A stretch of 64,000 bases of DNA from Gammaproteobacteria bacterium (lineage in GTDB: Bacteria; Pseudomonadota; Gammaproteobacteria; Magnimaribacterales; TMED112), in the NCBI GenBank assembly GCA_002716745.1, contig PBBW01000005.1, forward strand, positions 184,151-248,150, given 5' to 3'. The position numbers were made by a program, and so were the translations under genes. A model generated the notes under the pieces. The model was not told the origin of the DNA. It did no database searches and saw only the letters and a program-made list of their open reading frames with translations. This document shows, piece after piece, positions 1-64,000 of this stretch. How positions within the stretch are numbered: position 1 is the stretch's first letter; the number at the start of each line of letters is the position of its first letter.

Positions 1-417
1 CTAAATAAAGATGAAGCATTTATAGGTGTAATCTATGATTTCAATGAGGGAGATTTATATTATTCGTTAAAAGGAGAAGGAGCTTTCAAAAATGGTGAAA
101 AAATAACAGTTTCAGAAATATCTTCTAAAGAAAAAGCTTCGTTGACCACTGGAATACCGTTCTCTAAAGATATTGAAATGACCCAAGAATATATCGAATT
201 TCTACGTCCATGGAAAAAAGTTAGAATGTTCGGAAGCGCAGCATTGTCATGCGCATATGTAGCCTCAGGAAAATGTGATTTTTATCACGAAAAAGGAGTT
301 TATTTATGGGATTTTGCAGCCGGTATCTCACTTGTGCAGGAAGCTGGCGGGAAGGTTCAATCGAAAGAAATTGACGATAACAGATATGAAGTAATCATCA
401 CTAATGGCAAATTATGA
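1..417 (+). CDS. Inositol monophosphatase family protein (SuhB-like), 5'-truncated by the window edge
   Basis: Frame 1 is open from nt 1 with no stop before 415-417. The C-terminal IMPase signature 'WDFAAG' is present, followed by 'EAGG'. The listed ORF 142..417 is only the tail after an internal Met. Confidence 0.7.
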   Translation, partial: LNKDEAFIGVIYDFNEGDLYYSLKGEGAFKNGEKITVSEISSKEKASLTTGIPFSKDIEMTQEYIEFLRPWKKVRMFGSAALSCAYVASGKCDFYHEKGVYLWDFAAGISLVQEAGGKVQSKEIDDNRYEVIITNGKL

Positions 418-1361
418 AGATTGCAATTGTTGCTGACAAAAAATCAGGACACTTAAGTCAATGTCTTGGTCTTCGAAATATTCTTCACTCACAGGATCAA
501 AAAAAAGATCTATTCTTTTTAAATCAAGATATTATTTCTTTTCCTGGTTTCTTAGAAAGAACTTTTGTAATTTTTGGAGAAAAAATATATTTATTTTTTT
601 TAAAACTTTTAAACCCAAGCCTTGTTGAACAAAATTTTGATTTAATAATTTGCTCTGGTTCAAGAACAGCAATTCCTGGTTACTTGCTAGCCAAATCATC
701 AAATGCAAAAATAATCTATATTGGAACTCCAAAATTCAGAATAATGAAAAAATTTGATGGGATAGTGTCAACTAAAAAAGATTTAAGTGATGTCTTTAAA
801 GTCATTCCAACGGTTTTACCTCCAACAAAGTTTGTACCCTACAGTGATAGTCAAATTTCTTCTGCAAATACCCTTGTTTTAATCGGTGGAGATGGGAGTG
901 GTTATGATTATGGAGAAAAAGATTGGTACAGATTGGCATATGAATTTAATTCTATTGAAACTACTTTCATTAATTCAAGAAGAACACCCAAGTATGCTTG
1001 GGAAAATCTTAAAGATAATAAGGGCAATAAACATCAATTTCTTGATCTAGAAAAAACATCATTTGAAGCACTTCAGGATGCAATAGATTCCCATGGTAAT
1101 ATTTTTGTAACAGCTGATAGCACAAGTATGATTGTTGAGATTATAACTAGAGGATATTTTGTAAATGTAATAGAGCTAAGAGGCCCAATTAAAAGGGAGC
1201 ATCATCATGAAATAATTGAAAGTTTTGAAAAAAAAGGACTACTTAAAACTTTAAAATTATCAGAACTAAATCTAGCGGAATCAAAAATAAACGATCAGGT
1301 AAGAAATTTTGTACTTGAAGAGAGGGCTTCATTGAAAAGGCAAATATTAGAGTTAATATGA
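414..1361 (+). CDS. ELM1/DUF1022-like protein (putative; function unknown)
   Basis: 315 aa. Length and layout ('MKIAIV..DKKSGH..Q..GL', central 'LIGGDGSG') resemble bacterial ELM1/DUF1022 proteins. ATGA overlap with both neighbouring genes. Family call is from memory only. Confidence 0.4.
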   Translation: MKIAIVADKKSGHLSQCLGLRNILHSQDQKKDLFFLNQDIISFPGFLERTFVIFGEKIYLFFLKLLNPSLVEQNFDLIICSGSRTAIPGYLLAKSSNAKIIYIGTPKFRIMKKFDGIVSTKKDLSDVFKVIPTVLPPTKFVPYSDSQISSANTLVLIGGDGSGYDYGEKDWYRLAYEFNSIETTFINSRRTPKYAWENLKDNKGNKHQFLDLEKTSFEALQDAIDSHGNIFVTADSTSMIVEIITRGYFVNVIELRGPIKREHHHEIIESFEKKGLLKTLKLSELNLAESKINDQVRNFVLEERASLKRQILELI

Positions 1362-2764
1362 GATCAGCAATATGGTTCAGGAATGATTTAAGGGTCTTTG
1401 ACAATCCAGCGTTAAGTCATTGTTGTGCAAACTCTGAAGAAGTTATTGCTATATACATAATATCCCCAACCCAATGGGAAAATCATCATGATGCAAAAGT
1501 CAAAATTAGTTTATGGATAAGAAGTTTGTTAAGCCTTCAAAAAGAATTGGAAAAATTAAATATCCCCCTTTTAATATTAGAGTCGAACAAATATCAAAAT
1601 ATTTCATCTGATCTCTACGGTTTATTAAAAGAGAAGAATTGTAAAAACCTTTATTTTAACAATGAATATCCAGTAAATGAGTTAAAGAGAGATCGGTCTA
1701 TATATAAAGAATTTAAAGAAAAGGATATAGGAGTTTTCACATTTCATGATCAAGTTATTCATCCTCCTGGCACACTGAAAACAAAGGCTGGTGGAAATTT
1801 TTCAGTATACAGTCCATTTAAAAGAAAATGGTTTGAACAACTAACTGAAGAGCAGCTAAAGCTATATGATGTTCCAAAACCTAAGGCTACAATCAATATT
1901 AATGGCGCTTCACTATCTTCTTTCGAAAAAGATTTTAGTACCTCTCTGGATGGTTTATGGGCTGTAGGGGAAGAAAATATTCAAGATCAAGTTAAAGAAT
2001 TCTTATCTAAAAAAGGAATGGCTTATAAAGATGATAGGAATTTTCCAAGCATTGATGGATGTTCAAAAATCTCTCCATATCTAAATTCTGGGGTGATATC
2101 GCCAAAATGGTGCTTACTAGAGGCAAAAAAATATAATAATAACCTTCTTGATGAAGGTGATAGAGGTATTGTTCATTGGGTTTCTGAAATTCTTTGGAGA
2201 GAGTTTTACAGACATATCATATATAACTTCCCAAAAGTATCTATGAACCAACCATTTTTGAGTTATACCGATAATCTAAAATGGTCAGATAACAAAGAGC
2301 ATCTTGAGAGATGGAAAGCAGGAAGAACAGGGATACCAATTGTTGATGCCGGTATTAGAGAAATGATTAACACAGGGTGGATGCATAACCGTTTAAGAAT
2401 GATTGTCGCAATGTTTTTAAGCAAAAACTTACTTATTGATTGGCGCGAAGGAGAAAAATTTTTCATGGAAAATCTTATAGACGGTGATATTGCCTCTAAC
2501 AATGGAGGATGGCAATGGAGCGCTTCAACAGGAACCGATGCTGCTCCTTATTTTCGAATAATGAACCCCGAAACTCAATCAATAAAATTTGATGCAAAAG
2601 GTAAATACATTAAAAAATGGATCCCTGAATTAGCAGATTGCCCCATAGATGAAATACATATGCCTACGGAACCTCTAAAGTATAACTATTATGAACCGAT
2701 TGTTGATTTGAAAGAATCAAGAAAACAGGCAATTGATGCTTTTGGAGAGCTTAGAAAAGACTAA
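1358..2764 (+). CDS. phrB: Deoxyribodipyrimidine photolyase (class I CPD photolyase)
   Basis: N-terminal 'WFRNDLRVFDNPAL'. C-terminal FAD-binding block 'TGIPIVDAGIREMINTGWMHNRLRMIVAMFL...DGDIASNNGGWQWSASTGTDAAPYFRIMNP'. Confidence 0.9.
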   Translation: MRSAIWFRNDLRVFDNPALSHCCANSEEVIAIYIISPTQWENHHDAKVKISLWIRSLLSLQKELEKLNIPLLILESNKYQNISSDLYGLLKEKNCKNLYFNNEYPVNELKRDRSIYKEFKEKDIGVFTFHDQVIHPPGTLKTKAGGNFSVYSPFKRKWFEQLTEEQLKLYDVPKPKATININGASLSSFEKDFSTSLDGLWAVGEENIQDQVKEFLSKKGMAYKDDRNFPSIDGCSKISPYLNSGVISPKWCLLEAKKYNNNLLDEGDRGIVHWVSEILWREFYRHIIYNFPKVSMNQPFLSYTDNLKWSDNKEHLERWKAGRTGIPIVDAGIREMINTGWMHNRLRMIVAMFLSKNLLIDWREGEKFFMENLIDGDIASNNGGWQWSASTGTDAAPYFRIMNPETQSIKFDAKGKYIKKWIPELADCPIDEIHMPTEPLKYNYYEPIVDLKESRKQAIDAFGELRKD

Positions 2765-3603
2765 ATTGAATCTTTGAAGGCCTTTGAGAAATCAGAGAAT
2801 TTAAAATTAAACCCAGATTCTAAAAGCTTTTTTGGTTCAACATTTTGACCCTCCAATAATAGTTCAGATGCATTTCCAAATAATGTTTTATAGAAAACTT
2901 CAGGAAGATGTAGATAATTAGGCCTGTGCAAAACTCTCGCTATCATCTCAGACATTTCATGATTTGTTACAGGATTTGGTGAAACAAGGTTTACTGGACC
3001 AAAAATTTTCCTATTGATAATGAATTCCATACTATCAATTACATCCTCGATATGTATCCAAGATAATATTTGTTCTCCAGAACCAATATTTCCCCCAAGA
3101 AAATTATTAAATTGAAGAAAAAGTGGTATTACAAAATTTGATTTCGATCCAATAACTGGACCAATTCTCAAAAGAGAATAGTTTTTATTTGTAGAAAAAT
3201 TAATTGACGATTCCCACTTATGTACTAGCTTCGAAGAAAAATTTGCACTCATTTTTATCACATCATCTTCTGAGTAGATCTTTGTTTTTGAAGGGGGATA
3301 ATAGCTTATAGCTGATGCTTGTACATAATGAGAAACATTAAATTTCTCTGCAGCCTCCAGTAACTCTTTTGAATAAAAATATCTACTTTGTTGAAGTTTG
3401 GCTTTTCTGGATTTAGTCCATCTATTTGGAAAAATAGTCTCCCCTGCCAAGTTAATGATTATATCGCAATCTTCAAGCTCGTTAATATCGTATGTATTTT
3501 TCGGCGACCTAGTTAAAATCTTAATCTGATACTTGTCTTTAAATTTTTTCTGAAATGAACTTCCTATATAACCAGAGCCACCAGCTATAACTATTTTTTT
3601 CAA
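2761..3603 (-). CDS. TIGR01777/YfcH-like NAD-dependent epimerase family protein (SDR39U1-type)
   Basis: Rossmann motif 'IAGGSGYIGS'. Also 'INLAGE..RWT', 'GSGEQILSWIHIEDV', 'GPVNLVSPNPVTN' and the DUF1731-like tail 'LHRP...LLEGQNVEPKKLLESGFNFKF'. Collinear with E. coli YfcH as I recall it. Confidence 0.75.
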   Translation of the reverse strand: MKKIVIAGGSGYIGSSFQKKFKDKYQIKILTRSPKNTYDINELEDCDIIINLAGETIFPNRWTKSRKAKLQQSRYFYSKELLEAAEKFNVSHYVQASAISYYPPSKTKIYSEDDVIKMSANFSSKLVHKWESSINFSTNKNYSLLRIGPVIGSKSNFVIPLFLQFNNFLGGNIGSGEQILSWIHIEDVIDSMEFIINRKIFGPVNLVSPNPVTNHEMSEMIARVLHRPNYLHLPEVFYKTLFGNASELLLEGQNVEPKKLLESGFNFKFSDFSKAFKDSI

Positions 3604-3643
3604 TTTGTACTCTCTTTGAATCTTATACAGTAAAATAACATAT

Positions 3644-5062
3644 ATGAAGATTAAACAATTTTATATCAATGGTGAATGGGTAACGCCTGATGGTAATGAA
3701 GAAATCAACTTAATAAATCCTGCAAATGAACAAACTGTAGGTTCTATAATTTCTGCATCAAAAAAAGATGTTGATAGTGCAGTTGAATCAGCAAATAATG
3801 CTTTTAATTCAGCTTCAAACCTATCTTTAGAAGACAAAAAACAAATTCTCCAAGAAGTTATTGATGGTATGTCAAACAGGAGGGACGATTTTGCCAAGGT
3901 AATTTCCGAACAAATGGGTGCTCCTCTAAAAATGTCATCTGGAGCACAATATGGAAGTGGGGTAATTCATTTTAAGAACACCCTATCAGTCATAGATGAT
4001 TTTAAATTTCAAGAAATTCACGACAATATTACCATTAATAAACTTCCAATAGGTCCTGTCGGCATGATTACTCCTTGGAATTGGCCATTAAATCAAATGT
4101 GTACAAAGATTGCTTCTGCTATAGCTGCAGGAACCTCATTTGTCTTGAAGCCAAGTGAAATAACACCTGGCGCAGCACATATTCTTGCCGAAGTAATACA
4201 TGATACATCCATGCCAAAAGGTATGTTCAATCTAATTCATGGACATGGTGCCACAGTTGGCAGAGAAATGAGTTCACACAATGGCCTTGAAATGATTTCA
4301 TTCACTGGATCTACTCGTGCAGGAATAGATATACAGAAAAAAGCATCTGAAAATATAAAAAGAGTTTCTCTAGAACTGGGAGGGAAATCACCAAATATCA
4401 TTTTAGAGGACGTAGATCTACCATCAGCTATAAAGATGGGAATGAAGCAATGTTTTTTTAATACTGGACAATCTTGCTCTTCCCCAACAAGGATGCTTGT
4501 GCCAGAAAGCCTTATGAAAGATGCTACAAGCATTGCGGTACAAACGTCTAAAGAAATGGTCACTGGCGATCCACTACAAGAAGAAACTTTTCTTGGGCCA
4601 ATATCGAACAAAAAACAATTTGAAAAAGTTCAAGAATTAATTCAGGTTGGTATTGAGGAGGGCGCTACACTAGCATGTGGTGGTGTAGGAAGACCTGATG
4701 GAATTAAAAAAGGCTTTTTTGTTAAACCAACTGTTTTTACCAATGTAGATAATTCAATGAGAATTGCCCAGGATGAAATCTTCGGACCAGTCATTTGTCT
4801 AATACCATATAAAGACATAGAGGATGCCATTTCAATAGCTAATGACACTAGTTATGGTCTTTCAAGCATGGTCTCTTGTGCAGATCCCCAAAAAGGGCAG
4901 GAAATTGCTAAAAGAATAAGGGCTGGGCAAGTTATTGTTAATAGAATTTCAAGAGGAGATTATCCTGCACCCTTTGGTGGTTTTAAAATGTCAGGAAATG
5001 GTAGAGAGCATGGTACTTTTGGAATTGAAGAATACCTTGAGGTCCAAGCTGTAATTTCTTAA
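3644..5062 (+). CDS. NAD(P)-dependent aldehyde dehydrogenase
   Basis: 472 aa with ALDH hallmarks: 'ITPWNWP', 'FTGST', the Glu site 'LELGGKSP' and the Cys site 'FFNTGQSCSSPTR'. Confidence 0.85.
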   Translation: MKIKQFYINGEWVTPDGNEEINLINPANEQTVGSIISASKKDVDSAVESANNAFNSASNLSLEDKKQILQEVIDGMSNRRDDFAKVISEQMGAPLKMSSGAQYGSGVIHFKNTLSVIDDFKFQEIHDNITINKLPIGPVGMITPWNWPLNQMCTKIASAIAAGTSFVLKPSEITPGAAHILAEVIHDTSMPKGMFNLIHGHGATVGREMSSHNGLEMISFTGSTRAGIDIQKKASENIKRVSLELGGKSPNIILEDVDLPSAIKMGMKQCFFNTGQSCSSPTRMLVPESLMKDATSIAVQTSKEMVTGDPLQEETFLGPISNKKQFEKVQELIQVGIEEGATLACGGVGRPDGIKKGFFVKPTVFTNVDNSMRIAQDEIFGPVICLIPYKDIEDAISIANDTSYGLSSMVSCADPQKGQEIAKRIRAGQVIVNRISRGDYPAPFGGFKMSGNGREHGTFGIEEYLEVQAVIS

Positions 5063-5895
5063 TCTAAAAAATCTGGTTCAGTTTCCCAAAGAACATCAAG
5101 CAATGGCTGCATGCTAGCGAAGGCAGAGAGGTCATTTGCTACATAATCTCTTGTGTGCCTTGCAACATCATCGTCAATTTGTATAGGGTCTCCTATTGAT
5201 TCTGCAATTAATTGAGACTGACAAGCCTCTTCCATATTGAGAAAATACCAAAGAGCAGTATCTACCATTGACCCAGTAGTAAGAATTCCGTGATTTCGTA
5301 AAATTAAAAAGTCTTTATCAGCTAGTGATTTTGAAATATTAATACCTTCATCAGGCCCATTAGCTACCCCATCATAATCTGTAAATGTTGCTGTTCTTTC
5401 AAAAAAAGCACAGGAATCTTGTGTCAAAGGTTTAAGCATCTTGTCTAAGGTAGAAAATGTTTTTCCATGCATAGGATGAGCATGAGCAATAGCATTTATA
5501 TCATCTCTATTTTTATAAATATTCGAATGGATTGATTGAGCTGCGTCACCAGTTCGTTCCCTCCCAAACACAAGTTCACCCTCTTGATGCATTAAGCATA
5601 AATCTGAAACTTTCATTTGGGAAAAATGATAGCCTAAAGGATTTATCCAAAAACAATCCTTAAATTCAGGATCACGAAAAGAGATATGACCAACAAGACC
5701 TAAATCGAACCCTTTTTTAGAAAAAATTCTGTAAGCCGCGGCAAGGTGTTCAACGCCATACCGTCTTTGCTCTTCGATAGATTTTGAATTAATATCTATC
5801 GATCCAGACAATCCTCTTCCTTTATAAGGTAATTTTCCTTTATTTAAATCAATCTTATTAGCTATTGATGTATTAAAATTATCTGCTGCAGCCAT
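5059..5895 (-). CDS. Class II aldolase/adducin domain protein
   Basis: Aldolase_II-type pattern with the metal-ligand histidines 'AIAHAHPMHG'. I place the start at the internal Met ('MAAADNF', 5895). The longest ORF (to 5946) would overlap the divergent fumC start. Confidence 0.65.
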   Translation of the reverse strand: MAAADNFNTSIANKIDLNKGKLPYKGRGLSGSIDINSKSIEEQRRYGVEHLAAAYRIFSKKGFDLGLVGHISFRDPEFKDCFWINPLGYHFSQMKVSDLCLMHQEGELVFGRERTGDAAQSIHSNIYKNRDDINAIAHAHPMHGKTFSTLDKMLKPLTQDSCAFFERTATFTDYDGVANGPDEGINISKSLADKDFLILRNHGILTTGSMVDTALWYFLNMEEACQSQLIAESIGDPIQIDDDVARHTRDYVANDLSAFASMQPLLDVLWETEPDFLD

Positions 5896-5931
5896 AATAG
5901 ATTTATAATAATTTATAATTCTTGAGAAATC

Positions 5932-7329
5932 ATGAAAAAAGCACAAAATTTTAGAGTAGAGAAAGATAGTTTGGGTGACGTAAAAGTTCCTATTGACGCA
6001 CTATGGGGTGCCCAAACACAAAGGGCATTACAAAACTTCCCTATTAGTGGCATTAAATTTAAGTTTCCATTTGGCAGATCATTTATAAAGGCAATGGGAG
6101 CTATTAAATATTCTGCAGCAGTTGCGAACCAAGACCTTGGCTTAATATCTGCAAAAAAGTCTAATGCCATAAAGAATGCTTCAAGATTAGTTATGAAAGG
6201 GGATGTTGATGACCATTTCCCTCTAGATATATTTCAAACTGGTTCAGGTACAAGTACAAATATGAATGCAAATGAAGTAATTGCAAATCTAGCATCTCAA
6301 AAAATTAAATCAGCTATATGCCCTAACGATGAAGTCAATAGGAGTCAAAGTAGTAACGATACGATACCAACTGCAATTTGTATAAGCGCTTTATATGATA
6401 TGGAAGAATTTCTTTTGCCAAGTTTAGATTTATTGATCAAAGAAATTGATCTTAAGTCGAAAAGCCTTAAAGGAAAACTCAAAACAGGACGAACACACTT
6501 AATGGATGCAATGCCAATAGATTTTTCTCAAGAATTATCTGGATGGTCAGCACAGCTAAAAAGCTCAAAAGAAATATTGTCCCAAGCTAACAAGAGAATG
6601 CTTCTTTTGCCTCAAGGTGGAACAGCCATAGGTACAGGAGTAAACTCACATAAAGAATTTCCAAAATATTTTTGTAATGCAATGGAGAAAATAACAGGCT
6701 TTAAAGTGAAACCAGCTCCTAATTTTTTCCAGAGCCTCAGCTCTCAAGATAACTCAAGTGAACTTTCAAGTGCAGTAAAGAACCTTTCTCTCATATTGAT
6801 GAAGATTTCAAATGATATTAGATGGATGAATAGCGGGCCGTTGACAGGCCTAGCAGATATTGAACTGGAAGCACTACAACCTGGTAGTAGTATCATGCCA
6901 GGAAAAGTAAACCCAGTTATTCCTGAGGCTGTTTCAATGGCTTGTGCAGATGTAATCGGGAATGATTTAACGATTTCAATTGGTGTTCAAAGCGGAAATT
7001 TTCAATTAAATGTTATGTTGCCAGTAATTGCATATAACCTATTAAAAAGCATTAATTTGATGGGGAATTGTATGCCACTCCTTGCCAAGAAATGCATTAA
7101 AACATTTAAAATAAATGAAAAGAATAGTTCTCAAAATCTTCATAGGAATCCTATCTTAGTCACAGCTCTGAATCCTATAATTGGATATAAGAAGGCTGCA
7201 GAAATTGCAAAAAAAGCATATAAAGAAAAGCGAGCTATTATTGATGTTGCTGAAGAGATGACTACTATAGAGAGAAAGGAGTTAGAAAGTTTGTTGGATC
7301 CAAAGAATCTAATCAAACCCTATTTTTAA
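5932..7329 (+). CDS. fumC: Class II fumarate hydratase
   Basis: 'LWGAQTQRALQNF', 'QTGSGTSTNMNANEVIAN' and the SS-loop 'GSSIMPGKVNP'. The N-terminus aligns better with FumC than with aspartase. Confidence 0.8.
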   Translation: MKKAQNFRVEKDSLGDVKVPIDALWGAQTQRALQNFPISGIKFKFPFGRSFIKAMGAIKYSAAVANQDLGLISAKKSNAIKNASRLVMKGDVDDHFPLDIFQTGSGTSTNMNANEVIANLASQKIKSAICPNDEVNRSQSSNDTIPTAICISALYDMEEFLLPSLDLLIKEIDLKSKSLKGKLKTGRTHLMDAMPIDFSQELSGWSAQLKSSKEILSQANKRMLLLPQGGTAIGTGVNSHKEFPKYFCNAMEKITGFKVKPAPNFFQSLSSQDNSSELSSAVKNLSLILMKISNDIRWMNSGPLTGLADIELEALQPGSSIMPGKVNPVIPEAVSMACADVIGNDLTISIGVQSGNFQLNVMLPVIAYNLLKSINLMGNCMPLLAKKCIKTFKINEKNSSQNLHRNPILVTALNPIIGYKKAAEIAKKAYKEKRAIIDVAEEMTTIERKELESLLDPKNLIKPYF

Positions 7330-7331
7330 AT

Positions 7332-7706
7332 ATGAAATTAACAGAAGAAAAATGCGAAGCATGCCAAGTTGGTGCTCCAAGAGTTAAGCCTGACGAACAG
7401 GAACAGTTTTTGAAAGAGCTTGATGATTGGATTGTCATCACTGAAACAAAAGAAGTTAGAAATATTGGAGACCATGATGTTTCAAACTCTTCAGAAATCG
7501 ATAAATTATTTAAGGAGTATAAATTTAAAAACTATTCATCAGCATTGGAGTTTGCTACAAAGGTTGCTAATCTCGCGGAAAACGAAAACCACCACCCGCT
7601 TATTGCTCTAGAATGGGGAAAGGTTAGAGTTTGGTGGTGGACGCATGCAATCGAAGGACTACATAGAAATGATTTCGTTTGTGCAGCAAAAACTGACCAA
7701 CTTTAG
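7332..7706 (+). CDS. phhB: 4a-hydroxytetrahydrobiopterin (pterin-4a-carbinolamine) dehydratase
   Basis: PCD signature 'ENHHP...EWGKVRVWWWTHAIEGLHRNDFVCAAKTD'. N-terminal 'CEAC'. Confidence 0.8.
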   Translation: MKLTEEKCEACQVGAPRVKPDEQEQFLKELDDWIVITETKEVRNIGDHDVSNSSEIDKLFKEYKFKNYSSALEFATKVANLAENENHHPLIALEWGKVRVWWWTHAIEGLHRNDFVCAAKTDQL

Positions 7707-8357
7707 ATGGAGAAAGCCCTAATAGTCTATTCAGGAGGGCTTGATTCTTTTACTCTTCTAAATTTAGCTAAACAAAAATTTAGGCAAGTCATGGCTGTAA
7801 GCTTTGACTACGGGCAGAAGCATCGAAAAGAGTTAAATTTTGCATCAGAATGTGCTCAAAGATTAAATATTGAACATAAAGTTATTCGTCTACCTTTTGA
7901 AGAATTTCTTTCTGAATCAGCTCTAGTAGGAGCTACAAAAGTTCCTGAAGGAAATTATGACAAAGAGAAAATGAAACTCACAGTTGTGCCCAATAGAAAT
8001 ATGATAATGATATCTGTGGCAGCATCATTAGCAATCTCTAAAAAAATAAATTATATTTGGTATGCTGCACATTCTGGAGATCACGAAATTTACCCAGACT
8101 GTAGACCAGAATTTATATCAAAACTCTCTAATGTTTTAGAAATTTGTGATTACCATAAAATCGTTCTTGAAGCTCCTTTTCAAAACCTTACTAAAACAGA
8201 TATCTTAAAGATGGGGTTAGAAATGAAACTAGATTACTCACAAACGTGGACTTGCTATGAAGGTAAAGATCTACCCTGTGGAAAATGTAGTGCTTGCATT
8301 GAAAGAGCTAACTCTTTTAAAGAGAACAATGCTAAGGACCCATTGAATGAACTATAG
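7707..8357 (+). CDS. queC: 7-cyano-7-deazaguanine synthase
   Basis: PP-loop 'VYSGGLDS'. C-terminal Zn cluster 'CYEG...CGKCSACIER'. Starts immediately after the phhB stop. Confidence 0.9.
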   Translation: MEKALIVYSGGLDSFTLLNLAKQKFRQVMAVSFDYGQKHRKELNFASECAQRLNIEHKVIRLPFEEFLSESALVGATKVPEGNYDKEKMKLTVVPNRNMIMISVAASLAISKKINYIWYAAHSGDHEIYPDCRPEFISKLSNVLEICDYHKIVLEAPFQNLTKTDILKMGLEMKLDYSQTWTCYEGKDLPCGKCSACIERANSFKENNAKDPLNEL

Positions 8358-8976
8358 AATAAAAGAGATCTTTTATACCCAACAAGGAGAGGGTAAAAAT
8401 ACAGGAATGAATTCAGTTTTTATAAGGTTTACAGGATGTAATCTTTGGAGCGGCAAGGAAAAAAACCGTGGCAATGCAATTTGTAATTTCTGTGATACTG
8501 ACTTTTATGGAACTGATGGCATTAATGGAGGTATTTATACCAAGGAAGAGCTTTTATCTAAAGTTAGGTCTATTTGGTTAAATAAAGATGAAAATATAAA
8601 TGTCGTTTTGACAGGAGGAGAGCCTTTATTACAGGTTGATCAACAATTAATTAATTTTTTTAAGGAAAATAATTTATATATTGCAATTGAAACAAATGGA
8701 ACGATCATTCCACCTTCAGGAATTGATTGGATTTGTATGAGCCCTAAACCTAAAACAAAAATTAATGTTTCCAGTGGAGATGAAATAAAATTCATATACC
8801 CCCAACAAAATTTTAATCCTAAAATGTTTGAGGCAATGAATTTTAGTCATTTTTATGTTCAACCTATGGATTCAGAAAAATTACAAGAAAATATAAACGA
8901 AACCATTAAATTTTGTATGCAGAATCCAAAGTGGAAAATTAGCCTACAGTCCCATAAAATTCTTGGTATACAGTAA
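8347..8976 (+). CDS. queE: 7-carboxy-7-deazaguanine synthase (radical SAM)
   Basis: 'EIFYTQQGEGKNTGMNSVFIRFTGCNLWSG..C.FCDT', 'LTGGEPLL' and the C-terminal 'SLQSHKILGI'. Confidence 0.85.
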   Translation: MNYRIKEIFYTQQGEGKNTGMNSVFIRFTGCNLWSGKEKNRGNAICNFCDTDFYGTDGINGGIYTKEELLSKVRSIWLNKDENINVVLTGGEPLLQVDQQLINFFKENNLYIAIETNGTIIPPSGIDWICMSPKPKTKINVSSGDEIKFIYPQQNFNPKMFEAMNFSHFYVQPMDSEKLQENINETIKFCMQNPKWKISLQSHKILGIQ

Positions 8977-9688
8977 ACATTAAGAAAAATCCTGCTATCC
9001 AGGAACCAAAAGCATGCTTACTCTTATATTGCTGAGTAAGTATAATTTTTAAAATTAAACTAAGTGATGCAAGTGTTAGTAAGTAGAATGATGCAGGTAA
9101 TCCAAAATAAAGGAAAGCTGTAAATAAGAGTAAGATATCCGCAAGACCAATTCCTTCAGTACCCTTAATTTTTAGGTACGAATAATAAATGAGCAGTAAA
9201 ATAATGCAAGCACAACTTGCAGCAAATAGGTTCTGTAAAATTTGGCTATTTGAATGGTTAAAGTAAAGCTCTAAAACCACCCAAGTAAGTATGAATAAAT
9301 TATTCCAAATAGGTATTTCCTGATATTTCTCATCACAAAAGATGAGAAAGATTATAGAAATTGCTAAAAATGAAATTTGTAAAGAATTAGAAATTATTCC
9401 AAAAACAAAAATTAATGCTCCTAGGATCTCAAAAAAGATATATTTTTTTGTAATGGGTTTTTTGCAACACCTGCTTTTCCCACGCTGAAATAAATAAGAA
9501 AAAACTGGAAATAATTCAGAGAGATTTAAGTTTTTTTGACAAAAGTCGCATGTAGATCTAACAAAAACTCTATCTGTAAAATTTTTGTATTCTCTTCGAT
9601 AATTATCATATTCTTGCACCAACCAACTTGCTATAGATGCTCCTATTATGCCTGAGAGCACTGGTATGACTAGATATAAGCTGTTCAT
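8939..9688 (-). CDS. Prepilin peptidase (A24 family, PilD-like)
   Basis: Polytopic membrane protein with the paired Cys motif 'CDFCQKNL...RGKSRCCKKPI' typical of prepilin peptidases. Start moved to the internal Met 'MNSLYLV' (9688), because the longest ORF overlaps the guaB start. The 3' end overlaps queE convergently by 38 nt. Confidence 0.65.
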   Translation of the reverse strand: MNSLYLVIPVLSGIIGASIASWLVQEYDNYRREYKNFTDRVFVRSTCDFCQKNLNLSELFPVFSYLFQRGKSRCCKKPITKKYIFFEILGALIFVFGIISNSLQISFLAISIIFLIFCDEKYQEIPIWNNLFILTWVVLELYFNHSNSQILQNLFAASCACIILLLIYYSYLKIKGTEGIGLADILLLFTAFLYFGLPASFYLLTLASLSLILKIILTQQYKSKHAFGSWIAGFFLMFTVYQEFYGTVG

Positions 9689-9724
9689 AGTGGAAACAAA
9701 TGTCCTGTTGATATATACTATATT

Positions 9725-11185
9725 ATGGAAAAGGTTCAACAAGAAGCACTAACATTTGATGACGTTTTGGTTATACCAAAACACTCAGATGTCTTGCCCA
9801 AAGACGTATCTCTAAAAACAAAATTTACAAAAAACATTTTTTTAAACCTTCCATTTTGTTCAGCTGCAATGGACACAGTAACTGAGTCAAAAATGGCAAT
9901 TGCCTTAGCATCTCTCGGTGGCATTGGCATTATACACAAGAACTGCTCCCCATCTGAGCAAGCTGAACAAGTTAAAAAAGTTAAAAAGTTTGAAAGCGGA
10001 ATTGTTAGAGACCCAATAACTATTGAATCCTCAAATACTATCGCTGAATTAATACAACTTACTTCTGAATTAAATATTTCAGGTATGCCAGTTGTAGATA
10101 ACGGTGATTTAAAAGGGATTGTAACAAGAAGAGATTTTAGAAATGCAAGAAATACTGAACAAAGTGTTAAAAGCATTATGACTTCCAAAGAAAAATTAAT
10201 AACAGTCACAGAGGGCGAAGATCAAGAGACTGTTAAATCACTAATGTATAAACATCGAATTGAAAAGATCTTAGTTCTTGATAAACAAAAAAATTTAGTT
10301 GGATTAATAACAATGAAAGATATTGAGAAATCAATAGATTATCCACTGGCATCAAGGGATCCAGAGGGCAGACTAATTGTTGGTGCTGCAGTTGGTGTAA
10401 GTAAAAATTTAGATGAAAGAGCTAAAAAGCTCTCATCAGCTGGAGTAGATGTCTTTGTTATAGATAGTGCACACGGGGACTCAAAAGGAGTTGTGGATGT
10501 TTTAAAATCCCTAAAAAAACAATATCCAAGCATTGATGTGGTTGCAGGAAATGTTGCTACAAAAGAGGGAGCTCAATTACTTATTGATGCTGGCGCTGAT
10601 GCAATAAAAGTTGGAGTTGGCCCTGGCTCTATTTGCACAACTAGAATAATTGCGGGCATAGGAGTTCCACAACTATCCGCTATTTTAGAAGTTCGAAAAG
10701 CATGTAAGAGCATCCCTATAATTTCGGATGGTGGTATAAGATTTTCTGGAGATGTGGTAAAAGCAATTGGTGCAGGAGCAGACTCTGTAATGCTTGGAAG
10801 TGCTTTTGCCGGAACAGAAGAAGCTCCAGGAGAAGTTGAGCTTTACCAAGGTAGAAGCTTTAAGACATATAGAGGAATGGGCTCGATAAGTGCAATGGCA
10901 AAAATGACTGATGCAAGCAGGTATATGCATGGAGACGATGTTGATGCTGATAAAATGGTTCCAGAGGGCATTGAGGGAAGGGTTCCTTTCAGAGGCTGGT
11001 TAAAAGATGTTGTCTTTCAAATGGAAGGTGGCCTTAGACAGGGAATGGGATATACAGGATCTGAAACTATTCTAAATTTAAAAGAAAGAGTTCAATTTCA
11101 AAAAATCACCTCCTCTGGAGTAAAAGAAAGCCATGTACATGATGTAAGCATCACTAAAGAGGCACCAAATTATAGAGCAGATTGA
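9725..11185 (+). CDS. guaB: IMP dehydrogenase
   Basis: Full-length IMPDH with a CBS pair. Catalytic loop '[11 protein letters not shown]'. Also 'ISDGGIR.SGD' and 'GSAFAG'. Confidence 0.95.
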
Positions 11186-12708
11186 TGAAAAAAATCTTAG
11201 TTATAGATTTCGGCTCTCAATACACACAACTTATTGCAAGAAGACTTAGAGAGCTTAATATATACTCCGAAGTACGCCCTTGGGATGAAGTCTCAAGTCT
11301 TGAAGATGTTGAAGGATTTGTTCTTTCAGGTGGTCCAGAGTCCTCAAATATAGATGGTAATCCTAAAATAGATAAAAGCATATTTGATTCTAAAAAACCT
11401 ATCTTAGGTGTTTGTTATGGAATGCAAGTGCTTGCATATCAAGAAGGTGGAGAGATAGCCAACGAAGGCAAAAAAGAATTTGGTCACACTGAAATTGAGC
11501 TGAAAAATAATTCTTCGTTATTTAATGGTATTGAAGAAAAAGTTAATGTATGGATGTCACATGGTGACAAAGTGAAATCGCTTCCTGAAGGATATGAAAT
11601 TATTGCCTCTTCTAATAACTCACCAATTGCAGCATTTCAAAATCATTCAAAAAATCACTTTGGATTGCAATTCCATCCTGAGGTTACTCATACAAAATTT
11701 GGTACTCAAATTATTGAAAACTTCGTAGAGAGGTGCGACATTAAGCAAAACTGGAATGCATCAGATATTCTTAATCAAATAGATGAAGAAGTTGCAAGAA
11801 CAGCAAAAAATGAGAATGTACTACTAGCATTAAGTGGCGGTGTAGATTCTACAGTTCTAGCAGCAGTACTTTATAAAATATTAGGCAAACGACTAACATG
11901 TGTCATGGTAGATCATGGTTTACTAAGGATGAACGAAGGAAAAAATGTGATAAATAATTTGAAAGAGAAAATCGGTTTAGAAGTGAATTTAGTCAATGCT
12001 GAGGATTTATTTTTAAATAAATTAATTGGCATTACTGATCCTGAGAAAAAAAGAAAAATTATTGGTAACACATTTATAGAAGTATTTGAGGAGGAGAGTA
12101 AACAACTTGATGGTATTAAGTGGCTTGCACAAGGTACTATTTATCCAGATGTAATTGAATCTGCAGGTAACTCAAAATCAAAAGCAAAAGTTATTAAGTC
12201 TCATCATAATGTTGGAGGCTTGCCAGAAAGAATGAACCTTAAATTATTAGAGCCTTTTAGGATGTTATTTAAGGACGAAGTTAGAAAGATTGGAAAAGCC
12301 ATTGGCTTGCCAAATGAGATTGTTGAAAGACATCCATTCCCAGGTCCCGGTCTTGGCATAAGGGTGATTGGTGAAGTAAATGAAAAAAGGCTACAAAGAT
12401 TAAGAGAAGCAGACCACATTTTTTTAACAGAGCTAAAAAATTATGATTTATATTATTCTGCGAGCCAGGCATATGCTTTTTATATGCCAATAAAATCAGT
12501 AGGAGTAGTTGGAGATAACAGGATATATGCAGATGTAATTGGATTGAGATCAGTAAATACCACTGATTTTATGACCGCTAAAGCAACAAATCTTCCTCAT
12601 GAGTTCGTAGAGCATGTCTCTACCCGTATAGTTAATGAGATTGATGGAATAAGTAGGGTGGTCTACGATATCACTTCAAAACCACCAGCCACAATCGAGT
12701 GGGAATAA
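11182..12708 (+). CDS. guaA: GMP synthase (glutamine-hydrolysing)
   Basis: GATase 'GVCYGMQ', PP-loop 'SGGVDS' and the C-terminal 'KPPATIEWE'. Confidence 0.95.
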   Translation: MMKKILVIDFGSQYTQLIARRLRELNIYSEVRPWDEVSSLEDVEGFVLSGGPESSNIDGNPKIDKSIFDSKKPILGVCYGMQVLAYQEGGEIANEGKKEFGHTEIELKNNSSLFNGIEEKVNVWMSHGDKVKSLPEGYEIIASSNNSPIAAFQNHSKNHFGLQFHPEVTHTKFGTQIIENFVERCDIKQNWNASDILNQIDEEVARTAKNENVLLALSGGVDSTVLAAVLYKILGKRLTCVMVDHGLLRMNEGKNVINNLKEKIGLEVNLVNAEDLFLNKLIGITDPEKKRKIIGNTFIEVFEEESKQLDGIKWLAQGTIYPDVIESAGNSKSKAKVIKSHHNVGGLPERMNLKLLEPFRMLFKDEVRKIGKAIGLPNEIVERHPFPGPGLGIRVIGEVNEKRLQRLREADHIFLTELKNYDLYYSASQAYAFYMPIKSVGVVGDNRIYADVIGLRSVNTTDFMTAKATNLPHEFVEHVSTRIVNEIDGISRVVYDITSKPPATIEWE

Positions 12709-12716
12709 AGTGAATA
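12691..12716 (+). repeat. Left copy of a 26-bp imperfect direct repeat (last 5 codons and stop of guaA plus 8 nt)
   Basis: ACAATCGAGTGGGAATAAAGTGAATA. Matches 15945-15970 at 22 of 26 positions. Confidence 0.8.
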
Positions 12717-12744
12717 GATCTATAATTTAAAAAGAGCAATTGAG

Positions 12745-14496
12745 ATGAAAGAAAAAATAACATGCCTGATAAGAGGAAAAGAAGTTGTAAAAACTCCTGA
12801 AGAAATTGTGAGACAGGATTTTATTGCAGAACTTATAGAGCACCATAACTACTCAAAAGAGCAAATTGCTGTAGAAGTCGGAATAAAGATGGGCTCTACT
12901 ATTCACAAGAAAAGAGCAGATATTGTTGTTTATGAAGATACAAAAAAGTTAACTCCAAAAATTATAATTGAGAATAAAAAGAAAAATAGAATTGATGGAT
13001 TAGATCAGCTTCATTCATATATGAATGCTACTGGTGTAATTTTTGGGGTTTGGACAAATGGTGATCCTGTTTTCCAGCTAAAAGAGAATGTTAATAGATT
13101 TAGAGTTATAAGTAATATTCCGAAAGATGGCGAGACTCTTGAGGATATCGATAACCCATTAACAAAATCAGATCTGAGAAAAATTGAAGATTTAGTTTCA
13201 GTCATAAAGGATTGTGAAAATGAGATTGCTCTTCAGCAAGGAGTTGATTTTTTTAATGAAATTTTTAAGATAATTTTTACAAAGCTTTACGATGAAAAAA
13301 CAAATCTTTCTAAAGATACCTCTAAGTGCGAATTTAGAATTAAAGTCACAGACAGTCATAAAAATTCAGCAGAGACTATAAAAAAACTATTTTCAAAAGC
13401 TAAAACAAAATGGAAAGGTATTTTTGATGATAATGAGGAGATTAAACTTAACAATTATAATACTACATACACTGCGAGTGCTTTAGAAAATTACCATTTG
13501 ATTGGATCGAATATAGATGTTATTGGAACTGCTTTTGAAGCGATGGTAAATCCTGATTTTAAAGGAGAATTGGGACAATATTTCACTCCTAGACAAGTCG
13601 TAAAGGCATGTGTAGAAATGTTAAATCCTAAAGAAGATGAAACAGTATTCGATCCCGCTTGCGGCTCAGGAGGTTTTCTTGTTTATGCTTTAGATCATGT
13701 TTACAAAACAATAGAGCAAAAATGGGATAACCCGGTTGAGGCTATCAGCCAACAAAACGAATATGCTCAAAGAAAAATTTTTGGACTGGATTATGATCCA
13801 AGATTAGTAAAAGTCTGTAAGGCTTATATGTTAATTTGGGGAGATGGCAGATCAAATATTTATTGGAAGGATTCAATAGATTCTGATGCTTGGGATAGTC
13901 AGATAAAACAATCAATTAAAGATATCGATATTATTTTTACAAATCCGCCTTTTTCTGGCGATTTAAAAAAAACGGAAGTTCTATCCCAATTTGATTTGTC
14001 ATATAAGGGGGATCCTTCATCAAACAAAATACAGAATAAAGTAACAAAACCAATTTTAATGCTAGAACAATGTTATAAGGTATTAAAACCTGGTGGAAGG
14101 CTATGCATAGTTTTACCACAAGGAATTTTAAATAACTTAAATGATGACTATATTAGAGATTTTCTTAAAGATAAATTTAGGATTCTTGGAATTGTTGGCT
14201 TAGAACAAAATACTTTTAAGCCATTTACTACTCCCAAGACATCACTTTTATTCCTTCAAAAGTATAAAAAAACAGATATTAAAGAAGAAAATTATGAAGT
14301 TTTTATTGCTACATCTAAGTTTTCTGGAAAGGATAAAAGAGGAAATAATGTTTATGAAGGGCAGGAATTGATTAAAGGATTTAGAGTTGGGAAAGATCCT
14401 GAGAACGCAAATATAGAAGATATCAAAACTGACTTATATGAAATTTCTCAAGAATTTATAAAATTTTGTAAAAAACAGAATTTGGATTTCTTTTAG
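12745..14496 (+). CDS. Fused PD-(D/E)xK (HsdR_N-type) domain and gamma-class N6-adenine DNA methyltransferase (candidate R-M subunit)
   Basis: The N-terminal approximately 100 aa resemble the type I HsdR N-terminal domain, with 'RADIVVYED...IIIENKKK' (D59...E76-x-K78). The MTase part has 'GQYFTPRQVV', motif I 'VFDPACGSGGFL' and motif IV 'FTNPPFSG'. Confidence 0.75.
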   Translation: MKEKITCLIRGKEVVKTPEEIVRQDFIAELIEHHNYSKEQIAVEVGIKMGSTIHKKRADIVVYEDTKKLTPKIIIENKKKNRIDGLDQLHSYMNATGVIFGVWTNGDPVFQLKENVNRFRVISNIPKDGETLEDIDNPLTKSDLRKIEDLVSVIKDCENEIALQQGVDFFNEIFKIIFTKLYDEKTNLSKDTSKCEFRIKVTDSHKNSAETIKKLFSKAKTKWKGIFDDNEEIKLNNYNTTYTASALENYHLIGSNIDVIGTAFEAMVNPDFKGELGQYFTPRQVVKACVEMLNPKEDETVFDPACGSGGFLVYALDHVYKTIEQKWDNPVEAISQQNEYAQRKIFGLDYDPRLVKVCKAYMLIWGDGRSNIYWKDSIDSDAWDSQIKQSIKDIDIIFTNPPFSGDLKKTEVLSQFDLSYKGDPSSNKIQNKVTKPILMLEQCYKVLKPGGRLCIVLPQGILNNLNDDYIRDFLKDKFRILGIVGLEQNTFKPFTTPKTSLLFLQKYKKTDIKEENYEVFIATSKFSGKDKRGNNVYEGQELIKGFRVGKDPENANIEDIKTDLYEISQEFIKFCKKQNLDFF

Positions 14497-14498
14497 TC

Positions 14499-15878
14499 AT
14501 GAATTTCAATATTGTTAAATTATCTGATTTGATTGATAAAAAGAGAATGGACTCAGAGTATTTCTATGCTGAGTTAATTAACGAAGAAAAATCAATTAAA
14601 GAAGGAAAGCTTTTTGAGGATTATTTTAAAGTTTTAGGAGATAAGTTTGATAAAAATAAATACGATAAGGATACTTTCAATTATTTAGAAATATCTGGCA
14701 TAGATGTATATTCTGGGAATTATGTTACGGACATTCATAAAACAGACTTAGCACCATCTAGGGCAACAAAATTAGCAAAACTTGGTGCTGTAGTCGTATC
14801 TTCGGTGCGTCCTTATAGGAGTGGAGTTGCTATTATCCAGAAAGAATGTGTCTGTTCTTCAGGATTTATTTTGTTTGAGCCCACTGGAGATATCTCAAAA
14901 GAAGAACTATTTCTGTATCTAAAATCAGATTTGTTCAAACGACAAATTTCGAGGAGAACAAGAGCTACTATGTATCCTGCTGTAGATGAAATTGATTTCA
15001 AAGATCTCGTTTTACCAAATCTTGATTATAGTTTCTCGCAAGAAATTAAAACCAAGATACCTAATATTTATTCTCTTGAGGAAAAGAAATTAAAAATTGA
15101 GGATGAAACAAAAGAGGCGGTAAACCTATTCTTAACTAACTATTTTAAGGGTTTGGATATAGATTCTATTAAGAATTTATCTATATCAAAAATTGATATA
15201 TCAACTTTATTTCAGGATAAAGAAAACAGAATAGACTCTGAGTTTTATCATAAATTTTATCTATCTATGGAGGAACTTTTCTTGAAATCAGGTAACTTCT
15301 TTTATTTGAAAGATTATTTCCAAACTATATTCAAGGGTAATACACCCTCAAAAAAAGAACAAACTGAAAGTAACTATGGATACTCAATTATAAAGGCTAA
15401 TGCACTATCAGATGCAGGATTAAATTTTTTTAAGAGAGAGCCTATAACAGAAGATTTTTATAAAAAGTCTATTTCAAAATTAACTCAACATCTTGATATT
15501 CTAATTTTATCAGATGCTCATAGTCAGGATCATATTGGTAAGAAGATAAATATAATTACTGAAGATGAATCTTTGTTAGAGTCAGTGATAACATCAGGAG
15601 AGCTCATAACAATACGAGGAGGCAAATTATCTAATGGCTTAATTTTATATTTATATTTCTTTTTAGGCTCAAGATATGGATATTTATCTATTCAAAGGCA
15701 AGTAAGGGGCATCACTTCACACTTGTATCCTAATGATGTGTTGGAAATAAAAATTCCAGAACCAGATAAGCAATTGTTAAGCACTATTGAACAAAACTTC
15801 AAAATTATTAATAAGCTAGATAAAGAAAAGAAACAAATTTTAAAAAAATTGCTCGATAAGTATGATGAATTCATTTAA
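14499..15878 (+). CDS. Restriction-modification specificity (S) subunit with two target-recognition domains
   Basis: Two internally repeated halves. Each opens with 'R(M/I)DSE(Y/F)' and ends with an HsdS-type conserved region ('MYPAVDEIDFKDLVLPNLDYSFSQEI' and 'HLYPNDVLEIKIPEPDKQLLSTIEQ'). Starts 2 nt after the methylase stop. Confidence 0.7.
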   Translation: MNFNIVKLSDLIDKKRMDSEYFYAELINEEKSIKEGKLFEDYFKVLGDKFDKNKYDKDTFNYLEISGIDVYSGNYVTDIHKTDLAPSRATKLAKLGAVVVSSVRPYRSGVAIIQKECVCSSGFILFEPTGDISKEELFLYLKSDLFKRQISRRTRATMYPAVDEIDFKDLVLPNLDYSFSQEIKTKIPNIYSLEEKKLKIEDETKEAVNLFLTNYFKGLDIDSIKNLSISKIDISTLFQDKENRIDSEFYHKFYLSMEELFLKSGNFFYLKDYFQTIFKGNTPSKKEQTESNYGYSIIKANALSDAGLNFFKREPITEDFYKKSISKLTQHLDILILSDAHSQDHIGKKINIITEDESLLESVITSGELITIRGGKLSNGLILYLYFFLGSRYGYLSIQRQVRGITSHLYPNDVLEIKIPEPDKQLLSTIEQNFKIINKLDKEKKQILKKLLDKYDEFI

Positions 15879-15944
15879 TCGAGTTACAAAGTATAATTAT
15901 GAAGCCTTTAAAGTATTGATTTTACAGGCTATTTTAGTAACGTA

Positions 15945-15970
15945 ACTATTGAGTGGGAGTGAAGTGAATA
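15945..15970 (+). repeat. Right copy of the 26-bp direct repeat (degenerate guaA 3' terminus)
   Basis: ACTATTGAGTGGGAGTGAAGTGAATA. Reads T-I-E-W-E-stop plus AGTGAATA and abuts the ATG at 15971. Confidence 0.8.
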
Positions 15971-16816
15971 ATGGTTAATTCACTAGATCATATTATCGTC
16001 GCAGTAGAAGATCTTGAGGTCGCAAAAAATAATTATGAGAAAATCTTTGGTTTGTCACCAGTTTGGCGAGGGAAACATAAAGATTTTGGAACGTCGAACG
16101 TATTATTTAATTTTGAAAATACTTATTTCGAGCTTTTAGCCTCAACTGGAACTGGTTTGGGAGCAGAGCTTGTAGAAAAGCATATTAAAGAGAAAGGTGA
16201 AGGGCTATTGGGCTTTGTAATGGGCACTGATGATATAAATTTTTTAAGAACAAAAATTAATGATTCTGGTTTTTCATTACCAGACTTAACAAGTGGTGAG
16301 AGCATAAATGACCAAACTGGAGAAACAAGAACATGGATAAATCAATTTTTGCCCCCTGAGATGTCTCGTGGTTTATTTTCTTTTGTTATTCAGCATAAAA
16401 CTGGAGTTTTGCCCTCAGTTGATTCATATTCTAGATCAGCGATACACAGATTAGATCATGCTGTAATTCAAACAAATGATCCTGATGGATTCATAAAAAT
16501 TTATAGGGATGTATTTGGTATTCGGTTAGCACTGGATAAATTTATTAAGGCCTGGAAAAAGAGGATGTTGTTTTTTAGGACCAATAAAACCACTATTGAA
16601 GTCATAGAGGAACATGGTTCTGAACCAGAATGCAATGATACTCTTTGGGGATTAGCATGGCAGGTTAAAGATATTGTAGAAGTAAGAAATAGACTTTTAA
16701 AAAACAATGTCGAAATTACAGAAATTAAGGAAGGAATCAAAGATGGCACCCTAGTAGCTACTCTTAAGTCGCATAATCACAATGTTCCAACTCTTTTCAT
16801 AGAAAATAAAATATAG
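15971..16816 (+). CDS. VOC/glyoxalase-like two-domain protein
   Basis: 'LDHIIVAVEDLEVAKNNYEKIFG' and a second 'LDHAVIQTNDPDGFIKIYRDVFG' module. This is a tandem glyoxalase-like fold pattern. Confidence 0.6.
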   Translation: MVNSLDHIIVAVEDLEVAKNNYEKIFGLSPVWRGKHKDFGTSNVLFNFENTYFELLASTGTGLGAELVEKHIKEKGEGLLGFVMGTDDINFLRTKINDSGFSLPDLTSGESINDQTGETRTWINQFLPPEMSRGLFSFVIQHKTGVLPSVDSYSRSAIHRLDHAVIQTNDPDGFIKIYRDVFGIRLALDKFIKAWKKRMLFFRTNKTTIEVIEEHGSEPECNDTLWGLAWQVKDIVEVRNRLLKNNVEITEIKEGIKDGTLVATLKSHNHNVPTLFIENKI

Positions 16817-16877
16817 TTTATTAATGATAAAATTTATAAAGAATATCAAAATCTGAATTTAAAGGCAGGAGTTAAAA

Positions 16878-18824
16878 CTGAACTACAGAGCAGAAATTGA
16901 CGGTTTACGAGCATTAGCCGTGTTGCCAGTCATCTTTTTTCATGCAGGCTTTCAATATTTTAGTGGTGGATTTGTTGGAGTAGATGTTTTTTTCGTAATC
17001 AGTGGATACCTAATTACGAACATTATTTTATCTGAATTATCGCAAGACAGATTTAGTGTTTTAAATTTTTATGAGAGACGAGCTAGAAGAATTTTGCCAG
17101 CATTATTTTTCGTTATGCTTACTTGCATTCCATTTGCTTGGTTTTTACTTACACCAAGTGATCTTAAAGATTTTGGAGAGAGCCTAATTGCTGTTTCTAC
17201 TTTTTCATCAAACTTTTTATTTTGGTTTGAAAGTGGGTACTTTGAAACTACAGCAGAGCTTAAACCACTCTTGCATACTTGGAGTTTGGCAGTTGAGGAA
17301 CAGTATTACATCATTTTTCCAATATTTTTATTAGCATTTTGGCGCTTTGGAATTAAATCGATACTGCTTATTTTAGGGCTAGCTTTTTTTGCAAGCCTAT
17401 TAATAGCTGAGTGGGGAGCATACAACAAGCCATCAGCAACCTTTTACCTTCTACCAACAAGAGGATGGGAGCTATTAATAGGTGTATTTATTGCTTTTTA
17501 TTTAAAATACAGAGGTCACTTTAAATCCTCAGCTTTGAACCAAATTTTAAGTATTTCTGGATTAGGGATGATAGTTTATTCAATAATTTTTTTCGATCAA
17601 TCTACCCCATTTCCAAGCTTTTTTACATTAATACCAACTGTTGGTACAGGGCTACTAATTCTTTCGGCAGTTAATAAAACTATTGTTTATAAAATTTTAA
17701 GCCTTTCTCCAATTGTCTCAATTGGGCTTATTTCTTATAGCGCATACCTTTGGCATCAGCCATTGTTAGCTTTTGCAAAACATAGATTTTTGGAGGGGGT
17801 ATCAGATCTTATGTTGATTATTCTCTGTCTGAGCTCATTAGTTCTTGCTTATATAAGTTGGAAATGGGTAGAGAAACCTTTTAGAGATAAAGCCAGAACT
17901 TCAAGGAAATTTATTCTTAATTTTTCTGTGTTAGGAATATTATTTTTTAGTGCTATTGGTATGAGCATGCTTTTGAGTAAGGGTTTTGAAGGAAGGGTAA
18001 ATTTTTCTGAGGAACTAAAAGATTCTTTTAGTAAGCCTAAGGTAGGAGTTTGTTTTGATAGACCCTATAATCATTTCTCTGATGAATGGGGATGTCTTCT
18101 AGGAACTAAAAAAGAAAAGGTTGATTTCATACTATTTGGTGATTCACATGCTCTATCTTTAAAAAGTATTGTTGACAAAATTGCTACAGAAAGAGGATTA
18201 AGTGTATTTTTTACTGGATCTTCTGGATGCCCTCCTTTCATCGGAGCATTTCCCAACAGACCAGACCAGATAACCAATAATTGCAAAGCACTAAATGATA
18301 GAGTTTTAAACTATGCACGCAAACAACAAGTCAATGGAATTATTTTTTCTGCGAGATGGTCTTATTATATTGATGGAAGTTATGACGGCACTGGTGCTCA
18401 GCTAATTGCAAGGTCTAAGGATGGCCCATTTACAAAAGAAAATAGTATAAAAGCATTCAACAAATCTTTTCTTGAAACAGTAAAAGAGTACAAAGAAAAT
18501 AATATTCCAATATATTTAATATCGCAGCCCCCTCAACAAACTTCTTCTCCAGAAACGTTTTATTTCAGAACAACAAGGGGCATTGGTAGCATTTATGATT
18601 TTTCAGTTACTCGAGAAAAGTTTGAGAGTTTGGAGCGAATACCCGTTACAACATTTAAATCATTTGAAGATGAAATCAATTTTTTTCACATTATTGATGA
18701 ATTCTGTGATGAAGATAAATGTTTGGTTGGAGAAGTAAATAAAAGTTTTTATTATGACGATGATCACTTATCTACTTATGGTTCTATGAAGCTGAAAGGA
18801 ATTATTGAAGAAATTCTAAAATAG
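16878..18824 (+). CDS. OafA/YrhL-type acyltransferase-3 with C-terminal SGNH domain (probable CTG start)
   Basis: 'EIDGLRALAVLPVIFFH', 'GVDVFFVISGYLIT', 'YERRARRILPAL' and 'HTWSLAVEEQYY'. C-terminal 'LFGDSHA...DDDHLS'. The frame is open from 16863. The CTG at 16878 aligns with the paralog's Met. Confidence 0.8.
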   Translation: MNYRAEIDGLRALAVLPVIFFHAGFQYFSGGFVGVDVFFVISGYLITNIILSELSQDRFSVLNFYERRARRILPALFFVMLTCIPFAWFLLTPSDLKDFGESLIAVSTFSSNFLFWFESGYFETTAELKPLLHTWSLAVEEQYYIIFPIFLLAFWRFGIKSILLILGLAFFASLLIAEWGAYNKPSATFYLLPTRGWELLIGVFIAFYLKYRGHFKSSALNQILSISGLGMIVYSIIFFDQSTPFPSFFTLIPTVGTGLLILSAVNKTIVYKILSLSPIVSIGLISYSAYLWHQPLLAFAKHRFLEGVSDLMLIILCLSSLVLAYISWKWVEKPFRDKARTSRKFILNFSVLGILFFSAIGMSMLLSKGFEGRVNFSEELKDSFSKPKVGVCFDRPYNHFSDEWGCLLGTKKEKVDFILFGDSHALSLKSIVDKIATERGLSVFFTGSSGCPPFIGAFPNRPDQITNNCKALNDRVLNYARKQQVNGIIFSARWSYYIDGSYDGTGAQLIARSKDGPFTKENSIKAFNKSFLETVKEYKENNIPIYLISQPPQQTSSPETFYFRTTRGIGSIYDFSVTREKFESLERIPVTTFKSFEDEINFFHIIDEFCDEDKCLVGEVNKSFYYDDDHLSTYGSMKLKGIIEEILK

Positions 18825-18842
18825 ACTTTTTAGAACATCCTA

Positions 18843-19229
18843 TTAATTTTCATCTTTCGTTAATAGCAAAAGGCCAGCAATTATACCAAGATTCTTTATA
18901 AAATTTTGTGTTTCATGCTGCTGGCTTTCTTCTCCTGACATATTCCAAAAATCATGAATGTAGAAATTTATCAACAGAGTGACAATAACTAAAACTAGTG
19001 AACTTAGAGATACCTTTCTACCTAAAATTAACAGTAATCCAAAAATTATTTGTAAAACCCCTATCAAAAAAAGAGAAAATGTGGGGAAGGGTACTTGGCG
19101 CTCTAATACAAGGTCAAAATTACTCTCAAAAAGCAGGAATTTAGAAATTCCTGGAAGAATAAAATAAATCCCAAGTAAAACTCTTCCTAAGTTGTAGAAA
19201 GTTTCACTTGGAATTTGATTTAAAAACAA
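18843..19229 (-). CDS. DoxX family membrane protein
   Basis: 128 aa with four hydrophobic segments. 'LGRVLLGIYFILPGISKF' is a DoxX-like N-terminus. Confidence 0.55.
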   Translation of the reverse strand: MFLNQIPSETFYNLGRVLLGIYFILPGISKFLLFESNFDLVLERQVPFPTFSLFLIGVLQIIFGLLLILGRKVSLSSLVLVIVTLLINFYIHDFWNMSGEESQQHETQNFIKNLGIIAGLLLLTKDEN

Positions 19230-19231
19230 AG

Positions 19232-21394
19232 CTAATCAGATGCAGATTTAGGCCACTCCATTGGTATCTGCTGCTGAGGATTAAATAATCTTTTTGGTCC
19301 TACTGATGGTCTTGCAGATTCTGCTAAATTAATTTCTTCTTCAGAAAGGAATTCGCTAGGAAGGAGTTTAAAGACATCCAATCCCCTTGCAATTTCTGTT
19401 CCATATAAAGTACCTTCATAGAAATATACTGACCAGTATCCTCCAGTAACAAGCTCGTCCTCAAGAACTGGACCTCTGTCAAAATAAGCAATTTCTTTTG
19501 GATTAGAGGAGTCTGAGAAGTCTATTACTGATATTCCACCTTGATACCAAGCCTGTGCAAAGATATCTTTCCCTGGAACTGGAATAATTGAGCCATTATG
19601 TGCAACACAATTCTCTGATTCAAGTTGAGGGGCTGGCATTTTATAGTGACTCTTGTAGACCAGCTCATTATCAACTATGTCGTAAATTGCATCAGCTCCC
19701 CAATTAAGTGGATCCCAAGCTCTGCATCTTGGCCTGCCTCCGCCGCCCCATTCATCAGTAAAGATTACTTTTGTTCCGTCGTTATTAAATGTTGCAGAGT
19801 GCCAGTATGCAAAGCCTGTGTCTGTAACCACATCAATACGTGTTGGACTATATGGGTCTGAAATGTCAAATAGTATTCCATTACCAGAGCAGGCTCCAGC
19901 AGCAAGATTTTTTGTTGGAAATACTGTTATGTCATGACATTGATTTGTCATTCTCGTGGTTTGTGTTTTGTAGGGATCTCCATGATCTCCTCCACGCCAA
20001 AGTCCTGCAAGCTGCCCAGTCTCTTCGTCAGCAAATACAGCTGGACTTGAGACAATTTTCGAAGCACTTGGATTGTTTATGGGAATTTCAATTACATCAA
20101 TTCTAAATAATGCCGTTCTAGTATCGCCAATATCATCAATACAAGACTCCATTTCTTCATCATCTCTAATTCTTCCAGTACCTGAATTGTATACAACTAT
20201 TTTGTTATCAGCCGTAGGGCCTGCAACTACTGAGTGCGTATGGGAACCCCTGCAAGTTTGAACGGCACCAACTTGCATTGGGTTTGTAATATCAGAAATA
20301 TCAAATATTCTTATCCCCCTAAAACGATCCATGCTTGCATCAGTACCAACACCTTCAAGCCCACAATCAACCCTTCCTCTTGTTTCTTCAACTGACATTA
20401 TAAGTAGGTCACCAACAATTGAGACGTCACCTTGGCCTCCTGGACAAACTACAGATGTTACTAAATTAGGCACTCCATTGTCATCAAGCTCATACATGTT
20501 AAAACCATGATAGCTTCCTGCAACTAGTAAGTTACCACTAAATGCCATATCAGTATTTGAAAAACTAAACATTGGTGAACGTAGCTTTACAGATCGTTCC
20601 TCCAGAGACATATTTTCTTTTTCTTCAGAACTCTTTGCACTATCTGATCCTCTTAAAGCCGGATTATTAGGATCATAAAAACCAACTGGTTTATCTAAAG
20701 ATTTAACTAATTCAAGGTTCAAAATAGCCTCCTCTGCATATTTAAGACCCCCTTTTAGGCCTGAGCGTGGATCATCTGATAATCCCACAAGAAGACCATT
20801 CATTCTTTCAATCTCAACGCCTTGATCATTCACTAAGTCTGAAACAAATTCGTTCAAAACAGGATCATAGGCAGAACCCGACTGTTTTCTTAATTCGGCC
20901 ACCATTTTTATTGCGCCATCATGATGGTTAATCATCAGATTCAAGAAAAGCCTATCAAAGGTTGTTCCATCTGATTCTTCGAGCTGTTTTAATTGTTGAG
21001 GTGTAGCCATTCCTGCCATTTTTATATGCATTCCCATGCTATGATCCATTCCCATTGAAACATTTTCACCTCTTTCTTCTAGCCATCCGTCCATAAAGTT
21101 CATTTCGTCCTCTTGAGAGGCTTCAATTCTTCCTGCTAAATCAATGATTGAAGGAGAATTTGTTCTTGTAGGCGCAAGCTCAGACATTATTAAAGCTTGG
21201 TTATGGTGAACTATCATTCCCTGAAGAAAGGATACATCAGCATTTGTGTAAGATGTATTTGCAATTGCAATTGCAGTTTCCGGATCGATATTCTCTGTCG
21301 GCTTTCCTGGAGCACCAGGATTTACAATTTTTGGTTCTGCAGCAACTGCAAGCATGACCAATGGTAGAAGTAGAGTTGTTATTTTCATTTTCAT
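19232..21394 (-). CDS. Secreted DUF305 domain fused to an LVIVD-repeat-like beta-propeller
   Basis: Signal peptide 'MKMKITTLLLPLVMLAVAA'. Two DUF305 half-motifs 'FLQGMIVHHNQALIMSE' and 'FLNLMINHHDGAIKMVAE' are separated by the Met/His-rich 'SMGMDHSMGMHIKMAGM'. The C-terminal approximately 450 aa carry repeated 'G(I/L)x(V/I)(F/I)D(I/F)SDxxNP'-type blades. Confidence 0.6.
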   Translation of the reverse strand: MKMKITTLLLPLVMLAVAAEPKIVNPGAPGKPTENIDPETAIAIANTSYTNADVSFLQGMIVHHNQALIMSELAPTRTNSPSIIDLAGRIEASQEDEMNFMDGWLEERGENVSMGMDHSMGMHIKMAGMATPQQLKQLEESDGTTFDRLFLNLMINHHDGAIKMVAELRKQSGSAYDPVLNEFVSDLVNDQGVEIERMNGLLVGLSDDPRSGLKGGLKYAEEAILNLELVKSLDKPVGFYDPNNPALRGSDSAKSSEEKENMSLEERSVKLRSPMFSFSNTDMAFSGNLLVAGSYHGFNMYELDDNGVPNLVTSVVCPGGQGDVSIVGDLLIMSVEETRGRVDCGLEGVGTDASMDRFRGIRIFDISDITNPMQVGAVQTCRGSHTHSVVAGPTADNKIVVYNSGTGRIRDDEEMESCIDDIGDTRTALFRIDVIEIPINNPSASKIVSSPAVFADEETGQLAGLWRGGDHGDPYKTQTTRMTNQCHDITVFPTKNLAAGACSGNGILFDISDPYSPTRIDVVTDTGFAYWHSATFNNDGTKVIFTDEWGGGGRPRCRAWDPLNWGADAIYDIVDNELVYKSHYKMPAPQLESENCVAHNGSIIPVPGKDIFAQAWYQGGISVIDFSDSSNPKEIAYFDRGPVLEDELVTGGYWSVYFYEGTLYGTEIARGLDVFKLLPSEFLSEEEINLAESARPSVGPKRLFNPQQQIPMEWPKSASD

Positions 21395-21468
21395 AATTTT
21401 CCTTAATTAGAAATAATACCATTTTCAGAAAAAACAATTAACCTAGATATAATCTTTATACAAATCTA

Positions 21469-23340
21469 ATGAACTATAGACCAGAGATTGATGGACTTCG
21501 AGCAATGGCAATTTTGCCAGTTGTTTTTTTTCATTTAGGGTGGCCGTTGTTTAACGGTGGTTATATTGGTGTAGATATTTTTTTTGTTATTAGTGGTTAT
21601 CTCATTTCAACACTGATAATAAAAGAAATTGATTCCAAAAAATTTTCAATATTAAAGTTTTATGAAAGGAGAATAAGAAGGATATTTCCTGCTCTTTTTT
21701 TAGTTACAGTAGTGACAATGCTAATTGGGTGGTTCCTTATGCTCCCATCTGACTTCAAAGCATTATCTCAAAGTGTTTTCTCTGTCTCAATTTTTTCCTC
21801 CAACATATTTTTTTGGCTCACTAATCCTTATTTTTCCCCTCCAGCTGACTTGCAGCCGCTTTTACACACGTGGAGTTTATCTGTTGAAGAGCAATTTTAC
21901 CTTCTCTATCCTGCTTTGGTCTTACTATGCTTAAGGTTAGGCTTTATCTTTTTCTTAGTCTGCCTTTCTACTATATTTTTTAGCAGTTTTTTATCTCAAT
22001 ATCTCGTCATATTTGAACAAGCAAGTTGGCAGTTTTATTTAATCATATCTAGAGCTTGGGAACTCATATTTGGAGTGTTAATAGCTATTCTTCTGTACAA
22101 GGCTAAGCCGAATTTTTCAAACACTCTAAAAGAAATCGGCTCAATCATAGGTTTTAGCATCCTTTTTTCATCATTTTTAATTTTTGATGAAAATACCCAT
22201 CACCCTTCAATCTGGACATTTTTGCCTGTATTTGGCACAGGTTTAATAATAGTATTCTGTACTAAAGAAACTGCTCTTTATAAAATCCTTTCTCTTAAAC
22301 CAATAGTCAGTATTGGATTAATTTCTTATAGCCTGTATTTATGGCATTTCCCAATTATCTCTTTTACTAAGTATAGCCAGTTACAAGAACTTTCATTTTA
22401 TCAGTCCATTTTTATATTCATTTGTTCATTAGTCATTTCATATATTTCATGGAGGTTCTTTGAAAAAAAATTCCGAGATTTTAAAATCATTCCAACTAAA
22501 GTCATCTTTATCTTTGCCACAGTTGGTTCTATATTTCTTGCTTCTATAGGCCTTGTAGGACATTTCAACAATGGGTTTGATAATAGATTGTCAAGCGAGC
22601 AATCAAAATTACTTAACATTAAGAGCCTTAAAAAATTTAATGAACAATTAAGGACAGGCATTTGTTTTCTTGAAGATGGCCAGTCTGTTGATGGGTTTAA
22701 TAAAAACTGTTCATCAGGAGAAATTCTGCTTTGGGGGGATTCACATGCTGCAGCCCTTTTTGAGGGATTAAATAAAATTAGCGCTGTTTCTCAGTTTACA
22801 TCTTCTGGTTGTCCGGCAATCTTTAATATTGTCTTAGCAGATAATCGAAATTGTGGAAAATTGAATAATGAAATCTTTTCTAAGATTAAGTCAAATAAAT
22901 ATGAGTACATTATTCTTCATGCAAATTGGATTAGGCACGGTTACGGAAATTATGAAATTTATCTCAAAAACACGTTAAAAAAAATCGGTAATAATTGGAA
23001 GGAAGCCAATATTATTATTATCGGCAGCACACCACAATGGTTTAACTCTCTGCCTAAATATATTGTTTTAAACGACTTGAGTATCAATGAAATCGCTAAG
23101 AATGGTGGCTATGTTAAAACAGACCTAGATAAATTGCTTGTTGCTGACAAATTAATTAAAAAGATTGTCCAAGAATTGAATATGGAGAATATCAAATTTT
23201 ACCCAGTCCTAGACAGATATTGTAAGGATTCCAAATGTTTAGGCATTGATCCAAATAGTGCAAATAATTTACTCTTTTGGGATTATGGCCACTTGACCGG
23301 AAGAGGCTCTAGCATTTATGTTGGGGAGGTTCTGAAATAA
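21469..23340 (+). CDS. OafA/YrhL-type acyltransferase-3 with C-terminal SGNH domain (paralog of 16878..18824)
   Basis: 'MNYRPEIDGLRAMAILPVVFFH', 'GVDIFFVISGYLIS', 'HTWSLSVEEQFY', 'LWGDSHA' and 'WDYGHLT'. Confidence 0.8.
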   Translation: MNYRPEIDGLRAMAILPVVFFHLGWPLFNGGYIGVDIFFVISGYLISTLIIKEIDSKKFSILKFYERRIRRIFPALFLVTVVTMLIGWFLMLPSDFKALSQSVFSVSIFSSNIFFWLTNPYFSPPADLQPLLHTWSLSVEEQFYLLYPALVLLCLRLGFIFFLVCLSTIFFSSFLSQYLVIFEQASWQFYLIISRAWELIFGVLIAILLYKAKPNFSNTLKEIGSIIGFSILFSSFLIFDENTHHPSIWTFLPVFGTGLIIVFCTKETALYKILSLKPIVSIGLISYSLYLWHFPIISFTKYSQLQELSFYQSIFIFICSLVISYISWRFFEKKFRDFKIIPTKVIFIFATVGSIFLASIGLVGHFNNGFDNRLSSEQSKLLNIKSLKKFNEQLRTGICFLEDGQSVDGFNKNCSSGEILLWGDSHAAALFEGLNKISAVSQFTSSGCPAIFNIVLADNRNCGKLNNEIFSKIKSNKYEYIILHANWIRHGYGNYEIYLKNTLKKIGNNWKEANIIIIGSTPQWFNSLPKYIVLNDLSINEIAKNGGYVKTDLDKLLVADKLIKKIVQELNMENIKFYPVLDRYCKDSKCLGIDPNSANNLLFWDYGHLTGRGSSIYVGEVLK

Positions 23341-23342
23341 GT

Positions 23343-24299
23343 TTATTTTATTTTTTTGTTTCCTAAACTAGAATCGCCAACTTTAAATCCTGAATCATAA
23401 GGATCTACTCTTTGGGCGTAAGAAAAAAGTTTTTTTGATAAAAACTTACTTATCTTGTATCTATACATGCTTAGTATGCTCTTCACTGATAACCAATCTC
23501 TTCTAGAAAAATTTAGATAATTATTAAAAGGTTTTATATTCCTGTTGCTTGGTGCGTCTTTCAGAAGCTCAACAATGTAATCCGAATAACCATAAACCTT
23601 TGCTATTTCTAAAGAAGATAAAATAGCTTTATTCCAACTATCTTCATCTAATTCCTGAAGATCTATGTGAAGTTGTCTTGCATTTTTAAAAAAAAGCGCA
23701 TCTCCTGAAACGAGCCTCCCTTTTTTAGCCCCAAAAAATAAAGAGTTTCGGTTCTTTTGAAAAACCCTTCTGATATCCCAAACTTCAAAACCTTGGCTTC
23801 TCAAAAATTGCTCTATTTCACTAAAAAGTGGCTGTCCCTCATACAATTCAGCAAATTCAATTTCAAGTTCAATGCAAGAAATCGTTTTGAGAGATTCTAA
23901 GCCTCCCTTTAAAGCTTCAAGCTCTGCACCCTGAATATCTAGCTTAATAAAATTAGGATTTTCAATGCCTTCATTTTTAAGAATATTATCTAAAGTATTT
24001 GTTTGAATCTTTGCAGTCTCTTTAACTTTGAATCTTTCTGAATAAGGATATTTTTCTAGAAGTTTTAAATTTGGTCTAAAAATTGATGAGCATTCTCCCT
24101 TATTCGTAAAATTAATCTCAATAGACTGCTTTTGTGATGATAAGGCCTCATTGATAATTACATAGTTTTTTGAAGAATATTTTGTCTTTAGCTCATCATA
24201 AGCCTCAGGATCTGGCTCAAATGCAATTATAGTTTTCTCTTTAACGCTAGAGAATCTGGGTAAAATCTCTCCTGCAGCCCCTACATCAATTAAAATCAT
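23343..24299 (-). CDS. FkbM family methyltransferase
   Basis: 'IDVGAAGE...IIAFEPDPEAYDEL' and 'IKLDIQGAELEAL', the Methyltransf_21 pattern. Confidence 0.7.
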   Translation of the reverse strand: MILIDVGAAGEILPRFSSVKEKTIIAFEPDPEAYDELKTKYSSKNYVIINEALSSQKQSIEINFTNKGECSSIFRPNLKLLEKYPYSERFKVKETAKIQTNTLDNILKNEGIENPNFIKLDIQGAELEALKGGLESLKTISCIELEIEFAELYEGQPLFSEIEQFLRSQGFEVWDIRRVFQKNRNSLFFGAKKGRLVSGDALFFKNARQLHIDLQELDEDSWNKAILSSLEIAKVYGYSDYIVELLKDAPSNRNIKPFNNYLNFSRRDWLSVKSILSMYRYKISKFLSKKLFSYAQRVDPYDSGFKVGDSSLGNKKIK

Positions 24300-24352
24300 A
24301 ATGGGATTATAACTTATTTGCTCATAATCATACTTTAGTTTATTGTCATTTT

Positions 24353-25987
24353 ATGAAGCCTAATGTAACAATTTCCAAAAATGGAGAAGTTCAAAGCAAG
24401 AATGAATTTGTAAAAAAATTTAATGAAAAATTGTTTCAATTAGAGAAAGAATTTACAAATAAAATTGACGGTTTTTTGGATGCAAATAAAAATGAACCAT
24501 TTATTTTTTTATCAGCGACATTAAGCAGAAGCATACATCAATCTAAGATCTATTATGATTATTGTTTACTAAAAAATATTTCTGAGTTCCTAGATAACGG
24601 ATATCAAATTGATTATATTGAAATTGGACCTGAACTTCATGAGACTATACAGCAAACCAAGAAAATAGATTCAGAAAAAATCTCAAAATTTGCTGTTATA
24701 AGTAACAATACCAACGAAGTAAAGAACCTTTTACGGTTGGTAAAGTTTTTAATTATTAAGCTATTTCAAATCACTCTTATAAGAACTAACTTTAACCAAT
24801 CAAAAAATATTGGGGAATGCAAAGGTCTTTTTAGTTCGTATGTTTTCAAGGGTGCGGCACGCCAAAACTACTATTTTGGAAATGAATTAAATTCCGAAAA
24901 TTCTGAATCAGCATTTTGTCCAGTAATTATCGATACTAGTCTAAGGAATTTATTTTCTACTATAAGTGAACTAAAAAAAATTAAATCGCCTTTAATTTTC
25001 AAGGAACATTATCTTAGTTTTAAAGACATACTTAAAGGACTAGCACACTACTCAAATGAAAGGAGATTCTCAAAAGATTGCGTAAAAACTGGCAGCATTA
25101 ATTTTTTGATATCTAAACACTTATCAAATGCTTTATTTAATACACAATCACTAGAGGCTCACTTAAATATGTTTGGTTTTAGCAAATTATTCTCTAAGGT
25201 AGATATACCAAGAAAATTAATTGTTTCTTGGGAAAATCAAGCTTCTGAAAAAGCAATAATTTATTCAGCCCAAAATCATACTGATACAGAAACTATTGGA
25301 TATATTTCCAGACCAATTAAGCAAAATGAATTTAACCTCATAAGTTCAGAGCAGGAAGTAAAAAATTGTCTTTGTCCAAGTAGATTATTTGTAACTGGAA
25401 AAAGTGCATTAAAAAAATTTAATGAAACTAACCCCAAACTTAATGTATCTCTAGGGCCAAACCTAAGATTTAGATGGAATGGTGATGCTCATAAAAAAAT
25501 TAAAGACCATGTTGAAAAAAAGAATTTAATATTCTTATTTCCTGGCGAAAATAAACTCTTTGAATCTCTTGAACAGATGGTTGACGAGTTGATAGATGCT
25601 AACATCCACACACAATTCAATTTCTATGCAAAATTGCACCCTTACTTCAAACACTCAAAAGGTTTAAACAACAATATTGAATTAGTAGATCAAAAAATTG
25701 AGGATTTTCCAAACGGGGCAATAGTTGTTTCCACTGCAAGCATTGCAGCCCTTGAATCAGCTGCTAAAGGCTTTAGAACCGTATTATTTATTGAACAATA
25801 CAACGAATGGGAAACAGCCCTGTACTCAAGTAGTGAAAACTATTCTATTCCCACATTTAAAGATACATCAGAACTTATTAAAATAATTAATGAAAATTCC
25901 CATTTTACATCTATAGATACTGAAAAGATTGAAAATGCTTTTTTTAATAACAGTATCAATGAAGGATTAGATTTCTTTTATAAGTAG
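24353..25987 (+). CDS. Uncharacterised 544-aa protein, possibly a GT-B-like glycosyl/phosphotransferase
   Basis: Long clean ORF in the glycan block. The C-terminal third has 'LIFLFPGE...AKLHPYF...VVSTASIAALESA', loosely like the 'HP-motif' GT-B families (TagF/KpsS-type). I recognise no confident family. Confidence 0.3.
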   Translation: MKPNVTISKNGEVQSKNEFVKKFNEKLFQLEKEFTNKIDGFLDANKNEPFIFLSATLSRSIHQSKIYYDYCLLKNISEFLDNGYQIDYIEIGPELHETIQQTKKIDSEKISKFAVISNNTNEVKNLLRLVKFLIIKLFQITLIRTNFNQSKNIGECKGLFSSYVFKGAARQNYYFGNELNSENSESAFCPVIIDTSLRNLFSTISELKKIKSPLIFKEHYLSFKDILKGLAHYSNERRFSKDCVKTGSINFLISKHLSNALFNTQSLEAHLNMFGFSKLFSKVDIPRKLIVSWENQASEKAIIYSAQNHTDTETIGYISRPIKQNEFNLISSEQEVKNCLCPSRLFVTGKSALKKFNETNPKLNVSLGPNLRFRWNGDAHKKIKDHVEKKNLIFLFPGENKLFESLEQMVDELIDANIHTQFNFYAKLHPYFKHSKGLNNNIELVDQKIEDFPNGAIVVSTASIAALESAAKGFRTVLFIEQYNEWETALYSSSENYSIPTFKDTSELIKIINENSHFTSIDTEKIENAFFNNSINEGLDFFYK

Positions 25988-26008
25988 TTTTTTTGATAGA
26001 ATCTCTAT

Positions 26009-26848
26009 GTGATTAAATATAAAGCACAGAAAAGTTTTCTAAAAGAAGATTTTTGTAAGAACTTAGTTCAAGAAGGAAAAACCTTTTTTGATAATAATAT
26101 TTCAGGCGGTGATGTTATCCATGGTGGAAGAAACTTTATTCCAAATTCCTCTCTAGATTGGCATGATCTTTGTGAAAAGAATGAGTCATGGAAAAAGCTC
26201 AATAAAAAGCTAAATAGCCAAGAGTTCTTAGATTATGTTTCTGGCTTATTTGATCAAAACAATGAGCAATATAAATGCATCAAACTCTATACTAAAAAAA
26301 GAAATTTTAGTGCAAACCTCAATCAAAAAGTAAAAATTTCAGGTTTTAAAACTCTTTTAGGTGCAATGGTATACAAATCGTATTTATTCTTAACCAGACA
26401 TTTAATATCTTTTTTTAATTCGATCTTCAGCAGAAAGGTAAGCTTAGAACTATTGATTGATTTTTCAATTGCATCGAAGGGTTATACCAGAGAAGTCCAC
26501 AGAGACAGCAATAACAGAAAATTCGTTTTTCTTATATATCTTAATTCTCTAAGTAGCTCGGCGGAGGAGGGTGGTGAATTTGTTACATGGAAACTTAAAG
26601 AAAATAAAGACTATAAAAGTGGTAGGCCAAACCCAAATGATTGTGAAGTTATTGAAAAAATTTCTCCAGAACCTGGGAAGTTAATTGTTTTTAAGAATGA
26701 TAATTTTTCCTTTCATTCAGTCAGTAAAATGACGTCAGTTGAGAATAGATACTTTATATATGGAGGTTTTACACAACTTTCCGGAAAAAATAAATTTATG
26801 GAAAAATACGATTATTCAATGAAAACTGAGTTTAACATCTACCTTTAA
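26009..26848 (+). CDS. 2OG-Fe(II) oxygenase-like protein (GTG start)
   Basis: 'EVHRDSNNRKFVFLIYLN...GGEFVTW...EPGKLIVFKNDNFSFHSV' fits the HxD...H facial triad and the layout of 2OG-FeII_Oxy_3-type proteins. Confidence 0.5.
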   Translation: MIKYKAQKSFLKEDFCKNLVQEGKTFFDNNISGGDVIHGGRNFIPNSSLDWHDLCEKNESWKKLNKKLNSQEFLDYVSGLFDQNNEQYKCIKLYTKKRNFSANLNQKVKISGFKTLLGAMVYKSYLFLTRHLISFFNSIFSRKVSLELLIDFSIASKGYTREVHRDSNNRKFVFLIYLNSLSSSAEEGGEFVTWKLKENKDYKSGRPNPNDCEVIEKISPEPGKLIVFKNDNFSFHSVSKMTSVENRYFIYGGFTQLSGKNKFMEKYDYSMKTEFNIYL

Positions 26849-26855
26849 TTCAACA

Positions 26856-27620
26856 ATGCCATCTCCTAGAATCTCTGTAATTATAAATTGTAAAAACGGT
26901 GAGATTTTTCTTGAGGAAGTTTTTACAGCTCTTAAAAAACAAAAATTTAAAGACTTTGAAGTTATTTTCTTAGATAGTGGGTCTGTAGACGGCTCTAAAA
27001 AAATTTTTGATAGATACAAAGAAGATAATTATTTTTATGTTGAGGGCAATGAAAATGATTCTCTTGCTGAGTCAAGAAATAAAGCTGTAAAGAAGTCTAG
27101 AGGAGAGTGGTTATGCTTCAATGATCAAGATGATATCTATCTTAGTGAAAGATTTAGTGATCCAATGAAAATTGCTGAAAAAGATACAGATTTAAAATTA
27201 ATATTTTCAGATTTTGAAAAAATTGATATAAATTCTAAAAGTTTAGGCTCTGGATCATTTGGAAAGTGCTCGTTTTCAAATGTTCTTCTTGGCATAGCTA
27301 ATGTCGGCCTTTTAACGCTAACAGTTAAGAGAGACTGTTTTGATAGTTTAGGCGGCTTTGATGAAAGATATCCTCACTCCCAAGACTACCATCTAATTCT
27401 CAAAATAATAAAAAAGCATAAGTTTCACTATATTGATAAAGTCCTTGCAAAATATAGGATCCATAACAAAAGTATGTCATCTCAAATGTTAAGTGATGGA
27501 AGCCTATATTTAGAGACAGCAAAGATTGCAATGAATTACCTACCTAGGCCTGAAGCAGTATTTCGTGTTGTAGAGATGTATTCAAAATATCTATATAGAA
27601 AATTTTTTAGAAAGAAATGA
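26856..27620 (+). CDS. Family 2 glycosyltransferase
   Basis: 'ISVIINCKNGEIFLEEVFTALKKQKFKDFEVIFLDSGSVDGS', 'NKAVKKSRGEWLCFNDQDD' (DxD). Confidence 0.8.
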   Translation: MPSPRISVIINCKNGEIFLEEVFTALKKQKFKDFEVIFLDSGSVDGSKKIFDRYKEDNYFYVEGNENDSLAESRNKAVKKSRGEWLCFNDQDDIYLSERFSDPMKIAEKDTDLKLIFSDFEKIDINSKSLGSGSFGKCSFSNVLLGIANVGLLTLTVKRDCFDSLGGFDERYPHSQDYHLILKIIKKHKFHYIDKVLAKYRIHNKSMSSQMLSDGSLYLETAKIAMNYLPRPEAVFRVVEMYSKYLYRKFFRKK

Positions 27621-27651
27621 GTAGTAAAAAGATATTTTTAAGGAAAAAACT

Positions 27652-28644
27652 TTGAAGAAAGTTGCTATTTTTAATGATACCTCTAAGGAAAACCATTATG
27701 GTTGCTATCAGGTAATGGAAGTAATTTTTCGTGAGTTAGAGCAACTTGATATAAAAATTGAATACACTTGGCCAGTAGGCATAGATTGGACAAATCAAAT
27801 AAATCCAAAAAGCTTACAAAATCTTTCTGCAATAATCATTAATGGTGAGGGAACCATCCACGATACAAAGAACAACAAACCAGCAAGAAAGTTGTTAAAA
27901 CTTGCATCATTTGCGGCACTGAACTCAGTGCCTTGCTATCTGATAAATTCAACTATTTATCAGGTTGAAAAAAAACATATTGAAGATCTAAGATTATTCA
28001 GAAGAATTTACGTTAGAGATAAAGCCTCGCAAGTTTTTCTTAAAGAAAATAATATTCATGCAAATTTTGTACCTGATCTCTCATTTTTCTTTGAGCTTTC
28101 ATCAGATATTGTTATACACAAACATCAAAAAAATAAAGTATTAGTTACTGATTCAGTTTTAAAAAATTCTGCTCAGGAATTAAAAAAATTTGCGATGAAT
28201 AACAAGTTTGAATACCTCAAGTTTGTAAAGCACCCCAACATATTTAGAAGAATTCTTGAAAAATTCAAAAGAGTAGCTGGAAAGTTAAATCTAATAAGCT
28301 CTAAGATAAACTCTAAACCATCTTGCCCACGAAATTTTCAAAAGTTTAAAGAATTATTTAGTAGTGCCAATCTTGTTGTTACTGGCAGATATCATGCTGT
28401 TACAACTGCTCTTTCAAACAAGATACCTGTAATTTGTATTCAATCAAATACCCCAAAAATTTCATTTCTTTTAGATGATATCTTTGAAGAAAAGAAAAGG
28501 TTAATGTCTTTTATTGATCCAGCTAAAAAATATTTAAACAGAAACTTTTCTAATAAGGAGCAAGCTCTTCTTAACGACTACATCTCGTTTGGAAGAGTAC
28601 AAATGAAAACAATGTTTAAAGAAATTTCACAGGAAAGTTCATAA
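27652..28644 (+). CDS. Polysaccharide pyruvyl transferase-like protein (TTG start)
   Basis: C-terminal 'LVVTGRYHAVTTALSNKIPVICIQSNTPKI' resembles the conserved R(L/Y)H block of PS_pyruv_trans proteins. SD-like AAGGA lies 7 nt upstream of the TTG. Confidence 0.5.
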   Translation: MKKVAIFNDTSKENHYGCYQVMEVIFRELEQLDIKIEYTWPVGIDWTNQINPKSLQNLSAIIINGEGTIHDTKNNKPARKLLKLASFAALNSVPCYLINSTIYQVEKKHIEDLRLFRRIYVRDKASQVFLKENNIHANFVPDLSFFFELSSDIVIHKHQKNKVLVTDSVLKNSAQELKKFAMNNKFEYLKFVKHPNIFRRILEKFKRVAGKLNLISSKINSKPSCPRNFQKFKELFSSANLVVTGRYHAVTTALSNKIPVICIQSNTPKISFLLDDIFEEKKRLMSFIDPAKKYLNRNFSNKEQALLNDYISFGRVQMKTMFKEISQESS

Positions 28645-28655
28645 GAAAGGAATTT

Positions 28656-30191
28656 ATGAAAGGAATAGCTATAGCTAAAAGCCAACACCACATAAATAAA
28701 TCTTTTTATCTAAAAAATCTTCTAGGAGATAGAATTCTTGACATAATCTCATTCAGGTCGAAGTCTTTCAACGGCGAACATTTTTTTAAAAATAAAAGAA
28801 AAGTTAGAAGCATCAAGAGTTTTAAGCAAATTGAAAAGATATTTTCAAAAATTGACTTTGTGATTATCTTTGGCTTTCATGCTAACAAAGATAACATTGA
28901 ATTAAAAAACATATCTGATAAATACAATGTAAAACTTATTCTTTTTCAAGAAACCCACATGCTAACAACTCACTTGGGAAAGATATATAACATCATCATG
29001 AATCCAGATTATCTAATTCCCTCCTCAGATTTTGAGAATGAAATGATTGAAGAGGGTAAATATTTCCCTAAGGAGAGATTAAAAAATTTTGGTAACATCT
29101 TTGGACAGAATTATTTAAATTTCTTACATGATAAAATCGAAAGAAGAAAACAAAAAAACCTTTTATTGGTGTTCTCAGCACCTATTAACCTTGACCCTAT
29201 TGATGGAGAAACTTTCGAACAAAGATTGGCAATCATAAAATATTTCCAAGATAAAAAAGCATTTAAATCAATTATACTTAGGCTTCATCCATTTGAAGAC
29301 ACAAACTCTTTTCTAAGTTTTTTGAGTAAAAATAAAATTAAACTTTTCTTAGATGATCATAATATTAGTTTATTTGAAAGTTCCTTAGGATACTCAAATG
29401 TTGTTTCTTCCACCACATCAGAGTCCCTTTTTGAAATAATCTATAATCCATCAAGTGATATATTTATATATAGCCGCGATAAAACTTCCATAATTTCAGA
29501 GATGTTTTTAAACGAAAAATCAATTTATATTGATGCAGACCTTAATCTTGTTTTAAAGAAACTGGAAAATAAAAAACTTATTGAAAGATTCAAAAAAATG
29601 TTATCTGGTGGGGAAGATCCTCACATAGAAAAGTTAAAACTATTTTTTAGTAAAGAAAAAAAACATTACAAAGAATTTATTCTTACTCAAGGATGGGATG
29701 ACTTTTTCTCATTCAATTATAAGAGTACCAAGGATTTATCTAAGATATACAAGATTAATGTGCCAGAGGTTAGAGATGGAAACATTATTAATCAAATTGA
29801 GCAAAGCGATACATTCTCTGCAAAAGCATTAAGAATCCAGGCACTTTCACAAACTATAGTTTCAAATTTTAGAGTGAAAATAACTCAAGAATTTGCTCAA
29901 AAAATTTCAGAAAAAATTTTTGTTTCTTCAATGGTTAAAAACTTTAAAATTCAATCCTTAATTTTTTGGCAATATATTAGATTCCATAACTTTAAATTAA
30001 ATTTTTCAAAAATTGAGCTCCAGAGAGAGGTAATATTTTTAGTCGAAAGAGATTTCTATAATAAAAATCTCGCATTAAAAATTGCATTTAAAATCTTAAA
30101 TTCAACCATGATAATTCTACGATTTAGTGCCTTTAAATTTTTAATAAGGTCTAAGGTTTTAAAATTACTTCTATTCATAAAAAATAAATAA
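28656..30191 (+). CDS. Uncharacterised 511-aa protein, possibly a GT-B-like glycosyl/phosphotransferase with a hydrophobic/basic C-terminal tail
   Basis: 'LLLVFSAPINLD...ILRLHPFED...NVVSSTTSESLFEII' parallels the motif order seen in ORF 24353..25987. Confidence 0.3.
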   Translation: MKGIAIAKSQHHINKSFYLKNLLGDRILDIISFRSKSFNGEHFFKNKRKVRSIKSFKQIEKIFSKIDFVIIFGFHANKDNIELKNISDKYNVKLILFQETHMLTTHLGKIYNIIMNPDYLIPSSDFENEMIEEGKYFPKERLKNFGNIFGQNYLNFLHDKIERRKQKNLLLVFSAPINLDPIDGETFEQRLAIIKYFQDKKAFKSIILRLHPFEDTNSFLSFLSKNKIKLFLDDHNISLFESSLGYSNVVSSTTSESLFEIIYNPSSDIFIYSRDKTSIISEMFLNEKSIYIDADLNLVLKKLENKKLIERFKKMLSGGEDPHIEKLKLFFSKEKKHYKEFILTQGWDDFFSFNYKSTKDLSKIYKINVPEVRDGNIINQIEQSDTFSAKALRIQALSQTIVSNFRVKITQEFAQKISEKIFVSSMVKNFKIQSLIFWQYIRFHNFKLNFSKIELQREVIFLVERDFYNKNLALKIAFKILNSTMIILRFSAFKFLIRSKVLKLLLFIKNK

Positions 30192-30215
30192 AACTTGATT
30201 TATGTATAATAAGTT

Positions 30216-30521
30216 ATGAAAAAATATAAATCTCTTAAAGAATTCTATCCTTATTATTTAAGTGAACATAGTGGAAAAAACACTAAATTGTGTCATTTTA
30301 TAGGCACAGCGTTAACATTTCTTTTCCTATTTATTTTTTTAGCGACTTTTAATGTTTTATACTTACTATTAATACCTCTTTCTGGGTACGGTTTTGCATG
30401 GGTTAGCCACTTTTTTATTGAAAAGAATAAGCCTGCAACTTTTACTTACCCATTCTTTAGTTTAGTCAGCGATTACATAATGTTTTTTGAGATATTGCGT
30501 GGCAAGCACAAAATTTTTTAA
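30216..30521 (+). CDS. DUF962 (Mpo1-like) small membrane protein
   Basis: 'FYPYYLSEHSGKNTKLCHFIGT' and 'SHFFIEKNKPATFTYPFFS' match the DUF962 pattern. Two transmembrane segments. Confidence 0.6.
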   Translation: MKKYKSLKEFYPYYLSEHSGKNTKLCHFIGTALTFLFLFIFLATFNVLYLLLIPLSGYGFAWVSHFFIEKNKPATFTYPFFSLVSDYIMFFEILRGKHKIF

Positions 30522-31330
30522 TCTAAAATATTTGCTTCGAAATTAAGCACTACCGGACAATGATCAGAGGGTTTCTCCATAGCTCTTATGTCATGGTCTA
30601 TTTCTGATGAAATATACTTATCGGTAAGTTTCTCCGAAATCAAAAAGTGATCAATTCTTAAGCCCCTTTTTGGATCTTGATCAAATCCTCTTGATCTGTA
30701 ATCAAACCAAGTACACTTTGTATTATCAGGATTTCTTTTGCGCCACTCATCTACTAACCCAAGATTAACAAGCTTTTCATACCATTCAATTTCCTCTGGC
30801 AGAAATGCAGTATGACCCTCTCTCAGCCACCTCTTAATCCCATCTTCTTTCATGCCAATATCATTTCGGTTTGGCGCAATGTTAAAATCTCCGGTTAAGA
30901 CAACATGAGAGTCAAGATTTTTAACGTGGTTAGTTATTCTTTTGTAGTATCTTTCTTTATAGGGAAACTTATCGGGATGTTTTCTATTTTCACCTTGTGG
31001 AAAATATGAGTTACAAATAGAAATTACTCCTATATCTGTTCTAAAGTCACATTGAATAAATCTCTTTTGCGCTTCGTCAACACCTCCATTTAAGCCCTTT
31101 ATTGTATTAAAAGGAGCTGATTTTGAAAAAATAGCTACTCCATGGAATCCCTTTTGACCATAATTTGCATACTTATATCCTAGATCCAGAGGTATTGATT
31201 CTGGAAAATCTTCATCACTGACCTTTATTTCCTGCAAGGCAATTACATCTGGATCATATTTATTCTTAATTTCAAAAAGTTGATGTGGCCTCGCTCTCAA
31301 GCCATTGATATTGAATGTGATTATTTTCAT
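30518..31330 (-). CDS. xthA: Exodeoxyribonuclease III
   Basis: 'MKIITFNINGLRAR', 'ALQEIK', 'LTGDFNIAP' and the C-terminal 'RIDHFLIS...PSDHCPV'. Confidence 0.9.
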   Translation of the reverse strand: MKIITFNINGLRARPHQLFEIKNKYDPDVIALQEIKVSDEDFPESIPLDLGYKYANYGQKGFHGVAIFSKSAPFNTIKGLNGGVDEAQKRFIQCDFRTDIGVISICNSYFPQGENRKHPDKFPYKERYYKRITNHVKNLDSHVVLTGDFNIAPNRNDIGMKEDGIKRWLREGHTAFLPEEIEWYEKLVNLGLVDEWRKRNPDNTKCTWFDYRSRGFDQDPKRGLRIDHFLISEKLTDKYISSEIDHDIRAMEKPSDHCPVVLNFEANILD

Positions 31331-31332
31331 AC

Positions 31333-33273
31333 TTATCCTCTTCCAATCATATCTAGAAGTACCTCTAAGGATTGCTCAATAGCCTCATCGATAACAATGT
31401 CTTCAACTTCATAACTAAGAAAATCTTCATAATTTTTGAATTGAGGTTTTCCTGCAAGCTCTCTTCTTAAGTTGGCAAGGTCTAGATTTTTTTCCTTTCT
31501 TTCCTGCTCAATTAAAAATCTCTCATCAAACTTAAGGGGAATATCCTCGTTGTTTTCGTTTATCCTCTTCATTTCATCAATAAGTGCAAATAAAGGAGAA
31601 GCAGAGATTCTGGATGAGTGGTTTTCCGCTATATAAGAACCCCATTCATTATTGAATGAAAAGTAAGTAGTGCTATCAATAGAGGAGGGCATAAGGGCAT
31701 TATTATATTTTTTCTCACCAAAGTCTTCAGAGTTTAACAGTGCTGGAAGTTCTAAGTCTGGTGTTACTCCAAAAATTTGTGTTGGCTCTCCACTTATTCT
31801 GTAATAAAGAGAATCAGTAAACTTAAACTGTCCATTTAAAGTTGTTTCAAATCTTTGGACACTTCCTTTGCCATAGGTTTCTTGGCCAATAATTAAAGCT
31901 CTTTTATAATCTTGAAGCGCTCCAGCAAATATCTCAGAGGCTGATGCAGAAAATTTATTTACCAAAACTACAACGGGTTTGCTCCATGCTCTTCTAGTGC
32001 TCCATGTGCTGAACACATCAATTTCATTATTGGAATTTTTAATTTGAACAGTCGGGCCAGCATTTATGAAAAGCCTAGTTAATAAATCTGCTTCATAAAG
32101 AAATCCACCCCCGTTATTTCTTAGATCAATTACAACCCCATTAACCTCTTCTGATTTAAAATTAACAAGAATTTCTCTTACATCATTTCCAGCACTTTTA
32201 CATGTATAAGGGTTGCTTAAATTCAAGCACTCAGCATCACTGTAAAATGATGGAAGATTAATGTAGCCTAATCTTTGTTCATTCTTTTCAAAAATTTTGA
32301 AGGAAGCATCGCTTTCTTCCAGTACAACTTTCCCTCTTTCAAGTCTTACAATTTCATTGCCTGTTTCATTCTGGATCTGAAGCTTAACAACTGTTCCCTC
32401 TTCGCCTCTAATTTTCTCGACAATATCATCAAGTCGCCACCCAACAACTCTTATTATTCTTCCATTATCTCCTTGCCCAACACCAACAACTCTGTCACCT
32501 ACATTGATTTTATTTGAGTTAATTGCAGGGCCTCCTGGCATGAGCTCTTCAATTTTTGCAAATTCATTTTCATAGCTCAGAATTGCACCGATACCCTCAA
32601 AACTAAGATTCATCCTTAGGTTCCAGTTTTCAAGATCTCTAGTAGAAAAATATTGGGCGTGTGGATCAAGCAAAGATAAGAAATTGTTAGCTAGAATTCC
32701 AAATTTATCTGATGCTCTTAACTTATTGAGAGAGGAGATTCTGTCTTTGTATGTTTGTCTAAGATCACTAAACACAACATTTTTGTCCTTCTCATCTAAT
32801 AATTGGTTAATTATTGAGTTTTTTAAAAATTTTCTATTAAAGTCCTCCATTTCAGCGTAGTTATCAAAATAGTACGCTGGATCTCGTGGAAGATATTCAT
32901 CAATTTCAAAATTGAACTTATGTGACCAAAGAAGGTCTTTTCTAGTTTGTAAGGCCTCCTCATATCGTATGTAAAAAAGATCAGTAATTGCTTTAAGATT
33001 TTCAAAGATTCCCTCTGATTTATTATTTTTAATTACTTCAAGGTCTGTTTGATAGAAGTAAGTTTTTTTTGGATCAAGCTTTTCCAAGAAGCTCAAATAA
33101 AACTCTTTGTTTTCAATACTTTTTTTCTCAAAGTTTAGTATTGAAGAGTTTTCAAAATTTTTTAACAGAGATTCAAACTCTTTCTTGTAGTCAATCTCAC
33201 GTTCATCAAACTCGCTTACACATGCAGTTAAAAATAATAATAAAAATAACTTAAAAAACTGATTCAATTTCAT
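31333..33273 (-). CDS. Carboxy-terminal processing (tail-specific) protease, S41 family, probable lipoprotein
   Basis: PDZ region followed by 'DLRNNGGGFL', 'VLVNKFSASASEIFAGALQDY' and 'GKGSVQ'. Start placed at 'MKLNQFFKLFLLLFLTAC' (lipobox). The longest ORF extends to 33312. Confidence 0.8.
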   Translation of the reverse strand: MKLNQFFKLFLLLFLTACVSEFDEREIDYKKEFESLLKNFENSSILNFEKKSIENKEFYLSFLEKLDPKKTYFYQTDLEVIKNNKSEGIFENLKAITDLFYIRYEEALQTRKDLLWSHKFNFEIDEYLPRDPAYYFDNYAEMEDFNRKFLKNSIINQLLDEKDKNVVFSDLRQTYKDRISSLNKLRASDKFGILANNFLSLLDPHAQYFSTRDLENWNLRMNLSFEGIGAILSYENEFAKIEELMPGGPAINSNKINVGDRVVGVGQGDNGRIIRVVGWRLDDIVEKIRGEEGTVVKLQIQNETGNEIVRLERGKVVLEESDASFKIFEKNEQRLGYINLPSFYSDAECLNLSNPYTCKSAGNDVREILVNFKSEEVNGVVIDLRNNGGGFLYEADLLTRLFINAGPTVQIKNSNNEIDVFSTWSTRRAWSKPVVVLVNKFSASASEIFAGALQDYKRALIIGQETYGKGSVQRFETTLNGQFKFTDSLYYRISGEPTQIFGVTPDLELPALLNSEDFGEKKYNNALMPSSIDSTTYFSFNNEWGSYIAENHSSRISASPLFALIDEMKRINENNEDIPLKFDERFLIEQERKEKNLDLANLRRELAGKPQFKNYEDFLSYEVEDIVIDEAIEQSLEVLLDMIGRG

Positions 33274-34162
33274 ATTTCTTCTTTTCTTCCTCGATAATTT
33301 TATCTTTCTCATCCCACACCATCTCTAAAAAAGACCTAAGCTCTTCCCTGAGCGCATCATCGTTAGAATAATCTACTCCTCTAAGCTCTTTTGGTATTTT
33401 GTAGGTATTAATAGTCACACTAGCTATATTCATCTCACCACACAAAAAATTCCAAAAAGACCTTTTTTCTGATTTATATATCAAAGTAATGTCAGTCAAG
33501 GTATCAATATACGGCATAACCTCAAGTGTATAGCCCATACCACCAATCTTTGGAGGCATTAAATTTCTGAATTTACTATTTGAATTAATATACTTTTCTT
33601 TATCAATTCTTGTTCCTTCTATAAAGCCACAAACATTTGTAGGCATTAATTCAAAGACCTTACATGCTTTGAGTGTCGAATTTTTATCAGTCTCAGCCAA
33701 TTTTGGGTTCTTTATTATCTCCTCTTTCTTTCTTCTCCTAACATAAGGCATTGCTAAAGCAATATTTGCAGCCCATGTAATGGGCAGCCACCAAAGCTCA
33801 GATTTCATAAATATCCTGGGGACTGAGGTTTTAAAATTTGTGAAATAACAAAATAGGAAAATATCAGCCCAACTTAAGTGATTTAGAGTTGTAAACTGCC
33901 AAACATTATTTTTCAGATTTTTTGAACCATATACCTTATATTCTGGTTTATGCATTAAATCTTGAATTCTACTATTAAAATATAGGAATAAATTTCCTAA
34001 AACCTCATTTATTTCAATAATTTTCACCTGTAAAGTTTTATTCGGAATATACCTTAGTAACCCTATAGGAATAGTTGTTATTATTACTTGTACAGCATTC
34101 AAAAGAATTAAAACAAAAGCAATGCTACCGATTAAAGTTTTTTTTATTTTATTTTTTGCCAT
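33251..34162 (-). CDS. PlsC-family (lysophospholipid) acyltransferase, YihG-like
   Basis: N-terminal transmembrane segment, the HX4D motif 'NHLSWADIF' and 'GFIEGTR'. Confidence 0.6.
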   Translation of the reverse strand: MAKNKIKKTLIGSIAFVLILLNAVQVIITTIPIGLLRYIPNKTLQVKIIEINEVLGNLFLYFNSRIQDLMHKPEYKVYGSKNLKNNVWQFTTLNHLSWADIFLFCYFTNFKTSVPRIFMKSELWWLPITWAANIALAMPYVRRRKKEEIIKNPKLAETDKNSTLKACKVFELMPTNVCGFIEGTRIDKEKYINSNSKFRNLMPPKIGGMGYTLEVMPYIDTLTDITLIYKSEKRSFWNFLCGEMNIASVTINTYKIPKELRGVDYSNDDALREELRSFLEMVWDEKDKIIEEEKKKYEIESVF

Positions 34163-34920
34163 AATGCTTCTAGTTCCTTAATGTTAAGCTTATCAATCAT
34201 GATATTATCTTTAGCAGCCTCAGTTTCCATTTTCCTAAATCTATTCTCAAATTTTAGATTTGATTTACGAATGATATCTTCTAGCTCAATTTCATAGTGT
34301 CTTGTGAGATTTACTAAAGTAAATATTACATCACCCAATTCGTCCTTGACTCCTTCTTTGCAATTTTTCTTGTTTTCAATTTTTAGCTCTTTAATTTCTT
34401 CATCTAGCTTTTTAAAGACTTCTTCTTTTGTTTTCCAGTCAAACCCTATTCGAGCCGCTCTTTTCTGTAATTTTTTTGCTCTTGTCAGACTTGGAAGATT
34501 TTTTGGAACATCATCCATCAAAGATTCAAGTTTTTTATTTTTCCGTTCATCTGCTTTTATATCCTCCCAAATTTCCAAACTTTCTTGTGACGTATGAGCT
34601 TTGTGATTACCAAAAATATGAGGGTGACGTCTGATGAGCTTGTCATTTAATTCCGATATCACTTCATCAAGCGAAAATAATTTAGCTTCTGCTGCCATCT
34701 CAGAATGAAAAATTATTTGAAAAAGTAAATCACCTAACTCTGATTTTAAAGATTCATAATCTTCTCTTTCAATAGCATCAGCAACTTCGTAAGCTTCCTC
34801 TATTGAACAGCTAGCAATTGATTTAAAATTTTGTGTATTGTCCCATGGACATCCTGTTTCTGGATCTCTTAATCTTCTAAAGGTCTTAATCAGCTTAACT
34901 AAGCTACTATCTAATTTCAT
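34144..34920 (-). CDS. mazG: Nucleoside triphosphate pyrophosphohydrolase MazG
   Basis: Tandem MazG domains: 'CPWD..Q.F.SI....IEEAYEVADAIE', 'ELGDLLFQI' and the second 'ELGDVIFTLVNL'. Confidence 0.85.
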   Translation of the reverse strand: MKLDSSLVKLIKTFRRLRDPETGCPWDNTQNFKSIASCSIEEAYEVADAIEREDYESLKSELGDLLFQIIFHSEMAAEAKLFSLDEVISELNDKLIRRHPHIFGNHKAHTSQESLEIWEDIKADERKNKKLESLMDDVPKNLPSLTRAKKLQKRAARIGFDWKTKEEVFKKLDEEIKELKIENKKNCKEGVKDELGDVIFTLVNLTRHYEIELEDIIRKSNLKFENRFRKMETEAAKDNIMIDKLNIKELEALWQKIK

Positions 34921-35653
34921 TATAAATCTTTTCTAAATCACCATTTATTATAATACTTGCCTCTGAGTCAAATGGAGTCGGATCTTTATTTAAAATAATA
35001 ACCTCTGCTCCATTGTTTTTTGCAATTGTTAACATACTATTAGCTGGAGACACTTTGAGTGAGCTTCCCATCACTATGAAGTAATCACAATTCTCAGACG
35101 CTTTTTTTGCAGAGTTTATCACTGACGTCTTAAGTTTTTGTCCAAAAGATATCGTCCCCACTTTTACATAGCCATTTTTGCAAGATGGGCATATTGAATC
35201 ACCAGTAGTTTTAACATTGAGGTTAAAAAAGTTTTCTGTTTCAAAGGCTTGACCACAATTCAAGCAATATGCATTGAATATATTGCCATGTAACTCAAGG
35301 ACTTGATCTGCATTGCCATCTTCTATTTTATGTAAACCATCAATGTTTTGGGTTATATGGAAATTTTTTTTATTAATTTTTAATAATTTATTAACACATT
35401 TATGCATGTTTGATGACTCAGTTCCTTTAATTTTTTGTTGAATAGCAATATTATTTTCCCAGGATTTTACCCTAGATTCTTTTGAATCTTTAAAGTCTGA
35501 AAAATGAACAGGTTTATTTTTTTCCCAAAAACTATTCTTGTCACTTCTAAAGTCTGGCAACCCACAAGAAGTACTAATGCCTGCACCTGACAAAAATGTT
35601 ATATTATTGTCCCCTTCAAGGATGTGTTTTAAAGTTTTAAAATAGTTGCTCAT
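34907..35653 (-). CDS. cobB: NAD-dependent protein deacylase (sirtuin, CobB-type)
   Basis: 'FLSGAGISTSCGLPDFRS', 'TQNIDGLH', 'LHGN', the Zn ribbon 'CLNC...CPSC' and 'VMGSSLKV'. Confidence 0.85.
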   Translation of the reverse strand: MSNYFKTLKHILEGDNNITFLSGAGISTSCGLPDFRSDKNSFWEKNKPVHFSDFKDSKESRVKSWENNIAIQQKIKGTESSNMHKCVNKLLKINKKNFHITQNIDGLHKIEDGNADQVLELHGNIFNAYCLNCGQAFETENFFNLNVKTTGDSICPSCKNGYVKVGTISFGQKLKTSVINSAKKASENCDYFIVMGSSLKVSPANSMLTIAKNNGAEVIILNKDPTPFDSEASIIINGDLEKIYNEIR

Positions 35654-36497
35654 GTTTAATTATAAAAAAATATTAATTGTTGCTTTTGAGAAAAATAAAT
35701 CAAATACAGCATTAAGTGAAATAAAAGAGATTTTAACTGAAAATAAGTTAGATCATGAAATTTATGATGAATCCAAAGATAATAATTTCTATTTAAGCTT
35801 TGATTTAGTGCTAGTTATTGGGGGAGATGGATCTATGCTCTCTGCTGCTAAGTTGTTTTCAGAACTTGATGTTCCGTTCTTAGGTGTAAATCTTGGCAAA
35901 GTAGGATTTATGGCTGATCTTGGTGCAAATAATCTTAAGGATGATTTAGTGCCAATTTTATCAGGGAAAAATTTAATTGAGGATAAGGAAACAATCAAGT
36001 GTTCTTATGATGGTCGTGAGTATACAGCTTTTAATGAGATAGTCTTACATACTCAAAAAAGCTATAAACTTATGGAATTTGAGGTGGAGATAGATAAAAA
36101 CTTTGTATATCGAAAAAGAGCCGATGGTCTAATAATATCAACATCAAATGGATCAACCGCATATTCACTTTCCGCAGGTGGTCCAATTTTAACCCCTGAG
36201 ACTAACGCATTTGTAATTACAGCACTAAACCCTTTATCTCTTTCAGCAAGGCCTCTTATTGTTCCAAGCAAATCAATGGTTAGTGTAAGTTTGTCTAAAG
36301 CTGTTGACGATCTAGAGAGCTTGATAATTATTGATGGTAATCAAGAAATAAAGATTAAAGATTCAATTAATAATTTCTCGGTAACTAAAAATAATCAGAG
36401 TTTTAAATTATTGCATCCAAAGAACCATGATTTTTTTAAAACGTGTCGAGATAAGCTCAACTGGAGTCTATCTAAATATGAAAATAGCTCTAACTAA
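35652..36497 (+). CDS. nadK: NAD kinase
   Basis: 'VLVIGGDGSML', 'GVNLGKVGF' and 'ISTSNGSTAYSLSAGGPI'. ATG at 35652. The track's TTG at 35646 is also possible. Confidence 0.85.
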   Translation: MFNYKKILIVAFEKNKSNTALSEIKEILTENKLDHEIYDESKDNNFYLSFDLVLVIGGDGSMLSAAKLFSELDVPFLGVNLGKVGFMADLGANNLKDDLVPILSGKNLIEDKETIKCSYDGREYTAFNEIVLHTQKSYKLMEFEVEIDKNFVYRKRADGLIISTSNGSTAYSLSAGGPILTPETNAFVITALNPLSLSARPLIVPSKSMVSVSLSKAVDDLESLIIIDGNQEIKIKDSINNFSVTKNNQSFKLLHPKNHDFFKTCRDKLNWSLSKYENSSN

Positions 36498-36520
36498 CTT
36501 AGTTCTGTATAATCCCCGAG

Positions 36521-37387
36521 ATGGAAATTAAAAAAGCAGTTTTTCCTGTTGCAGGCTTTGGTACAAGGTTTTTACCCGCAACTAAATCTACTCCAAAAGA
36601 AATGCTTCCAATTGTGGATAAACCCTTAATTCAGTATGCAGTAGAGGAAGCAGCAGAAATTGGGGTTGAAGAATTTATTTTCATAACCCATCACGCTAAG
36701 AGCTCTATAGAAAAACATTTTAAAAAAGATGAAGGCCTATTAAGCATGCTGCTTAAAAGTGGCAAAGAGGATTTAGCAAAATCTATAAAAGATATTGGTG
36801 GAAAAAATGCAAAATTCATTTCAATTGATCAGGTTGAGCCAAAAGGTCTTGGCCATGCTATAGGATGTGCTGAACAATCAATTGATGATGATGAGTTTTT
36901 TGCAGTTATTCTTGCTGACGATTTAATTTATAACAAAGGAAATAACGTCTTAAAGCAAATGAAAGATGCTGCGTTTAAAAATAAAAAACAGGTTCTAGCT
37001 TTAGAGAAAGTAAACCAAGAGGATGTTTCAAAATTTGGCGTAGTTTCAGTAGACTCCAGCAAAGGTAGGGTCTCTCACCTTAATGATATTGTTGAGAAAC
37101 CAGATATAGATGAGGCACCCTCAAATCTAGCTGTAGTAGGAAGGTACATTTTTAATAAGAGCATTTTTAAATTCATTGGTGATCAGGCTGGAAAAAACAA
37201 CGAAATTCAAATTACAGACGCTATTCAGAGGGATATTGAAAATTTTATAGGATATGAATTTGAAGGACAAAGATTTGATTGTGGAAGTAAAGTCGGCTAC
37301 TTAAAGGCAAATATCTTTCATGGTCTTGCCAATGATGAACTCAATAAGGAGCTAAAAAACTATTTAAGAGGAATAAGTAATTTATAA
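36521..37387 (+). CDS. galU: UTP--glucose-1-phosphate uridylyltransferase
   Basis: 'KAVFPVAGFGTRFLPATKSTPKEMLPIVDKPLIQY', 'EPKGLGHA' and 'VVGRYIF'. Confidence 0.9.
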   Translation: MEIKKAVFPVAGFGTRFLPATKSTPKEMLPIVDKPLIQYAVEEAAEIGVEEFIFITHHAKSSIEKHFKKDEGLLSMLLKSGKEDLAKSIKDIGGKNAKFISIDQVEPKGLGHAIGCAEQSIDDDEFFAVILADDLIYNKGNNVLKQMKDAAFKNKKQVLALEKVNQEDVSKFGVVSVDSSKGRVSHLNDIVEKPDIDEAPSNLAVVGRYIFNKSIFKFIGDQAGKNNEIQITDAIQRDIENFIGYEFEGQRFDCGSKVGYLKANIFHGLANDELNKELKNYLRGISNL

Positions 37388-38375
37388 AATAATAAGAAAA
37401 ATCCTATTTACCTTTCCCCCTGAATTCAGCCAGGCAATTTCTCATTACTTTTTAAAATTTTTCTCAAAACTTTATTATTTTGAACAAAGAAAATTTGAAG
37501 TAAAAGGACTAACAGTTAAAAATAGATTAGGCCTTGCAGCTGGGCTTGATAAGAATGGCCAACTTATAAAAAATTTTGATGACATTGGTTTTGGTTTTAT
37601 AGAAATTGGAACTGTTACACCACTCCCTCAAAATGGAAACAAAAAACCAAGAATACATCGAATTATAGAAAAAGAATCATTGCTAAATAGTCTTGGCTTT
37701 CCAAATCAGGGAGCCCAAGTTATAAGAAAAAGATTAATGCGATTACAAAAAGATTATTGCCTAGGGATAAACATAGGTCCCAATAAAAGCACTACCCCTG
37801 AAAATATGCATAAAGATTATCTCAATTGCTATGAAAAATTATCTGAATTTGCTGATTTTATTACAATAAATATTTCTTCTCCAAATACTCCTGATCTTCG
37901 AAAGCTACATAACGAAGAGTTTGTTATTAAAATTATTGATGAAATTACTAAATCAAGAGATGAGTCAAAATTTAAACCAAAAATATTTATTAAAATTTCT
38001 CCTGACGAAAGTGAAAAAGAGTATATAGATATTATTAGTGCAGTGAACAAAAGTAAAATTGATGGCCTGATCGTTTCAAATACCTCCAATAATAAAAAGC
38101 TCAAATCAATACTTAATGTTGCTAACAAAGATGGCGGAATATCTGGCAAAGCTATTAAAGAAAAATCTAATAAAATCCTTAAATTTGTTAAAAGTAAATT
38201 AGACAAGAAAAAAATTATTGTTGCAGTAGGCGGGGTTTTTGATGTAGATTCTTATTACGAAAAACTTGATTTAGGTGCTGATCTTGTTCAAATGTATACA
38301 GGGTTTATATATGAGGGACCAAATCTAATTAAAAGAATAGTTAAAAATGACAACCAAAAATCTAGTAATAGTTGA
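37380..38375 (+). CDS. pyrD: Dihydroorotate dehydrogenase (quinone), probable ATT start
   Basis: The frame is open from 37377. Residues upstream of the track's TTG (37680) include the conserved 'NRLGLAAGLDKNG' and 'GFIEIGTVTPLPQNGNKKPR'. The N-terminus 'IYKIIRKILF' aligns with E. coli 'MYYPFVRKALF'. GAGGA lies 7 nt upstream of ATT 37380. Confidence 0.8.
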   Translation: MYKIIRKILFTFPPEFSQAISHYFLKFFSKLYYFEQRKFEVKGLTVKNRLGLAAGLDKNGQLIKNFDDIGFGFIEIGTVTPLPQNGNKKPRIHRIIEKESLLNSLGFPNQGAQVIRKRLMRLQKDYCLGINIGPNKSTTPENMHKDYLNCYEKLSEFADFITINISSPNTPDLRKLHNEEFVIKIIDEITKSRDESKFKPKIFIKISPDESEKEYIDIISAVNKSKIDGLIVSNTSNNKKLKSILNVANKDGGISGKAIKEKSNKILKFVKSKLDKKKIIVAVGGVFDVDSYYEKLDLGADLVQMYTGFIYEGPNLIKRIVKNDNQKSSNS

Positions 38376-40839
38376 GTCACCATCAAAAGCTAAAACTATC
38401 AGCAAATATCTGGGAGCTGATTTCTTAGTTAAATCAAGCGTAGGCCATGTAAGACGTTTGCCAAAGGGCAGCAAAGCAGTTAACCATGAAGATTGGTCAA
38501 TCTCATACGAAATTGATCCAAAAAAAGAAAAAGTTGTAAAAGATTTAAAAAAATCTACTAAAGGAGTTGAAAATATTTTTCTTGCAACAGACTTGGATAG
38601 AGAGGGAGAGGCGATAGCTTGGCATCTAAAAGAAATCCTGGGAAAAAAATTTAAATACAACAGGATTAGATTTAATGAAATTACTAAAGGCGCAATACAG
38701 GAAGCTTTTAAAAACCCAGGAGAACTTGATCAAGGGCTTATAAATGCGCAAGTTACTAGAAGAATCCTTGATAGAATTGTTGGATATGGTTTGTCAGGAA
38801 TTTTATGGAAAAAGATAGGAAGTTATGGGAAATTATCTGCTGGAAGGGTCCAATCGGTTGCAGTTAGATTAGTTGTTGAACGAGAAAAGGAAATTAATTC
38901 ATTTTCCCCAAAAGAATATTGGGAGATAGAGGTAGATATAAAACACGAAGACAAAATAATAACTTTTAAATTAAATACTAAAAAATCAAATCTTGATATT
39001 TCATCTAAAGAAGAGGCTGATCAACTTGCAAATTCATTGGAGGGTTCAGAGATTGAGATATTTGAAAATGAAAAAACAAAACGCAAAATCCCTGTAAAAC
39101 CTCCATTTATTACTTCAACACTTCAGCAAACTTCCAGCTCATTTTTAGGTTTTAGTCTTTCAAAAACTATGAAATTAGCACAAGACCTTTATACAGGAGG
39201 ATACATTTCATATATGCGAACTGATTCGCCAAACATTAGTATTTTGGCACAAAATAATTGTAAACAGTTTCTTTTAGATAATTATGGAGACGCTTACAGT
39301 ACACCCAGAAATTTTTCAGCAAAATCCTCAAATACTCAAGAGGCTCATGAAGCAATTAGACCAACAGATGTAACATTTTTAACAAAGGATCTCTCTTTAA
39401 GCCAAGACCATCAGAAATTATATAATCTAATCTGGTCAAGATTTGTTGCATCTCAGATGCCTCAACCAGAGATAGTTGTAAACAGCATAAGAGCAAAAAA
39501 CGATACCAGAATTTTTGAAACTTCTGTGAGCAGTGTAAGCTTTGATGGATTTTATAAGGTAATGCCTCCTGGTAAATCTAGTGGCTACGTTGATTATAAC
39601 TTGGAAGATTTATCTGAAGGTTTCTTAAAGAAAATTGAAAAAACAGAAAAATCACAGCATTTTACCAAACCTCCTTCAAGGTTCTCAGAAGCTAGTTTAG
39701 TGAAAGAACTTGAAAAAAGAGGTATTGGTAGACCTTCTACGTACAATGAAATAATTACTAATATCCAAGACAGAGGTTATGTTAAAAGTGAAAGTAGAAG
39801 ACTCTTTGCTAATAAGATTGCAAACTTAGTTTGTGATAGATTGTCTGATGCTTTTCCAAAAATAATGGATTATGGTTTCACAGCTGAAATGGAAACGAGC
39901 TTAGATAGTATTGCAGAGGGTGAGGAAAATTTTAAAAACTTCTTAACTCAAACAAACAAGCAATTTGAGGGTTCATTAATAAATGCAGAGGAAAAAATGA
40001 AACCAAATTTAGCAATTGCAACTGAAGTTCAATGCACTGAATGTGATTGCGATAGAAAAATGCTTCTGAGAACAAATCAGAACGGACAATTTCTTGGCTG
40101 TGAAGGATATTCTGATGAAGGCGATAAACAGTGTAAAAAAACTTACTCATTAATATCAGATGAGTTACTTGCCGATAGCGATGATAAAGAGGCTGAAAAT
40201 ATCTTTAACAAACCAAAATGTCATTTATGCGGTGCCATTATGGATGGATTTATTATTGACGATGAAAGGAAACTTCATATCTGCTCAAGATCACCAATAT
40301 GTAAAGGCACAAAGCTAGAAGAGGGAAATTTTATTAAACCAAAGAATGCAGATGAGGAACTCATTGATTGCCACAAATGTGATTCTAAGATGGAGCTTAA
40401 ATTAGGTAGGTTCGGAAAATATTTTAGCTGCCAGTCAGAATCTTGCACTGCCACTAGACAGCTTATGAAAAATGGGCAATTGAAACCAGTATTTATGGAT
40501 CCAATCAAACTTGAACACATTAAATGTCAAAAGTGTGACGATTTTTACTTATTAAGAGATAGTTTAAAAGGATTATTTTTAGCAGCTTCTCAGTTTCCAA
40601 AAAATAGAGAAACCAGAGCTCCTTTTGTTCATGAAATTAAAAACGTACTTTCGCTCTTACCCGAAAAATACCAGCATTTTGCCAATGCCCCTGATAGTGA
40701 CACTGATGGAGATAGTCTAGTAATAAGGTTCAATAGAAAAGATGCGTCCCACACCCTGTCATCAGAAAAAGATGGTAAAAAGAAAAAAACTTTTTACGTT
40801 CATGAGAATTCTTCATGGCAAGAAAAAGCAAGAGATTAG
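38347..40839 (+). CDS. topA: DNA topoisomerase I
   Basis: Toprim 'LVIVESPSKAKTI..YLG', 'ATDLDREGEAIAWH', the catalytic Tyr region 'ISYMRTDS' and several C-terminal Cys4 zinc ribbons. Confidence 0.95.
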   Translation: MTTKNLVIVESPSKAKTISKYLGADFLVKSSVGHVRRLPKGSKAVNHEDWSISYEIDPKKEKVVKDLKKSTKGVENIFLATDLDREGEAIAWHLKEILGKKFKYNRIRFNEITKGAIQEAFKNPGELDQGLINAQVTRRILDRIVGYGLSGILWKKIGSYGKLSAGRVQSVAVRLVVEREKEINSFSPKEYWEIEVDIKHEDKIITFKLNTKKSNLDISSKEEADQLANSLEGSEIEIFENEKTKRKIPVKPPFITSTLQQTSSSFLGFSLSKTMKLAQDLYTGGYISYMRTDSPNISILAQNNCKQFLLDNYGDAYSTPRNFSAKSSNTQEAHEAIRPTDVTFLTKDLSLSQDHQKLYNLIWSRFVASQMPQPEIVVNSIRAKNDTRIFETSVSSVSFDGFYKVMPPGKSSGYVDYNLEDLSEGFLKKIEKTEKSQHFTKPPSRFSEASLVKELEKRGIGRPSTYNEIITNIQDRGYVKSESRRLFANKIANLVCDRLSDAFPKIMDYGFTAEMETSLDSIAEGEENFKNFLTQTNKQFEGSLINAEEKMKPNLAIATEVQCTECDCDRKMLLRTNQNGQFLGCEGYSDEGDKQCKKTYSLISDELLADSDDKEAENIFNKPKCHLCGAIMDGFIIDDERKLHICSRSPICKGTKLEEGNFIKPKNADEELIDCHKCDSKMELKLGRFGKYFSCQSESCTATRQLMKNGQLKPVFMDPIKLEHIKCQKCDDFYLLRDSLKGLFLAASQFPKNRETRAPFVHEIKNVLSLLPEKYQHFANAPDSDTDGDSLVIRFNRKDASHTLSSEKDGKKKKTFYVHENSSWQEKARD

Positions 40840-40883
40840 TTAAAATCACTTTATATATTTATAAAAGAACCTAATATAAAACT

Positions 40884-41147
40884 ATGTCCAAATATTTAGA
40901 ATTAGTAGAAATATCAGATGGGGTAATAGTTTTAAGACGATCAGATACAAAAGAAGCACCATTAGTAAAAATTGAATTTTCAAAAGAAGTTAAAAACTTA
41001 TTAAATGGAATGGAATTTGACGTTGCAAAAGAGATGATAAAATCTGGAATCGAAACTTTAAATTCAGATATTGATGTTGAGGGGCTTGATGAAGAACTCG
41101 CAGAACAATTGCTTGAGAAAGAAAGCCCAAACAGAGTTGTTCACTAG
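40884..41147 (+). CDS. Hypothetical small acidic protein (87 aa)
   Basis: ORF only, with no recognisable family. Its 3' end overlaps lexA convergently by 4 nt. Confidence 0.35.
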   Translation: MSKYLELVEISDGVIVLRRSDTKEAPLVKIEFSKEVKNLLNGMEFDVAKEMIKSGIETLNSDIDVEGLDEELAEQLLEKESPNRVVH

Positions 41148-41734
41148 TTTACATTTTCTCTTACAATGCCCACAGCGATTCCTTCAATGATAAAATTCAT
41201 AGATTCATCAATCAAAATGTCATTAAAAGATTTATTTTCAGCAATTAGATGAACTTTATTTCCAATTTTCTTAAATCTTTTTAAAGTTACTTCTTCATCA
41301 ATCCTTGCTACAACTATCTGTCCAGTTTCTGGTTGAAAGCTTTTCTTGACCCCTACCAAGTCATTCTCTAAGATTCCAGCATCGACCATACTTGCACCTT
41401 TAACTCTAAGGAAATAATCAACATGCTTATTTAGAGGGTTAGGAATATTTTTTTCAACATTTTCAATAGCTGTTATTGGCATACCTGCCGCAACAGATCC
41501 TACTAAGGGTACGCCAGTTAGATCTTCAACTAACCTTATTCCTCTAGAACTTCCTGGAACCTTTTCAATCACACCCTTTTTAACTAAGGCTTTAATGTGT
41601 GATTCAGCTGCATTTACAGATTTAAAATTTAAGGTTCTAGCAATTTCTGCTCTTGTGGGCGGGTAGCCATTCAGAGATAAATGGTTTTTAATAACATCAA
41701 AAACTTTTATTTGTTGACTTGTAAGGTTTAACAT
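41144..41734 (-). CDS. lexA: LexA repressor
   Basis: Starting at the internal Met, 'MLNLTSQQIKVFDVIKNHLSLNGYPPTRAEIA' aligns with the E. coli LexA N-terminus. Cleavage site 'VAAG', catalytic 'GASM' (Ser) and 'TLKRF' (Lys) are all present. The 21 codons upstream in the longest ORF translate the AT-rich promoter. Confidence 0.9.
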   Translation of the reverse strand: MLNLTSQQIKVFDVIKNHLSLNGYPPTRAEIARTLNFKSVNAAESHIKALVKKGVIEKVPGSSRGIRLVEDLTGVPLVGSVAAGMPITAIENVEKNIPNPLNKHVDYFLRVKGASMVDAGILENDLVGVKKSFQPETGQIVVARIDEEVTLKRFKKIGNKVHLIAENKSFNDILIDESMNFIIEGIAVGIVRENVN

Positions 41735-41753
41735 ACTGTAATTATATACAGTA
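41734..41753. promoter_or_regulatory. LexA (SOS) box between lexA and the divergent 5'-nucleotidase-like gene
   Basis: TACTGTAATTATATACAGTA is a palindromic CTGT-N8-ACAG with TA-rich spacer. Its last base is the A of the lexA ATG (minus strand). Confidence 0.85.
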
Positions 41754-41775
41754 AAAATAAAAAAAAGCAATTTAA

Positions 41776-42654
41776 ATGAGTATTTTAAAAATAGCAATTA
41801 GTTCAAGGGCCCTTTTTGATTTAAATGATAGCCATAAAGTCTTTAAAGAAAAAGGAATTGAAAAATATTCTAAATTTCAAAAAAAACATGAAAATAGTGT
41901 TCTCAAGAAAGGTGTTGCATTTCCTCTTGTTGAAAAGTTGCTCAAAATGAATACAAAAAATGCAGATTTTGTAGAGGTAATTCTTTTATCAAGGAATAGC
42001 TCTGATACCGGACTAAGAATATTTAATTCAATTGAAAAATACGGTCTAAACATTTCAAGAGCAGTTTTTTCCGGTGGTGAAAGCCCATTTCCTTATGTTG
42101 ATGCTCTTGATATTGATTTATTTTTATCTGCAGATGTTAATGATGTTCAGACCGCTATTCAAAATAACATCGCATCAGCGCATATTTTTACAGATAAATT
42201 AAATTTCTCACAGAGCAACCAATTAAGAATTGCATTTGATGCTGATGCAGTAATTTTTTCAGATGAATCTGAGATAGTTTTTAAAAAGAAGGGCCTTAAA
42301 AAATATCTAAAGCAAGAGGGTGAATCCAGGAAACCAATGCCTCCTGGACCTTTTAATAATTTTTTAAAAAAATTAAATCTTATCCAATCAAATTTCGAAG
42401 CAGACGATTGCCCAATTAGAATTGCATTAGTTACAGCAAGAGCTGCACCGGCTCACAAAAGAGTCATTAATACTTTACGGGATGAAAATATTAGGATTGA
42501 CGAGACTTTTTTTCTAGGTGGTCTTCCGAAAGGAAAATTTCTTAAAGGTTTCTCAGCAGATATCTTCTTTGACGATCTTGCTGAAAATTGCAGGGAAGCA
42601 ACTAGCCATGTTTCTACTGGTCATGTACCATACGGAATAAATAATCCTAAATGA
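41776..42654 (+). CDS. 5'-nucleotidase-like protein (cN-IA-related bacterial family)
   Basis: 'ISSRALFDL..S..VF...G...Y', 'RIAFDADAVIFSDESE', 'IALVTARAAPAHKRVINTL' and 'FFLGG..K...L....ADIFFDD'. This is the HAD-like pattern I associate with PF06189. Confidence 0.55.
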   Translation: MSILKIAISSRALFDLNDSHKVFKEKGIEKYSKFQKKHENSVLKKGVAFPLVEKLLKMNTKNADFVEVILLSRNSSDTGLRIFNSIEKYGLNISRAVFSGGESPFPYVDALDIDLFLSADVNDVQTAIQNNIASAHIFTDKLNFSQSNQLRIAFDADAVIFSDESEIVFKKKGLKKYLKQEGESRKPMPPGPFNNFLKKLNLIQSNFEADDCPIRIALVTARAAPAHKRVINTLRDENIRIDETFFLGGLPKGKFLKGFSADIFFDDLAENCREATSHVSTGHVPYGINNPK

Positions 42655-43238
42655 AAATTCTTTGCACAGACCTTGAAGGCACTCTCGCCCCAGAAATTTG
42701 GCAAGAAATTGCCTCAGAATTTAATATTCCTGATTTAAATTATACAACAAGGGAAATTCCAGAATTTGATGATCTTATGAAAATGAGGATGAATGTTCTG
42801 AAAGAAAATAAAATTAAATTTTCTGTCATTAAAGATTTTTTAAACACTATTGAACCTTTTGATGGAGCAAAAAGTTTTTTAAATGCCCTTAATAAAAACT
42901 ATCAAGTCGCAATAGTATCAGATACTTTTTATGAGCTAGCCTTGCCAATAGTTGAGAAGTTAGGTAATTACCCAATCTTTTGCCACCATCTGCAAATTGA
43001 AGAAAATTTTATTAAATCATTCATAAAAAGACAAAATGATCCAAAAAAGAATGTTGTGAGAGGTTTTAAATTAATGAACTATGAATGTTTTTGCATTGGT
43101 GATTCTTATAATGACATTCAAATGATTGATGAATCTAAAGGAGCTTTTATATTCGCCCCTAAAGAAATTAGAGAATCACGGCCTGATATAATGGGATTTA
43201 ATAATTATGAAGAGTTGCAGAAATTTTTATTAAAATGA
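42651..43238 (+). CDS. thrH: Phosphoserine phosphatase / homoserine phosphotransferase (ThrH-type HAD)
   Basis: '[17 protein letters not shown]', 'VSDTFYELA' and 'GDSYNDIQM' are collinear with Pseudomonas ThrH as I recall it. Confidence 0.7.
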
Positions 43239-43900
43239 ATACGTACAGTTTAGAAACCTTCAAAAGACCCAAACTAAAAATGCCTTATGGTGCTAAAAAG
43301 CTCTTAATGCATAGCTGCTGTGCCCCTTGTGCTGGTGAGATAATGGAAGCAGTTGCTGCATCAAACATTGATACTACAATATATTTTTACAATCCAAACA
43401 TTCATCCAAAGGAAGAGTATGAGATAAGAAAAGATGAAAATATTAGGTTTGCAAAAAAGCTTGGCTTTAGCTTTATAGATGCTGATTATGATAAAGATTA
43501 TTGGTTTGAAAGAGTAAAAGGTTATGAAGATGCTCCTGAGAGGGGAGATAGATGTACAATTTGCTTTGACATGAGATTTGAAAGAAGCGCTTTATATGCT
43601 CATGAGAATAATTTTGACATTTTCACGACAACTCTTGGAATTTCAAGATGGAAAGATTTAGATCAGATTAATAATTCTGGCTTAAGAGCTGCAAACAGGT
43701 ATAATAAGCTGAATTTTTGGGATTTTAATTGGCGAAAACAGGGTGGATCTTCACGCATGCTTGAAATTTCAAAAAAAGAAAACTTCTACAAACAAGAGTA
43801 TTGTGGTTGCGTTTATAGCCTGAGAGATACAAATAGGTGGAGAAAATCTAACGACCGTGAAATTATAAAAAGAGGAATTAACTTCTACGAGATAAAATAA
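43235..43900 (+). CDS. queH: Epoxyqueuosine reductase QueH (DUF208)
   Basis: '[13 protein letters not shown]', '[11 protein letters not shown]', 'RCTICF' and 'QEYCGCVYS'. Confidence 0.8.
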
Positions 43901-45015
43901 TGAAAAAACTTGAGGGGGCAGGCTTAAGAGGTCAAACAGCTGGCCAAACATCACTTTCTACAGTTGAACAAGAGGGTAGCCTTAGATATCTTGGTTACAG
44001 TATTGAGGATCTTTCAGAAAACGCTTCTTTTGAGGAGGTTGCATATCTTCTTTTGCTTGGCAGATTGCCAACATCTGAAGAGCTTTCTAATTTTGAGAAA
44101 GAGTTAATTGCAATGAGAAACATGCCAGATTCTCTTAAAACAATGATTGAGTCCATTCCTGGCTCTGCACATCCAATGGAAGTTATTCGTACAATTATCT
44201 CTTTTATGGGTGTTGTTGAGCCTGAAGAATCTTTTGATGATCAGCTTAAAGTTGCAAAGAGACTAATGAGCGTCACAACTACTGCAATAGTTTACTGGTA
44301 TAACTTCTCTAAAACTGGAAAAAGAATTGAGCAAGTATCGAACGAAAAGTCGCTTGCAGCCCATTTCCTAAGTCTTCTTAGACAAGAGGATATACCTGAA
44401 TTACACAAAAAAACTCTTGATGTGTCATTAACACTTTATGCAGAACATGAGTTTAATGCATCTACATTTACTGGAAGAGTTTGTGCATCAACATTATCTG
44501 ATCTGCACTCATGCCTAACAGCAGCAGTTGGAAGTCTAAGAGGGCCATTACATGGTGGAGCAAATGAAGAAGCTATGAAAATGTTAGAAGAAATAAAATC
44601 AGTAGAAGAAGTAAAAGGATTTGTTGATCAAAAATTTGATAATAAAGAAAAAATTATGGGGTTTGGCCATGCTGTATATTCAATTAAAGACCCCCGTAGT
44701 GATATTATAAAGGAATACTCCAAAAAACTTTCTTCTGGTCATGAGAAAAAACTTCTTCACGATGCTGCAACGGAGATGGAGGCATATATGTGGGAAAAGA
44801 AAAAGTTATTTCCCAACACTGACTTTTTTCATGCACCTGCATATCATTATATTGGTATACCTACGGCTTTATTTACTCCATTATTTGCTATCGCAAGAAT
44901 TGTCGGATGGTCAGCACATGCATTTGAACAAAGAGGTAATAATAGAATAATTCGACCTAGTGCAGAATATATTGGTCCAGAGGATAGAAGCTGGGTTGAT
45001 ATAGAAGAAAGGTGA
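43900..45015 (+). CDS. prpC: 2-methylcitrate synthase / citrate synthase
   Basis: Citrate-synthase motifs 'LYAEHEFNAST', 'GPLHGGANE', 'GFGHAVY' and 'D.R'. The 371-aa size and the adjacent prpD favour PrpC. Confidence 0.8.
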   Translation: MKKLEGAGLRGQTAGQTSLSTVEQEGSLRYLGYSIEDLSENASFEEVAYLLLLGRLPTSEELSNFEKELIAMRNMPDSLKTMIESIPGSAHPMEVIRTIISFMGVVEPEESFDDQLKVAKRLMSVTTTAIVYWYNFSKTGKRIEQVSNEKSLAAHFLSLLRQEDIPELHKKTLDVSLTLYAEHEFNASTFTGRVCASTLSDLHSCLTAAVGSLRGPLHGGANEEAMKMLEEIKSVEEVKGFVDQKFDNKEKIMGFGHAVYSIKDPRSDIIKEYSKKLSSGHEKKLLHDAATEMEAYMWEKKKLFPNTDFFHAPAYHYIGIPTALFTPLFAIARIVGWSAHAFEQRGNNRIIRPSAEYIGPEDRSWVDIEER

Positions 45016-46403
45016 TGTCTAGTTTTAACCCTCTCATAGAGAAAATAACGAATTTTGCCCAAACATATGAAGCGGCCGGGGACACCCTGCAGGAAGCTCG
45101 CATATGTTTCTATGATAGCCTAGCATGCGCATTCCTTGCGCTTGAGCATTCTCAGGCACAAAATTTTTGTGCTCTTCCTTACATTAAAAATTCTTCCGGC
45201 TCTGTCGGAGTTATCGGAACAGATATTAAAACGAATGTTATCGATGCGACTTTGCTAAATGGCGCATTGATAAGGTGGTTAGATTTTAATGATACATGGC
45301 TTGCAAAAGAATGGGGTCATCCCTCGGATAATCTTTCTACAATCCTTGCATTGACCGACTATCTTGACAAAGAGCAGGATAAAAAATTTACATTTAAAGA
45401 TATTTTAAATTTCATGGTTATTGCACATGAAATCCAAGGGTCGTTAGCGATTGAAAATAGTTTCAACAAAGTTGGCTTAGACCACGTGTTGCTTGTTAAA
45501 ATCGCTTCTGCAGCTGTTGCCTCAAAAATGCTAGGCCATGATTATATACAAATGAGCTCTGTGATAAGTAATGCATTTCTAGATGGTCAAAGCCTACGGA
45601 CGTACAGGCATTTTCCAAATACAGGAGCAAGAAAAAGTTGGGCTGCCGGTGATGCTGCATCGAAAGGATTAAAACAGGCATTTATATCAGAGGTAAGCGA
45701 CGAGGGATATCCCACAGCTATTACAGCAAAAGTTTGGGGGTTTAATGATGTCTTAATGAGAGATAACCCTCTAAAACTCCAAAGAAATCTTAACTCATAC
45801 GTTATGGATAATATCTTATATAAAGTGAACTTTCCTGCAGAATTTCATGCTCAAACTGCAGCAGAAGCCGCTATTAAGTTGAGCAAAAAACTCTCTGGAA
45901 AACTTGATGAAATTACAAAGATTGAAATTCAAACACAGGAACCTGGAGTGAGAATTATATCAAAGAAAGGACCATTAAAAAATTATGCAGATAGAGACCA
46001 TTGCATAGAATATATTGTGGCTTGGTGTCTAATAAATGGATCACTTGATGCAAATTCTTATGATGATGTGTCCGCTTCTAATCCAAAAATAGACCAGCTT
46101 AGAGATCTTACTTCAACCCATGAAAATCAATCATATACAAATAGATATTATGATCTTGCAGAGCGGGCAATCCCAAATAGCGTGACTGTAAAGCTTGGTT
46201 CTGGCGAAATGTTTACAGAAGAGGTTATCTATCCTTTAGGACATAGAAACAGAAGAGATGAGTCAAAACCGTTTCTTGGAGCTAAATTTGAGAAAAGTTT
46301 AAAAAAATCCAACTTAGATAAATCTTTTTTGTTAGACGCTTATAAGAATGAAGCTATAGATAAAGTTGAAATTTACGATATTCTAACGAAAATATATAAA
46401 TAA
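45012..46403 (+). CDS. prpD: 2-methylcitrate dehydratase (MmgE/PrpD family)
   Basis: 463 aa, PrpD-like throughout ('WLDFNDTW...HPSDN', 'YPLGHRNRR'). Overlaps the prpC stop. Confidence 0.8.
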   Translation: MMSSFNPLIEKITNFAQTYEAAGDTLQEARICFYDSLACAFLALEHSQAQNFCALPYIKNSSGSVGVIGTDIKTNVIDATLLNGALIRWLDFNDTWLAKEWGHPSDNLSTILALTDYLDKEQDKKFTFKDILNFMVIAHEIQGSLAIENSFNKVGLDHVLLVKIASAAVASKMLGHDYIQMSSVISNAFLDGQSLRTYRHFPNTGARKSWAAGDAASKGLKQAFISEVSDEGYPTAITAKVWGFNDVLMRDNPLKLQRNLNSYVMDNILYKVNFPAEFHAQTAAEAAIKLSKKLSGKLDEITKIEIQTQEPGVRIISKKGPLKNYADRDHCIEYIVAWCLINGSLDANSYDDVSASNPKIDQLRDLTSTHENQSYTNRYYDLAERAIPNSVTVKLGSGEMFTEEVIYPLGHRNRRDESKPFLGAKFEKSLKKSNLDKSFLLDAYKNEAIDKVEIYDILTKIYK

Positions 46404-46404
46404 T

Positions 46405-47478
46405 ATGTCAGGCAATACATTCGGAAAACTTTTTAGACTTACTACATTTGGTGAGAGCCATGGTATTGCACTTGGGGCAATAGTGGATGGATGCCCCCCA
46501 AATATTTTACTTTCAGAAAATGACATACAGATAGAGTTGGACAAAAGGAAGCCTGGCCAATCAAAGTTTGTTACGCAAAGAAAAGAAGATGATCAAATAC
46601 AGATTCTCTCTGGTATTTTTGAGGGCAAAACAACAGGCACACCAATAGGCCTGATAGTAAAAAATAAGGATCAAAAATCTAAGGATTACAGCAACATTAA
46701 AGATAAATTTCGCCCTGGGCATGCAGATATAACCTATCAAGAAAAATATGGTATTAGAGATTACAGAGGCGGAGGGAGATCAAGTGCAAGAGAAACAGTC
46801 ATGAGAGTTGCAGGGGGTGCGATTGCCAAAAAAGTTTTGAAAGGACTTGGAATCAATACACAAGCTGGGGTTGTTCAAATTGGAGATATAGAAACTGACA
46901 ATCTGAATTTAAATGACTGCTCCAAAAATGTTTTTAATTTCGCTGATAATTCAAAAACCAAAACAATTGAAAAATTTTTTCAGAAACTTACAAAAGATCA
47001 AGATTCTATAGGTGCAAAAATTTTAATCCAGGTAAGAGGTTTACCTTCAGGTGTTGGGTCACCAGTATTTTCAAAATTAGATGCAGAAATTGCAAAAGCT
47101 GTAATGAGTGTAAATGCTGTTAAAGCTGTTGAGGTGGGTGAGGGCGTAAAGGTAGCATTTATGAGAGGATCACAAAATAGAGACTTAATAAAAAAAGATG
47201 GATATCAAACAAATAATTCTGGTGGAATTCTTGGTGGCATTTCTAATGGGGACTTAATAAATGTCTATGCATCTTTAAAACCAACTTCAAGCATCTCACA
47301 ACCAACAAAGACACTTAATAGTTCTAATAAAGAAGTAGAGCTAGCCATAAAGGGCAGACATGATCCTTGTGTAGGAATCAGAGCTGTACCAATATTAGAA
47401 GCAATGGTATCAATTTGCCTTCTTGATCAAATTCTTATAGATAAAGGACAATGTTTTAATGTTGAAAGAAAGCCTTAA
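46405..47478 (+). CDS. aroC: Chorismate synthase
   Basis: 'MSGNTFGKLFRLTTFGESHG', 'RPGHAD.TY..KYG.RDYRGGGRSSARET' and 'GRHDPCV'. Confidence 0.95.
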   Translation: MSGNTFGKLFRLTTFGESHGIALGAIVDGCPPNILLSENDIQIELDKRKPGQSKFVTQRKEDDQIQILSGIFEGKTTGTPIGLIVKNKDQKSKDYSNIKDKFRPGHADITYQEKYGIRDYRGGGRSSARETVMRVAGGAIAKKVLKGLGINTQAGVVQIGDIETDNLNLNDCSKNVFNFADNSKTKTIEKFFQKLTKDQDSIGAKILIQVRGLPSGVGSPVFSKLDAEIAKAVMSVNAVKAVEVGEGVKVAFMRGSQNRDLIKKDGYQTNNSGGILGGISNGDLINVYASLKPTSSISQPTKTLNSSNKEVELAIKGRHDPCVGIRAVPILEAMVSICLLDQILIDKGQCFNVERKP

Positions 47479-47866
47479 AAACCTTCAGAGCAGTTATGAC
47501 ATACAGTTGCTTTTGATAGACCCCTCACTTTTCTTTTATAGATATTTTGATATTGAAGTTTCAAACGTTGAGATTTCAGTAATTCTAGGGTTATTTTTTC
47601 TATTTATTATCCAGTTGAAAATTAAGCATAATAATCAAAAGTTTTCTAAGAGCCAAAAACAAGAAATACCGTCTTCTTTGAAGCTTGATGAAAAGAACGA
47701 AATTAGTTCAGATCCAGTCACTCAAAAAATTGATTTAGCAATTGCTTATATGAATATGGGAAGCATAAGAAAATCAAAACTACTTTTAGGAAAACTAAAG
47801 AAATTAAAACTTACAAAAAAACAAATAAAACGAATAGACTTTATTCTGACAGATTTGAATAAATGA
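47459..47866 (+). CDS. Miniature FimV-like protein (one transmembrane segment plus FimV C-terminal motif)
   Basis: 'IDLAIAYMNMGSIRKSKLLLGKL...LTKKQIKRIDFILTDL' resembles the FimV C-terminal domain. The position directly upstream of truA matches fimV-truA synteny in Pseudomonas-like genomes. Confidence 0.45.
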   Translation: MLKESLKNLQSSYDIQLLLIDPSLFFYRYFDIEVSNVEISVILGLFFLFIIQLKIKHNNQKFSKSQKQEIPSSLKLDEKNEISSDPVTQKIDLAIAYMNMGSIRKSKLLLGKLKKLKLTKKQIKRIDFILTDLNK

Positions 47867-48648
47867 TAAGGTATTTTGTTCAGCTGGAATACAAAGGAAC
47901 AAATTATTCTGGATTTCAGAAACAAAAGAATACAAGAAATACTGTGCAAGCTAAGCTAAATAAAGCATTAAGTGCTGTTGCTAATCACAGAGTTCTTACT
48001 GTTTGTGCAGGCAGAACTGATTCGGGAGTGCACGCTACAAATCAAATTGTACATTTTGATACAAACTCTAAAAGAACATTAAAGTCTTGGATAAATGGGA
48101 CAAATAGATATTTACCAGATGATATTTCAATTAAAGGTGTATATAAAGTCGAAAATAAACTTCATGCAAGGTTTGATGCAACATCAAGGACATATAAATA
48201 TCTTATAAGAAGGAGTGAACAAAAAATTGGACTTTTATCGGATAGCTGCTTATGGATAAGAAAAGAATTAAATATTAACTTAATGAACAAAGCATGCATT
48301 CATCTTCTAGGGGAGAAAGACTTTACTTCATTTAGAGCTTCGGGTTGTCAAGCAGAATCAGCAGTGAGGTCTATCTATGAAGCTTATTTAAAGCAAAAAG
48401 GACCGTTTATTATATTCCATATTAGAGCAAATGCATTCCTACTAAATATGATAAGAATAATAGTTGGAACATTGATACAAGTAGGGACAAAAGAAATATC
48501 AGTACCACAGTTCAAGAGAATTATTCAATCAAAGAAAAGATCATTGGCTGGCAAAACAGTCGAACCAAAAGGATTATATTTCTATGGACCGGAGTATAAT
48601 ACTTTTCAATACGAAATAAATGAGTGTTTTATAGATGAATTGGATTAA
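47863..48648 (+). CDS. truA: tRNA pseudouridine(38-40) synthase
   Basis: 'YKGTNYSGFQ.Q', the catalytic 'AGRTDSGVHA' and 'FLLNMIR'. Confidence 0.9.
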   Translation: MIRYFVQLEYKGTNYSGFQKQKNTRNTVQAKLNKALSAVANHRVLTVCAGRTDSGVHATNQIVHFDTNSKRTLKSWINGTNRYLPDDISIKGVYKVENKLHARFDATSRTYKYLIRRSEQKIGLLSDSCLWIRKELNINLMNKACIHLLGEKDFTSFRASGCQAESAVRSIYEAYLKQKGPFIIFHIRANAFLLNMIRIIVGTLIQVGTKEISVPQFKRIIQSKKRSLAGKTVEPKGLYFYGPEYNTFQYEINECFIDELD

Positions 48649-49495
48649 AGATATAATTCCAAACATAAAAAGGAATTTAAGCCAAACCTTTGGTGATGAT
48701 AAGCAAAGTAAAGTTCCTGAGGGTCTCTGGAAATCTTGTGATGTGTGCGGATCAATTTTATACATACCTGAACTTAAGAAAAGTTCTTATGTATGCTCAA
48801 AATGTGGTAACCACTTCAAAATTGATGTGAACGAACGAGTGGAAGTTACTTTTGATGAGGGCACGTATAAATCTCTAAATTTAAAAGAAGATTTTAATGA
48901 TAGGTTAGATTTTTCTGATACTAAAAAATATAAAGATCGTTTTTTAGCAGCTACAAAAAAATCAGGCTCAGATGAGGCAATTTCAATTGGAATTGGAAAA
49001 ATTAAAGGAAAGGAGGTCATATGTGCAATTTTTGAATTTGATTTTCTTGGAGGGTCAATGGGAGCAGTTGTAGGCAAAAGATTTGTTGATGCGGTAAACC
49101 ATGCAATAAAAAAAGATCTTCCATTAGTTTGTTTTTCGACAAGCGGGGGTGCAAGGATGCAAGAATCAATGATTTCACTTTTTCAAATGGGAAAAACATC
49201 AGCCGCCGTTAAAAAGCTTAAAAAAGCAAAAAAACCGTTTATTTCAGTGCTAGTTGATCCTTGCTATGGAGGTGTAACTGCTAGCTTAGCAATGCTAGGG
49301 GATTTGGTAATAGCAGAACCAAAAGCTAGAATAGGATTTTCTGGCAAAAGGGTAATTCAAGACACAGTAAAAGAGGACCTACCCGAAAATTTTCAAACAG
49401 CAGAAAAACAACTAGAAAAAGGATTTCTTGATAAGATTGTAGACCGAAGAAATCTTAGAGATTTTTTAGAAAAAATACTTACCATAATGGACTAG
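48635..49495 (+). CDS. accD: Acetyl-CoA carboxylase carboxyltransferase beta subunit
   Basis: Zn ribbon 'CDVCGS...CSKCGNH', 'FLGGSMG' and 'SGGARMQE'. Confidence 0.9.
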   Translation: MNWIKDIIPNIKRNLSQTFGDDKQSKVPEGLWKSCDVCGSILYIPELKKSSYVCSKCGNHFKIDVNERVEVTFDEGTYKSLNLKEDFNDRLDFSDTKKYKDRFLAATKKSGSDEAISIGIGKIKGKEVICAIFEFDFLGGSMGAVVGKRFVDAVNHAIKKDLPLVCFSTSGGARMQESMISLFQMGKTSAAVKKLKKAKKPFISVLVDPCYGGVTASLAMLGDLVIAEPKARIGFSGKRVIQDTVKEDLPENFQTAEKQLEKGFLDKIVDRRNLRDFLEKILTIMD

Positions 49496-49497
49496 AT

Positions 49498-49956
49498 TTG
49501 AGAGAAATTTTTAAAAATATACTTGGCATATTAATTCTAGCGACTTTGGCGTACGTAGTATTTGTGAGCTTCAACGTCTACCAATTTACAAAAACTGATG
49601 AATCAAAAATAACCTCAGAGGGATATTCGCAGCAAATTAATCTTCTCAAAGAAGGGCTAGAAAATGCTGAAAATAATTTTTCTAAAACCAGTATTGAAGA
49701 TTCGTCTAAAAATGTAGGCATTAATTTTGATGGAACACCAATTGTCTGGGTTATAGAGTTAGAGCAGTCTCAGGTTGAAATCTCTCTTGAAAATATTGAA
49801 AATGAATTGTTCGATCAAGGTTTCATGACTTTTCTAAATCAAGATCGGCTGATCATTGGACCTTACATAGATAAATCAAGCCTTGAGCTTGTGAATGCTT
49901 TCTTAAACGACAATTATAATCTTTTAGAACAGGATATAATCGAATGGAAGAACTAA
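49498..49956 (+). CDS. Membrane-anchored hypothetical protein in the DedD position (TTG start)
   Basis: N-terminal transmembrane segment. Sits between accD and cvpA, where enterobacteria carry the SPOR protein DedD. I could not confirm a SPOR domain by eye. Confidence 0.3.
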   Translation: MREIFKNILGILILATLAYVVFVSFNVYQFTKTDESKITSEGYSQQINLLKEGLENAENNFSKTSIEDSSKNVGINFDGTPIVWVIELEQSQVEISLENIENELFDQGFMTFLNQDRLIIGPYIDKSSLELVNAFLNDNYNLLEQDIIEWKN

Positions 49957-50408
49957 CTTTTAGTATTCTTGATATTCTTCTCGGTACTGGACTGTTATTA
50001 ATACTTGTAAGAGTTTTTAAAAACGGAATTTTGAAAGAGCTTGTTTTTACCTCTTTTTTACTATTTTTTATGTATATTACTTTGAACAATATTGAAGAAG
50101 TCTATGAGTATTTTTTAGAACTTGGATTTAATTTTGGTAAAGAATTATCAAATATAGTTGTGTTATTAATAGCTCTTGCTGGTTTACCACTTCTTAATTT
50201 TGCAAGCGGTCTCTATGTTCCAAAGTTTGAAGGAAAAATCAATATTTTAGGAGGCATATTAGTTGCACTTGTAAGGTATTTGCTCTTACTTTTCTTTATC
50301 ACAGAAATATTCCCTACTTTAATAGAAAACTCTTTAGTGTATGATTCACTTATAGTAAATATAATGCTTAGTTATTTTAGCGATATATTTATATACCTTT
50401 TATATTAG
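49944..50408 (+). CDS. cvpA: CvpA family (colicin V production) membrane protein
   Basis: Four-transmembrane small protein directly upstream of purF. The N-terminus 'ILDILLGTGLLLILVRVFKNGILKE' is CvpA-like. Confidence 0.65.
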   Translation: MEELTFSILDILLGTGLLLILVRVFKNGILKELVFTSFLLFFMYITLNNIEEVYEYFLELGFNFGKELSNIVVLLIALAGLPLLNFASGLYVPKFEGKINILGGILVALVRYLLLLFFITEIFPTLIENSLVYDSLIVNIMLSYFSDIFIYLLY

Positions 50409-50415
50409 ATTTTAA

Positions 50416-51864
50416 ATGTGTGGAATTGTTGGAATAGTACAAAAAGAAGAGTGTTTTACAGAACTTTATGATTCTTTAATAATGTTACAGCATCGGGGCC
50501 AAGATGCTGCTGGCATGACTATCTGTGAAAATGGAAAATTAAACTCTAGAAAAGCAAAAGGCTTAGTAAAAGAAGTTTTTAATCAGCAACACTTTGAGAG
50601 ACTTAAAGGAACTTACGGTATTGGGCATGTAAGGTATCCAACAGCAGGGGGAAACTCAAAAGAATATGCTCAGCCGATGTATGTAAATTCTCCGTATGGA
50701 ATATCTTTGGCTCATAATGGAAATCTCTCAAATACGGTCGATTTAGCTGAAGAATTATTCCATAGTGACTTAAGGCATATTTCAACAGACTCCGATTCAG
50801 AGGTTTTGCTCAATATCTTGGCACACGAAATATCAAAAAGAGGAGAAAACAACCCAAGTCCTGAAACTTATTTTGATGCGGTTGAGAGCACTTTCAACAG
50901 GTGTGAAGGAAGCATCAATGTTGTTTCAATTATTACTGACTATGGTTTGTTGGCATTTAGAGATAAATTTGGAATTAGGCCTCTTTCAATTGGTTCAAGA
51001 AAAAATAGTGATGGGAATTTTGACTACATGGTTGCATCTGAAAGTTGTGCTTTTGCCTCGTCAGGGTACGAGCATGAACGAGATATTAATCCTGGAGAAG
51101 CAGTTTTCATTACTTTTAAAGGGGAGGTTTATTCTAGAATTTGTGTGAAGAATCCATCATTAAGTCCGTGTCTATTTGAGTATGTATACTTCGCAAGACC
51201 AGACTCAATAATTGATGGGGTTAGCGTCTACCAGTCAAGGCAGCTGATGGGAGAAAAGCTAGCAAAAAAAATTCAAAAAGAGATTCCAGATGATGATATA
51301 GATGTAGTTATACCTATTCCAGAGAGCTCAATTACAAGCGGCACAAAAGTTGCCAGATTGCTAAATAAAGACTTAGCTTATGGTTTTGTAAAAAATAGGT
51401 ATGTAGGAAGAACCTTTATTATGCCAGAGCAGAAACTTAGAAAGGAATCGGTAAGAAGAAAATTAAATCCAATAGTTGATGAATTTAAGGACAAGAAGGT
51501 TTTGTTGGTTGATGATTCAATTGTGAGAGGAACAACCATGAAAGAGATTGTGACAATGTGTTACAAAGCTGGTGCAAAAAAAGTGTCGGTAGCCTCTGCA
51601 GCCGCTGAAGTTAAGTATCCAAATGTTTATGGAATTGATATGGCTGCTCGAAAAGATCTGATCGCAAGCACAAGATCAAACGACGAGATAAAAGATTTTC
51701 TTGGTTGTGATAACCTTGTTTATCAGTCGCTTGATGATATGGTTCAGTCAGTTCTTGAACTAAATCCAGAACTAAAAGGAGTTGAGAAATCAATTTTTGA
51801 TGGAGCTTATCCCACAAATATTTCAGATAAATATTTAGAGGATCTCGAGCTCAAAAGAGGGTAA
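50416..51864 (+). CDS. purF: Amidophosphoribosyltransferase
   Basis: 'MCGIVGIV', 'LQHRGQDAAG', 'HVRYPTAG' and the PRTase motif 'VLLVDDSIVRGTT'. Confidence 0.95.
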   Translation: MCGIVGIVQKEECFTELYDSLIMLQHRGQDAAGMTICENGKLNSRKAKGLVKEVFNQQHFERLKGTYGIGHVRYPTAGGNSKEYAQPMYVNSPYGISLAHNGNLSNTVDLAEELFHSDLRHISTDSDSEVLLNILAHEISKRGENNPSPETYFDAVESTFNRCEGSINVVSIITDYGLLAFRDKFGIRPLSIGSRKNSDGNFDYMVASESCAFASSGYEHERDINPGEAVFITFKGEVYSRICVKNPSLSPCLFEYVYFARPDSIIDGVSVYQSRQLMGEKLAKKIQKEIPDDDIDVVIPIPESSITSGTKVARLLNKDLAYGFVKNRYVGRTFIMPEQKLRKESVRRKLNPIVDEFKDKKVLLVDDSIVRGTTMKEIVTMCYKAGAKKVSVASAAAEVKYPNVYGIDMAARKDLIASTRSNDEIKDFLGCDNLVYQSLDDMVQSVLELNPELKGVEKSIFDGAYPTNISDKYLEDLELKRG

Positions 51865-51865
51865 A

Positions 51866-54445
51866 TTAATTCTTAATTTCCTCTATATCAAGATGTGAAA
51901 TATCCATCTCTCTTACTTTTTTAAGATATTCATCAATTTCATTAAAATTCATGTATCTAAAGACATCCTCTGACATCGTGTTTAAATCCTCCATATATTC
52001 TTTATATTCTTCAATATTTGGGATTTTTCCAAGTAGCGACGATATAGCTGTTACTTCTGAAGACGCTAAATAAACATTACAACCATCACCCATTCTATTT
52101 GGGAAATTCCTTGTAGATGTTGAAACCATCGTAGTATTGTCTGCAGCTCTAGCTTGATTCCCCATACACAGTGAGCAACCAGGAATTTCTACTCTAGCCT
52201 TTGAGTTTTCAAAAATCTCATAGTAACCCTCTTGTTTAAGCTGGTATTCATCCATTCTTGTTGGCGGAACAACCCAAAGTCTTGTATTGGACTTACCATA
52301 TTTTTTTAGTAATTTTCCAGCTGCTCGAAAATGCCCGATATTTGTCATACATGATCCTATGAATGTTTCATCAACTTTATCTCCAGCAACTTCGGATAAA
52401 GTTTTTACATCGTCAGGATCATTTGGACAGCATAAAAAAGGTTCTGTAATTTCACTTAGTTTAATATCAATAATCGCAGCGTATTCTGCGTCTTTATCTG
52501 CCTCCATTAGTTCAGGGTTTTTTACCCATTCCTCCATCAATCTTGCTCTTCTCTCTAGTGTTTTTGGGTCATGATAACCATCAGATATCATCCATCTGAG
52601 CAAAGTTATATTTGATTTTAGATACTCAATAATTGGCTCTTTGTTAAGCTTTACTGTGCAACCTGAAGCAGATCTCTCAGCTGAGGCATCAGACAGCTCA
52701 AAAGCTTGTTCAATCTTTAAATCTGGTAAACCTTCAATTTCAAGACACCTTCCAGAAAAGATATTTTTCTTATTTTTTTTATCTAAAGTAAGAAGCCCAT
52801 CCTGCATTGCATAATATGGAATTGCATGAACTAAGTCCCTAATAGTTATTCCAGGATTCAATTTCCCTGAAAATCTTACTAAAACACTCTCAGGCATTTC
52901 TAATGGCATAACTCCTAATGTTGCTGCGAAAGCAACCATACCTGACCCTGCTGGAAAACTAATTCCTATTGGAAATCTTGTATGACTGTCTCCGCCTGTA
53001 CCAACTGTATCAGGAAGCAACATTCTATTAAGCCAAGAATGAATTATGCCATCGCCTGGTCTCAGTGACACGCCACCCCGATTAATAAAAAAATCAGGTA
53101 AAGTCCTATGAGTAACTTCATCAACTGGTTTTGGGTAAGCAGCTGTGTGACAGAAAGACTGCATAACTAAGTCCGAAGAGAATCCTAGACAAGCTAGTTC
53201 TTTTAATTCATCTCTGGTCATTGGTCCCGTAGTATCTTGTGAACCAACTGTGGTCATTCTTGGTTCACAATACTGCCCAGCTTTAACACCCTTCATACCA
53301 CAAGCTTTTCCAACCATTTTTTGAGCTAATGTATAGCCTTTATTTTGATTTTTATTATTGCCATATCTTTGGAAAGCCTCAGAGGGTTCTAGTCCAATTT
53401 TTTCTCTAGTTTTATCTGTTAACTGTCTCCCAATAATTAAGTTTATTCTCCCTCCTGCTCTCACCTCATCAAATATTACATTACTATTTAATTCAAATTT
53501 GCATATTTGTTTACCATCACTAGCATTCAATATTTTTCCCTCATAAGGTCTGAGTATTATTTTCTGACCATGGTCTAGGACATCAACATCAAGTTCAACC
53601 GGAAAAGCACCAGAATCTTGTAGAGTGTTGTAAAAAATAGGTGCAATTTTATTTCCAAAACAGAAACCTCCTGTCTTTTTTGCAGGTATATATGGAATTT
53701 TCTCCCCCATATGCCATAGCATTGAGTTGACTGCTGATTTTCTCGATGAGCCAGTGCCAACTACATCACCAACAAAAGCCAAATTAGAGCCATCACTTTT
53801 TAAAGACTCTAATTTTTCCAGTGGTTTTTGAATATTTTCTGACCACTTTAAAAAAGATTGAGCATGCAAAGGTATATCTGGCCTTGACCATGCTTCTTTT
53901 GCTGGAGAAAAATCATCAGTATTTGTCTCTCCACTAACTTTAAATATAGTTAATGGAATATTCTCTTCTACCGCAGGTTTATTTAAGAACCACTCAGCAT
54001 TTGCCCATGAATTGATAATGTCGTTAGCAGACTTGTTGCTATTTCTCAGGTCAAAAATATCATTGAAAGAATCATAAACAAGAATCGTATTCTTTAGTGC
54101 TTCAGCAACACTAGGTCCATATTTATTCTCTTTAAGAACCTCTACAAGCGCCTCAACTGAATATCCACCAAGCATTGTACCAAGAAAATAAATAGCTTTT
54201 TCAGCGGGAATTAAGTCAATTTTTATGTTCTCTAGGGCTATATCTTTCAAAAATGCTGCTTTAACATATGCAGCCTCATCAACCCCAGGAGGAATTTCAT
54301 TTATTAATAATTCTAGGGAATCTTGATCAGCGCTTCCATTCTCAAAAATTTTTATTAATTCTTGTGCCTGTTTTACATTTAAAGGTAATGCTGGAAGCCC
54401 TTGAGCCTCTCTTTCCTCTCTATGTTTTTTATAATCTGTTAACAT
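51866..54445 (-). CDS. acnB: Aconitate hydratase B / 2-methylisocitrate dehydratase
   Basis: 859 aa. The N-terminus 'YKKHREEREAQGLPALPL' is AcnB-type. Fe-S ligand regions 'TGGDSHTRFPIG' and 'IGSCMTNIGHFRA', plus 'CSLCMGNQAR'. Confidence 0.95.
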   Translation of the reverse strand: MLTDYKKHREEREAQGLPALPLNVKQAQELIKIFENGSADQDSLELLINEIPPGVDEAAYVKAAFLKDIALENIKIDLIPAEKAIYFLGTMLGGYSVEALVEVLKENKYGPSVAEALKNTILVYDSFNDIFDLRNSNKSANDIINSWANAEWFLNKPAVEENIPLTIFKVSGETNTDDFSPAKEAWSRPDIPLHAQSFLKWSENIQKPLEKLESLKSDGSNLAFVGDVVGTGSSRKSAVNSMLWHMGEKIPYIPAKKTGGFCFGNKIAPIFYNTLQDSGAFPVELDVDVLDHGQKIILRPYEGKILNASDGKQICKFELNSNVIFDEVRAGGRINLIIGRQLTDKTREKIGLEPSEAFQRYGNNKNQNKGYTLAQKMVGKACGMKGVKAGQYCEPRMTTVGSQDTTGPMTRDELKELACLGFSSDLVMQSFCHTAAYPKPVDEVTHRTLPDFFINRGGVSLRPGDGIIHSWLNRMLLPDTVGTGGDSHTRFPIGISFPAGSGMVAFAATLGVMPLEMPESVLVRFSGKLNPGITIRDLVHAIPYYAMQDGLLTLDKKNKKNIFSGRCLEIEGLPDLKIEQAFELSDASAERSASGCTVKLNKEPIIEYLKSNITLLRWMISDGYHDPKTLERRARLMEEWVKNPELMEADKDAEYAAIIDIKLSEITEPFLCCPNDPDDVKTLSEVAGDKVDETFIGSCMTNIGHFRAAGKLLKKYGKSNTRLWVVPPTRMDEYQLKQEGYYEIFENSKARVEIPGCSLCMGNQARAADNTTMVSTSTRNFPNRMGDGCNVYLASSEVTAISSLLGKIPNIEEYKEYMEDLNTMSEDVFRYMNFNEIDEYLKKVREMDISHLDIEEIKN

Positions 54446-54498
54446 ATTGCCCTAAAAGTTGAACATAATTCTACAACTAAGTTATCTTAATAGGAACA

Positions 54499-54957
54499 AT
54501 GAGTAATAATTTTCTTATCAAAACGCCATGTATTGGTATCTGTTCGACTACCTATGGTGATGAAATTTGTAGAGGATGTAAGAGGTTTTCTCATGAGGTT
54601 ACTTCATGGATCAAATATTCTGACGAAGAAAAAGACAATGTTAATAGAAGATTGCAATCATTTAAAAAACTTATTCTCTCTGAAAAGTTCTTAATCTCTG
54701 ACAAGAACCTCTTAAAAAAATCTCTCGATGAAGCTAAAATCATGTATAACGAAAAGCTTGAACCAATTTGTTGGCTTTTTGATCTTCTTAGAGCTGTATC
54801 TCAAGACTCTCTTGACCTTAGCTCCTTCGGCATTAAGGTAAAAGAATCTTATTCTGAAAATACTCTATCAGATCTTAAGGATCTTATTAATAAAGAATTT
54901 TTTGAACTTTCTTCAGCTCATTATCAACGATATATAAAAAACTTGAACATCATTTAG
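54499..54957 (+). CDS. DUF1289 domain protein with extended C-terminus
   Basis: 'PCIGICSTTYGDEICRGCKRFSHEVTSW' matches the DUF1289 Cys pattern. Confidence 0.55.
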   Translation: MSNNFLIKTPCIGICSTTYGDEICRGCKRFSHEVTSWIKYSDEEKDNVNRRLQSFKKLILSEKFLISDKNLLKKSLDEAKIMYNEKLEPICWLFDLLRAVSQDSLDLSSFGIKVKESYSENTLSDLKDLINKEFFELSSAHYQRYIKNLNII

Positions 54958-56212
54958 TCAAAGGAATTTCTTCTATTTTTGTGGTATATCTTTTGGACTT
55001 AATATGCCTCTTCATTTTCCATGTATTTCTATAACCTTGATTGCCAAAAAAAAGATATGAAATTTCTCTAATATTTATGTAGTCGACTGTTCTCATTAAG
55101 TTTTCTGACTCTTTGCTATCGAATGATTTGCCAAAAAGAGTCATTTGGTATCCAAGCTTTTCAGTGAAATTACTTAAAAGTATTCCCGCTTTTGAATACT
55201 CAAAACCTTCTCTATAGATTTTTTGTAAAATATTGTTAGCAGTTTTTATAATTATTCTTGAATCACTAGTTGCGTGCGCTATTTCCATGAAGTTTGAAGA
55301 GTAAATCTGGTTAATCTTTTTGTTAAACGGGTTGGAGCGTATGAATACTGTTATCAACCTACATTTTTGTCCTTCAAACCTAAGTTTCTCTGCAGCCCTT
55401 CCAGCGTGGAAGCTAACTGCTTCACGCAATACCTCTCTGGATTTTATAGACTTTCCAAAACTTCTACTAACCATAATTTGTTTTTTAGGCTCTGATAAAT
55501 TATTTGTTTCAATACATGGTTGGCCTCTTAACTCTCTTATTGTTCTTTCAAGTAAAACATTAAAATTTGAACCCATTAACCTTGGTTCAGCTTTACTTAA
55601 TTGGAGAGCATTTCTTATGCCTATGCTATTTAATTTATCTGTCATCTTCTTACCAATACCCCATATTTTTTCTATCTGTACTGATTCTAAGAAGTGACAA
55701 ATCATTTTTTTATCTTCAAGAATAACGGCACCATCGAACCTGGCATCTTCTTTTGCAACCCTATTGGCAAGTTTTGCCAAAGTTCTAGTTGGAGCTATTC
55801 CTATACTGACAGGGATCCCAACCCAATCTCTAATTCTATTTTTACAATCAAATGCAAATTGAACTAAATCAATATTATTCTTATATGAGTGCAGATTTAA
55901 GAAGGCTTCATCTATGCTGTATATGTCAATTTCTGGACATAGCTCTGTCAGTATATTCATTACTCTATTTGATATATCTGCGTAAAGTTCATAATTTGAA
56001 GAAAAAACAATTCCTCCATTATCTAAATAATTTTTCTTCACTTGATACCAAGGTTGCCCCATAGAAAGACCCATTTTTTTTGCTTCCGGTGATCTTGCTA
56101 TAACACAGCCATCATTATTGCTTAATACTATGACAGGATGATTTTTAAGATCTGGTCTAAACATCTTCTCACATGAAGCATAGAAACTATTGCAGTCAAC
56201 CAGTGCATACAT
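54950..56212 (-). CDS. umuC: DNA polymerase V catalytic subunit (Y-family)
   Basis: 'MYALVDCNSFYASCEKMFRPDL...PVIVLSNNDGCVIARS', 'FSSNYELYADISNRVM', 'YSIDEAF', 'VLERTIRELRG' and the C-terminal 'WKMKR...S.RYTT'. Collinear with E. coli UmuC. Confidence 0.9.
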   Translation of the reverse strand: MYALVDCNSFYASCEKMFRPDLKNHPVIVLSNNDGCVIARSPEAKKMGLSMGQPWYQVKKNYLDNGGIVFSSNYELYADISNRVMNILTELCPEIDIYSIDEAFLNLHSYKNNIDLVQFAFDCKNRIRDWVGIPVSIGIAPTRTLAKLANRVAKEDARFDGAVILEDKKMICHFLESVQIEKIWGIGKKMTDKLNSIGIRNALQLSKAEPRLMGSNFNVLLERTIRELRGQPCIETNNLSEPKKQIMVSRSFGKSIKSREVLREAVSFHAGRAAEKLRFEGQKCRLITVFIRSNPFNKKINQIYSSNFMEIAHATSDSRIIIKTANNILQKIYREGFEYSKAGILLSNFTEKLGYQMTLFGKSFDSKESENLMRTVDYINIREISYLFFGNQGYRNTWKMKRHIKSKRYTTKIEEIPLTK

Positions 56213-56613
56213 CAGTAAATATTGATAGAAGAAGTGACAGTTCCCAGGACCTCAAAATCTGTTATTTTATCTATATCTAGAAGCTTATTCTTATTGCAGT
56301 CCGTACTTAAAGTTTTTCTTTCACCCATAAGAATTTTTCTACATATAAATTCTCCATCAATTGAAGCAACTATAATGCTATTATTTTTTGGCTTTACGCT
56401 CCGATCTATTACTAGTATGGCATTGTCACTTATGCCAGAATAAACCATTTCATTACCTTTAAAGCGCATCAAAAAGGTAGAGCTAGATCTCTTAATTAGA
56501 AGGTCATTTATGTTGATTGGATTCTCAATATAATCATTTGCAGGACTAGGGAAGCCTGAATGTTTTTGATTTTTATAGAGAAAGGTATCCTTAATCTCAC
56601 TTTTAAGATCCAT
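56212..56613 (-). CDS. umuD: UmuD-like S24 family protein with a non-canonical active site
   Basis: 'SGFPSPANDYIE' and 'DGEFICRKI' align gap-free with E. coli UmuD. The GDSM nucleophile motif reads 'GNEM'. Its stop shares one base with the umuC ATG. Confidence 0.8.
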   Translation of the reverse strand: MDLKSEIKDTFLYKNQKHSGFPSPANDYIENPININDLLIKRSSSTFLMRFKGNEMVYSGISDNAILVIDRSVKPKNNSIIVASIDGEFICRKILMGERKTLSTDCNKNKLLDIDKITDFEVLGTVTSSINIY

Positions 56614-56620
56614 AATAAAA

Positions 56621-56640
56621 TACTGTATATATATACAGTA
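56621..56640. promoter_or_regulatory. LexA (SOS) box upstream of umuDC
   Basis: TACTGTATATATATACAGTA is identical to the idealised E. coli-type consensus TACTG(TA)5CAGTA. It lies 7 nt upstream of the umuD ATG. Confidence 0.9.
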
Positions 56641-56655
56641 GTTTATATCAAATGC

Positions 56656-57366
56656 TTAGATAACAAAAGACCTAAGATCGAAATGATTAGAGTCATATTC
56701 AAAAACCCAGCCTTTATCTTCCCAGCTTCCTAAAACAACTTTGACCGAACCATTTGCAAAGTATTTAACTTCTGGCCTGTGGGTATGACCATGTATAAGG
56801 ATATCAATTTCATTTTTTATAACAGATTCCTCAATAGCTTTAGGGTTAGTATCCATAATATTTTCAGGCTTATTACTATTGGCGGACTTACTTTTAGACC
56901 GCATATCATCAGCAATAAATAATCGCTCATCTAAAGGTTTTTTTAGAAATGATTTTATCCAGGAACTATTTCTGGTTTCGTTTTTAAATTTTTGATAATC
57001 AGTATCGTCAGTGCAAAAAGCATCGCCGTGAGAGAGCATAATTTTTTTATTATTAAGATTGATAATATGCATATCATCGAGGATTCTTATATTTGTATCT
57101 GAGGCAAACTTGTTGCCTATGAGAAAGTCTCTATTCCCATGAATAAAAAAGAGCCTAACACCTTGATCGGCAAGCCTGCTGAGGTTTTTTTTAATATTAG
57201 AAATAGTGAGATTATCTTCGTCATCACCAATCCAATATTCAAAAAGGTCACCTAGAATATAGAGTGCTTCATACCTATCAGACGCTTTTTCAAGAAAATT
57301 ATTAAATGCTAGTGTTCTGTTATTTTCAATTGGCTCAAGATGAATATCTGAAATAAAACCAAGCAT
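56656..57366 (-). CDS. lpxH: UDP-2,3-diacylglucosamine diphosphatase
   Basis: 'FISDIHL', 'LYILGDLFEYWIGDD', 'GNRDFL' and 'HGHTHRP'. Confidence 0.85.
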   Translation of the reverse strand: MLGFISDIHLEPIENNRTLAFNNFLEKASDRYEALYILGDLFEYWIGDDEDNLTISNIKKNLSRLADQGVRLFFIHGNRDFLIGNKFASDTNIRILDDMHIINLNNKKIMLSHGDAFCTDDTDYQKFKNETRNSSWIKSFLKKPLDERLFIADDMRSKSKSANSNKPENIMDTNPKAIEESVIKNEIDILIHGHTHRPEVKYFANGSVKVVLGSWEDKGWVFEYDSNHFDLRSFVI

Positions 57367-57428
57367 AAAGATGATAATAACTCTTTTTATTAGTTATGGA
57401 AAAACCAAAAAAAGAATAAAATGTAATT

Positions 57429-59516
57429 ATGAATAGATTAGGTTTGATATTTTTAATAACGATAATAATAAATGCTTGTGGTATGAGCAATAATGATGAC
57501 AACAAAATGAAAGATCCTTATCTGTGGTTAGAAGATGTGGAGGGCAAAGAGGCTCTTCAATGGGTTGAGTCTCAGAATGAACTAACAAAAGAAAGATATA
57601 GTCAAGCTGAAACATTTAATGAAACATATAACTATCTTTTAGATGATTATAACTCTGTTGATAGAATTCCCTTTCCAAGTATAAGAGGGCAATATATTTA
57701 CAATTTTTGGAGAGATAAAAATAATATCAGAGGTATTTGGAGAAGAACTAGCCTTGAGTCCTACCAAAATGATGCTCCTGAATGGGAAACAGTAATAGAT
57801 GTTGATCTATTAGCTAATGAAGAAAATAAAAATTGGGTTTGGAGAGGAGCAAATTGTTTAGGGCCAGACTTTAAAAAATGTTTAGTAAGTTTGTCAGATG
57901 GAGGTAAAGATGCCTCTGTTCTTAGAGAGTATGACATCGAAACAAAGACCTTTGTAGAGGATGGGTTTTTTGCTCCAGAAGCTAAACAGTACTCTGACTG
58001 GATTAATGAAGATCAGGTTCTTATTGCCACAGATTTTGGTGAAGGCACACTAAATGAATCTGGCTATGCTAGACAAGTAAGGCTATGGAATCGAGGGGAT
58101 AACTTATTGAGTTCAGAAATTTTATTTGAAGGAGGTTATCAAGATATTTTTAGTTTTCCATTTTCAGAAATTCGTCCTGATGGCAATTATTTTGGTGTTC
58201 TGGAGGGCCCAACATTTTTTACAAAGATATTACATCTTTATTCAAACGATAAACTCATCAAGGCAGATTTGCCTCTGAAGGTAGACATATATGGAACATA
58301 CCAAAACCTTTTATTAATATCTATAGCTGAAGAGTGGCTCGGTTTCGCTATAGGATCATTACTTGCAGTAAATATTGAAGATGCACTGGCTCAGAATATA
58401 ACAAGCAAATCAGTAAAAATGTTATTTGAACCAACCGATACAAGCTTTTTAAGGAATGTTTCAATTGGTAAGGATCAAATTTTAGTAAATACTCTAGATA
58501 ATATAAAAGGAAAAATTACCCATTTTAAAAAAATTGGTAAAACATGGTTTGAAAGCAACTTAAGAGGTTTTGATGAAGACATGCTATCAATTTCGGCCTC
58601 AGATAGTTGGTCAAATATTGCTTTTATTGGTTCTGAAAGCTTTACTCAGCCAACGGGTTTATATTTCTCTAAAGATAGTGAAGAATTTAAAAAGATCAAA
58701 TCACTGCCAAGGAAATTTGACCCATCAGCTTATGAAGTAAATCAGTTTTTTTCTCAATCAAAAGATGGAACAGAAATTCCATACTTTCAAATTTCAAGAA
58801 ACGATATGGTTTTGAATTCATCTAATCCGACTCTTTTATACGGATATGGTGGTTTTGAAATTTCTCTAACTCCTTCTTATCTTAGTGCTTTCTCAAGAAA
58901 ATGGCTTGATCATGGTGGTGTTTACGTTATAGCAAACATAAGAGGAGGTGGGGAATATGGACCTAAATGGCATCAATCTGCTTTAAAAGCAAACAGACAA
59001 AGAGCTTATGACGATTTTATATCAATCGCAGAGGACTTAATTAGCAAAGGAGTTACTTCGCCTAAAAATCTTGGTATAAGAGGTGGATCCAACGGAGGGC
59101 TACTAGTTGGAGCAGTTGTAACACAACGTCCTGATTTATTTAATGCTGTAATCTGTGCAGTGCCACTCCTAGACATGTATAGGTATGACAAGCTATTAGC
59201 GGGAGCTTCATGGGTAGACGAATATGGAGATCCAGATAATGAAGATGAATGGGAGTTCATCAAAAAATACTCTCCATACCAAAATGTATTTTCTAATCGA
59301 GAATATCCTGAAATATATTTTTATACGTCAACTAAAGATGATCGCGTGCACCCAGGGCATGCAAGGAAAATGGCAAAAAAGATGCTGGATCAGGGTCACA
59401 AAATAATATATTACGAAAATGTAGAGGGGGGGCATTCTGCTGCATCAAATTATGAACAGTCTGCATTTATGTCAGCACTTCAGCTTGAATATCTAAATGA
59501 TAAGCTTAAGAAATAA
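57429..59516 (+). CDS. Prolyl oligopeptidase family serine peptidase (S9A), probable lipoprotein
   Basis: Lipobox 'IIINAC'. N-terminal 'DPYLWLEDV', a beta-propeller region, and a catalytic domain with 'GGSNGGLL' (Ser), 'DDRV' (Asp) and 'GGHS' (His). Confidence 0.85.
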   Translation: MNRLGLIFLITIIINACGMSNNDDNKMKDPYLWLEDVEGKEALQWVESQNELTKERYSQAETFNETYNYLLDDYNSVDRIPFPSIRGQYIYNFWRDKNNIRGIWRRTSLESYQNDAPEWETVIDVDLLANEENKNWVWRGANCLGPDFKKCLVSLSDGGKDASVLREYDIETKTFVEDGFFAPEAKQYSDWINEDQVLIATDFGEGTLNESGYARQVRLWNRGDNLLSSEILFEGGYQDIFSFPFSEIRPDGNYFGVLEGPTFFTKILHLYSNDKLIKADLPLKVDIYGTYQNLLLISIAEEWLGFAIGSLLAVNIEDALAQNITSKSVKMLFEPTDTSFLRNVSIGKDQILVNTLDNIKGKITHFKKIGKTWFESNLRGFDEDMLSISASDSWSNIAFIGSESFTQPTGLYFSKDSEEFKKIKSLPRKFDPSAYEVNQFFSQSKDGTEIPYFQISRNDMVLNSSNPTLLYGYGGFEISLTPSYLSAFSRKWLDHGGVYVIANIRGGGEYGPKWHQSALKANRQRAYDDFISIAEDLISKGVTSPKNLGIRGGSNGGLLVGAVVTQRPDLFNAVICAVPLLDMYRYDKLLAGASWVDEYGDPDNEDEWEFIKKYSPYQNVFSNREYPEIYFYTSTKDDRVHPGHARKMAKKMLDQGHKIIYYENVEGGHSAASNYEQSAFMSALQLEYLNDKLKK

Positions 59517-59518
59517 TT

Positions 59519-60409
59519 TTGTTTGATGTAACTTTAGTAACTTGTAAAAAATACTTCGCGCCATCTTTAATTGATAAATATATCTCTAATATTCTAGTTG
59601 AAGAGGAGCTCTTAAAGAATGCTCTAGAAAAAATTAATTTGACAGTTGATATTGCTTACTGGGACGATCAGAATTATGACTGGTCAAATACAAAGATTGC
59701 ACTTGTTAGAACTACTTGGGACTATTATCAGAAATTAGATAAGTTTGTTGATTGGATTGAAGGAGTTTCAAAGCAAACCAAGCTTATTAATGACAAAAAT
59801 CTACTTCTATGGAATCTGAATAAGAAATACTTGCTTGATCTTGAAAAAAAAGGGATCAATATAGTCCCAACTAAAATGGTCACTCACAAAGAAACAGAAA
59901 CTTTTTCGGAGATATGTGCTGAGAATGGTTGGAATGAGGTAATCGTAAAGCCAGCAGTATCGGCTGCTGCTTTCAATACATTTAGAATTAAATGTTCAGA
60001 ATTTCAAAATTTTGAAAGTAAATTCCAAAAATTATTATCAGAAAGCGAAATGATTATTCAGCCATTTTTTTCAAGCATTTTAAAAAAAGGAGAAGCCTCT
60101 TTGATGGCAGTAAATGGAAAATTTACTCATGGTATTTTAAAAAAAGCCAAGCAGGGTGATTTTAGAGTGCAAGACGATTTTGGAGGAACTGTTCATCAAT
60201 TTTCAGCGAATAAAAATGAGATCTATTTTGCTGAAAATGTATTTAAGTCTTGTGATGAGATGCCAATTTATGGTCGTGTAGACATAATGTGGAATAATTC
60301 AAACGATTTATTTCTTTCAGAATTAGAAATAGTTGAACCAGAAATTTGGTCAAGGAAATTTCCCAAAAATGCAGATTACCTAGCTGAAGCAATTAAGAAA
60401 GTTTTATAA
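59519..60409 (+). CDS. ATP-grasp domain protein (RimK/glutathione-synthetase-like; TTG start)
   Basis: 'NKKYLLDLEKKGINIVPT', 'VIVKPAVSAAAFNTF', 'GDFRVQDDFGG' and 'GRVDI....LFLSELEIVEP' fit an ATP-grasp fold. Substrate unknown. Confidence 0.45.
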   Translation: MFDVTLVTCKKYFAPSLIDKYISNILVEEELLKNALEKINLTVDIAYWDDQNYDWSNTKIALVRTTWDYYQKLDKFVDWIEGVSKQTKLINDKNLLLWNLNKKYLLDLEKKGINIVPTKMVTHKETETFSEICAENGWNEVIVKPAVSAAAFNTFRIKCSEFQNFESKFQKLLSESEMIIQPFFSSILKKGEASLMAVNGKFTHGILKKAKQGDFRVQDDFGGTVHQFSANKNEIYFAENVFKSCDEMPIYGRVDIMWNNSNDLFLSELEIVEPEIWSRKFPKNADYLAEAIKKVL

Positions 60410-60430
60410 TAAATAGGGGGCATAACAAAT

Positions 60431-61072
60431 TTGACTAAAAAAAATACCAAATCAAAACCGTTAATGAGAGGTTTGTTTCATCAGGCAATGTTTTTTATTT
60501 CTATTGGAGCCTGTACGCCTTTGATTGTTAAAAGTACCAATGCTTCCGAGTATATTTCAACATCAATTTATTCTGCTGCAGTTCTTCTAATGTTTGGATT
60601 AAGCGCGATGTATCACAGGTTTAATTGGGAGAACAACACTAAGAAAGTCATGAGAAAACTTGACCACCTCGGAATATTTTTAATGATTGCAGGGACATTT
60701 ACTCCTATATGCCTTTTAATTCTCCCATGGCCTCAAGGACTAATACTATTAATTGTTGTGTGGTGCGTGGCTTTTTTTGGTGGCATTCAGGTAGTATTTT
60801 TCCCGAATATTGATAGGCGCATTAGGGCAGCAATATATCTTACGATGGGTTTTATTGCTGTTCCAAACTTTTCAGAAATGTTTGCAGTTTTTTCTACTGC
60901 AAATTCTGTATTGATACTGATAGGCAGTTTTCTATATATAATTGGAGCAATTGGTTACGGTTTGAAGCTTCCAAAACTCTCCCCAAATTATTTTGGCTAC
61001 CATGAATTTTTTCATTCTCTTGTTTCTGTTGCAGCAATTTTACATTTCATTGTGATTTACTCAATTGTCTAG
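60431..61072 (+). CDS. Hemolysin III / PAQR family membrane protein (TrhA-like)
   Basis: Seven hydrophobic segments with 'RGLFHQ', 'SAMYH', 'KLDHLGIF' and 'GYHEFFH'. The start (TTG 60431 or the internal Met) is uncertain. Confidence 0.75.
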   Translation: MTKKNTKSKPLMRGLFHQAMFFISIGACTPLIVKSTNASEYISTSIYSAAVLLMFGLSAMYHRFNWENNTKKVMRKLDHLGIFLMIAGTFTPICLLILPWPQGLILLIVVWCVAFFGGIQVVFFPNIDRRIRAAIYLTMGFIAVPNFSEMFAVFSTANSVLILIGSFLYIIGAIGYGLKLPKLSPNYFGYHEFFHSLVSVAAILHFIVIYSIV

Positions 61073-61143
61073 GGAAAAAATTTTCTTAATAAGATTTTTC
61101 TAAAACTATATAATAAATTCTATAATTTTATTTCGGAGGCTTT

Positions 61144-61488
61144 ATGAGTTCAGAGAGTGTAAATAATATCGTTGAAATTTATATTGATTCATTAAAAGAA
61201 TCAAGTGCAGAAAAAGTTAGACAAGCATTCCATCCAAATGGAAAAGTTGTAGGTCATCTACATGGCGATTTTTTAGAAATGAGCACTGAAGATTTTGCAG
61301 CTTTTGTTGCTGAACAGGAACCCTCAGATATTGAATATGAAATACTTTCTACAGTAGTTGAAGGAACAACAGCCGCCGTAAAAGTAAGAGACAAGTATCT
61401 TGGGATTACATTTCTCGATACATTATCTTTAATAAAAATTGGTGACGAGTGGAGTATTTACAACAAGCTTTTTAATGTTGAAGAATAA
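61144..61488 (+). CDS. NTF2-like (putative lumazine-binding/SnoaL-like) small protein
   Basis: 114 aa. 'FHPNGKVVGHL', 'AAVKVRDKYLGITFLDTLSLIKIGDEWSIYNKLF'. Classical TATAAT plus GGAGG SD upstream. Confidence 0.5.
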   Translation: MSSESVNNIVEIYIDSLKESSAEKVRQAFHPNGKVVGHLHGDFLEMSTEDFAAFVAEQEPSDIEYEILSTVVEGTTAAVKVRDKYLGITFLDTLSLIKIGDEWSIYNKLFNVEE

Positions 61489-61518
61489 GCTTATTAATAT
61501 ATATAAATAACTATAAAG

Positions 61519-61594
61519 TGGCTCCCCGAACTGGGCTCGAACCAGTGACCCACTGATTAACAGTCAGTTGCTCTACCAACTGAGCTATCGGGGA
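61519..61594 (-). tRNA. tRNA-Asn (anticodon GTT), CCA encoded
   Basis: The reverse complement folds as a cloverleaf: acceptor TCCCCGA/TCGGGGA, D arm GCTC-AGTTGGTA-GAGC, anticodon loop CTGTTAA, T arm ACTGG-TTCGAGC-CCAGT, discriminator G plus CCA. 76 nt. Closely resembles E. coli tRNA-Asn. Confidence 0.9.
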
Positions 61595-61635
61595 ACGAAT
61601 AGGAATTATATACAACTATTACAAAATTAAAAACA

Positions 61636-63639
61636 ATGTCAGGTTTTAAAGTTATATCAGATTTTGATCCAACTGGTGATCAACCAAATGCAATTCAGAA
61701 AATAGCCAATAATTTAGAGGACGGTCTTCTAAATCAGACACTACTGGGAGTAACTGGTTCAGGAAAAACTTATACAATTGCAAAAGTTATTGAGAAAACT
61801 CAAAGACCAGCCATTATTATGGCTCCAAACAAAACCTTGGCAGCACAACTCTATGGGGAGTTTAAAGATTTTTTTCCTGAAAATAGGGTGGAATACTTTA
61901 TTTCTTACTATGACTATTATCAACCAGAAGCATATGTACCCTCCTCAGATACATATATAGCTAAGGATGCAAATATAAATGAGCATATTGAGCAGATGAG
62001 ACTGTCTGCAACTAAAGCACTAATAGAATCAACTGATACTATTGTTGTTGCCTCAGTGTCTGCTATTTATGGTCTTGGTGATCCAAAGTCTTACTTAAGA
62101 ATGATCATGAATTTAAGCAGAGGTGAAATAGTGAATCAAAGAGACATTCTTCGACAGTTATCAGTAATGCAATATTCAAGAAATGATCTTGATTTTCAGC
62201 GATCAAATTTTAGAGTGAGAGGAAATATTATAGATATCTTCCCTGCAGAAGCAGAAAAAGAGGCTGTTAGGGTAGAGCTTGAAGTTGACAAAATTAAATC
62301 AATTTCCTTTTTTGATCCACTAACAGGAGCTATTATTGAGGAAGTTCCTCGAGCCACAATTTATCCAAAGACACATTATGTTACTCCTAAACAAACTATT
62401 GATAACGCAATAGTAGAAATTGAAACTGAACTAAAAGGAAGGTTGCTTGAGCTTAAAAATAATAAAAAACTTCTAGAAGCACAGAGGCTTGAAGAGAGAA
62501 CAAATTATGATCTTGAAATGTTAAATGAATTGGGTTTTTGTAATGGTGTTGAGAATTATTCAAGGTATTTATCTGGGCGAAAACCTGGAGAGGCCCCTCC
62601 TTGTTTATTTGATTACATACCCAAAGATGCAATTGTATATGTAGATGAATCGCATGTCTCTGTTCCTCAAATTGGTGGCATGTTCAAAGGAGATAGGTCT
62701 AGAAAAGAAACTTTGGTTGAATATGGTTTTAGGCTTCCAAGCGCCCTTGATAACCGACCGCTAAGGTTTGAGGAGTGGGATAAAATAGCTCCGCAAAGAG
62801 TATATGTCTCAGCTACTCCTGGAAAATGGGAAAAAGAAAATTCGGATGCTAAAGTTGAATTACTTGTCAGACCAACAGGTCTTATTGATCCATATGTTGA
62901 AGTAAGGCCAGCAAGCCGACAGGTAGAAGATGTTCTTGAAGAAGTTTTTAAGGTAACTGGACAAGGTTTTAGAACACTTATTACTACACTTACAAAAAAA
63001 ATGTCAGAGGATCTCACGGATTTCATGCATGAGAAAGGAATTAAAGTAAGGTATATGCATTCGGACATTGATTCAGTTGAAAGGGTAGAAATACTTCGGG
63101 ACTTAAGGCTTGGCGCATTCGACGTTCTCATAGGGATCAATCTTTTAAGAGAGGGTTTAGATTTGCCTGAGGTAGGACTAGTGGCTATTTTAGATGCTGA
63201 TAAAGAGGGCTTTTTAAGATCAGAGGGCTCGTTAATTCAAACCATCGGTCGAGCCGCAAGAAATATTGAGGGAAAAGCTATTCTCTATGCTGATAAAGTA
63301 ACTGGCTCCATGGAACGTGCAATGGGAGAAACGAATAGAAGAAGATCAATTCAAGAAGAATACAATAAGAAAAACAAAATAACCCCAAGGACTGTTACCT
63401 CTAAAATAAAAGATGTCATGGAGGGAGCTAGGTCAGTTAAAAAAGAAAAGAAAGAAGTTAAAAAAATTAGTGATGAATACGATATTTCGAAAGTTACTTA
63501 TCACAATATAGGAAAAGAAATAAAAAAAATTGATAAACTAATGAGACTATCTGCAAAAGAATTAGATTTTGAAAAAGCAGCTTATTTTAGAGATCTAATT
63601 AAAGAATTAAAAGAAAAAATTTTGATCAATAAAGCATAA
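61636..63639 (+). CDS. uvrB: Excinuclease ABC subunit B
   Basis: 'GDQP.AI', Walker A 'GVTGSGKT', 'YDYYQPEAY', helicase motifs 'DESH' and 'QTIGRAARN', and the C-terminal UVR domain 'FEKAAYFRD'. Confidence 0.95.
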
Positions 63640-64000
63640 TGTCCAAAAAAATTATTTTCCTTGAGGGAAGTCCAATAATTCATGAAAACCATTTCAAAAC
63701 AGTCCTAGCAAACCAAGGCGACTATCAATCAAGATATATTTTCTACTTAGAGTTCGATAAAACACCAACAAGTGATGACATTCAAAAAATTTCCAAAGCT
63801 TTAGATGCAAAAGATAACTCATTTGTTCCCAATCTTGTTATTACTCCAAGAGTTGGAACACAAAGCGCATGGTCTTCAAAAGCACAAGATATTTTTAAAA
63901 ATATTGGAATTAAGTCCGTAAAAAAAGTTGAAAGGTTCAAGACCTTTTTAATGAAAAAGAATGTAACTAAAGGCTTAATGTGGGATTTGATTGATAAAAT
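63639..64000 (+). CDS. purL: Phosphoribosylformylglycinamidine synthase (large single-chain form), 3'-truncated by the window edge
   Basis: The ATG at 63639 shares its A with the uvrB TAA. 'LVITPRVGTQSAWSSKAQDIFKNIG' aligns with E. coli PurL '[25 protein letters not shown]'. The frame is open to nt 64000. Confidence 0.85.
   Translation, partial: MSKKIIFLEGSPIIHENHFKTVLANQGDYQSRYIFYLEFDKTPTSDDIQKISKALDAKDNSFVPNLVITPRVGTQSAWSSKAQDIFKNIGIKSVKKVERFKTFLMKKNVTKGLMWDLIDK

What the first reader, a model, noticed from the sequence alone, without database searches (positions are those of the whole stretch)
12691..15970. R-M cassette inserted at the guaA stop codon, bracketed by a 26-bp repeat that is a synonymous copy of the guaA 3' end
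Seen directly: 12691-12716 is ACAATCGAGTGGGAATAAAGTGAATA and 15945-15970 is ACTATTGAGTGGGAGTGAAGTGAATA, matching at 22 of 26 positions.
- The left copy is the true end of guaA (Thr-Ile-Glu-Trp-Glu-TAA) plus 8 nt.
- The right copy also reads Thr-Ile-Glu-Trp-Glu-stop plus the same 8 nt.
- All four mismatches are silent: ACA/ACT, ATC/ATT, GAA/GAG and TAA/TGA. That is the divergence expected between two guaA termini that evolved under purifying selection in different lineages, not a chance match.
- The right copy abuts the ATG of the VOC gene at 15971, so an empty site would read guaA-stop-AGTGAATA-ATG. That spacing fits the packing seen elsewhere in this window.
- The 3.2-kb interval holds only the methylase and S genes. 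Single hand-counted 60-nt lines gave about 22% GC there versus about 40% in guaB.

Established knowledge: the guaA 3' end is a recognised attachment site for tyrosine-recombinase islands such as GIsul2.

Inference: this is an attL/attR-like scar of a site-specific insertion that now lacks, or never carried, its own integrase.
Basis: partly seen in the sequence, partly recalled or inferred. Interest (0 to 1): 0.75.

Follow-up and report, generated by a model that had tools for sequence, protein, structure and literature searches.

The report
Recombinase-less defence cassette docked at guaA
A two-gene restriction-modification cassette has been spliced precisely into the last codons of the GMP-synthase gene (guaA) of an uncultured marine SAR86 bacterium. 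It belongs to a family of small cassettes, none carrying a recombinase gene, that stack up at this same spot in SAR86 genomes; the mechanism is a known kind, in a new host.

Summary
The two 26-mers (12691-12716 and 15945-15970) match at 22 of 26 positions and have no other relative in the window.

Same-species contigs carry the predicted empty site, guaA-TGA-AGTGAATA-ATG(VOC); 21 of 24 contigs read were empty. In two independent empty/filled pairs (window vs L093; L177 vs L209):
- The left copy is native left part plus foreign right part.
- The right copy is foreign left part plus native right part.

This is the reciprocal attL/attR pattern of conservative site-specific recombination. The exchange lies next to the octamer GAGTGGGA, the published core of the guaA-targeting island GIsul2.

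Other SAR86 lineages carry unrelated cargo at the same site. Each cassette ends in a homologous right arm of about 75-90 nt, with tandem short repeats, followed by ACTAYTGAGTGGGA. L177 holds two such modules in tandem.

The cargo here is a complete BsaXI/BcgI-like two-gene system (nuclease-methylase fusion plus S subunit), not only a methylase. The GC contrast is much weaker than claimed (29.7% vs 33.0%).

No integrase was found in the cassette, the window ORFs tested or about 45 related contexts, so the recombinase is inferred. This is a CIME-like new member of a known kind.

The parts
11185..12708 (+). guaA (GMP synthase), intact; its last 18 nt are part of the left att copy
   Evidence: Pfam GATase + GMP_synt_C hits. 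An identical 507-aa protein is found on 24 contigs read.
12691..12716 (+). Left att copy (attL-like): ACAATCGAGTGGGAATAAAGTGAATA. The native guaA end runs to about position 16; the stop codon TAA and AGTGAATA are inferred to be element-derived.
   Evidence: Empty alleles have TGA at this stop. The independently filled L177 has the identical left copy, although its sister empty allele L209 reads TGAAGTAAATA.
12697..12704 (+). Core octamer GAGTGGGA in the left copy
   Evidence: It lies in every intact guaA-end copy compared; only the decayed right copies of L094/L095 depart from it. It is the same octamer as the published GIsul2 att core (PMC9376610). The TARA-derived contigs L082/L083 start exactly here.
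12717..12744 (+). Left end of the cassette: a 28-nt leader before the first gene, not conserved between cassettes
   Evidence: Compared with L177.
12745..14496 (+). Cargo gene 1: 583-aa fusion of a PD-(D/E)xK-type nuclease domain (HSDR_N_2) with a gamma-class N6-adenine DNA methylase (RM subunit, Type IIB-like)
   Evidence: Pfam HSDR_N_2 5.5e-25 and N6_Mtase 9.4e-40. The best solved relative is RM.BsaXI 8w0p, 2.2e-28, over the methylase part (residues 170-573). The MADS MAD2 model scores 365 bits, below its 720-bit cutoff. A D...ExK motif (ADIVVY...IIENKKK) is read directly from the translation.
14499..15878 (+). Cargo gene 2: 459-aa specificity (S) subunit
   Evidence: No Pfam hit. It matches solved S subunits 5ybb_D and 3okg_A at 1.4e-14. 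The MAD5 S-subunit model scores 57.6 bits, below cutoff. The homologous neighbour gene in L185 has a weak Methylase_S hit.
15879..15944 (+). Conserved right arm of the cassette (attP-arm-like). It contains AGTTACAAAGT (15882-15892) and a second AAAGTAT (15910-15916).
   Evidence: It aligns with the right ends of unrelated cassettes in L177, L003, L001, L095, L094 and L097. The nhmmer profile hit spans 15867-15958.
15945..15970 (+). Right att copy (attR-like): ACTATTGAGTGGGAGTGAAGTGAATA. The left part is element-derived; the TGA and 8-nt spacer are native and preserve the VOC start context.
15971..16816 (+). Glyoxalase/VOC-family gene, the native downstream neighbour of guaA
   Evidence: Pfam. 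It lies directly 8 nt after guaA in empty alleles.

Best explanation
The 3.25-kb segment 12717-15970 (equivalently 12691-15944) is a non-autonomous integrative cassette.

How it got there (inferred). As a circle, it recombined by conservative site-specific recombination with the chromosomal site formed by the last codons of guaA plus the 8-nt spacer. That site (attB) reads ACAATCGAGTGGGAATGAAGTGAATA. The cassette's own site (attP) was about ACTATTGAGTGGGA(A/G)TAAAGTGAATA, preceded by a 70-90-nt arm. The exchange took place at or just 3' of GAGTGGGA.

What it left (shown):
- guaA keeps its reading frame with an element-supplied stop codon.
- VOC keeps its native upstream sequence.
- The cassette is bracketed by attL and attR.

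Cargo and expression. The cargo is a self-contained two-gene restriction-modification system of BsaXI/BcgI architecture. It is probably read through from the guaBA operon.

Recombinase (inferred). The cassette has no recombinase gene. I infer that a guaA-end-specific tyrosine recombinase acts in trans, encoded by an autonomous relative or helper not present in this window. Published work shows this for the integrase-less CR2-sul2 unit of GIsul2, and it is the model for cis-mobilizable elements.

What rests on what. The insertion, the precise reciprocal junctions, the recurrence and the tandem stacking are shown. The enzyme, the circular intermediate and current mobility are inferred.
For: 1. 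Empty alleles exist with exactly the predicted junction. They occur in the same species (98% ANI, no indels in the flanks) and in a roughly 84% amino-acid-identity lineage.

2. Reciprocal hybrid junctions in two independent pairs.
- Window lineage: empty ...GGGAATGAAGTGAATA, left copy ...GGGAATAAAGTGAATA, right copy ACTATT...GGGAGTGAAGTGAATA.
- L177 lineage: empty (L209) ...GGGAATGAAGTAAATA, left copy ...GGGAATAAAGTGAATA, right copy ACTATT...GGGAATGAAGTAAATA.
- In both, the left copy's distal part is foreign and the right copy's distal part is native.

3. Unrelated cargo at the same site, each cassette ending in a second guaA-end copy.
- L177: a GIY-YIG protein, plus a second R-M system (N6_N4 methylase, PRK11524 model 454 bits).
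- L095/L094: a flavodoxin-like protein and a membrane protein.
- L003: two small membrane proteins.
- L210/L097: a Methyltransf_21 enzyme.
- L001: broken ORFs.
- L095: a 220-nt non-coding module.

4. A homologous right arm of 75-90 nt lies upstream of that copy in all of them. It carries short tandem repeats resembling arm-type sites: 2x AAGTTACAAAG in L177, 2x ACTTGTAAACT in L097 and 3x ATGGAGTGTTCAAAAYA in L095. The element-side half-site is always ACTAYT, whatever the host's own codons.

5. L177 shows two modules in tandem. A 28-nt imperfect inverted repeat flanks the middle core, an attP-like arrangement.

6. The shared core GAGTGGGA equals the experimentally defined GIsul2 att core at guaA. 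GIsul2 Int moves an integrase-less att-bounded unit in recA-deficient E. coli (PMC9376610). The guaA 3' end is a listed target of several tyrosine-recombinase elements (PMC5704250; PIMEs).

7. IMG/VR provirus contigs from other taxa end at the guaA TIEWE stop codon.
Against: No recombinase gene was found anywhere I could look:
- the cassette itself;
- 19 window ORFs scanned;
- the called genes of about 45 related contexts;
- 10 ORFs downstream of guaA in L001-L004.

No SAR86-type attP or arm appears in IMG/VR or INPHARED.

Only two independent empty/filled comparisons exist, and the empty contigs form one clade (1-51 SNPs per 9 kb).

In the window, the G at position 15 of the right copy forces the apparent exchange into the 1-2 nt between positions 15 and 17. 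That fits a classical 6-8-bp overlap region only if heteroduplex repair or an extra substitution is assumed.

The left arm is short (28 nt) and not conserved.

No circular form, and no read-level evidence of excision, could be examined.
Confidence: 0.7

Rival explanations
1. RecA-dependent Campbell-type integration. A circular DNA carrying a guaA-end copy, for example looped out of another strain, integrated by ordinary homologous recombination through the roughly 26-nt homology. No dedicated recombinase would be needed.
For: The repeat (26 nt, with identical blocks of 8 and 9 nt) is near the minimal length for RecA recombination. No integrase was found. Homologous replacement clearly operates at this border: L098 and L217-L224 have guaA 97-99% identical but VOC only 67%.
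Against: The exchange falls between mismatches at positions 15 and 17 rather than in the longer identical blocks. A 75-90-nt arm with tandem repeats is conserved across cassettes with unrelated cargo and across hosts whose guaA differs by 20-25%, which homology-driven integration would not maintain. In L001 and L003 the repeat is only about 17-18 nt.
Confidence: 0.12
2. A cassette dock served by a chromosomal housekeeping recombinase. The cassettes would be moved by a host core enzyme (Xer-like or other) that recognises the guaA-end site, as with pdif modules or integron cassettes. No element-borne integrase would ever have existed.
For: Recombinase genes are absent from every cassette and neighbourhood seen. 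The cassettes are very small (0.2-3.3 kb), carry cargo only, and share a conserved recombination end.
Against: By eye, the site shows no resemblance to the dif consensus as I recall it; this was not tested with a tool. The site and core coincide with those of integrase-encoding guaA islands. Only 64 kb of this genome was available, so an element elsewhere cannot be excluded.
Confidence: 0.1
3. R-M-driven 'insertion with long target duplication' (Furuta, Abe and Kobayashi 2010), or a transposon-type target-site duplication that later diverged.
For: R-M units flanked by direct repeats of the target, without other mobility genes, are documented (PMC2853133).
Against: The right copy is not a copy of the local target. 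It differs from the empty site at 3 of its first 15 positions, while the flanks differ by 2% or less. The same structure carries non-R-M cargo and even a non-coding module. No transposase is encoded among the cargo genes, and by eye the cassette ends are not inverted repeats (the left end was not scanned with a tool).
Confidence: 0.04
4. The cassette is ancestral, and the 'empty' alleles are deletions between chance-similar repeats.
For: Recombination between the two copies would yield exactly the empty sequence.
Against: The empty arrangement is shared by the majority clade, by the L209 lineage and by the roughly 84% amino-acid-identity lineage. The filled alleles carry different cassettes. 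Excision is in any case the reverse step of the same mechanism.
Confidence: 0.03

Closest known systems
GIsul2 and its internal CR2-sul2 unit (guaA-targeting tyrosine-recombinase island of gamma-proteobacteria)
   Same: Both insert in the 3' end of guaA and leave the gene intact. The att copies are centred on the same octamer, GAGTGGGA. There can be more than two att copies. An integrase-less unit bounded by two att copies is excised and integrated by the island's integrase, independently of RecA (PMC9376610).
   Different: No integrase, replication or transfer genes appear here or in any related SAR86 context. The cassettes are 0.2-3.3 kb rather than 15 kb. The host is an uncultured, streamlined marine clade. 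Homology of the recombinase could not be tested. The shared core may simply reflect the invariant Glu-Trp-Glu codons.
CIMEs (cis-mobilizable elements) and site-specific accretion, e.g. at fda in Streptococcus thermophilus
   Same: The element is flanked by attL and attR, lacks integration and transfer genes, sits at the 3' end of a housekeeping gene, and forms tandem arrays with other elements that use the same site (definition in PMC5704250; tandem L177).
   Different: CIMEs are defined as decayed ICEs or IMEs. No autonomous parent is known here, and the cassettes look uniformly minimal with a conserved arm rather than like random deletion remnants.
Tycheposons and the cassette-like island remnants of Prochlorococcus
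   Same: Marine streamlined host. Repeated integrations at one site push older elements inward and leave partial target copies between cargo modules. The cargo is defence and niche genes (bioRxiv 10.1101/2020.12.28.424599). A homologue of this very R-M pair (77% aa) sits between partial-tRNA direct repeats in L184.
   Different: The target is a protein-gene 3' end, not a tRNA. No tycheposon-type recombinase or replication module was seen.
BsaXI/BcgI-type (Type IIB) restriction-modification systems (the cargo)
   Same: Two genes: a nuclease-methylase fusion and a separate S subunit. The best solved relative of gene 1 is RM.BsaXI, over its methylase part, and gene 2 matches S subunits.
   Different: Identity is low and the protein is shorter (583 vs 916 aa). 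Activity, recognition site and double-sided cleavage are untested. The MADS MAD2 and MAD5 models match only below their cutoffs.
R-M insertion with long target duplication (Furuta et al. 2010)
   Same: An R-M unit flanked by direct repeats of the target, with no mobility gene (PMC2853133).
   Different: Here the repeat is 26 nt, below their 30-bp criterion. It is a hybrid of native and foreign sequence, comes with a conserved arm, and is shared with non-R-M cargo.

Membership tests
guaA-3'-end integrative elements of the GIsul2 type | Inserted in the 3' end of guaA with the reading frame restored | tested here: met
   The left copy reads T-I-E-W-E-TAA. guaA is 100% identical in protein to that of empty strains.
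guaA-3'-end integrative elements of the GIsul2 type | att copies share the core GAGTGGGA | tested here: met
   12697-12704 and 15951-15958. The core lies in every intact copy aligned; only the decayed L094/L095 right copies depart from it. Published core: PMC9376610.
guaA-3'-end integrative elements of the GIsul2 type | Element-encoded tyrosine integrase of that family | tested here: not met
   The element holds only two ORFs, neither a recombinase. None was found in related contexts.
guaA-3'-end integrative elements of the GIsul2 type | Integrase-dependent, RecA-independent excision and integration | not testable with these tools
   This needs read-level data or an experiment.
CIME (cis-mobilizable element) | Flanked by attL and attR produced by site-specific integration | tested here: met
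   Reciprocal hybrid junctions against empty alleles in two independent pairs.
CIME (cis-mobilizable element) | Lacks integration and transfer genes | tested here: met
CIME (cis-mobilizable element) | Derived by decay of an ICE or IME | tested here: inconclusive
   No autonomous relative was found in the genome, metagenome or viral scans available.
CIME (cis-mobilizable element) | Tandem accretion with other elements at the same att site | tested here: met
   L177 has three att copies bounding two modules. L095 and L210/L097 are also multi-module.
Tycheposon | tRNA/tmRNA attachment site and tycheposon-type tyrosine recombinase | tested here: not met
   The target is guaA. The only tRNA in the window is tRNA-Asn at 61519-61594, with no partial copies. 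No recombinase was found.
Type IIB R-M (BcgI/BsaXI-like) | Fused nuclease-methylase subunit plus a separate S subunit | tested here: met
   HSDR_N_2 + N6_Mtase in one protein. RM.BsaXI is the best PDB hit. The S subunit is recognised.
Type IIB R-M (BcgI/BsaXI-like) | Cleaves on both sides of a bipartite site | not testable with these tools
   Biochemistry is needed.
MADS (methylation-associated defence system) | Scores above the NCBIfam cutoffs, and the multi-gene mad locus as I recall it from the literature (gene count not checked here) | tested here: not met
   MAD2 scores 365 bits against a 720-bit cutoff, and MAD5 57.6 against 400. Only two genes are present.
R-M insertion with long target duplication | Both repeats are copies of the single target sequence and are longer than 30 bp | tested here: not met
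   The repeat is 26 nt. The right copy differs from the empty target at positions 3, 6 and 15, and the left copy at position 17. Criterion from PMC2853133.
DNA transposon / IS | Transposase and terminal inverted repeats | tested here: not met
   No transposase domain. A scan of the right end (15860-15975) found no arm pairing with the left end, and by eye the two ends read are not inverted repeats; the left end itself was not scanned.

The most novel reading that the evidence does not exclude
SAR86 genomes keep a dedicated 'cassette dock' at the guaA stop codon. A population-wide pool of minimal, cargo-only cassettes (0.2-3.3 kb) is exchanged and stacked there. Each cassette carries a conserved recombination arm of about 80 nt plus ACTAYTGAGTGGGA. 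The recombinase is never linked to the cassettes; it would be a host core enzyme or a rare helper. Functionally this would be an integron- or tycheposon-like gene-capture system, built on a protein-gene 3' end in a streamlined, plasmid-poor marine bacterium.
Probability: 0.3. Interest if true: 0.75.

Novelty: new member of a known kind. Interest (0 to 1): 0.55.

Why it matters
SAR86 is among the most abundant uncultured bacterioplankton groups, and how its small genomes gain and lose flexible genes is largely unknown.

This locus gives a concrete, sequence-defined mechanism: a precise attachment site, a recognisable cassette end, empty and filled alleles co-existing in one species, and different defence systems swapped in at the same nucleotide.

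It also gives primers and search strings for follow-up: the attB, attL, attR and predicted attP sequences. These allow cassette turnover to be tracked in ocean metagenomes and the responsible recombinase to be hunted.

For annotation, the 'orphan methylase + S' is a complete Type IIB-like restriction system. It is strain-variable, present in 3 of 24 contigs read.

Tried and rejected
Searches for an integrase or autonomous element (all negative):
- Pfam on the cassette and on 10 further integrase-sized window ORFs.
- Pfam on 10 ORFs downstream of guaA in L001-L004.
- Inspection of the called genes in contexts of five guaA variants and three VOC variants.
- Pfam and PHROGs on the L184 neighbours.

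Searches for an attP, arm or the cassette in viral or phage data:
- Seven IMG/VR scans used core, arm and attL/attP strings and the RM protein. They returned only guaA ends at provirus borders of other taxa, or chance hits.
- INPHARED gave no match to the arm and only distant RM homologues.

Other negatives:
- Rfam gave no family for the arm or core.
- There are no partial tRNA-Asn copies in the window.
- No guaA-end remnant lies after the AT3 acyltransferase gene (16920-18824), where the P0004 lineage lacks VOC+AT3.

Ideas considered and set aside:
- I looked at guaA proteins of 520 aa as possible C-terminal replacements. They carry an internal insertion instead.
- I considered reading the 26-mer as two imperfect inverted half-sites (TATTGAGTG / rc TATTCACTT, 6 of 9) around a 6-nt spacer GGARTR. 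The right half is not conserved in other lineages, so I do not rely on it.
- The contig starts of L082/L083 exactly at GAGTGGGA hint at a second upstream context for the cassette. Both derive from the same TARA assembly, so they cannot count as evidence.

Full report
**What is in the window.**
The window is a low-GC (33.0%) genome piece of the SAR86 clade. The closest named genome is SAR86 cluster bacterium AG-422-P06, with guaA 81% identical in protein.
- guaB (9725-11185) and guaA (11185-12708) are followed by two co-directional ORFs, 12745-14496 and 14499-15878.
- Next come a glyoxalase/VOC gene (15971-16816) and an AT3-SGNH acyltransferase.
- Neither has another relative in the window, on either strand, even at 6 mismatches.
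- None of 300 Markov-simulated windows gave a hit with 4 mismatches or fewer.
- The four differences are all synonymous. By my own count, 9 of 54 possible coding changes are silent, so p is about 8e-4 for four.
- The composition argument is weak. The insert is 29.7% GC, the 5th percentile of 3.2-kb windows, and GC3 is no different from the neighbours.

**The empty site exists.**
A metagenome scan with the VOC protein found CENU01013964.1 (L093). It is 99-100% identical in protein, and guaA is followed after 8 nt by VOC: ACAATCGAGTGGGAATGAAGTGAATA|ATG.
- A look-up of the exact guaA protein read 24 contigs. Of these, 21 are empty with this same junction and 3 carry the cassette.
- Empty and filled strains differ by 2.1% on the left (0.6% within guaA) and 1.4% on the right, with no indels and no excess divergence near the junction.
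- The empty contigs form one clade, with 1-51 SNPs per 9 kb.
- A lineage with about 84% amino-acid identity in guaA/VOC (about 79% nt in guaA) is also empty, with a different spacer: TGA-AGCGAGCA-ATG (L096, L180-L182).
- The guaA-VOC adjacency is therefore ancestral and the cassette is an insertion.

**The junctions are reciprocal hybrids.**
The empty site equals left copy positions 1-16 plus right copy positions 17-26.
- The left copy keeps the native ACAATC...GAA but has TAA, where all empties have TGA.
- The right copy has foreign ACTATT...GAG but the native TGA and spacer.

A second, independent case confirms this. L177 has guaA 97% identical in protein, and its flanks are about 97-98% identical to the window in nucleotides. 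It carries different cargo at the same nucleotide. Its sister empty allele L209 is 97.4% and 98.2% identical to L177's flanks, closer than to the window. L209 reads ...GGGAATGAAGTAAATA|ATG.
- L177's right copy ends in the native TGAAGTAAATA.
- L177's left copy ends in TAAAGTGAATA, which differs from the native sequence at two positions and is identical to the window's left copy.

So attL is native-left plus element-right, and attR is element-left plus native-right. The exchange lies between positions 6 and 17, and between 15 and 17 in the window. That is immediately 3' of GAGTGGGA.

**It is a family.**
Second guaA-end copies lie downstream of guaA in several SAR86 lineages, bounding unrelated cargo:
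- L177 has two tandem modules. One is a 298-aa GIY-YIG protein. The other is a 346-aa ORF plus an N6_N4 adenine methylase. Three att copies bound them.
- L095/L094 have a 220-nt non-coding module, then a membrane protein and a flavodoxin-like protein, then a decayed copy.
- L003 has two small membrane ORFs.
- L001 has about 740 nt with broken ORFs.
- L210/L097 have a Methyltransf_21 gene, then TylF-like and pyruvyl-transferase genes.

Immediately upstream of every right-hand copy lies a homologous arm of 75-90 nt, with elements ACAAAGT, an A-run, GCWCYYGRAAMCAC and GGGTTTCA. It carries short tandem repeats.

The half-site next to the arm is ACTATT or ACTACT on every intact right-hand copy, while the hosts' own codons there vary: ACAATC, ACAATT and ACCATT, with L001's own end happening to read ACTATT as well.

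An nhmmer profile of the arm hits only these right ends, plus one new one in L097, and nothing else in 0.96 Mb of related loci or the window. In L177 the middle copy is flanked by a 28-nt imperfect inverted repeat, an attP-like layout.

**The cargo.**
- Gene 1 fuses an HSDR_N_2 nuclease-type domain, with a D...ExK motif, to an N6-adenine methylase. Its best solved relative is the Type IIB enzyme RM.BsaXI, over the methylase part.
- Gene 2 has no Pfam hit but matches solved S subunits and, below cutoff, the MADS S model.
- This is the BcgI/BsaXI architecture, a complete restriction-modification system rather than an orphan methylase.
- No + strand terminator-like site lies between guaA and VOC. 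The cassette is probably transcribed with guaBA.
- The right copy preserves VOC's native upstream 8 nt and the GGGAG stretch before it.
- A 77% identical RM+S pair occurs in another low-GC marine genome (L184). There it is bracketed by roughly 200-nt direct repeats containing a tRNA 3' half, three copies in a row. The same cargo therefore also travels in tRNA-type att arrays.

**Mechanism.**
The following point to conservative site-specific recombination between a circular cassette and the guaA-end attB:
- precise reciprocal junctions;
- a conserved element-side half-site and arm;
- tandem stacking;
- an exchange point beside a short invariant core.

Published work gives a close precedent. GIsul2 inserts in the guaA 3' end at GAGTGGGA and has three att copies. 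Its integrase moves an integrase-less att-bounded unit in recA-deficient cells (PMC9376610). The guaA end is also used by ATE-1, a Brucella IncP island and PIMEs. Elements that retain att sites but have lost int are called CIMEs and accumulate by accretion. Tycheposons show the marine analogue at tRNAs.

**The gap.**
No recombinase was found in the cassette, in the 19 window ORFs scanned, in about 45 related gene neighbourhoods, in L001-L004, or in viral and phage collections. The enzyme, the circle and present-day mobility are inferences.

RecA-mediated integration through the short homology and a host-encoded recombinase remain possible. I rank them lower because of the conserved arm and the position of the exchange.

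**Verdict.**
- This is a CIME-like, integrase-less cassette at a guaA att site.
- The kind of system is known.
- What is new is the host, the uniformly minimal cargo-only cassettes with a conserved arm, and the co-existence of empty, R-M-A and R-M-B alleles in one SAR86 species.

Noticed in passing
L184:1064-10818 (GCA_902627975.1 CACOLC010000014.1): A 77%-identical homologue of the RM+S pair sits between roughly 200-nt direct repeats that contain a tRNA 3' half (GGTTCAAATCCTGTAGCGCCCAC). A third repeat copy lies 6 kb further on, so this is a tRNA-type att cassette array. No integrase was detected among its ORFs.
   Followed up: partly
L177:8507-11890 (ENA ERZ23831678 contig-121_590): A close relative carries two different modules at the same nucleotide: a GIY-YIG protein, and a second R-M-like pair (346-aa ORF plus a PRK11524-type adenine methylase). 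A third guaA-end copy, flanked by a 28-nt inverted repeat, separates them.
   Followed up: yes
window:15971-18824 vs L098 and L217-L224: There is a same-species replacement polymorphism starting right at the guaA stop codon. VOC+AT3 is replaced by a 67%-identical VOC plus four other genes (a 344-aa ORF, an SDR, a 245-aa ORF and a thioredoxin-like protein), while guaA stays 97-99% identical. In the P0004 lineage guaA is followed directly by DoxX. The guaA end is therefore also a homologous-recombination boundary of a variable region.
   Followed up: partly
window:16920-30191: The region downstream looks like a glycan or surface-modification island. It has two AT3-SGNH acyltransferases, a Methyltransf_21 enzyme, a 2OG-Fe(II) oxygenase and a polysaccharide pyruvyl transferase.
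   Followed up: partly
L082:1 and L083:1 (= window 12697): Two records derived from a TARA assembly begin exactly at the first base of the core GAGTGGGA in the left copy. This would happen if the cassette side also occurs behind a different upstream sequence, such as a circle or a tandem array. Both records stem from one assembly, so the hint is weak.
   Followed up: no
L095:6362-6581: A 220-nt module with no ORF of note lies between guaA and a second guaA-end copy. It holds three tandem ATGGAGTGTTCAAAAYA units plus the arm, and looks like a bare recombination end left without cargo.
   Followed up: partly
L148, L149, L155-L166, L191-L198 (IMG/VR): Many predicted proviruses of other taxa end at the guaA ...KPPATIEWE stop codon. 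Two large viral contigs (108 and 203 kb) carry a partial mimic, ...YITATIEWE*. This is consistent with guaA-end attachment being widespread among integrative elements and phages.
   Followed up: partly
window:12745-15878: The RM and S proteins give clear but sub-threshold matches to the MAD2 and MAD5 models of the methylation-associated defence system (365 bits against a 720 cutoff, and 57.6 against 400). This suggests the two-gene Type IIB-like systems and MADS share components.
   Followed up: no
window:61519-61594: This is the only tRNA in the window (tRNA-Asn, minus strand). No partial copies of its 3' half occur elsewhere in the window.
   Followed up: yes

Follow-up and report, generated by a model that had tools for sequence, protein, structure and literature searches.

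A SAR86 UmuD lacking the Ser-Lys catalytic dyad in a conserved umuDC operon with a consensus SOS box

Introduction

UmuD is an accessory subunit of the error-prone DNA polymerase V (Pol V), the most mutagenic of the bacterial polymerases, and in the textbook view its RecA*-stimulated self-cleavage, which yields the active form, is the final safeguard on this enzyme. In the 64-kb stretch of DNA analysed here (the whole of it is called the window), a umuD homologue directly ahead of umuC encodes glutamate where the nucleophile serine of UmuD is expected, and this raises the question of how Pol V can be controlled in a bacterium whose UmuD seems unable to cut itself. A sequence-only reading of the locus had concluded that the protein is incapable of Ser-Lys self-cleavage and that Pol V must be activated in another way. 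The locus is a umuDC operon, predicted to be repressed by LexA, on the chromosome of a gammaproteobacterium of the SAR86 cluster, and SAR86 are abundant marine bacteria of the sunlit ocean. In a full-text literature search, no paper was found on a natural dyad-less UmuD, nor on SOS or Pol V in SAR86.

Results and discussion

The umuDC operon and its predicted control

The genes and regulatory sites of the operon, together with lexA, are located in the window as follows.

56212..56613, minus strand: umuD, encoding a UmuD homologue of 133 aa (ORF list)
54950..56212, minus strand: umuC, 420 aa (NF002955, 474 bits against a cut-off of 431)
54953..54973, minus strand: UmuC C-terminal tail EEIPLTK, by homology the strand docking on the UmuD cleft
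56621..56640, no strand assigned: umuDC SOS box TACTGTATATATATACAGTA (CTGT-N8-ACAG search)
56622..56651, minus strand: promoter-like site with -35 TTGATA, 18-nt spacer and -10 TACAGT (consensus match only)
41144..41734, minus strand: lexA, canonical by its motifs VAAG, GASM and TLKRF
41734..41753, no strand assigned: lexA SOS box TACTGTATATAATTACAGTA, overlapping the lexA ATG (CTGT-N8-ACAG search)

The umuD product was assigned to the S24 family by Pfam PF00717 (57.5 bits, E 1.3e-15, cut-off 23.3), and its score against NCBIfam PRK10276, which carries the label 'autoproteolytic subunit', was borderline (109.2 bits, just below the cut-off of 110). A phmmer comparison with the solved E. coli UmuD (8gmt_B/1umu_A) gave a gap-free alignment over residues 10-97 with an E value of 1.5e-18. 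In the AF2 model the core had pLDDT above 90, and the best Foldseek matches were UmuD' 1ay9 (target-normalised TM 0.87) and 8gmt_A (0.92, rmsd 1.4). By sequence and predicted structure, the S24 fold is intact.

The perfect SOS box claimed earlier for this operon was found again: TACTGTATATATATACAGTA matches the palindromic E. coli SOS consensus exactly. Three CTGT-N8-ACAG sites were observed where 0.47 would be expected by chance. The putative umuD box lies 25 nt upstream of the ATG, and a box lies 22-26 nt upstream in each of the 15 clade loci examined. The putative -10 element sits within the box, with the ATG about 9 nt further downstream. The LexA of the window has the VAAG and GASM motifs and the lysine that had been read in it. 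By these sites, umuDC is predicted to be under SOS (LexA) control.

The start of umuC overlaps the stop of umuD by 1 nt (TGATG), an arrangement kept in 10 of 11 scorable relatives. The catalytic motifs of UmuC, described as intact in the sequence-only reading, are indeed present in the window (D6, Y11 and SIDEAF). Conservation over the clade extends to D6, Y11, D101 and E102, to the QMxLF clamp motif and the RecA-NT segment, and to the C-terminal tail with RYTT...K, and the dN/dS of umuC is 0.03-0.08. Because these four residues and all three segments have been kept, the polymerase activity of UmuC is judged to be under selection in the clade. When UmuC tails were compared between lineages, no clear difference was seen. 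A covariation of UmuD position 88 with the UmuC C-terminus (E/Q/N with K/R, S with S) was also considered, and it was set aside as statistically unusable with one informative event.

Both residues of the catalytic dyad are replaced

The two codons in question were placed by the alignment to UmuD structures from the PDB and verified by a codon check.

56449..56451, minus strand: codon 55, GAA, Glu at the column of the nucleophile Ser60 (gap-free alignment)
56338..56340, minus strand: codon 92, AGA, Arg at the column of the general base Lys97

In the phmmer alignment, G-N-E55-M of the SAR86 protein falls on G-D-S60-M of E. coli UmuD, which confirms the earlier placement of Glu55 on the Ser60 column, and the codon check agreed that every serine codon is more than one substitution away from GAA. 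The possibility that a serine elsewhere in the loop has taken over as nucleophile was ruled out. The alignment is gap-free, and the nearest serine, Ser59, lies on E. coli column 64; since ordinary UmuDs carry Ala or Ser there (A83 and S9 of 113), Ser59 is simply a family-typical small residue. The column assignment of GNEM therefore stands.

One part of the earlier reading was wrong. It had held that the lysine partner is retained, but the K97A position of 8gmt_B ('FTVAKL') pairs with Arg92 in the gap-free alignment, and the lysine in 'CRKI' pairs with E. coli Lys98, not Lys97. With Ser60 changed to Glu and Lys97 changed to Arg, both dyad residues are therefore replaced. A third active-site column is altered as well, where Thr95 has become hydrophobic (Ile in the window and L, F, I or V over the clade).

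The N-terminal arm and the former cleavage site

The segments on the substrate side were located as follows.

56557..56613, minus strand: N-terminal arm, residues 1-19, retained and predicted disordered in the AF2 monomer
56557..56577, minus strand: proximal arm, residues 13-19, Y-K-N-Q-K-H-S (clade consensus H-K-K/N-L/Q-K-H-S)
56554..56559, minus strand: Ser19-Gly20, the former scissile dipeptide (clade alignment)
56539..56556, minus strand: GFPSPA, residues 20-25, invariant, corresponding to the N-terminus of UmuD'

Over the clade the arm is constant at 19-20 aa and so falls short of the canonical median of 28. Residues 1-20 had pLDDT below 50, in a monomer model to which docking of arms in trans is invisible. 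A conserved basic proximal arm stands in the place of the canonical hydrophobic cleavage-site region: its mean net charge is +2.6 in the clade versus +0.05 in the canonical set, and the mean entropy of residues 11-19 (0.60) is close to that of the core (0.64), with 1.43 for residues 1-10. P3, which is V, I, A or L in 97% of canonical UmuDs (V74, I13, A13, L4) and never Lys, is K17 in the window and Lys in 72 of 72 clade members, and the canonical aromatic residue at P7 has mostly become His. The columns of the arm-docking residues L17 and F18 hold S/P and His in most of the clade, unlike the protein of the window, which keeps Leu12 and Tyr13 there.

The cleavage dipeptide had been read as Ser-Gly, and this was upheld as Ser19-Gly20. 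P1 is Ser in 91 of 91 clade members and only rarely so in canonical UmuDs (A99, C7, S2 of 113), and P1' Gly is kept in 89 of 91. SAR86 UmuD thus does not have the Ala/Cys-Gly bond in a hydrophobic cleavage-site region with Val at P3. The invariance of Ser19-Gly20 counts against an uncleaved protein, as there is no obvious need for it if the bond is never cut.

Because the dyad, Thr95 and the cleavage-site segment are all replaced, SAR86 UmuD is almost certainly unable to perform RecA*-stimulated Ser-Lys self-cleavage, as judged from its sequence, and is best described as a predicted pseudo-protease.

Conservation across the SAR86 clade

The homologue survey for the dyad columns covered 120 sequences, and the canonical comparison set comprised 113. 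A comparison of orthologues for GNEM versus GDSM had been proposed with the first reading, and its outcome is uniform: about 94 clade clusters, drawn from SAR86 MAGs, single-cell genomes and many metagenomes and including 13 species genomes, are all dyad-less, with no serine at the nucleophile column. Over the clade the Ser60 column reads E74, G14, D5 and V1, against Ser in 113 of 113 canonical sequences; Asp arose twice at this position (55), and Gly marks a whole sub-clade of 14 clusters. The Lys97 column is Arg in 94 of 94 clusters and Lys in 113 of 113 canonical sequences. Arg92 is encoded by AGA, AGG, CGA, CGC or CGT in different species and has therefore been held across both Arg codon families.

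The dN/dS of umuD in the clade is 0.03-0.09, indicating strong purifying selection, and the gene order lpxH-umuD-umuC-DUF1289-acnB is constant. Low dN/dS, the retention of Arg92 across codon families, and the conserved synteny, gene overlap and SOS box together argue that umuD is functional and not decaying. If the gene were a product of faulty sequencing or assembly, or a pseudogene in decay, the unusual residues would be explained and nothing else. This reading was ruled out by about 94 clusters from independent metagenomes, MAGs and single-cell genomes; the constant ORF length (133-134 aa), the dN/dS, the conserved SOS box and the overlap with umuC speak against it too, and the chance left to it is negligible.

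The surface through which UmuD meets RecA* has also changed. Residues D91 and E93 have been described as RecA* contacts of UmuD (PMC9926225). This acidic docking patch is relaxed in the clade, where acidic residues occupy the D91 column in 27% of members (62% in canonical UmuDs) and the E93 column in 52% (82% in canonical UmuDs). Since three catalytic-site columns and the substrate determinants have changed, and the changes are fixed clade-wide under purifying selection, the earlier conclusion on self-cleavage and Pol V activation is supported more strongly than when it was first drawn.

Dyad-less UmuDs in other lineages

A dyad-less single-domain S24 protein directly upstream of a full-length umuC was also found in Gracilimonas and Balneola (E/R and A/R at the two dyad columns) and in WWE3 (A/R). 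These Balneolales and WWE3 proteins resemble that of SAR86 in that Lys97 is replaced by Arg and Ser60 by E or A, and in that the arm is retained. They differ in belonging to other phyla (35-40% identity), in a P1 that has drifted to Thr or Lys, in having no basic HKxxKHS segment and in their upstream operators. One old 'Arg-type' family was considered and rejected, as an NJ tree, crude with its about 110 columns and BLOSUM distances, scattered the dyad-less UmuDs among canonical ones and not as sisters of the SAR86 clade. The dyad was apparently lost in Balneolales and CPR WWE3 independently of SAR86. Tandem double-S24 proteins exist as well; one such context was examined, and it reached the contig end.

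How Pol V may be controlled in SAR86

The sequence-only reading had suggested an uncleaved, constitutively competent accessory subunit, and this model is the best supported. The SAR86 protein is probably a natural uncleaved mimic of UmuD', and Pol V would be under the control of LexA and RecA and no longer under that of proteolysis. The precedent is found in UmuD 3A and UmuD 18 of E. coli, in which the arm is undocked and the uncleaved protein partly or largely mimics UmuD' (PMC5342242). It should be noted that 'uncleaved' does not mean 'active' by default, because UV mutagenesis is largely lost with the non-cleavable E. coli UmuD S60A, which also makes cells more sensitive to UV (PMC3901139), and UmuD 18 is itself only weakly mutagenic (PMC5342242). 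The Leu12 and Tyr13 that the window protein, unlike most of its clade, keeps at the arm-docking columns also count against the mimic.

In the proposed mechanism, the 19-residue arm would have no stable docking on the globular domain. With the arm undocked, the full-length protein would behave like UmuD' from its synthesis on, and GFPSPA would be free to engage UmuC; this segment inserts into UmuC in an in-silico Pol V model (PMC11791011). In that model of E. coli Pol V, the UmuC C-terminal carboxylate binds S36/T71/K73 of UmuD', which are S60/T95/K97 of the full-length protein (PMC11791011). On the same structural model, the former catalytic cleft of SAR86 UmuD may still take the C-terminal strand of UmuC, Arg92 may keep the positive charge that binds its terminal carboxylate, and the basic extension, itself conserved, may come close to DNA within the cleft of UmuC. 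Two layers of Pol V control would then be left. One would be very tight repression by LexA, whose consensus SOS box covers the putative -10 element, and the other would be the RecA subunit held through the RecA-NT motif of UmuC, while the third layer, the proteolytic licensing of UmuD, would have been dropped.

Other explanations have to be weighed against this mimic. An uncleavable UmuD could be locked in the full-length state and, as a checkpoint or fidelity factor together with UmuC, hold mutagenic synthesis back instead of activating it. The arm has been kept with its proximal half conserved, and the window protein retains Leu12 and Tyr13, as such a role would suggest. It has been reported that the UV hypersensitivity caused by UmuD 8 S60A is independent of UmuC catalysis in a umuC104 background (PMC5342242). 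A checkpoint role needs no polymerase chemistry, yet the catalytic residues, steric gate, clamp motif and RecA-NT segment of UmuC are strongly selected; moreover, the hydrophobic determinants of the arms-down state are gone (P3 Val throughout, L17/F18 in most of the clade). We consider this explanation rather unlikely. Still less probable is licensing in trans, with the arm removed at Ser19-Gly20 by LexA, by a second, canonical UmuD or by trimming of the Lon/ClpXP type. UmuD cleavage is naturally intermolecular, and a partner can cut a UmuD with a dead active site (PMC9926225, PMC5342242); Ser19 and Gly20 are invariant, and a canonical LexA is present in the window. The site itself argues otherwise, with an invariant Lys at P3 that occurs nowhere in the canonical set and a P1 Ser seen in 2 of 113 canonical UmuDs, as does the relaxed RecA*-docking patch. 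No second umuD occurs in the 64-kb window, and the nearest canonical UmuDs (P0099-P0120) lie on contigs of 23-26% GC with other synteny and are apparently not SAR86 paralogues; one such contig is labelled Alphaproteobacteria.

A new chemistry may also be imagined, in which Glu55 and Arg92, whose closeness rests on homology to Ser60-Lys97, act as a catalytic pair cutting Ser19-Gly20, for example through a Glu-activated water. In all but one of the 94 clade clusters, position 54 or position 55 is acidic, and Arg92, Ser19 and Gly20 are essentially invariant. On the other hand, position 55 tolerates Asp, Gly and Val, other dyad-less lineages have Ala or Cys at the Ser60 column, and what defines the substrate at P3 and P7 is gone. 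Arginine is a poor general base, and no precedent for a Glu/Arg catalytic pair is known in S24 proteins. Such a pair is hardly credible. The broader proposal that Ser19-Gly20 is still cut without Ser-Lys, either by a Glu55-activated water with Arg92 as electrostatic partner or by a dedicated external protease recognising the conserved basic stretch HK(K/N)xKHS|G, is very improbable. If it were true, Pol V licensing would persist in SAR86 in a new form, and the S24 fold would have a mechanistically new autoprocessing.

With the uncleaved UmuD' mimic as the preferred reading, the SAR86 umuDC operon would be an ancient, conserved system that lacks the cleavage catch and keeps everything else, and at least two other phyla apparently have the same. 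Since the dyad has been lost and umuD is nevertheless strongly conserved, its sequence record suggests that the activation step by self-cleavage is dispensable. The clade would offer a natural experiment on the purpose of cleavage, that is, release of the arm versus proteolysis as such. The invariant Arg and the published Pol V model suggest a second conserved job of the 'catalytic' cleft as the receptor of the UmuC C-terminus. The public label 'autoproteolytic subunit' is probably wrong for dyad-less UmuDs, and the case bears on the regulation of mutagenesis in streamlined, UV-exposed marine bacteria.

Comparison with known systems

SAR86 UmuD shares with E. coli UmuD its fold (target-normalised TM 0.87-0.92), gap-free homology from GFPSPA on, the umuD-umuC operon with overlapping genes, the type of SOS box and the UmuC motifs. 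It differs in the replacement of Ser60 by Glu, of Lys97 by Arg and of Thr95 by a hydrophobic residue, in Ser19-Gly20 where E. coli has Cys24-Gly25, in Lys for Val at P3, and in its arm, which has 19 aa and is basic, against 24 aa and hydrophobic in E. coli. The engineered non-cleavable E. coli UmuDs, namely S60A, K97A, UmuD 3A (T14A/L17A/F18A) and UmuD 18 (delta 1-17), are like the SAR86 protein in being uncleavable with the arm attached, and most of the clade is naturally altered at the L17/F18 columns. They are laboratory mutants, whereas the SAR86 state is natural and ancient, affects both the enzyme side and the substrate side, and is under purifying selection.

HumD of phage P1 is likewise a LexA-regulated member of the UmuD family that needs no activating cleavage, and its database record states that it 'functionally complements E. 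coli UmuD''. It starts M-GFPSPA without an arm and keeps Ser and Lys, the reverse of SAR86, where the arm is kept and the dyad is lost, and it has no adjacent umuC. Membership of SAR86 UmuD in the HumD family was rejected (NF051876, 69.7 bits against a cut-off of 120; 19-aa arm present). A repressor of the UmuDAb type, with an extended N-terminal DNA-binding domain and intact self-cleavage, was also rejected, as the SAR86 protein has 133 aa, consists of S24 only and is dyad-less. Non-protease small subunits of UmuC-like polymerases are known from Bacillus, where YolD/YqjX combine an SH3-like beta core with an N-terminal arm that is proposed to enter the polymerase, and undergo no self-cleavage (PMC6511836, PMC12926913). 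These proteins belong to an unrelated sequence family and are predicted to be monomeric, whereas the SAR86 protein is an S24/UmuD homologue.

Assignment of the UmuD homologue and its catalytic columns

The features of the umuDC region and of lexA in the window are as follows.
56212..56613, minus strand: umuD homologue, ORF of 133 aa
56449-56451, minus strand: codon 55, GAA (Glu), on the Ser60 column of E. coli UmuD, with no Ser codon one step away
56338-56340, minus strand: codon 92, AGA (Arg), on the Lys97 column
54950..56212, minus strand: umuC, 420 aa, 474 bits against the NCBIfam UmuC model (cut-off 431)
41144..41734, minus strand: lexA, with VAAG, GASM and TLKRF; an SOS box of its own overlaps the start codon
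56621-56640: umuD SOS box TACTGTATATATATACAGTA, a match to CTGT-N8-ACAG

The umuD product was matched by Pfam Peptidase_S24 (57.5 bits, E 1.3e-15) and, slightly below the cut-off of 110, by the NCBIfam model PRK10276 ('Pol V autoproteolytic subunit', 109.2 bits). A phmmer search against solved structures gave a gapless alignment of residues 10-97 with E. coli UmuD (8gmt_B, E 1.5e-18; also 1umu_A, 1i4v_A and 1ay9_A), in which G-N-E55-M fell on G-D-S60-M. The AlphaFold2 model was confident over its core, with pLDDT above 90 from about residue 40 to 133; the solved structures that matched it best were UmuD' 1ay9 (target-normalised TM 0.87) and UmuD on the RecA filament, 8gmt_A (target-normalised TM 0.92, rmsd 1.4 A). 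These results make the assignment of columns secure. Of the E. coli reference sequences used for column mapping, UmuD agrees with the PDB sequences over residues 15-102, and UmuC served only for column labels.

The ORF, the Glu on the Ser60 column and the GAA codon that no single substitution turns into Ser had all been proposed in a sequence-only reading and were borne out. Its claim that the Lys partner is kept was wrong. Since 8gmt_B is a K97A mutant whose 'FTVAKL' was matched to 'FICRKI' of the window, position 97 corresponds to Arg92, and the Lys that had been seen corresponds to E. coli Lys98; both residues of the catalytic dyad are replaced. At the column of Thr95, where 66% of canonical proteins have Thr, the window protein has Ile and the clade L/F/I/V. 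The sole nearby serine, Ser59, was rejected as a displaced nucleophile because its column (E. coli 64) is Ala in 83 and Ser in 9 of 113 ordinary UmuDs, and no other serine was found at the nucleophile position.

A conserved dyad-less clade in SAR86

A homologue search over 5.8 billion clustered proteins gave 210 matches. All homologues down to about 60% identity, some 94 clusters, lack the dyad: the Ser column is Glu in 74, Gly in 14, Asp in five and Val in one, never Ser, and the Lys column is Arg in 94 of 94, compared with 17 of 26 other dyad-less UmuDs. Source names and 13 species-representative genomes place the organism in the SAR86 cluster of marine Gammaproteobacteria. Several of these representatives are single-cell genomes, which rules out MAG binning as an explanation. 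The GC content of the window is 30-36%, and the gene order lpxH, umuD, umuC, DUF1289, acnB is the same in distant clade members.

The clade is monophyletic with a long stem on a neighbour-joining tree. Pairwise dN/dS was 0.03-0.09 for umuD and 0.03-0.08 for umuC, and umuD length is constant at 133-134 aa. With this number of clusters, the single-cell genomes, the low dN/dS and the fixed ORF length, an artefact or pseudogene was excluded. Arg92 is encoded by AGA, AGG, CGA, CGC and CGT across species, and therefore Arg itself is under selection. The UmuCs of the clade retain the catalytic carboxylates, steric gate, beta-clamp motif QMxLF, RecA-NT segment LMxT(V/I)DxIN and C-terminal tail RYTT...K; that of the window, described earlier as intact, indeed has D6, the steric-gate Y11 and D101/E102.

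The former cleavage site and the arm

The canonical comparison set consisted of 113 Ser/Lys single-domain relatives, whose cleavage-site region is roughly [L/F][Y/F]xxxVxA followed, across the cleaved bond, by G.

Residues around the cleavage site in canonical UmuDs and in the SAR86 clade
P1: canonical A99, C7, S2; clade Ser 91/91
P3: canonical V74, I13, A13, L4; clade Lys 72/72
L17 column: canonical hydrophobic, about 97%; clade S39, P29, L4
F18 column: canonical aromatic, 92%; clade His 70/72

The Ser-Gly dipeptide noticed earlier is thus clade-wide (Gly in 89/91). Residues 13-19 have the consensus H-K-K/N-L/Q-K-H-S and are conserved like the core: the mean entropy is 0.60 over residues 11-19 and 0.64 over the core, while residues 1-10 reach 1.43. 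The proximal eight arm residues carry a net charge of +2.6 versus +0.05 in canonical proteins, and the arm is fixed at 19-20 residues versus a canonical median of 28, comparisons whose significance is inflated by the common descent of clade members. The window protein is among the few that still have Leu12 and Tyr13. When RecA* contacts were taken from the cryo-EM UmuD-RecA* structure (PMC9926225), the acidic patch facing the RecA groove was relaxed (D91 column acidic in 27% versus 62%, E93 column in 52% versus 82%), and the hydrophobic pocket residues were still present. Without nucleophile, general base or canonical substrate determinants, Ser-Lys self-cleavage, which the sequence-only reading had judged impossible, appears effectively excluded.

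Operon and predicted SOS control

The umuC start and the umuD stop share one base. The box TACTGTATATATATACAGTA is identical to the palindromic E. coli consensus, in line with the perfect SOS box proposed before, and the LexA is canonical as had been claimed. The window has three CTGT-N8-ACAG sites where chance would give 0.47, and two of the three stand directly before lexA and umuD. The third, CTGTTGCTAATCACAG at 47975-47990, lies within ORF 47863-48648 (…GRTDSGVHA…), presumably a TruA-like tRNA pseudouridine synthase, and is most likely a chance match. A promoter-like consensus match places its -10 hexamer within the umuD box, with the ATG about 9 nt downstream; in 15 of 15 clade loci examined the box precedes the umuD ATG by 22-26 nt.

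Two further observations were made on this arrangement. At 41732-41753 and 56611-56640, the boxes of lexA and umuD end 0-9 nt from the ATG with no visible Shine-Dalgarno sequence, which suggests leaderless or near-leaderless SOS transcripts. The last 8 nt of umuC (54950-54957) are shared with the 3' end of a convergent DUF1289 gene on the plus strand (54499-54957), an overlap kept in distant clade members (e.g. 5657-5664 in locus L001).

Other dyad-less and related UmuDs

HMMER was run exhaustively over 1.84 billion cluster representatives and gave 4782 matches at E <=0.001, of which only one full-length 50%-identity representative falls in the SAR86 clade. Within the best 150, a sample biased towards the query, 125 domains are Ser/Lys and a minority are not. 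Three single-domain dyad-less homologues, from two phyla besides that of SAR86, lie directly upstream of a full-length umuC.
Locus L023, 3001-3429: Gracilimonas, GNEM/Arg
Locus L026, 3001-3480: Balneola, GNAM/Arg
Locus L024, 3001-3405: candidate division WWE3, GNAM/Arg

In these three, P1 is now Thr or Lys and the arm is 8 to 27 aa long. Since dyad-less proteins are scattered among canonical ones on a crude tree, these losses and that in SAR86 look independent. Ten domains among the best 150 keep Ser with Lys replaced by Arg, which is consistent with the Lys change having come first.

Several related loci were also noted. Long AT-rich palindromes upstream of umuD, TGCACATATATTTATATATGTGCA in Balneola (L026, about 2935-3000) and the related ACACATATATTGTACATATAT in Gracilimonas (L023, about 2940-3000), could serve as operators for an SOS regulator unlike that of E. 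coli. Tandem 'double S24' proteins of 220-285 aa with two matched stretches each (P0124, P0127-P0130, P0134 and about 25 more; e.g. L029 2501-3247) mostly have a dyad-less N-terminal domain (GDAF/R, DNHL/R, GEAM/R) and usually a Ser/Lys second one, and look like covalent half-dead UmuD dimers. The nearest canonical UmuDs (Ser/Lys, Cys-Ala-Gly) are about 41-44% identical and come from marine genomes still richer in AT, at loci L007 (25.7% GC) and L022 (22.9% GC, labelled Alphaproteobacteria); these have no E. coli-type SOS box upstream and a synteny unlike that of the clade. Horizontal transfer between AT-rich plankton may lie behind this, or convergence in base composition.

Possible mode of action

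We infer that the SAR86 UmuD acts uncleaved as a UmuD' mimic. This is plausible because E. coli UmuD 3A (T14A/L17A/F18A), non-cleavable with full-length but undocked arms, was called a UmuD' mimic, and UmuD 18 (delta 1-17), likewise uncleavable, still allows a low level of mutagenesis and helps cells to survive UV (PMC5342242), and because of a published in-silico Pol V model (PMC11791011). Arm release, not cutting, would then be what counts. In that model the UmuC C-terminal carboxylate binds UmuD' S36, T71 and K73, and the side chain of the last UmuC residue pairs with E69; with an offset of 24 residues these are S60, T95, K97 and E93, the residue type agreeing at each of the four. The catalytic cleft may thus also serve as receptor for the UmuC tail, which would explain why the Lys97 column stays Arg instead of drifting: Arg would keep the cationic carboxylate-binding role, general-base chemistry alone being lost. 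The basic extension directly before GFPSPA might, speculatively, lie near DNA, and Pol V control would be left to tight LexA repression and the RecA subunit recruited by UmuC.

A side observation concerns UmuD residue 88, the E93 equivalent, which is Ser (P0049-type; L001 and L021) where UmuC ends in Ser (…PEVS) and E/Q/N at other clade loci, where UmuC ends in K or R. This pairing, one evolutionary event, agrees with the E93-K422 salt bridge in the published model.

Against the UmuD' mimic, E. coli with non-cleavable UmuD S60A loses most UV mutagenesis and becomes more sensitive (PMC3901139), UmuD 18 is only weakly mutagenic (PMC5342242), Ser19-Gly20 is invariant, for which a bond that stays uncut offers no evident explanation, and the window arm still has Leu12 and Tyr13. 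Three rivals were therefore kept. The protein could be a permanent manager or checkpoint factor, which we consider unlikely though the strongest of the three; the selection on UmuC polymerase chemistry argues that lesion bypass is the selected function, not a checkpoint role alone. That another protease takes off the arm seems more doubtful still. A new Glu-based cleavage chemistry is very improbable, since on the neighbour-joining tree Glu is ancestral at position 55 but Asp arose twice and Gly once, so that the side chain can be exchanged, which speaks against Glu having gained a catalytic role.

Comparison with known systems

Searches of open-access full text turned up no account of UmuDs that naturally lack the dyad, nor of SAR86 Pol V, and the UmuD passages of two wide-ranging surveys of Y-family polymerases in bacteria and of their partner proteins (PMC6511836, PMC12926913) do not mention a dyad-less UmuD. 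In public annotation the clade members P0032 (at NCBI), P0034 and P0035 are named 'translesion error-prone DNA polymerase V autoproteolytic subunit'. As neither catalytic residue is present, this name is probably a misnomer. Homologues that are not peptidases are recognised in peptidase families generally. HumD of phage P1 took the reverse route: it lacks the arm and keeps the dyad residues, whereas the SAR86 UmuD does the opposite.
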